This document shows positions 1 through 23,048 of a stretch of 23,048 nucleotides of DNA, piece after piece. Position 1 is the stretch's first letter, and every line of letters starts with the position of its first letter. The notes below the pieces were generated by a model. The model was not told where the DNA came from. It made no database searches and worked only from the letters and a program-made list of their open reading frames with translations. The stretch lies in contig NW_021836710.1 in the NCBI RefSeq assembly GCF_006345805.1, positions 1 through 23,048 on the forward strand, given 5' to 3'. The translations under genes were made by a program, and so were the position numbers. This DNA is from Octopus sinensis. Lineage: Eukaryota.

Positions 1-480
1 GCGTCCCATTAACCCAATAATATTTAGCAAAAATGTAATCCATTAGAACTATAAGCCATCAATCCATTAGCGTATCCATTAAAATGATAGAATTAACGTA
101 ATGGATTTCGTGCGAGTATCTCGAAGAGAATTATAATATTTTGTTAAATAGAAAATATATATATATAAAGAAAAGCAAAAAATGTTATCAAAAAAGCAAG
201 AATAAAAATGGCGGAAAGTTGTGCGCATCCCGAAATTTCGAGTAATTCTTTTAAAATATTAATATATCTGTGATATGTGCTTCTGCATATCATATTATTT
301 CCCCCACGCCACCCTTAAGTTATTTGGTTTGTAAGTGCAAAACACAAGTGGCCGTTGTGCTGTTCGGGAATCCCAGCTTAAATATTAAAGCACATTTGTA
401 TCTCAGGAAAGACGTGTGAAAACGCTACAATGATACGGTTGTAATGTTCAGTTGGAAGCGTTCGGATATATGGGTATATG

Positions 481-485
481 TATGC

Positions 486-516
<31 letters not shown>

Positions 517-995
517 ATATATAGATATATATATATATTTGTGAGTCAGTGCCTGTAAGTAAACAAATATGTGTATGAATATATACGTATATATGTGTAT
601 GTGTGTATGTGTGAGTGTGTTTGTGTGTTTGTGTGTATATTTGTGTATGTGCGTGTATGTGTGTGTATATATATATATATATTTCGTATATATATATATT
701 ATATATATATATATATACATACACATATATATATGTATATATATATATATGTTTCGTCTATATGTGTATATATGTGTGTATATATATATATACACATGTA
801 TACATATAAGCATATAATATGTAGAGATTGAGAGACAGGCTAGAGATGGGGAGATAGATCGCTTGATGTATATATACATATACAATATATATGCATGTAC
901 ACATTATGTATCAATTATACATATAAATACAATACCATATATAACTATAAATATATATAAATATATAAATATATATATGTATATATGTATGCATA

Positions 996-1036
<41 letters not shown>

Positions 1037-1090
1037 ATATATATATATATGCACATATACATACATACACACGCACACACACAAATATGC
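481..1090. repeat. Compound (TA)n/(TG)n/(CA)n microsatellite field
   Basis: Direct reading. Confidence 0.95.
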
Positions 1091-1832
1091 ATTTATTTTT
1101 ATCGAAAGACAAGCGGCAAGAGAAAGAAAGAGAGAAACTGTCTGACAGCTTTGATTACTGTCGTAGCAACAAAAATATTTGTCCAACACGATTTTGTGTT
1201 GCTAGTTTTAAGATTTATATATGTTAATTTATTAATTTATGCATGGCGAACAGAGGTCATCACCCTGAAATGCGGTTCTGTTCATCGGTTCACCGTGCAT
1301 ATTGGTTTCGTAATAATAAGATTTGTTGAGGTAGTATGATCGGTGATTTAATATTTGCTTGTCGCTTGTCATTAATTATGCATTAGAGTTGTGTCTTCAT
1401 TGCAATTCTCAGGAAAATATTGGGACAACATTCAGCCAAAGAATATCACTTTACTTCCATCTTTGTTTCTTAATTACTACACAAAAATGTGTCGATAATT
1501 TCTGACTTCTCTCCAAGGCAGACGCATCACGTGATTTCGAATCCTTTCTGATACCACTGTGTCCGTTTCAATATTATCTATTCGAAGTTTATGATCTCCT
1601 TTCAATCTCTCAACTTTGAAATGCGCTTTGAAAGTCTCTTAAATATTTCCAGCTAAACGACAACCGAATGAATGACACACGATGAGATGATCTGCAAGCT
1701 TTATGCTGTTCATTAATGAGTTGCCCTTAGAAACACCAGTTGAAATACAAACGTCTTCTCTAAATATTTAATCATATTTGAGATTTAGTACAACGTGCTG
1801 CTTTCATAATTACATGTTGATCCTCTTCAAGC

Positions 1833-1863
<31 letters not shown>

Positions 1864-2088
1864 ATATTATATATATATATAATATATATAATATATATGT
1901 ATAATCAACTAAGCAATAAGGATATCCAGAGGTAATGCAGTACGATCGTTTCATGCGACTCCATTTAATTGTACATTCCTTGTGCTTATTTTGATTGTAA
2001 TCACTCCATTTTGAATTATAGGATAATACCATACTAAATTCTGGTGCCTTTAACTTAAGTACGATTTTCATCGGAATCTATGTATCTA

Positions 2089-2151
<63 letters not shown>
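1833..2151. repeat. (TA)n 1833-1902, and (CT)n(TA)n 2093-2151
   Basis: Direct reading. Confidence 0.95.
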
Positions 2152-2156
<5 letters not shown>

Positions 2157-2395
2157 TGGTCTTTCAAAATGTGACCGCGTGTGTACCGTTGGCGATTTTT
2201 TTCCCTCTGTCTTTCCTTCTCTGGATCTTTCCTTCTCCTATGTTTCCGACGATGAGCTCCGCTCGGAACGTTAAACCCTCCTTCTTTCCTTCTTTCCTGA
2301 GACTCCAATAATACTATATTTGTTCCACGTCCTCGCGTTGTTGTGTTTTTTTGTGCTTTCTTGTTTGGATTAATTTACATATATATATATATAAA

Positions 2396-3040
2396 TTTAA
2401 AATAACAAGAGTGAAAAATTGAATATTAATTTGACTAATATTAATTCAAAACCACTTGTCTGGCATATTGAAAAATCTGAATGTTCAGAAAAAATTATAT
2501 TACATACAAGAGGGATGACCACTAAGTGGACATCCATTATGCAAGAAGTAGAACCTCTTTGGTCTTACCACTAAGAAAGGATTGTTCTCAAGAAAATTTA
2601 GCAAACGCCAGAACATAAGCGAGCAAGACAAATGAAAAGATACAAAATATAAAACGAAACCGGGTTTGTGATTAATCTTTATATTTTGTATCTTTTCATT
2701 TATCTTGTATTCATTAGGACGGTCACACCGAAGATCTACGGACATTTACGTAATATATTAATAGTGAAACATGTATGTTAATAATACATATTATTATTGC
2801 TTTTCTTCTGTCTTGCCCGATTACGTTCTGGTGTTTGCAAAAATTTTCTTGAGAACAACTCTTAGTGGTAAGACCATAGCAGATCTACTTTTAGCATAAG
2901 TGTTGTCCACATAGTGGTCATCTCTCTCATATATATATATAATAACATTTTACTGAAATTTCAGACTTTTATATGCTAGACCACTGGTGTGAAATTGATG
3001 TTAGTTAAATTAATATGAAATTTCTCCCCCTCGTTTTAAA
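2396..3040. mobile_element. MITE/foldback-like element with ~240-bp imperfect terminal inverted repeats
   Basis: 2396-2640 is the reverse complement of about 2800-3040, e.g. GATGACCACTAAGTGGACA/TGTCCACATAGTGGTCATC, GGTCTTACCACTAAGA/TCTTAGTGGTAAGACC, TTGTTCTCAAGAAAATTT/AAATTTTCTTGAGAACAA. TA-rich microsatellite on both flanks; no ORF. Confidence 0.75.
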
Positions 3041-3155
3041 CATATATGCATATGTATATATTATTTATGTTATTACCGAATACTTTTGTTGATTATATTT
3101 ATTACATTTTTACCAAATGAAAGGCCATAATAACTTTGTACTCAAGTGTAGCAGT

Positions 3156-3370
3156 CTGATGACGTCTATCAGGCCGAAAATTCGAAGTTAGTCACCCTTC
3201 TTCAAAGAGTTTTATATATACACACATATATATGCATATATAGATGAAAGGGGTAAACGTTTTTATTTTCTCTATCAATTTCAGAAATACAACTATTAGC
3301 GGTTTGAGTTTGGCTGCACTTTCTAGTGAGTCGAATGGCCTATTATGACCATTCCTTATATTGGTTGAAT
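3156..3370 (+). mobile_element. Old diverged relative of the array unit with a decayed minimal hammerhead core
   Basis: 3249-3370 aligns by eye to the inverted unit 10817-10937 (GGGTAAA.GTTTTT..ATTTTCTC; GCGGTT...TTTGGCTG...TTTCTAGTG.GT.GAATGGCCTATTATG.CC.TTCCTT). It ends at (TA)n like the array. Upstream is CTGATGA-CGTCT-ATC-AGGCC-GAAA (3156-3179). Confidence 0.6.
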
Positions 3371-3410
3371 GTATATATATATATATACGCTTATATATGT
3401 ATGTATATAA

Positions 3411-3463
<53 letters not shown>

Positions 3464-3786
3464 TGTATGTATGTATGTATATATATATATGATGTATATA
3501 CATATATGTACATATTCATACATATATATATATGTATATAGATATATATATATATATATATATGGTATGTATATTTATATGTATATATGTATGTACGTAT
3601 GTATATTCATATGTATATATCTACACACACGCGCATAGTTCAATAGTATGAGATAACAGTGCAGAGATTCAAAGAGTTTCAAAAATTAAATCGTACAAAT
3701 TCATAAAATTTTGTTTTGATCTTATTCATCATTAACGCACACACAGATCTAGAAATACTATAACAACTGTGACACAGACATATACA

Positions 3787-3830
<44 letters not shown>

Positions 3831-4067
3831 CACACGCCTACACACACTCTCTCTTCCTTACACAAGTACGTATTGCTATAACTACTGCATATATAAAACT
3901 ACATTCTTGAGATATGGGCGTGTGTACGTTTGTATGTGTGTGGCAGCGTGCTTGCATGTGTATATGCGTAGAAACTGTTTATGCTTATGTATGATTAAGC
4001 ATATATATGTATTAAATATATATATATGTCATACACACTTAGATATACATGCGTGTATGTATATACA

Positions 4068-4108
<41 letters not shown>

Positions 4109-4440
4109 CATACACATAAACGGTATGCGTTTGTTTTTCTTATGCATATACATATACACATATATGTGTATATATATATATATATATGTTCATAGATATA
4201 TACACACGCACATATATATATATAAATATACATATATACACACGCATATATTCATATATATGCACATACATATATATACACACACTTATATGTATGTATG
4301 AATGTATGTATGCATATGTATATATGTATGTATGTATGCATGTATGTATGTATGTATGTATGTATGTATGTATGCATGTATGTATGAATGTATGCATGTA
4401 TGTTTGTATGCATGTATGTATGCATGTATGTATATGTACT
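3371..4440. repeat. (TA)n, (CA)n and (TATG)n microsatellite field with short unique spacers
   Basis: Direct reading. Confidence 0.9.
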
Positions 4441-5209
4441 ATATTCCCAGTTTTGCTTTTGCATATCTCAGTATCTCGATTTTCATCTCACACAATTCCT
4501 TTTCTAATATGAAAGAAAAAATCTAACCCATTGTTGCTAAATGGTAAAAAGGATGGGCTAATTGTTTTAATGAATGATGAAGGAAGAGGCATGGGTTTGG
4601 CGCTGGAAGATTCCAGCTTTGCAAAAGGCATTCATGGAATTCTAGCTCTGTATTCTAAACAATGGTAGCACCATTATATGTTTGTCTTTCTAAATGGACA
4701 CTTAAAATTCCTCATTAAATTCTATCGTATATTTTATGATATTTGAAATATTTTTGTTTGAAATTTTTTTTTTTTTTGTTTCGTAGTAAATTACTTCTTA
4801 TTTATTTAATTACATTTTTATTTTAATTTTTGATCATTTCTACCCTTATGTATGTGTGTGTGTATGTGTGTGTGAGTTTGGTGAGCACTTCCACTCTACT
4901 AAACATCATCGGTACCACAGCAGCAATAAAAAACAAAAAACAATATTAAACCACAATGCCATACTAAACGCCATCTCATCCGCCATCGGTACCAGCCCCA
5001 TGACGACGACGACGACCGCCACCACCGCCTCCAGCACCACTGATACGATTATGAAGGCAGTGACATCGACACCGTAGCCTAACTACAACAAACCCGATAC
5101 CACTATCTACACATTACAAACCAAACAACCCCAATTACCAAAGTTTTATTCCTTATAACAATGGAAGAGTTGTGATCGCTGCGATAAAATGGAGGATAAA
5201 TGATGATAA

Positions 5210-6720
5210 AGATAATGGTAACGGTGGTGGTGGTGGTGGTTGTAGTGATAGTGGTGGAGGTAGTTGTTGTGGTAGTGGTAGTTTTTGTAGTAGTGGTATT
5301 AGAGGTATCTGTGGTGGCGGTAGTAATAGTGGTGGAAGTAGTTGTTGTGGTAGTGGTGGTGGTGGTAGTGATAATGCTGGAGGTAGTTGTTGTGTTAGTG
5401 GTAGTTGTTGTTGTAGTAGTGTTAGTGGTATCTGTGGTGGTGGTAGGGATAGTGCTGGAGGTAGTTGTTGTTGTGTTAGTGGTAGTTGTTGTGGTAGTGG
5501 TGGTGGTATCTGTGGTGGTAGTGGTCGTCGTGATAGTGGTGGAGGTAGTTGCTGTTGGGGTAGTGGTCGTGGTATCTGTGGTGGTGGCGGTGGTAGTAAT
5601 AGTGGTGGAGGTAGTTGTTGTTGGGGTAGTGCTGGTGGTATCTGTGGTGGTGGTGGTGGTGGTGGTTGGTGTCGTGGTGCTGAATTTAACTGTAGTGTTG
5701 GTGGCATCGATAATTATGGTGGTGGTGGTGATGGTGGTGCTGGTGGCGGTGCTGAGGGTGATGATGATGGTATCGGTTGACTTGGTAAAATCGATGCCAT
5801 TGATGGTGGAGGTTATGGTGATGGTGATGGTGGCGGTAGTAATAGTAGTAGGCCGAATAGTGGTGGTTGTGGCGATGGTTGTGGTAGTGACGGTGATTGT
5901 GGTAATGTTGGTGATGGTGGTGCTTGTGGTAGTGATTGTGTGAGGGGCGTAAAGGTGATGATGGTGGTGGTGGTGGTGGTGGTGGTGGTGGTTGTAGTAG
6001 TGATTGTGTGAGGGGCGTAAAGGTGATGATGGTGGTGGTGGTGGTGGTGGTGGTTGTAGTAGTGATTGTGTGAGGGGCGTAAAGGTGATGATGGTGGTGG
6101 TGGTGGTGGTGGTGGTGGTGGTTGTAGTAGTGATTGTGTGAGGGGCGTAAAGGTGATGATGGTGGTGGTGGTGGTGGTGGTGGTGGTGGTGGTTGTAGTA
6201 GTGGTGTTGGTAGTCATAGTAGTGATTGTGGGAGTGGTAGTGGTAGAGTAGTAATGGTGATGATGGTGGTGGGGGTAGTGGAGGTTGTAGTGATGGTGTT
6301 GGTAGTTGTAGTAGTAATTGTGGGGATGGTGGTGGTAGAGTGGTAAGGGTGATGATGGTGGTGGTGGTAGTTGTGGTTGTAGTGGTGGTGTTGGTAGCTG
6401 TAGTAGTGATTGTGGGGAGGGTGGTGGTACAGTGGCAATGGTGATGATGATGATGGTGGTGGTAGTGGTGGTGTTTGTAGTAGTATTGGTAGTGGTGGTG
6501 GTGGTGGTGGTTATAGTGGTGATAATAGCGATGGTTGTGGCAGTGGTGGAAATGATGGTGGTGTTGGTTGTTGTATAGGTGGTGATGGTGGCATTCGAAG
6601 TGGTGGATTGAATCGGTGGTTGTGGTGGTAGCTGTGAGGATGATGATGATGATGATGATGCTACAAGTGATGGTGTTGGTGGTGGTGGCGATAAACATAA
6701 TGGCGATGACAACGACGAGA
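5210..6720. repeat. Cryptic (GGT/AGT/GAT)n trinucleotide repeat with higher-order units
   Basis: Direct reading. Includes four 62-71-bp units starting at 5931, 5999, 6061 and 6129. Confidence 0.95.
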
Positions 6721-6732
6721 AACCAGATATCG

Positions 6733-7227
6733 GTGTGTGTGTGTGTAGGAGGCGTGAGTGTATATGTGTGTGCGTGTGCATGTGTGTGTGTGAGCGCGTT
6801 TGTGTGTGTGCGTGTGGGTGTGGCATGTGTGTATGTATGCGTGGATATGCGTGCGTGTGTAGGTGTGTGGGTGTGCATGTGTGTGCGTGGGTATATAGGT
6901 GTGTGTGTGAGCATGTGTGCATGCGTGTGTTATGTATGCGTGAATGTACGTGCGTGTGTATGTGTGCATGTGTAAGTGTGTGTGTGTGTGTGTGCATGTG
7001 TGTGCGTGTATGTATGCGTGGATGTGCGTGCGTGTGTAAGTGTGTGGGTGTGTGCATGTGCAGGTGTGTGCATGTGTGTGCGTGGGTATATAGGTGTGTG
7101 TGTGTGTATGTGTGCATGCGTGTGTTATGTATGCGTGAATCTACGTGCGTGTGTATGTGTGCATGTGTAAGTGTGTGTGTGTGTGTGTGTGTGCATGTGT
7201 GTGCGTGCATGTATAAGTGTGTGTGTG
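6733..7227. repeat. Degenerate (GT)n field containing a ~195-bp tandem duplication
   Basis: CGTGGGTATATAGG at 6886 and 7081; GTTATGTATGCGTGAAT at 6929 and 7124. Confidence 0.9.
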
Positions 7228-7811
7228 ATTGAGGTGTTAAATAATGAAAGAAGTTCAGTGAAGATAACGATGACGATAACGAAGATATGAGATTCGTCGA
7301 ATCTAATTAATCATTTCAAGTTATAAGCAACACTAATTAATACTGTGTGTGGGTGTGTGTGTGTGTTTCTGTTCGTAATTGCGGAAGCGGGGGTGGGGGC
7401 ATCGATTCAGTTTCTAGCTTCTCTGAGTTGTGTCTGTGAGTGTACAAGATCTTCAAGTAAGTTACAGCTCGTAGCTTCCTGAAGAGCAGCCACAGGCGAA
7501 ACTTAGAGCATCAAGAGACAGATTCGGTCAAAGTAAAATATTGCTAAGCTCTAGTATGGTATTCAGCACAATTTTTTTGCCGACAGCAGATGCTAAACGG
7601 ACACTAAATGCGTCTTCATGACAGCATTTAGTGTCATGACAGTATTTAGTGCACAGGTACACGGACAGATATATATATATATATATATTCAACAATCAAG
7701 GAACGGCCATAATAGGCCATTCACCCACTAGAAATAACAGCCAAAGCTTCAACCGCAAATAAAGATCAATTCCGTAAACAGGAGAAAATTTAAAAAAACA
7801 TTTACCCTGTA

Positions 7812-7916
7812 ATTTCTTGTACGATGCACCGTTTCGTCTGCTGTTTAATGGTAAACTAACCTGATTAAATTAAATCAAGCCAATCTTCCATAGCCCTCAG
7901 ATTCTCAGCAAGAAAT
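7812..7916 (-). ncRNA. Type I hammerhead ribozyme, unit 1 (core deletion)
   Basis: Same fold, but the core reads CTGAGA (one A lost) and one base is lost in the helix II internal loop. Either an inactive copy or a sequencing indel. Confidence 0.45.
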
Positions 7917-8297
7917 AGCCAGTCGGAACAGATATTTACACGAGGCATTTCCGACCCTGCCAAGTTAATATCTGACCTAAAATTTTCAAATCGTCGTACT
8001 CGCGCCAATTTATCGGCAGCAAATAAATATAAGCCGTCGATTCCATTACGGAATTAACCAGAAAATTCATAATTAATCAATATAGGGTGGTCAAAAAAAT
8101 TTTTGTAGAATTCCTTTTGCCACCAGCGGCCAGTGGGAAAAAATTAAATAGTCATAGACCATTTTTAAGTTCAACATCAACAATCAAGGAACGGCCATAA
8201 TAGCCATTCACCCACTAGAAATAACAGCCAAACTTCAACCGCAAATAAAGATCAATTCCGTAAACAGGAGAAAATTTAAAAAAACATTTACCCTGTA

Positions 8298-8403
8298 ATT
8301 TCTTGTACGATGCACCGTTTCGTCTGCTGTTTAATGGTAAACTAACCTGATTAAATTAAATCAAGCCAATCTCCATAGGCCCTCAGATTCTTCAGCAAGA
8401 AAT
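8298..8403 (-). ncRNA. Type I hammerhead ribozyme, unit 2
   Basis: Core intact; 1-nt deletion in the distal helix II extension; predicted cut 8305/8306. Confidence 0.7.
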
Positions 8404-8789
8404 AGCCAAGTCGGAACAGATATTTACACGAGGTATTTCCGACCCTGCCAAGTTAATATCTGACCTAAAATTTTCAAATCGTCGTACTCGCGCCAAATTT
8501 ATCGGCAGCAAATAAATATAAGCCGTCGATTCCATTACGGAATTAACCAGAAAATTCATAATTAATCAATATAGGGTGGTGAAAAAAATTTTTGTAGAAT
8601 TCCTTTTGCCACCAGCGGCCCAGTGGGAAAAAATTAAATAGTCATAGACCATTTTTAAGTTCAACATCAACAATCAAGGAACGGCCATAATAGGCCATTC
8701 ACCCACTAGAAAAAACAGCCAAAGCTTCAACCGCAAATAAAGATCAATTCCGTAAACAGGAGAAAATTTAAAAAAACATTTACCCTGTA

Positions 8790-8896
8790 ATTTCTTGTAC
8801 GATGCACCGTTTCGTCTGCTGTTTAATGGTAAACTAACCTGATTAAATTAAATCAAGCCAATCTTCCATAGGCCCTCAGATTCTTCAGCAAGAAAT
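8790..8896 (-). ncRNA. Type I hammerhead ribozyme, unit 3
   Basis: Consensus 107-nt motif, core intact; predicted cut 8797/8798. Confidence 0.75.
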
Positions 8897-9284
8897 AGCC
8901 AAGTCGGAACAGATATTTACACGAGGCATTTCCGACCCTGCCAAGTTAATATCTGACCTAAAATTTTCAAATCGTCGCACTCGCGCCAAATTTATCGGCA
9001 GCAAATAATATAAGCCGTCGATTCCATTACGGAATTAACCAGAAAATTCATAATTAATCAATATAGGGTGGTGAAAAAAATTTTTGTAGAATTCCTTTTG
9101 CCACCAGCGGCCCAGTGGGGGAAAAAATTAAATAGTCATAGACCATTTTTAAGTTCAACATCAACAATCAAGGAACGGCCATAATAGGCCATTCACCCAC
9201 TAGAAATAACAGCCAAAGCTTCAACCGCAAATAAAGATCAATTCCGTAAACAGGAGAAAATTTAAAAAAAACATTTACCCTGTA

Positions 9285-9391
9285 ATTTCTTGTACGATGC
9301 ACCGTTTCGTCTGCTGTTTAATGGTAAACTAACCTGATTAAATTAAATCAAGCCAATCTTCCATAGGCCCTCAGATTCTTCAGCAAGAAAT
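9285..9391 (-). ncRNA. Type I hammerhead ribozyme, unit 4
   Basis: Consensus 107-nt motif, core intact; predicted cut 9292/9293. Confidence 0.75.
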
Positions 9392-9777
9392 AGCCAAGTC
9401 GGAACAGATATTTACACGAGGCATTTCCGACCCTGCCAAGTTAATATCTGACCTAAAATTTTCAAATCGTCGCACTCGCGCCAAATTTATCGGCAGCAAA
9501 TAAATATAAGCCGTCGATTCCATTACGGAATTAACCAGAAAATTCATAATTAATCAATATAGGGTGGTGAAAAAAATTTTTGTAGAATTCCTTTTGCCAC
9601 CAGCGGCCCAGTGGGAAAAAATTAAATAGTCATAGACCATTTTTAAGTTCAACATCAACAATCAAGGAACGGCCATAATAGGCCATTCACCCACTAGAAA
9701 TAACAGCCAAAGCTTCAACCGCAAATAAAGATCAATTCCGTAAACAGGAGAAAATTAAAAAAAACATTTACCCTGTA

Positions 9778-9884
9778 ATTTCTTGTACGATGCACCGTTT
9801 CGTCTGCTGTTTAATGGTAAACTAACCTGATTAAATTAAATCAAGCCAATCTTCCATAGGCCCTCAGATTCTTCAGCAAGAAAT
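9778..9884 (-). ncRNA. Type I hammerhead ribozyme, unit 5
   Basis: Consensus 107-nt motif, core intact; predicted cut 9785/9786. Confidence 0.75.
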
Positions 9885-10275
9885 AGCCAAGTCGGAACAG
9901 ATATTTACACGAGGCATTTCCGACCCTGCCAAGTTAATATCTGACCTAAAATTTTCAAATCGTCGCACTCGCGCCAAATTTATCGGCAGCAAATAAATAT
10001 AAGCCGTCGATTCCATTACGGAATTAACCAGAAAATTCATAATTAATCAATATAGGGTGGTGAAAAAAATTTTTGTAGAATTCCTTTTGCCACCAGCGGC
10101 CCAGTGGGAAAAAATTAAATAGTCATAGACCATTTTTAAGTTCAACATCAACTCAACAATCAAGGAACGGCCATAATAGGCCATTCACCCACTAGAAATA
10201 ACAGCCAAAGCTTCAACCGCAAATAAAGATCAATTCCGTAAACAGGAGAAAATTAAAAAAAACATTTACCCTGTA

Positions 10276-10382
10276 ATTTCTTGTACGATGCACCGTTTCG
10301 TCTGCTGTTTAATGGTAAACTAACCTGATTAAATTAAATCAAGCCAATCTTCCATAGGCCCTCAGATTCTTCAGCAAGAAAT
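10276..10382 (-). ncRNA. Type I hammerhead ribozyme, unit 6
   Basis: Consensus 107-nt motif, core intact; predicted cut 10283/10284. Confidence 0.75.
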
Positions 10383-10519
10383 AGCCAAGTCGGAACAGAT
10401 ATTTACACGAGGCATTTCCGACCCTGCCAAGTTAATATCTGACCTAAAATTTTCAAATCGTCGCACTCGCGCCAAATTATCGCGCAGCAAATAAATATAA
10501 GCCGTCGATTCCATTACGG

Positions 10520-11046
10520 AATTTTTTTCACCACCCTATATTGATTAATTATGAATTTTCTGGTTAATTCCGTAATGGAATCGACGGCTTATATTTATTT
10601 GCTGCCGATAAATTTGGCGCGAGTGCGACGATTTGAAAATTTTAGGTCAGATATTAACTTGGCAGGGTCGGAAATGCCTCGTGTAAATATCTGTTCCGAC
10701 TTGGCTATTTCTTGCTGAAGAATCTGAGGGCCTATGGAAGATTGGCTTGATTTAATTTAATCAGTTTAGTTTACCATTAAACAGCAGACGAAACGGTGCA
10801 TCGTACAAGAAATTACAGGGTAAATGTTTTTTTTAATTTTCTCCTGTTTACGGAATTGATCTTTATTTGCGGTTGAAGCTTTGGCTGTTATTTCTAGTGG
10901 GTGAATGGCCTATTATGGCCGTTCCTTGATTGTTGATGTTGAACTTAAAAATGGTCTATGACTATTCAATTTTTCCCACTGGGCCGCTGGTGGCAAAAGG
11001 AATTCTACAAAAATTTTTTTCACCACCCTATATTGATTAATTATGA

Positions 11047-11048
<2 letters not shown>
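10520..11048 (+). mobile_element. Inverted ~1.07-unit copy of the same repeat (fold-back arm)
   Basis: Reverse complement of the array unit from TTTTTTTCACCACC (10522) to ATTATGAAT (11048), followed directly by (AT)n. AATT at 10520-10523 is shared by both orientations. Confidence 0.9.
10707..10813 (+). ncRNA. Type I hammerhead ribozyme (inverted copy)
   Basis: Helix I ATTTCTTG 10707-10714 / CAAGAAAT 10806-10813. Core CTGAAGA 10715-10721. Helix II TCTG 10723-10726 / CAGA 10785-10788 plus a long distal stem. C-GAAA 10789-10793. Helix III ACGG-TGCA-TCGT 10793-10804. GTA triplet, predicted cut 10805/10806. Pair 10.1-11.1 is A.C. Confidence 0.75.
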
Positions 11049-11082
<34 letters not shown>

Positions 11083-11099
11083 ATATTATAATATAATAT

Positions 11100-11180
<81 letters not shown>

Positions 11181-11386
11181 GTATGTATACATACATATAC
11201 GATGGGCTACTTTCAGTTTCTGTATATCAAAGCCACTCACAAGGCTTTGATCGGCCCGAGGCCGTGGGAGTGAACACGGGGCCATGTGTTTGGTATACAA
11301 GCTATTTACCAACCGCCACTCTTGCGCTTTTGTATGTATATATATGTATATACATACATACATAAATACATACATACATACATACA

Positions 11387-11420
<34 letters not shown>
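11047..11420. repeat. (AT)n/(TG)n and (TACA)n tracts around the SINE fragment
   Basis: Direct reading. Confidence 0.9.
11198..11327 (-). mobile_element. tRNA-derived SINE 5' part, internally deleted
   Basis: The minus strand has an A-box-like AGTGGCGGTTGGT and a B-box-like GTTCACTCCC, followed by a body running into a (TA/TG)n tract. Resembles an abundant octopus SINE as recalled (not database-checked). A partial second match lies at 17068-17100. Confidence 0.55.
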
Positions 11421-11761
11421 GAATAATATATCAGTTGAATAAATTGACGACATGGTCTTGTTATAACGTTTTTTGTTAATGTATTTAAAAAAGAAATTTT
11501 TACAATGTTGAAGTGTGTTAAATATTGAAAGAATATTTATAATGTTCAGAAAGTTAAACTTTATGAAATTTATAAACATTACTAAATATTTTTTTATTGT
11601 TTAACACACTTCAACATTGCAAAAAAAAAAAGAAGTTTTTAAATGCAATAATAATAAAAACCTTAGAACCACACCATGTTGAAACTTCTTTCAATTGATA
11701 TAAATATAGAGAGAGATAGAGACAAAGATAGATAGATCGATAGATAGATACATAGATAGAT

Positions 11762-11951
11762 AAGTTTCTTTATTGGCCACACAGGGCTGCACACAGATGG
11801 GACAAGTTACAAGGTAGAGCTTTTCTTTTGGGGGATGAAAAAAAACAAAAAACAAAAGAAACAAAAAAAAGGGGGGTGGCGTAGGTTTTCGATCAAGAGG
11901 GATTGTAAAAGGGAAGAAAAGAACAAAAAAAAATTTTAAATTAACAAATAA

Positions 11952-11954
<3 letters not shown>
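11762..11954 (-). mobile_element. Probable 3' end of a non-LTR retrotransposon inside a (GATA)n tract
   Basis: On the minus strand a pyrimidine-rich stretch precedes AATAAA (11769-11774), followed within ~10 nt by (TATC)n. (GATA)n lies on both sides. Confidence 0.45.
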
Positions 11955-12044
<90 letters not shown>

Positions 12045-12047
12045 AAA

Positions 12048-12126
<79 letters not shown>
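11955..12126. repeat. (GATA)n microsatellite with one interruption
   Basis: Direct reading. Confidence 0.98.
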
Positions 12127-12127
<1 letters not shown>

Positions 12128-13039
12128 TCACACTCAAGTACTGGGAACTGAGCTGTTTATTAAGAAATCTCAGTTACGAGAGAAAATGCTGTCGGGTAAA
12201 TTCATAGGAATAACTGGGCACAAATACATATCGTTGCTATTATGCAAAATTGTCGTAAGTCCGAAAAATTGCTTTTTTCAGAGAACGACAATATAGTTTC
12301 ACCATTCTATAGCAAAACCGTTCTACTATACTTTGACCATTTTTAATATCTTGGCATCTGAAGCAGCTGGAGATACGACAGTTTAACCAAAAGAATCGGA
12401 TATTGCAAGCAAAACTAATATTGCAAAAATGCATTTGACCAAAATTGGACATACGACAGTGTAACATAATAATAGCAACGGACATTACACACATACAAAA
12501 ATACTCGGGGATAAAAACAGATTTCAGAAACCGATGATAAAATGGCTTCGGTGAAATTGATAGTGTCAAATATGTCTCTTTAAAAATGCTGTTAATATTC
12601 ACCCCCCCCCCCAAAGAAAAAAACATAATCTTTATAACGTTATTACTGATTTAAAATCTCCTCTCAAAATAGCGCCGTTTCCGGAAACAAACTAGCAGTA
12701 AATCATAGTGAAATAACTAAGGCCCATGCATATGTATATGTGCATATATATATATACAATATTTTCTAGTTCGGTAACTTATAAATAATCACTTTTAAGT
12801 TTTGTAAATTCTACTAGACGGTAACTAATTTTATTACTAATTGGTCCTCGTCTAAGTTGCTTGGTAATGAATTCTGTGACCCGGTTGGTGTTTGTGTTGT
12901 TATTGTGGAGGCGGACTTGCTTTTTGTTTTGGCCATATGTGTGAGTGTCTGCTTCTGTAGGTGTATGTCAACGTCTGTGTATTAATTTTTAATCTTTCAC
13001 TACGTTAATGTATCTTTAATTATCCCGGAGCCCCGTGTC

Positions 13040-13087
13040 CTTATATATACATATACATTACATTACATACATACGTACATTGCATAC

Positions 13088-13134
<47 letters not shown>

Positions 13135-13560
13135 TACACACGCACTAACACATACATATATATATATAAATATATATCTGTATCCGTGTATGTGTATGTG
13201 TGTGAGTATCACTGCACGCGTGTGTATGGATGCATGTGTGTATATGAGGTGTATGTGAATGAATGCGTGCGTGTGTATATGAGTGCGTATGTTCATATTA
13301 GTCTGTATGTGTCTGTCTTTCTCTGAATATCTATCTACGTATCTATCTATCTATTTATTTGTCAACACACACATATGTACACACACACAAGCATACACAC
13401 ACACCCACATATATATATATATATATCCATCCACCTATTTATCTGTCCGTCTGTCTAACTCTGTCTATGTTCATGTATGTATATGTGTGTGTGTGTGTAT
13501 GTATATGTGTCGTGTGGTATGTGCTGTGTAGCGTCAGTTTATCTGCTTTATATATATATA
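13040..13560. repeat. Compound (CA)n/(TG)n/(TATC)n/(TA)n field
   Basis: Direct reading. Confidence 0.9.
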
Positions 13561-16307
13561 TATTTTGTTTTTTGCCCTTTCACACAGTGAATACTAAAAA
13601 GCCGTATTTTAGCAACTCTGCACTAATTTATCATTATTATTATGTGTAAATGGTTTTGAACTAATAGCTTTCTAATAAATGGCGTTCTACTCGTGCCTTT
13701 GTCCTAATGGCGTTTTGCCTCCTTCTTTACTGCTTCCATTTTTTTTTTCTTTTTCACTATCATTCCGACAACTTTGCACTAATTACATACTATTGATTTC
13801 TTTGGTCCATAGACAAGGCTAACATTTAGGAAGAGAGTAACGTAACCCTTAACTCTTTAGTACTAAGCATTTACTATGTCGACTTCTCCCTGAGAGTTAC
13901 GGGGCGGAGAATTATATGTGAAGGGTGTCGTGGTAAATGGCAGAGATCAAATCTATCAAAACTTTGAACATAGACACGTGATGATGATCTATCATGATAT
14001 TTCCACCTCCGCCATACCTCTTCCCCACATGCATGCACTTATTATCCCCTATTACAAAATGGTCACAGAATTTTAAATTAGAGGCATCTCATTTTTTTCA
14101 TTCTGTTTTGTTTTTCATACTTTTTTAAAAGAAAAGTTAGTGTTTATGATCTTTTAGAGGGCTTTCGTGTCTTAGCTTCAATGCTTCCAGTTGAAAAAAA
14201 TGGCACAGAAAAACCAGATAAGTGCTGCTAAAACAAGCGACAGTTAAAGTCTGCCAATCATGTAGGCTGCAGCAGGATTTGCGCAAAGAATAGACGTAAA
14301 TATTCTTTGTTTTTGAACTGTGAACATGTAAGAGGTTTGTTGCCTCGAATATGTTACCTAAAAAGAACAATGTTCTCGAGTAGACAGCACTCGATGTGAG
14401 TTGCTTGTTGCCCTCAATTATTATCATTTCGTTTCTCATTTCATATCATTATGTCTTCGTCTCAGCCCGTAGCTTCCTTTCTTTGTAAGGCCTTTATGGC
14501 CATTGTAATGAATAAAAGAATATACGTAAATGCCACTTAAGGCTCCTAAAGATAGGTGGTGTGGTTAAGCTGGCTGACGGAGGAAGTCTGCCACCCAAGT
14601 AGGTTGCCAAGGGATTTGAACACGAAACATCAGATTTCTAAACTTCTTTATCGGCACAAACTTATGGTCTCCCAAGCCACAGAACACATTTCAAACAACC
14701 AACGTAAAATATAAATTCCAATGTAAAAATAAAAGTTGTAAACTTCATGACTCAGGCTGTTATATTAGACATAGAGGTTTGTGTTGATATGGAAGCTCCA
14801 AAACCTGGTGCTTTTGTTGTAATTTATATATACGGATAGTTTGTCATAGAATGCAATTTCCTTTCAATGTTGAGTAATTTATTGAGAAAAAATGACATGG
14901 TATTACATTACAGGACATCTGGTGTCAGGAGGAGATGGTGTTATCTTAACAAAGGTCACTCTTACAACTGGAAATTTTTGAACAAGGCTATCTCCCCTAA
15001 ACGAACTGAGAATGGCCACGGAAATGTATTTGGAATTCGTAAGAAGATTACATGACTAGCATTTGCTGTTAATGAATCTGGAAGAAGCGTGACTTATTTA
15101 TTGATCAATCATGGGAATATTCTGAACTGGAACCCTTCTGAGATTATTTCGATCTGCAGACACAGATATTAATATTCACTGTAAAGCTACATAGAACACC
15201 AGTGTTAATCAATTATATCTTCACACCAAAGAAGAAGCCTGAAATTATGTACTTATGCAGACATAGATATTAATACCCAATAAAAAAAAACTATGAAGAA
15301 CCCTACTATTAATTAAGCCTTCTTTATGAGAAAAGTGTAATAAACTTACTCTCACAGTCACACCAGGAGCAGTTCTATTGTTTAAAAGGTCTCGATTTTT
15401 CCCCCATTTATTTTAATCGTTTTCAATATTATTTAGATTAACACAAGAAGGTTTTTTTAACGTGATGTTTTACGGTTTTTCGTAACTTTCTTCTTCCTCT
15501 ATAAATTTTGTTCGTGTTTGCAGAAATTTTAAGAAATTTTACCTCTTGTTACTCACACGACGATGGAGTACGAAGGAGAAACAAACGAACAAATATATCT
15601 GACAACCCAACACTATATTAGCATAAACATACACAGAGTAAGTATTTATAATCAACTGACGTCAGCACAATTAATACTACTCAAAATTGCACTGCTACCA
15701 CACGTTGCTTTATACTATTACCATAACTGTTATACAATTTCCTTTCTTGTCTCACTCTTTCCTACATTTTCTCTCTCTATTGACCGCTGTTTTTGGTAAA
15801 CAGACAGCTTTATAATCCTTCTTTAAATCAACATATTTTACAATAAAATAACATATTACACAATAACACATTTCCCTTTACACTGTTCCCATACTTTACT
15901 CACCCTCTCTCTCTCCTTCTCTCTATCTATTTATCTACCTATCTATCTCTTTCAATCATATATACCAATTATATAGATTTTTCAATCTATAAATATTTTA
16001 AATTTTCTTAAATCATTTTCATTTTTTTTCTTTTTCTTCTCCAATATCTGCTTCCTTTCTACACTTCATTCTCCATTGTATTTTTTTGTTTCTTCTCATA
16101 TTTTCTTTTGCCGATATTATTTTTTATTTCCTTTTTCTATTTCTATTCTGCATACAACTGCTATTTAAATCCTTGTAACAATGTGTGTCTGTATTCTTTT
16201 TTTTTTCTTCTTTACCAACGTTAACTCCATCGATTTCCAACAATGATTCAAATTGCACATTTACTTATAAATGTTTTCTCACTTTCTAATAGAATCTAAA
16301 ATATATA

Positions 16308-16539
16308 TCTTTTAGCTTTTACATGTTTCAGACATAGGAATGCGGCCATGCTGGGGCACCGGCTTGAAAGATTTTTTTTTTACTCGAACGAATCGACCCT
16401 GGTACTTATATTTATTTCCCACTCTGGTACTTAATCCATCGATTTCATTCGCCCAAACCGCTGAGATATAAAGGCACGAGCACACCAGCGTCAACCGTTA
16501 AGCAGTGGGGGGTAACAAGCACAGATACAGGGAAACACA

Positions 16540-16570
<31 letters not shown>

Positions 16571-16590
16571 TCAAACACACACACACACAC
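16308..16590 (-). mobile_element. SINE 3' part preceded by a (TG)n tract
   Basis: Contains TGCGGCCATGCTGGGGCACC...TCGAACGAATCGACCCTGGTACTTA...GCCCAAACCGCTGAG followed by (CA)n. Resembles the same recalled octopus SINE family. Shares CTGGTACTT with the fragments at 17113 and 19063. Confidence 0.55.
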
Positions 16591-16870
16591 ATAACTGAAT
16601 AAGTTACAGTCAACAAGGATTACAGAGGAACATTTATTTGTAATCACTACAATCGTTTCCACGCAGCGTAGTTCTCCAGGTTCGCAGGTATTTGGTTATG
16701 CAATCATTTCCCTGCATTATGAGATCTTGTTGTGCTTCCTCAGGTGATGTACAAACATTGTTTCTATGTTCTGTAAACTCAGATTCTCGGTTTCGAGCAC
16801 TTCTTTTCTCTTATACATGCTTGTTGTTCATACACTAGTCTTCGTCTTTTGTTTTTCTATAATTTTCAAC

Positions 16871-16902
16871 TATATATGTATATGTATGTATGTATGTATA
16901 TA

Positions 16903-16965
<63 letters not shown>

Positions 16966-17067
16966 ATGTGTATATCTATATATGTATATATATATGTGTG
17001 TGTGTATATATATGTATATATATATGTATATATATATGTATGCATGTATGTATGTATAATGTGTGTA
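16871..17067. repeat. (TA)n/(TG)n/(TATG)n tract
   Basis: Direct reading. Confidence 0.95.
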
Positions 17068-17112
17068 TGTACGACGGACTTCTACAGTTTCATAAAACAA
17101 TAAGAAGAATTA

Positions 17113-17310
17113 TTTTAAACGTTGGCTCAATGCCGGAGTTTTGAACGGAGAGACTAAGTCGATTACGTTAACCCTAATACTCAGCTGGTACTTGTTTTTT
17201 TTACCGATCCTAAAATGTCAAGACGCAATATTTTACCTCGGCAGGATTTGAAACCAGAACATGAAGAACCGGAACAAATAATGCAAAATATTCTTAACGC
17301 TCTAACATAA
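17113..17310 (+). mobile_element. Degenerate SINE fragment (Meta-domain-like)
   Basis: TAAGTCGATTA...CTGGTACTTG...TTTACCGATCC...CTCGGCAGGATTTGAA aligns with the reverse complement of 19063-19191. Confidence 0.5.
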
Positions 17311-18298
17311 TTGTTTTTGCAGTGCAACCGTTTCACACTTTACAACCTTTTCACACTTTACTAAATGTAAGGAAGGATTTATTGGTAAACAAGTAACTCT
17401 TTTATGATTATCTAATTAAAAGGAGGAAAGAATTGGTGTGTTTGACAGACATGTTTCTTTGGCAGACATGTTTCTTACAAATAGTTAATCTAAATTTTTC
17501 TTAATATTTTTTGTGAAGTGCAAGAAGTACTGGAAGTAAACAAATTAGCATCAATTACACAAATCACGGTTGGAAAAAAAAGAGAAAAAAAATTTCGAGA
17601 AGATTATCATTGAGTTTATAGAAAAAGATTAACAGCTTTTTGTAAAAGAAAGGCTAATTAAGGAAAGAAAATTAATAAAACCGAGAAAGCAGACACAGCA
17701 GATGTGTACGCTTAAACAAATGAGGATCTAATGAAATTTATAATAACGTCGTAGCAGTTTTTGCCAGTATCACTAATCAGGGTGAGGTTTTGGAAATAGG
17801 AATAATATGTCACAGTAGGAAGAGCTTCCTTGTTCAACGAGTCATCAAAGCAACGACAAACCGAAGAGTCATGTGCGTCTTTATTTTTCAGAATTTATGG
17901 CATGTCCATTTCCCCTCAAAACCTCAAACAGTAAATTTGGAAGAATATAAGCTGATGAATGGCAAGATGAGTTCTACACCAACAGGGATATAACGTTGGA
18001 TACAGGTAAAAAAATTTGCATTGTCATCAATATTGAAGATGAAATGCAGAAACTGGCACAGATGGTTCTCCACATACACCTCGCCATGAATAAAGGGATA
18101 GATAAAAGAATGGCAGACAGTGATGCAGGTAGCAAAATGGAAAAGGGTGGGCTTATTGTCTGTAGATAAGGTTATATTCGTCAACATGCTTTTCTGGTTC
18201 AATAACCGTCAACAGCACCATATTTGTCTAATCTTGTTTCCTTAACCAAGGGAAGTAACTCGAAGCTGCCTCTTCGCAAAGCAAACTTCCTTACCAAA

Positions 18299-18299
<1 letters not shown>

Positions 18300-18392
<93 letters not shown>
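18300..18392. repeat. (ATT)n microsatellite
   Basis: Direct reading. Confidence 0.98.
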
Positions 18393-18903
18393 GAGTAAGA
18401 GAGCAGTGCATGCCATCAAAGTGACACTGGGGTAAAATATACACCAGACACATGCATCACAACCATGTGTGCGCGACATGGTAATCTCATATCAAGATAA
18501 ACAGCGCATGACCTTGCAGGTGGGGCCCAGTTAAAATTTTCTTTTGGTTGAGTAACCCATCCCGCTCAAAAGGTCCCTGAATAAGGGTTGTTTAAGGATG
18601 TTGAAAGAACCACCCATGTTGCCAAAGGTGAATTGTTAAAACCCCAAAGAATCCCTCTCAACACATGGCTATGATGCTCCCTCACTACTTCTGCTCGTGA
18701 TCAGAGATGAACATATCGTCAGCCACTAAGGGACATGCTCAACTGGTTAAGGTCAAACAACTGACAAGCAAATCTGTGGTATTGAGCAGAATCTTTGCTG
18801 TAGTCCATCTTTTATACCAAGACAAAACAATGTACATGATAACACTTCCAATCAGTTAAGATCAGAAGCCATGAGAGTCACTGACTCGTACTGCATCAGG
18901 GCA
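18393..18903 (-). mobile_element. Interspersed repeat, probable LINE 3' UTR with (AAT)n tail (RTE-like)
   Basis: Homologous copy in the opposite orientation at 20462-20770. (ATT)n arrays on both sides (18300-18392, 18903-19062). The family assignment is inference. Confidence 0.55.
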
Positions 18904-18948
18904 TTTATTATTATTATTACCATTATCATTATTATTATTATTATTATT

Positions 18949-19019
<71 letters not shown>

Positions 19020-19062
19020 CATCATCATCATCATCATCATCATCATTATTATTATTATTATT
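18903..19062. repeat. Alternating (ATT)n/(ATC)n blocks
   Basis: Direct reading. Confidence 0.95.
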
Positions 19063-19191
19063 CTGTCGAGTTTGGCTTTGTCTTTCATCCTTTCGGGGTC
19101 GATAAAGCAAGTACCAGTTGAACTCTGGGTTCGATATAATCGACTTATTCCCCCCACCAGAATTACTGGCTTCGTGCCAAAATTTGAAACC
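19063..19191 (-). mobile_element. SINE fragment (Meta-domain-like)
   Basis: The minus strand reads TAAGTCGATTATATCGAACCCAGAGTTCAACTGGTACTTGCTTTATCGACCCCGAAAGGATGAAAGAC, similar to the conserved GGTACT...CGACC..G.AAGGATG.AAGG SINE core as recalled. Second copy at 17113-17310. Confidence 0.6.
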
Positions 19192-19371
19192 ATTATTACA
19201 TCTGATGTCTGTACGCAATACCAACTGTTTCTTTCAGACATTATGCTTCCTACAAGTTTGTTTTGTCTCGTTCTTTGTTCCATAACACGGTATTGTTTTT
19301 ATTTGCTTTTGTATTCATCGTTTTCCAGAAATTTTAATGACCTCCCAGCTATATTAAAACTATTTCATAAC

Positions 19372-19394
19372 AATTATCATCGTCGTCGTCGTCG

Positions 19395-19443
<49 letters not shown>

Positions 19444-19731
19444 AATCTTCAGTTATCATCATCATAACCATCATCTTCAATCATCATCATCATCATCATC
19501 ATCACTACTATCACCATCGCCATCATCATCATCATCATCATCATCATAATCTTCAGTTATCATCATCATCATCATCATCATCATCTTCAATCATCATCAT
19601 CATCATCATCACCACCTCCACTTCACCACCACCACCACAAACAACAACAACAACAACACCAATACCAACACAATCATCGTGCAATATCATCACCAACAGT
19701 ATCTCTATCAACAACACCACCATTATCACCA

Positions 19732-19765
<34 letters not shown>

Positions 19766-20060
19766 TCCACCACCACCACCACCATCATCATCACCATTAC
19801 CACTGCCACCATCATCACCGCCGCTACCACCACCACTACCGCCACAGCCACCACCACTACCACCACCATCACCATCCTTATCAGTATCATGATTATTATT
19901 TACGAATCATCATCATCATCATCACTACCACCACCATCATCATCATCACCACCACCACTGCCACCATCATCACCACCGCTACCACCACAACCACCGCCAC
20001 AGCCACCACCACCACCACCATCCTTATCAGTATCATGATTATTATTAACGAATTTATCAT
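19372..20060. repeat. (CAT)n/(CAC)n field with two internal duplications (~104-bp and ~146-bp period)
   Basis: CATAATCTTCAGTTATC at 19441 and 19545; CCATCCTTATCAGTATCATGATTATTATT at 19872 and 20018. Confidence 0.9.
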
Positions 20061-20461
20061 TATTAAACATCATGAACGCTGATTTCAATAGTATTCTCCA
20101 ACAGAGCAGTGGGTGTCTCTATGGCAATCTGGTTTCTTTGAACAAAAAGAAAAGCGAAAGACGAAAGCCATATCTATGAAAATCTCCATCATCGCGCGAA
20201 CCATACTCTGGAATATACCAATACGAAGAGATAGGGGAGTGAAGGCTAATCGGTCAAATATCGTTGCCTAGACCCACCGGGAAACATGTGCCCCCTAATC
20301 AACATATCAGTCTCAGCAGTGAAAACTTATCTCTAAAAGAAAATGGAAAAAATCTCGATATACAAAGGTCCGGAGACAGAGATAACCTGAATGTTGAATC
20401 GCTAAAATTATAGATGCTTTTGGTATGGTCAGAAACATACTGGAAACTGTATAACCAAATC

Positions 20462-20780
20462 CCATGTGTTGAGAGAGGAATTCTTTGGGACTTGAATAAT
20501 GCACCTCTGGTAACATCGGTGTTTCGTTCTATTCAGGGACCTTCTGAGCGGGATGAGCTTCTACACCACAGGAATATTCTAACGGGGCCCCGCCTGCAAG
20601 GTCATGCGCTGCTTAATTAGATGTAATGTCACCATGTCACGCAGATATGGTTGTAATGCACGGGCCTGGTGAACCCTTAATAAACGGGTAGTCATGATGG
20701 GTATACTGGGTTTCGTATACATTTGTGACCACAGTGTCACTTTGATGGCATGTATTGCTCTCTCACTTTATAATAATAAA
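20462..20780 (+). mobile_element. Second, more diverged and truncated copy of the 18393-18903 repeat
   Basis: CCATGTGTTGAGAG...GCCTGCAAGGTCATGCGCTG...CAGTGTCACTTTGATGGCATG...CTCTCAC then TAATAATAA; reverse complement of 18393-18670. Confidence 0.7.
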
Positions 20781-21015
20781 GCTGATGATGGCGAAGGTGA
20801 TGATGATGGTGGTGATGATAATGATGATGATAATGATGATGATAAAAATAATAACAACAATAAAGATACTATTGAAAACAATATTGGATTTAAACCATCC
20901 TTTACTAAATTCTACGTTTTCTTTCATATGCTTACAATAATAAAGCCATCGCTGTTACTACAATCTACTGATGCTAAAACAACAGCAACTACAACTACTG
21001 TTGCTGCTGCTGCTG

Positions 21016-21068
<53 letters not shown>
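20770..21068. repeat. (GAT/AAT)n, (GCT)n and (ACT)n tracts
   Basis: Direct reading. Confidence 0.9.
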
Positions 21069-21319
21069 GTTTCTTTAGTTTGTTTTTTCGTGGTTTTGTG
21101 TTGATTTAAGAAGATAAATTACTTTGGTCTTTAGTTATTATAACAAATCTATTTTACAAACAAACTAAAGGAAATGTTCGTGTGTTTTTTGAAAAGTTCA
21201 TTGGCGTTCGTTCAGAATCGAAAATATGCTTTAAAAAATTCTTTTACTTTTTTTAAAAACTGTTTATCAGATCTGATTGATTGCCACCAAATCACCACTT
21301 GCAAACAGGCTCACATAGA

Positions 21320-21395
21320 CACCCATATACATGTATACGGCACATCCATATATATATGTAATGTATATATATATATATATATATTATATGTATGC

Positions 21396-21427
<32 letters not shown>

Positions 21428-21539
21428 TATATATATATGCATATATATATGTATGTATATATATGCTATATCTATGTATGTATGTATATATATATATTGT
21501 ATATGTATATATATATTATACACGCACGGATAGACACAC

Positions 21540-21570
<31 letters not shown>

Positions 21571-21693
21571 ATTTATATTACATATATACATATGTGTGTG
21601 CATACATATATATATGTATAGATACATAAATGTATATTTTATAATATATAATATATATATAATATATACATATATATATATATGCTTATATAT

Positions 21694-21724
<31 letters not shown>
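21320..21724. repeat. (TA)n/(CA)n compound microsatellite
   Basis: Direct reading. Confidence 0.95.
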
Positions 21725-23048
21725 CATCTAAACTTATATTCATATTTCTGATGGAGTCTTAGAGACGCACTCAAGTCATATAGCGTAAAATGGATATGTT
21801 TAATATGGGGGCAGAAATCCTTGTCTAGTTCTGAACAAAGCCGTTTTCATTGTAGAAGTAAGGAGATAAATACATTCCAGGCCTAAAAGTTACTCAATTT
21901 ATCATCCTGACTCAGAAAGGACGAAGGCAAAAATAATTTCGGTGAGATAAGAAGAATGCTTTTGTTAGGATATTTGGTTTCTCATAAATTCTGCTTTATA
22001 TTGATGTAGCCATCTGTGTGTCGTACTTAATGTATATACACCGTTGACAGGCAGGTTACCGTAGTATTCGATCTGAAATAACATCTCTTTTGGATTTGCT
22101 GTGTTAAAAACACAATAAATGTGAAGGAGACACCGAATATGGTCAAGCGATAGCAAGATGTATTTCAGCCGTTTAGAGATTTGTCAATGATGCGTTCCCG
22201 AATCCAGTCACATGCTCGGACTACAATTCCTCGCCTCTGATACAGGGAAATGTAAATAAAATATTCACTGATGTTGCGAATAGCTGCCCAGTTGAATAAA
22301 AAGCTGTTCTAAGTCGCTGAGACAGTGTGTTATTAAAATAGCCATCTACATACTTTAGCCATCAATGTGTGCATATATATATTTATTATTTATTGTACTA
22401 TATTGATTTTAGAATAAGGTTTTTTTTATAGTATATGTTTTCTAGATGGTGTGAATAACATCTTTCGATATTGAATTGTTTAATAGAGGTTTTTCTTTAA
22501 ATTATATACATATATTATATATTGTGAAATTTGATTTAAAATAGTTAAATTGAATTTTTCCCTGTAAGTCGTAGAAATATATTCCCTACTAGTATATATA
22601 TATACACACACACTGTTGATTGGCCAGTTAACGCAGTATTTGTCCTGAAATGACATCTCTTACGGACATGAAGTGTCAAAAACGCAATAGATACCAAAGG
22701 AAGCCGAAATGCCGTTCCGACAGCGGCCAGTGGGAGCATTTCGGCCTTTTTGTGTCTCTTCCGTGAATGTTTTATTGATTTCTCAGCATGTGACTGGCGC
22801 CTTTTTAAAGCATCCCCTCCTGACCCAGAAAAAAAGAGAAAGGAAGGGAGGGGGAAGATGGGTGGGCTGGTAGGTAGGGTCATCAGATGGTTTGTACGAA
22901 GGGAGGCCGGTTAGAATGGAAACTGTTTGGTAAGGTATTTTGGGGAGGTTTCTTTCATGGAATGTGCAAACTGTGTTGGATTTGCAGAAACTCACATCTG
23001 AATAACGGACAGCAACTTCAAGTGGGGACCTAGGCATGTATGACACAG

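What the first reader, a model, noticed from the sequence alone, without database searches (positions are those of the whole stretch)
7689..11048. Tandem array of ~493-nt hammerhead-ribozyme units: candidate circular-RNA retrozyme
Seen: six direct copies and one inverted copy of a ~490-bp unit. Each carries all type I hammerhead parts in the correct order on one strand: helix I AUUUCUUG/CAAGAAAU (8 bp), CUGAAGA, helix II, C-GAAA, helix III ACGG/UCGU and a GUA cleavage triplet. Predicted cuts on the minus strand (7819, 8305, 8797, 9292, 9785, 10283) would release 486-498-nt monomers. Established: animal non-LTR retrozymes are tandem repeats with type I hammerheads, give circular RNAs, and are thought to be mobilised by Penelope-like element enzymes; as I recall, reported monomers are about 170-400 nt. 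Inference: this is such an element, with a rather long monomer, in a probable cephalopod. I cannot tell whether the family is already described.
Basis: partly seen in the sequence, partly recalled or inferred. Interest (0 to 1): 0.93.

Follow-up and report, generated by a model that had tools for sequence, protein, structure and literature searches.

The report
Hammerhead-ribozyme retrozyme array, PLE-style insertion
This is a tandem array of a 493-bp non-coding repeat in which each unit carries a near-canonical type I hammerhead self-cleaving ribozyme; it is a new member of the known animal 'retrozyme' class, and the shape of the insertion fits mobilisation by Penelope-like retroelement enzymes.

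Summary
A 493-bp tandem array (7689-10523, 5.75 units, 98-99% identical) adjoins a 529-bp inverted copy (10520-11048). Six are intact; one has a 1-nt core deletion. The motif is not a chance match: about 1e-4 expected per unit and 0.002-0.005 per window. It still scores only 18 bits against RF00163 (gathering score 34), because helix II carries a 58-68-nt hairpin insert and the 10.1/11.1 pair is A.C rather than the conserved G-C.

The inverted copy lies at the sense 5' end of the array. Both outer ends are sense 3' ends running into (TA)n. The two halves meet at a 4-nt AATT microhomology. A second, 74%-identical fragment (3243-3368) runs from about the predicted cleavage site to the same unit position (131) where the array ends, again next to (TA)n. 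These features match published Penelope-like element insertion behaviour.

The 493-nt size lies within the reported range (51-972 bp). No outside copies, transcripts or host identity could be obtained, so cleavage, circular RNA and covariation remain untested. Verdict: a new member of a known kind, of moderate interest.

The parts
7689..10523 (-). Direct tandem array of the 493-nt unit, with the hammerhead-sense strand on the minus strand. In unit coordinates (1 = first base after the predicted cut) it runs from 254 at window 10523, through five full units, to 131 at window 7689.
   Evidence: TRF period 493, 5.8 copies, 98%; blastn mapping of the monomer.
10276..10382 (-). Hammerhead motif, intact (A17 at 10284; cut between 10284 and 10283).
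9778..9884 (-). Hammerhead motif, intact; this is the reference copy (A17 at 9786).
   Evidence: RF00163, 18.0 bits, model positions 1-45. The unconstrained MFE is the three-way junction at -29.5 kcal/mol, z = -3.44, with 0 of 200 shuffles as stable.
9285..9391 (-). Hammerhead motif, intact (A17 at 9293).
8790..8896 (-). Hammerhead motif, intact (A17 at 8798).
8298..8403 (-). Hammerhead motif with an intact core and a 1-nt deletion in the helix II extension (A17 at 8306).
7812..7916 (-). Hammerhead motif with a core deletion (CUGAGA instead of CUGAAGA), predicted inactive (A17 at 7820). The unit holding it carries 7 single-base deletions, 6 of them in short homopolymer runs, which could be assembly errors.
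10520..11048 (+). Inverted copy of 1.07 units, sense on the plus strand, running unit 208 to 493 and then 1 to 244. It lies against the sense 5' end of the direct array.
   Evidence: (pairs I1, I3).
10707..10813 (+). Hammerhead motif of the inverted copy, intact (A17 at 10805).
10520..10523 (.). Head-to-head junction: the palindromic tetranucleotide AATT is shared by both copies (microhomology).
   Evidence: Overlapping blastn ends; sequence read.
7669..7688 (.). (TA)n tract directly abutting the sense 3' end of the direct array.
   Evidence: family D7; 14 of 14 match to (TA)n.
11049..11199 (.). (TA)n-rich microsatellite directly abutting the sense 3' end of the inverted copy.
   Evidence: 14 of 14.
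3243..3368 (+). Old, diverged solo fragment of the same family (74% identity). It covers unit positions from about 1-12 to 131, starting near the predicted hammerhead cut and ending at the same unit position as the array. TA-rich sequence precedes it and (TATA)n at 3372-3620 follows it.
   Evidence: blastn E = 1e-14; nhmmer E = 2e-7; 0 of 300 shuffles reach the score. Upstream sequence shows no similarity to unit 132-493 (75 of 300 shuffles reach the score). No flank beyond the TA tract is shared.

Best explanation
The locus is one insertion of a non-autonomous, non-coding retroelement of the animal non-LTR retrozyme class.

Shown by the sequence:
- A 493-bp, 37% GC unit is repeated head to tail.
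- Each unit encodes a type I hammerhead on one strand. It has an 8-bp helix I, a complete CUGAAGA...GAAA...GUA core, and a 4-bp helix III with a palindromic UGCA loop. Helix II has a 4-bp base extended by a stable hairpin of about 60 nt.

Inferred life cycle, from the published retrozyme model:
- The array is transcribed as a multimer.
- The hammerheads cut after each GUA, either as single motifs or as dimers through a 12-bp intermolecular helix III.
- A host RNA ligase circularises the monomers.
- A Penelope-like element (PLE) reverse transcriptase/GIY-YIG endonuclease, supplied in trans, copies this RNA into new sites.

Inferred from the geometry of this locus:
- A break was made in a (TA)n microsatellite and both DNA 3' ends primed cDNA synthesis.
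- One cDNA started at unit position 131 and ran 5.75 units. The other started at position 244 and ran 1.07 units.
- Both cDNAs exceed one unit and cross the cleavage site, so the template was a circle or an uncleaved multimer.
- The two cDNAs were joined head to head at an AATT microhomology.

The separate old fragment (3243-3368) is read as an earlier insertion. It would have started at the same RT start site (position 131) and run off at or near the hammerhead-generated 5' end of a linear RNA.
For: - Array and motifs.
- Hammerhead: the full RF00163 model is matched once per unit on one strand only. The E-value of 1.3 is for 4227 families, so it is about 3e-4 for the single family named in advance.
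- Chance: the descriptor hit rate in simulated sequence is about 1e-4 per unit, and there are no hits elsewhere in the window even at relaxed settings.
- Fold: the three-way junction is the unconstrained MFE (z = -3.44). The helix II insert is a hairpin of -23.9 kcal/mol (z = -5.3).
- Accessibility: the active fold costs only about 1 kcal/mol in the full circle and 0.1-3 kcal/mol in nascent transcripts. Helix III alone is -1.2 kcal/mol, against -19.5 kcal/mol as an intermolecular duplex.
- Monomer: the sense circle is more stable than shuffles (z = -3.9, 58% paired).
- Non-coding: the longest ORF in a unit is 55 aa and there are no Pfam domains.
- Insertion signature: unit coordinates of the ends and the junction. 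All three sense 3' ends run into (TA)n, against 0.9-2% for random positions. A second diverged fragment ends at the same unit position 131.
- Literature: retrozyme definition and model (PMC7229834). PLE insertions are partial tandems with an inverted 5'-truncated copy at the 5' end and show a microsatellite insertion bias, with (TA)n often the preferred target of Naiad PLEs (PMC8557442). The PLE enzyme cleaves and extends both DNA strands and starts reverse transcription at fixed internal RNA sites that define insertion ends (PMC11167929). Retrozymes are related to PLE terminal repeats, with consensus lengths of 51-972 bp (bioRxiv 10.64898/2026.07.22.740005).
Against: - The Rfam score is 18 bits against a gathering score of 34.
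- The 10.1/11.1 pair is A.C in all seven copies, whereas G10.1-C11.1 is described as highly conserved. Activity may therefore be low or lost.
- The long helix II leaves no canonical loop 2 to contact helix I.
- There is no covariation evidence: the copies differ at only 30 alignment columns and none of the changes is compensatory.
- No related sequence was found in any collection available, so there is no evidence on copy number, transcripts or circles.
- The window holds no PLE coding remnant.
- The two 3' ends of the main insertion differ (131 and 244), and no 30-40-bp PLE 'tail' is seen.
- The 5' limit of the old fragment is fuzzy by about 12 nt at 74% identity, and there is only one such fragment.
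- The inverted copy could be an assembly artefact or a DNA-level fold-back.
Confidence: 0.65

Rival explanations
1. It is an ordinary satellite or transposon-derived tandem repeat that carries an inactive hammerhead relic. The array grew by DNA-level processes such as unequal crossing-over and replication slippage, and makes no functional self-cleaving or circular RNA today.
For: A.C replaces the conserved G10.1-C11.1 pair in every copy. The motif is below Rfam's gathering score. One copy has a core deletion. Variants shared by neighbouring units (unit position 29 in u4/u5, position 313 in u1/u2) suggest local DNA-level homogenisation. There is no evidence of transcripts.
Against: The rest of the core and all three helices are intact in six of seven copies at 98-99% identity, so there is little decay. 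The hammerhead fold is the MFE of the motif. DNA-level growth does not explain why both outer ends are sense 3' ends in (TA)n. It also does not explain the inverted copy at the 5' end, or why an independent diverged fragment ends at the same unit position.
Confidence: 0.18
2. The repeat is not an independent retrozyme family. It is the terminal-repeat (pLTR) portion of an autonomous Penelope-like element, or an internally deleted copy of one, laid down as a partial tandem. The solo fragment at 3243-3368 would then be a heavily 5'-truncated copy of that element.
For: PLEs carry hammerheads in their pLTRs, insert as partial tandems with inverted 5' copies, and show strong 5' truncation. Retrozyme consensus sequences match PLE termini. 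The fragment shares only the last 131 nt before the 3' terminus.
Against: Five complete identical units with no trace of an RT or endonuclease ORF fit the retrozyme definition better than a pLTR-ORF-pLTR structure. Metazoan PLE hammerheads are usually the minimal form, with almost no helix III, whereas this one has a 4-bp helix III and an 8-bp helix I. The distinction is partly semantic if retrozymes are PLE derivatives.
Confidence: 0.12
3. The hammerhead is a chance match within an unrelated tandem repeat.
For: At about 1e-7 hits per nt, a multi-gigabase genome should hold hundreds of chance matches at relaxed stringency. One simulated hit in 20 Mb was as good as the real one.
Against: The expectation is about 1e-4 for this unit and 0.002-0.005 for this window. 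The match sits in exactly the genomic context typical of real ones: a tandem repeat of a few hundred bp, AT-rich, with a palindromic loop 3 and a PLE-like insertion architecture.
Confidence: 0.03
4. A sub-claim only: the inverted copy (10520-11048) is not a product of double-ended priming. It is either a later DNA-level fold-back duplication or a long-read assembly artefact (a palindromic chimera).
For: The inverted copy shares the T variant at unit position 29 with the two adjacent units u4 and u5. Unit u1 carries homopolymer-type indels that suggest error-prone reads. Perfect palindromes are a known type of assembly artefact (my own knowledge).
Against: The arms are asymmetric: one is truncated at unit 254 and the other at 208, leaving a 42-nt spacer. 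The inverted copy has its own private variants and its own direct junction with (TA)n. This architecture is the one published for PLEs.
Confidence: 0.25

Closest known systems
Metazoan non-LTR retrozymes with type I hammerheads (Cervera & de la Pena 2020, PMC7229834), for example the Mytilus galloprovincialis 350-390-bp repeats
   Same: Both are head-to-tail repeats of a few hundred bp, AT-rich and non-coding, with one type I hammerhead per unit on one strand and a self-paired monomer RNA. Like the mussel hammerheads, this one lacks the archetypal loop 1/loop 2 contacts.
   Different: The unit is longer than in that paper (493 against 170-400 nt) but lies within the 51-972 bp range reported later. 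Helix II carries a hairpin insert of about 60 nt, and 10.1/11.1 is A.C. Expression and circularity are unknown here.
Penelope-like elements and their pLTR hammerheads (PMC4209133, PMC8557442, PMC11167929)
   Same: Shared features are the tandem arrangement, an inverted 5'-truncated copy at the 5' end, (TA)n as target (the preferred target reported for Naiad PLEs), insertion ends at a fixed internal position, and a palindromic helix III/loop 3 that allows a dimeric ribozyme.
   Different: There is no RT or GIY-YIG ORF and no 30-40-bp tail. The hammerhead has full helices I and III, unlike the minimal metazoan PLE form. The conserved G10.1-C11.1 pair is missing.
Classical hammerhead satellites: newt satellite 2, Schistosoma Sm-alpha, and the Dolichopoda cave-cricket pDo500 (the last of these, with monomers of about 500 bp, is from my own knowledge; cave-cricket hammerheads are mentioned in PMC6155905)
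   Same: These are satellite repeats transcribed into self-cleaving multimers. They use a dimeric hammerhead mode when helix III is weak, and at least one has a comparable monomer length.
   Different: The sequence family is different. Those hammerheads have a short helix II capped by a loop that contacts helix I.
Rfam RF00163, Hammerhead_1
   Same: All 45 model positions align, and the core nucleotides and three helices are present.
   Different: The score is 18 bits against a gathering score of 34, because of the 58-nt insert in helix II and the non-canonical 10.1/11.1 pair.

Membership tests
Hammerhead ribozyme, type I (RF00163) | Conserved core C3-U4-G5-A6-N7-G8-A9, G12-A13-A14, A15.1-U16.1 and H17 in the right order on one strand | tested here: met
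   CUGAAGA ... GAAA ... (A)CGG/UCG(U) followed by A17, in six of seven copies; one copy has a 1-nt deletion in CUGAAGA.
Hammerhead ribozyme, type I (RF00163) | Three helices around the core, with helix I open and helices II and III closed | tested here: met
   The unconstrained MFE of the 107-nt motif gives helix I of 8 bp, a closed helix II and a closed helix III. z = -3.44, with 0 of 200 shuffles as stable.
Hammerhead ribozyme, type I (RF00163) | Conserved G10.1-C11.1 pair at the base of helix II | tested here: not met
   A.C in all seven copies, flagged as non-canonical by cmscan. The conservation is stated in PMC4209133. A U.U mismatch at the base of helix II is reported in axolotl HHR_Amex2.
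Hammerhead ribozyme, type I (RF00163) | Score at or above Rfam's gathering threshold | tested here: not met
   18.0 bits against 34. No hit in gathering mode.
Hammerhead ribozyme, type I (RF00163) | Loop 1/loop 2 tertiary contacts | tested here: inconclusive
   Helix I is a perfect 8-bp stem without a bulge. After 4 bp, helix II opens into an internal loop and continues as a long hairpin. [quoted passage not shown]
Hammerhead ribozyme, type I (RF00163) | Compensatory changes in helices I-III among family members | tested here: inconclusive
   Only near-identical copies are available. Of 30 variable alignment columns, none is compensatory. No outside copies were found.
Hammerhead ribozyme, type I (RF00163) | Site-specific self-cleavage after H17 | not testable with these tools
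   This needs in vitro transcription. The solo fragment starting near unit position 1 is only a hint of cleavage in vivo.
Animal non-LTR retrozyme | Short tandem DNA repeats, each with a type I hammerhead, without LTR, PBS or PPT | tested here: met
   493-bp period, 5.75 direct units, one motif per unit. No terminal long repeats other than the unit itself.
Animal non-LTR retrozyme | Low GC content (below 50%) and non-coding | tested here: met
   GC is 37%. The longest ORF in a unit is 55 aa and has no homologues.
Animal non-LTR retrozyme | Monomer RNA predicted to be stable and highly self-paired | tested here: met
   The circular MFE is -133.9 kcal/mol with z = -3.9 and 58% of bases paired. 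This is moderately structured and not a rod.
Animal non-LTR retrozyme | Dispersed copies at several loci (mobility), with target-site duplications when present | tested here: inconclusive
   One additional diverged fragment lies 4.3 kb away with no shared flanks. A target-site duplication cannot be read because both flanks are (TA)n. The genome-wide copy number is unknown.
Animal non-LTR retrozyme | Expression as monomeric linear and circular RNAs | not testable with these tools
   No transcriptome of the source organism is accessible.
Animal non-LTR retrozyme | Coexistence with Penelope-like elements in the same genome | not testable with these tools
   No PLE coding remnant in the 23-kb window. 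The rest of the genome is not available.
PLE-type insertion architecture | Partial tandem with an inverted 5'-truncated copy adjacent to the 5' end | tested here: met
   The sense 5' end of the array (unit 254, window 10523) abuts the 5' end of the inverted copy (unit 208). The architecture is described in PMC8557442.
PLE-type insertion architecture | Insertion into microsatellites, with (TA)n reported as a preferred target of Naiad PLEs | tested here: met
   All three sense 3' ends are followed by (TA)n at 14/14, 14/14 and 13/14 matches. The background is 0.9% for a perfect match and 2.1% for 13 or more of 14.
PLE-type insertion architecture | Insertion ends fall on fixed internal RT start sites, with an optional 30-40-bp tail | tested here: inconclusive
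   Two of the three 3' ends coincide at unit 131. The third lies at 244, which is 113 nt away and not 30-40 nt. No tail was recognised.

The most novel reading that the evidence does not exclude
The window may preserve a 'fossil record' of the whole retrozyme transposition cycle. The solo fragment (3243-3368) would be a cDNA that began at a fixed internal RT start site (unit 131) and ran off at the 5' end created by hammerhead self-cleavage, which would be genomic evidence of ribozyme activity in vivo. The main locus would be a double-ended, target-primed, rolling-circle reverse transcription of a circular RNA into a (TA)n break. If dozens of loci confirmed this, it would show mechanistically that a PLE enzyme mobilises retrozyme circles by site-specific internal initiation on both DNA ends, in an invertebrate. 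It would also show that a hammerhead with A.C at 10.1/11.1 and a 60-nt helix II insert is functional.
Probability: 0.3. Interest if true: 0.6.

Novelty: new member of a known kind. Interest (0 to 1): 0.4.

Why it matters
Retrozymes are an abundant source of small circular RNAs in animals, made through a pathway different from back-splicing, and how they are mobilised is still inferred and not demonstrated. This locus adds three things.

- It is a family with an atypical hammerhead (long helix II insert, A.C at 10.1/11.1) that standard Rfam annotation misses, which shows that threshold-based surveys undercount such elements.
- It is an unusually legible insertion. Its geometry (both ends primed in a (TA)n tract, cDNAs longer than one unit, a head-to-head microhomology joint, a recurrent 3' terminus) is what recent PLE biochemistry predicts, which supports the idea that retrozymes are non-autonomous PLE passengers.
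- It gives a concrete hypothesis that can be tested genome-wide: an RT start at unit position 131.

None of this changes the current picture of the field. It is supporting detail for it.

Tried and rejected
- **Rfam at gathering thresholds over the whole window:** no hit. The hammerhead appears only in E-value mode.
- **Other Rfam hits in the region** (WsnRNA46, MIR834 and mir-5365 at 10461-10625; mir-297 and mir-466 at 11125-11200): rejected as the junction hairpin and TG/TA microsatellite.
- **Finding other copies through pseudo-ORFs of the unit:** three exact look-ups and one homology search returned nothing.
- **DNA pattern scans:** I used the hammerhead pattern and the block conserved between the two diverged copies, against the metagenome, prokaryotic-genome and viral collections. 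All returned zero. These collections are unlikely to hold animal DNA, so this says nothing about copy number in the host.
- **Identifying the source organism:** exact look-up of long window ORFs and a tRNA/SINE scan gave nothing, so 'cephalopod' remains unverified.
- **PLE coding remnants:** all ORFs of 90 aa or more are translated microsatellites, and the ten best segments of normal complexity have no Pfam domain.
- **Does the old fragment extend upstream through a decayed hammerhead?** A permissive local alignment suggested so, and there is a CUGAUGA...CGAAA string at about 3157-3180. The shuffle test shows no significant similarity, the descriptor and Rfam find no hammerhead there, and the string forms a simple hairpin. 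Rejected.
- **Segmental duplication as the origin of the old fragment:** rejected, because similarity stops inside the TA tract.
- **A ribozyme on the opposite polarity:** none found.

Full report
**1. The observation**

Tandem Repeats Finder reports one large array at 7689-10523, with period 493, 5.8 copies and 98% matches. The repeat finder and a blastn of one monomer against the window add an inverted copy at 10520-11048 that is 99% complementary to the direct units.

I numbered the unit from the predicted cleavage site: position 1 is C1.1 at window 9785 on the minus strand, and position 493 is A17 at window 9293. On that numbering:
- The direct array has its sense strand on the minus strand. 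It runs from unit 254 (window 10523) through five complete units to unit 131 (window 7689).
- The inverted copy has its sense strand on the plus strand. It runs from unit 208 to 493 and then from 1 to 244.

The hammerhead anchor sequence occurs six times on the minus strand and once on the plus strand.

Six motifs are intact. The leftmost (7812-7916) has lost one A of CUGAAGA. Its unit carries seven single-base deletions, six of them in short homopolymer runs. That looks like long-read indel error or local decay.

**2. Is it a hammerhead, and is it more than chance?**

No Rfam family reaches its gathering score anywhere in the window. In E-value mode, RF00163 (type I hammerhead) matches once per unit, on the sense strand only, at 18.0 bits against a gathering score of 34.

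The alignment covers all 45 model positions and contains every core nucleotide. Score is lost on a 58-nt insertion in helix II and on a non-canonical A.C at 10.1/11.1. The reported E-value of 1.3 is corrected for 4227 families. For the single family named in advance it is about 3e-4 over the 3.9-kb region.

My own descriptor asked for CUGANGA, a closed helix II, GAAA, a helix III starting with A15.1-U16.1, H17 and helix I. It recovers the six intact motifs and nothing else in the window, even at relaxed settings.

In 20 Mb of simulated sequence with the unit's dinucleotide composition, the descriptor hit twice. That is about 1e-4 per unit and 0.002-0.005 per window. A whole animal genome would contain hundreds of chance matches. 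A chance match inside this particular repeat is very unlikely.

The folding results agree:
- The unconstrained minimum-free-energy fold of the 107-nt motif is the hammerhead three-way junction (-29.5 kcal/mol, z = -3.44, 0 of 200 shuffles as stable).
- The helix II insert is a very stable hairpin (-23.9 kcal/mol, z = -5.3).
- Forcing the active fold costs only about 1 kcal/mol in the full circular monomer and 0.1-3 kcal/mol in nascent transcripts.
- Helix III alone is weak (-1.2 kcal/mol). Its UGCA loop is palindromic, so two copies can form a 12-bp duplex (-19.5 kcal/mol). This allows the dimeric 'double hammerhead' mode described for newt, viroid and PLE hammerheads.

**3. What counts against activity**

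G10.1-C11.1 is described as highly conserved in canonical and PLE hammerheads. Here it is A.C in every copy. There is a partial precedent: the axolotl HHR_Amex2 motif has a U.U mismatch at the base of helix II.

The long helix II also leaves no canonical loop 2 to dock on helix I. Mussel retrozyme hammerheads likewise lack most of the conserved nucleotides for those contacts, and they still cleave at about 0.1 per minute.

The copies in the window differ at only 30 alignment columns, none of them compensatory. Covariation therefore cannot be assessed.

**4. The unit as a whole**

The unit is 37% GC. Its longest ORF is 55 aa and has no homologues. The sense-strand circle is significantly more stable than shuffled controls (-133.9 kcal/mol, z = -3.9, 58% paired) and more so than the antisense circle (z = -2.85).

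These are the sequence-level criteria for metazoan non-LTR retrozymes. The size is not exceptional. The 2020 paper reports RNAs of 170-400 nt, but a 2026 survey reports consensus lengths of 51-972 bp.

**5.

(a) Both outer ends of the structure are sense 3' ends, and both run directly into perfect (TA)n tracts (7669-7688 and 11049 onward). A random position in this window is followed by a perfect 14-nt (TA)n only 0.9% of the time.

(b) The inverted copy sits against the sense 5' end of the direct array. The two are joined at a shared palindromic AATT (10520-10523). The direct copy is truncated at unit 254 and the inverted copy at unit 208.

(c) A second fragment of the same family lies at 3243-3368 on the plus strand. 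It is 74% identical (blastn E = 1e-14, nhmmer E = 2e-7, 0 of 300 shuffles as good).
- It ends ...GGTTGA|ATGTATATAT, against ...TGTTGA|ATATATAT for the array. That is the same unit position (131), again followed by a (TA)n tract (3372-3620).
- Its similarity begins within about 12 nt of the predicted cleavage site, after TA-rich sequence.
- Sequence upstream of it shows no significant similarity to the rest of the unit (75 of 300 shuffles reach the score).
- No flank beyond the TA tract is shared with the main locus. It is therefore an independent, older insertion and not a local duplication.

**6. How this maps onto known biology**

PLE insertions are described as partial tandems, often with an inverted 5'-truncated copy adjacent to the 5' end. 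They show an insertion bias for microsatellites, and (TA)n often serves as the preferred target of Naiad PLEs (PMC8557442).

A purified PLE protein cleaves and extends both DNA strands. It starts reverse transcription at fixed internal sites of the element RNA that are not homologous to the target, and genomic insertion ends fall on those sites (PMC11167929). Retrozymes have been proposed, and recently argued phylogenetically, to be non-autonomous PLE derivatives.

The locus fits a single event, as follows:
- A break is made in a (TA)n tract.
- Both 3'-OH ends prime cDNA synthesis on retrozyme RNA. One cDNA starts at unit 131 and runs 2835 nt. The other starts at unit 244 and runs 529 nt.
- The two cDNAs are joined head to head by microhomology.

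Both cDNAs exceed one unit and cross the cleavage site. The template was therefore a circle (rolling-circle reverse transcription) or an uncleaved multimer.

The solo fragment fits an earlier event that started at the same site (131) and ran off near the hammerhead-generated 5' end of a linear RNA.

These steps are inference from geometry, not demonstration. Weak points:
- The two 3' ends of the main locus differ.
- No 30-40-bp 'tail' is seen.
- Only one solo fragment is available.
- The palindromic junction could be an assembly artefact or a later fold-back. The inverted copy shares one variant with the two adjacent units.

**7. What could not be done**

No related sequence could be retrieved. 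Exact and homology look-ups with unit pseudo-ORFs all failed. So did DNA pattern scans of the metagenome, prokaryotic-genome and viral collections.

The source organism could not be identified, so 'probable cephalopod' is unverified. The searchable literature holds no description of a cephalopod hammerhead retrozyme. That literature is incomplete, so I cannot say the family is undescribed.

The window contains no PLE coding remnant and no credible gene at all.

**8. Verdict**

The retrozyme interpretation is supported and strengthened by the PLE-like insertion signature. Ribozyme activity, circular RNA and family-wide conservation remain untested, and the hammerhead departs from the consensus at one conserved pair.

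This is a new member of a known kind. Its practical value is twofold. It is an example of a variant that threshold-based annotation misses, and it is a clean locus from which to test the model of PLE-mediated, double-ended, internally initiated mobilisation. Interest is 0.4.

Noticed in passing
window 3243-3368 (+), followed by (TATA)n at 3372-3620: A diverged (74% identical) solo fragment of the retrozyme unit covers only the stretch from about the hammerhead cut site to unit position 131. It ends at the same position as the main array, next to (TA)n.
   Followed up: yes
window 2379-2639 and 2800-3061, with a local palindrome at 2624-2707: An inverted repeat of about 680 bp with arms 78% identical over 269 nt, just upstream of the old retrozyme fragment. 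It has no similarity to the retrozyme unit, no hammerhead and only hairpin-type Rfam noise. It may be a MITE or another fold-back insertion.
   Followed up: partly
window 18382-18668 and 20462-20779: Three collinear blocks of inverted repeat (80-85% identical, about 290 nt in total) enclose about 1.8 kb that includes ATC/CCA microsatellites. They could be terminal inverted repeats of a DNA transposon, or two inverted copies of a short interspersed element.
   Followed up: no
window 5223-6511 and 19376-20022: A large GGT-rich minisatellite with higher-order periods of 68, 92, 123 and 130 nt (GC skew up to +0.8), and a complementary-type (ATC/CCA)n block 13 kb away. These produce the long artefactual ORFs of the window (up to 603 aa).
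   Followed up: no
window 7820-8305 (unit u1): This one unit carries seven single-base deletions, six of them in short homopolymer runs and one in the hammerhead core. The pattern is typical of long-read indel errors, so the 'dead' ribozyme copy may be an assembly artefact.
   Followed up: partly
window 7600-7651: An 18-nt tandem duplication (TCATGACAGCATTTAGTG, two copies) overlaps an 11-nt inverted repeat (ACACTAAATGC / GCATTTAGTGT), immediately beside the array's left (TA)n flank. Its significance is unknown.
   Followed up: no
window 11497-11625: A near-perfect palindrome (132 nt, 82% self-complementary) about 300 nt beyond the right-hand microsatellite flank.
   Followed up: no
unit positions 127-137 (for example window 9649-9659), and window 10153-10162 in unit u5: The pentamer GTTGA occurs twice at the site where insertions end (GTTGA-T-GTTGA), three times in unit u5, and once in both the array's terminal partial unit and the old fragment. 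This copy-number instability lies exactly at the putative reverse-transcription start site. The other 3' end (unit 244) is also preceded by TTGATT...TGA.
   Followed up: partly
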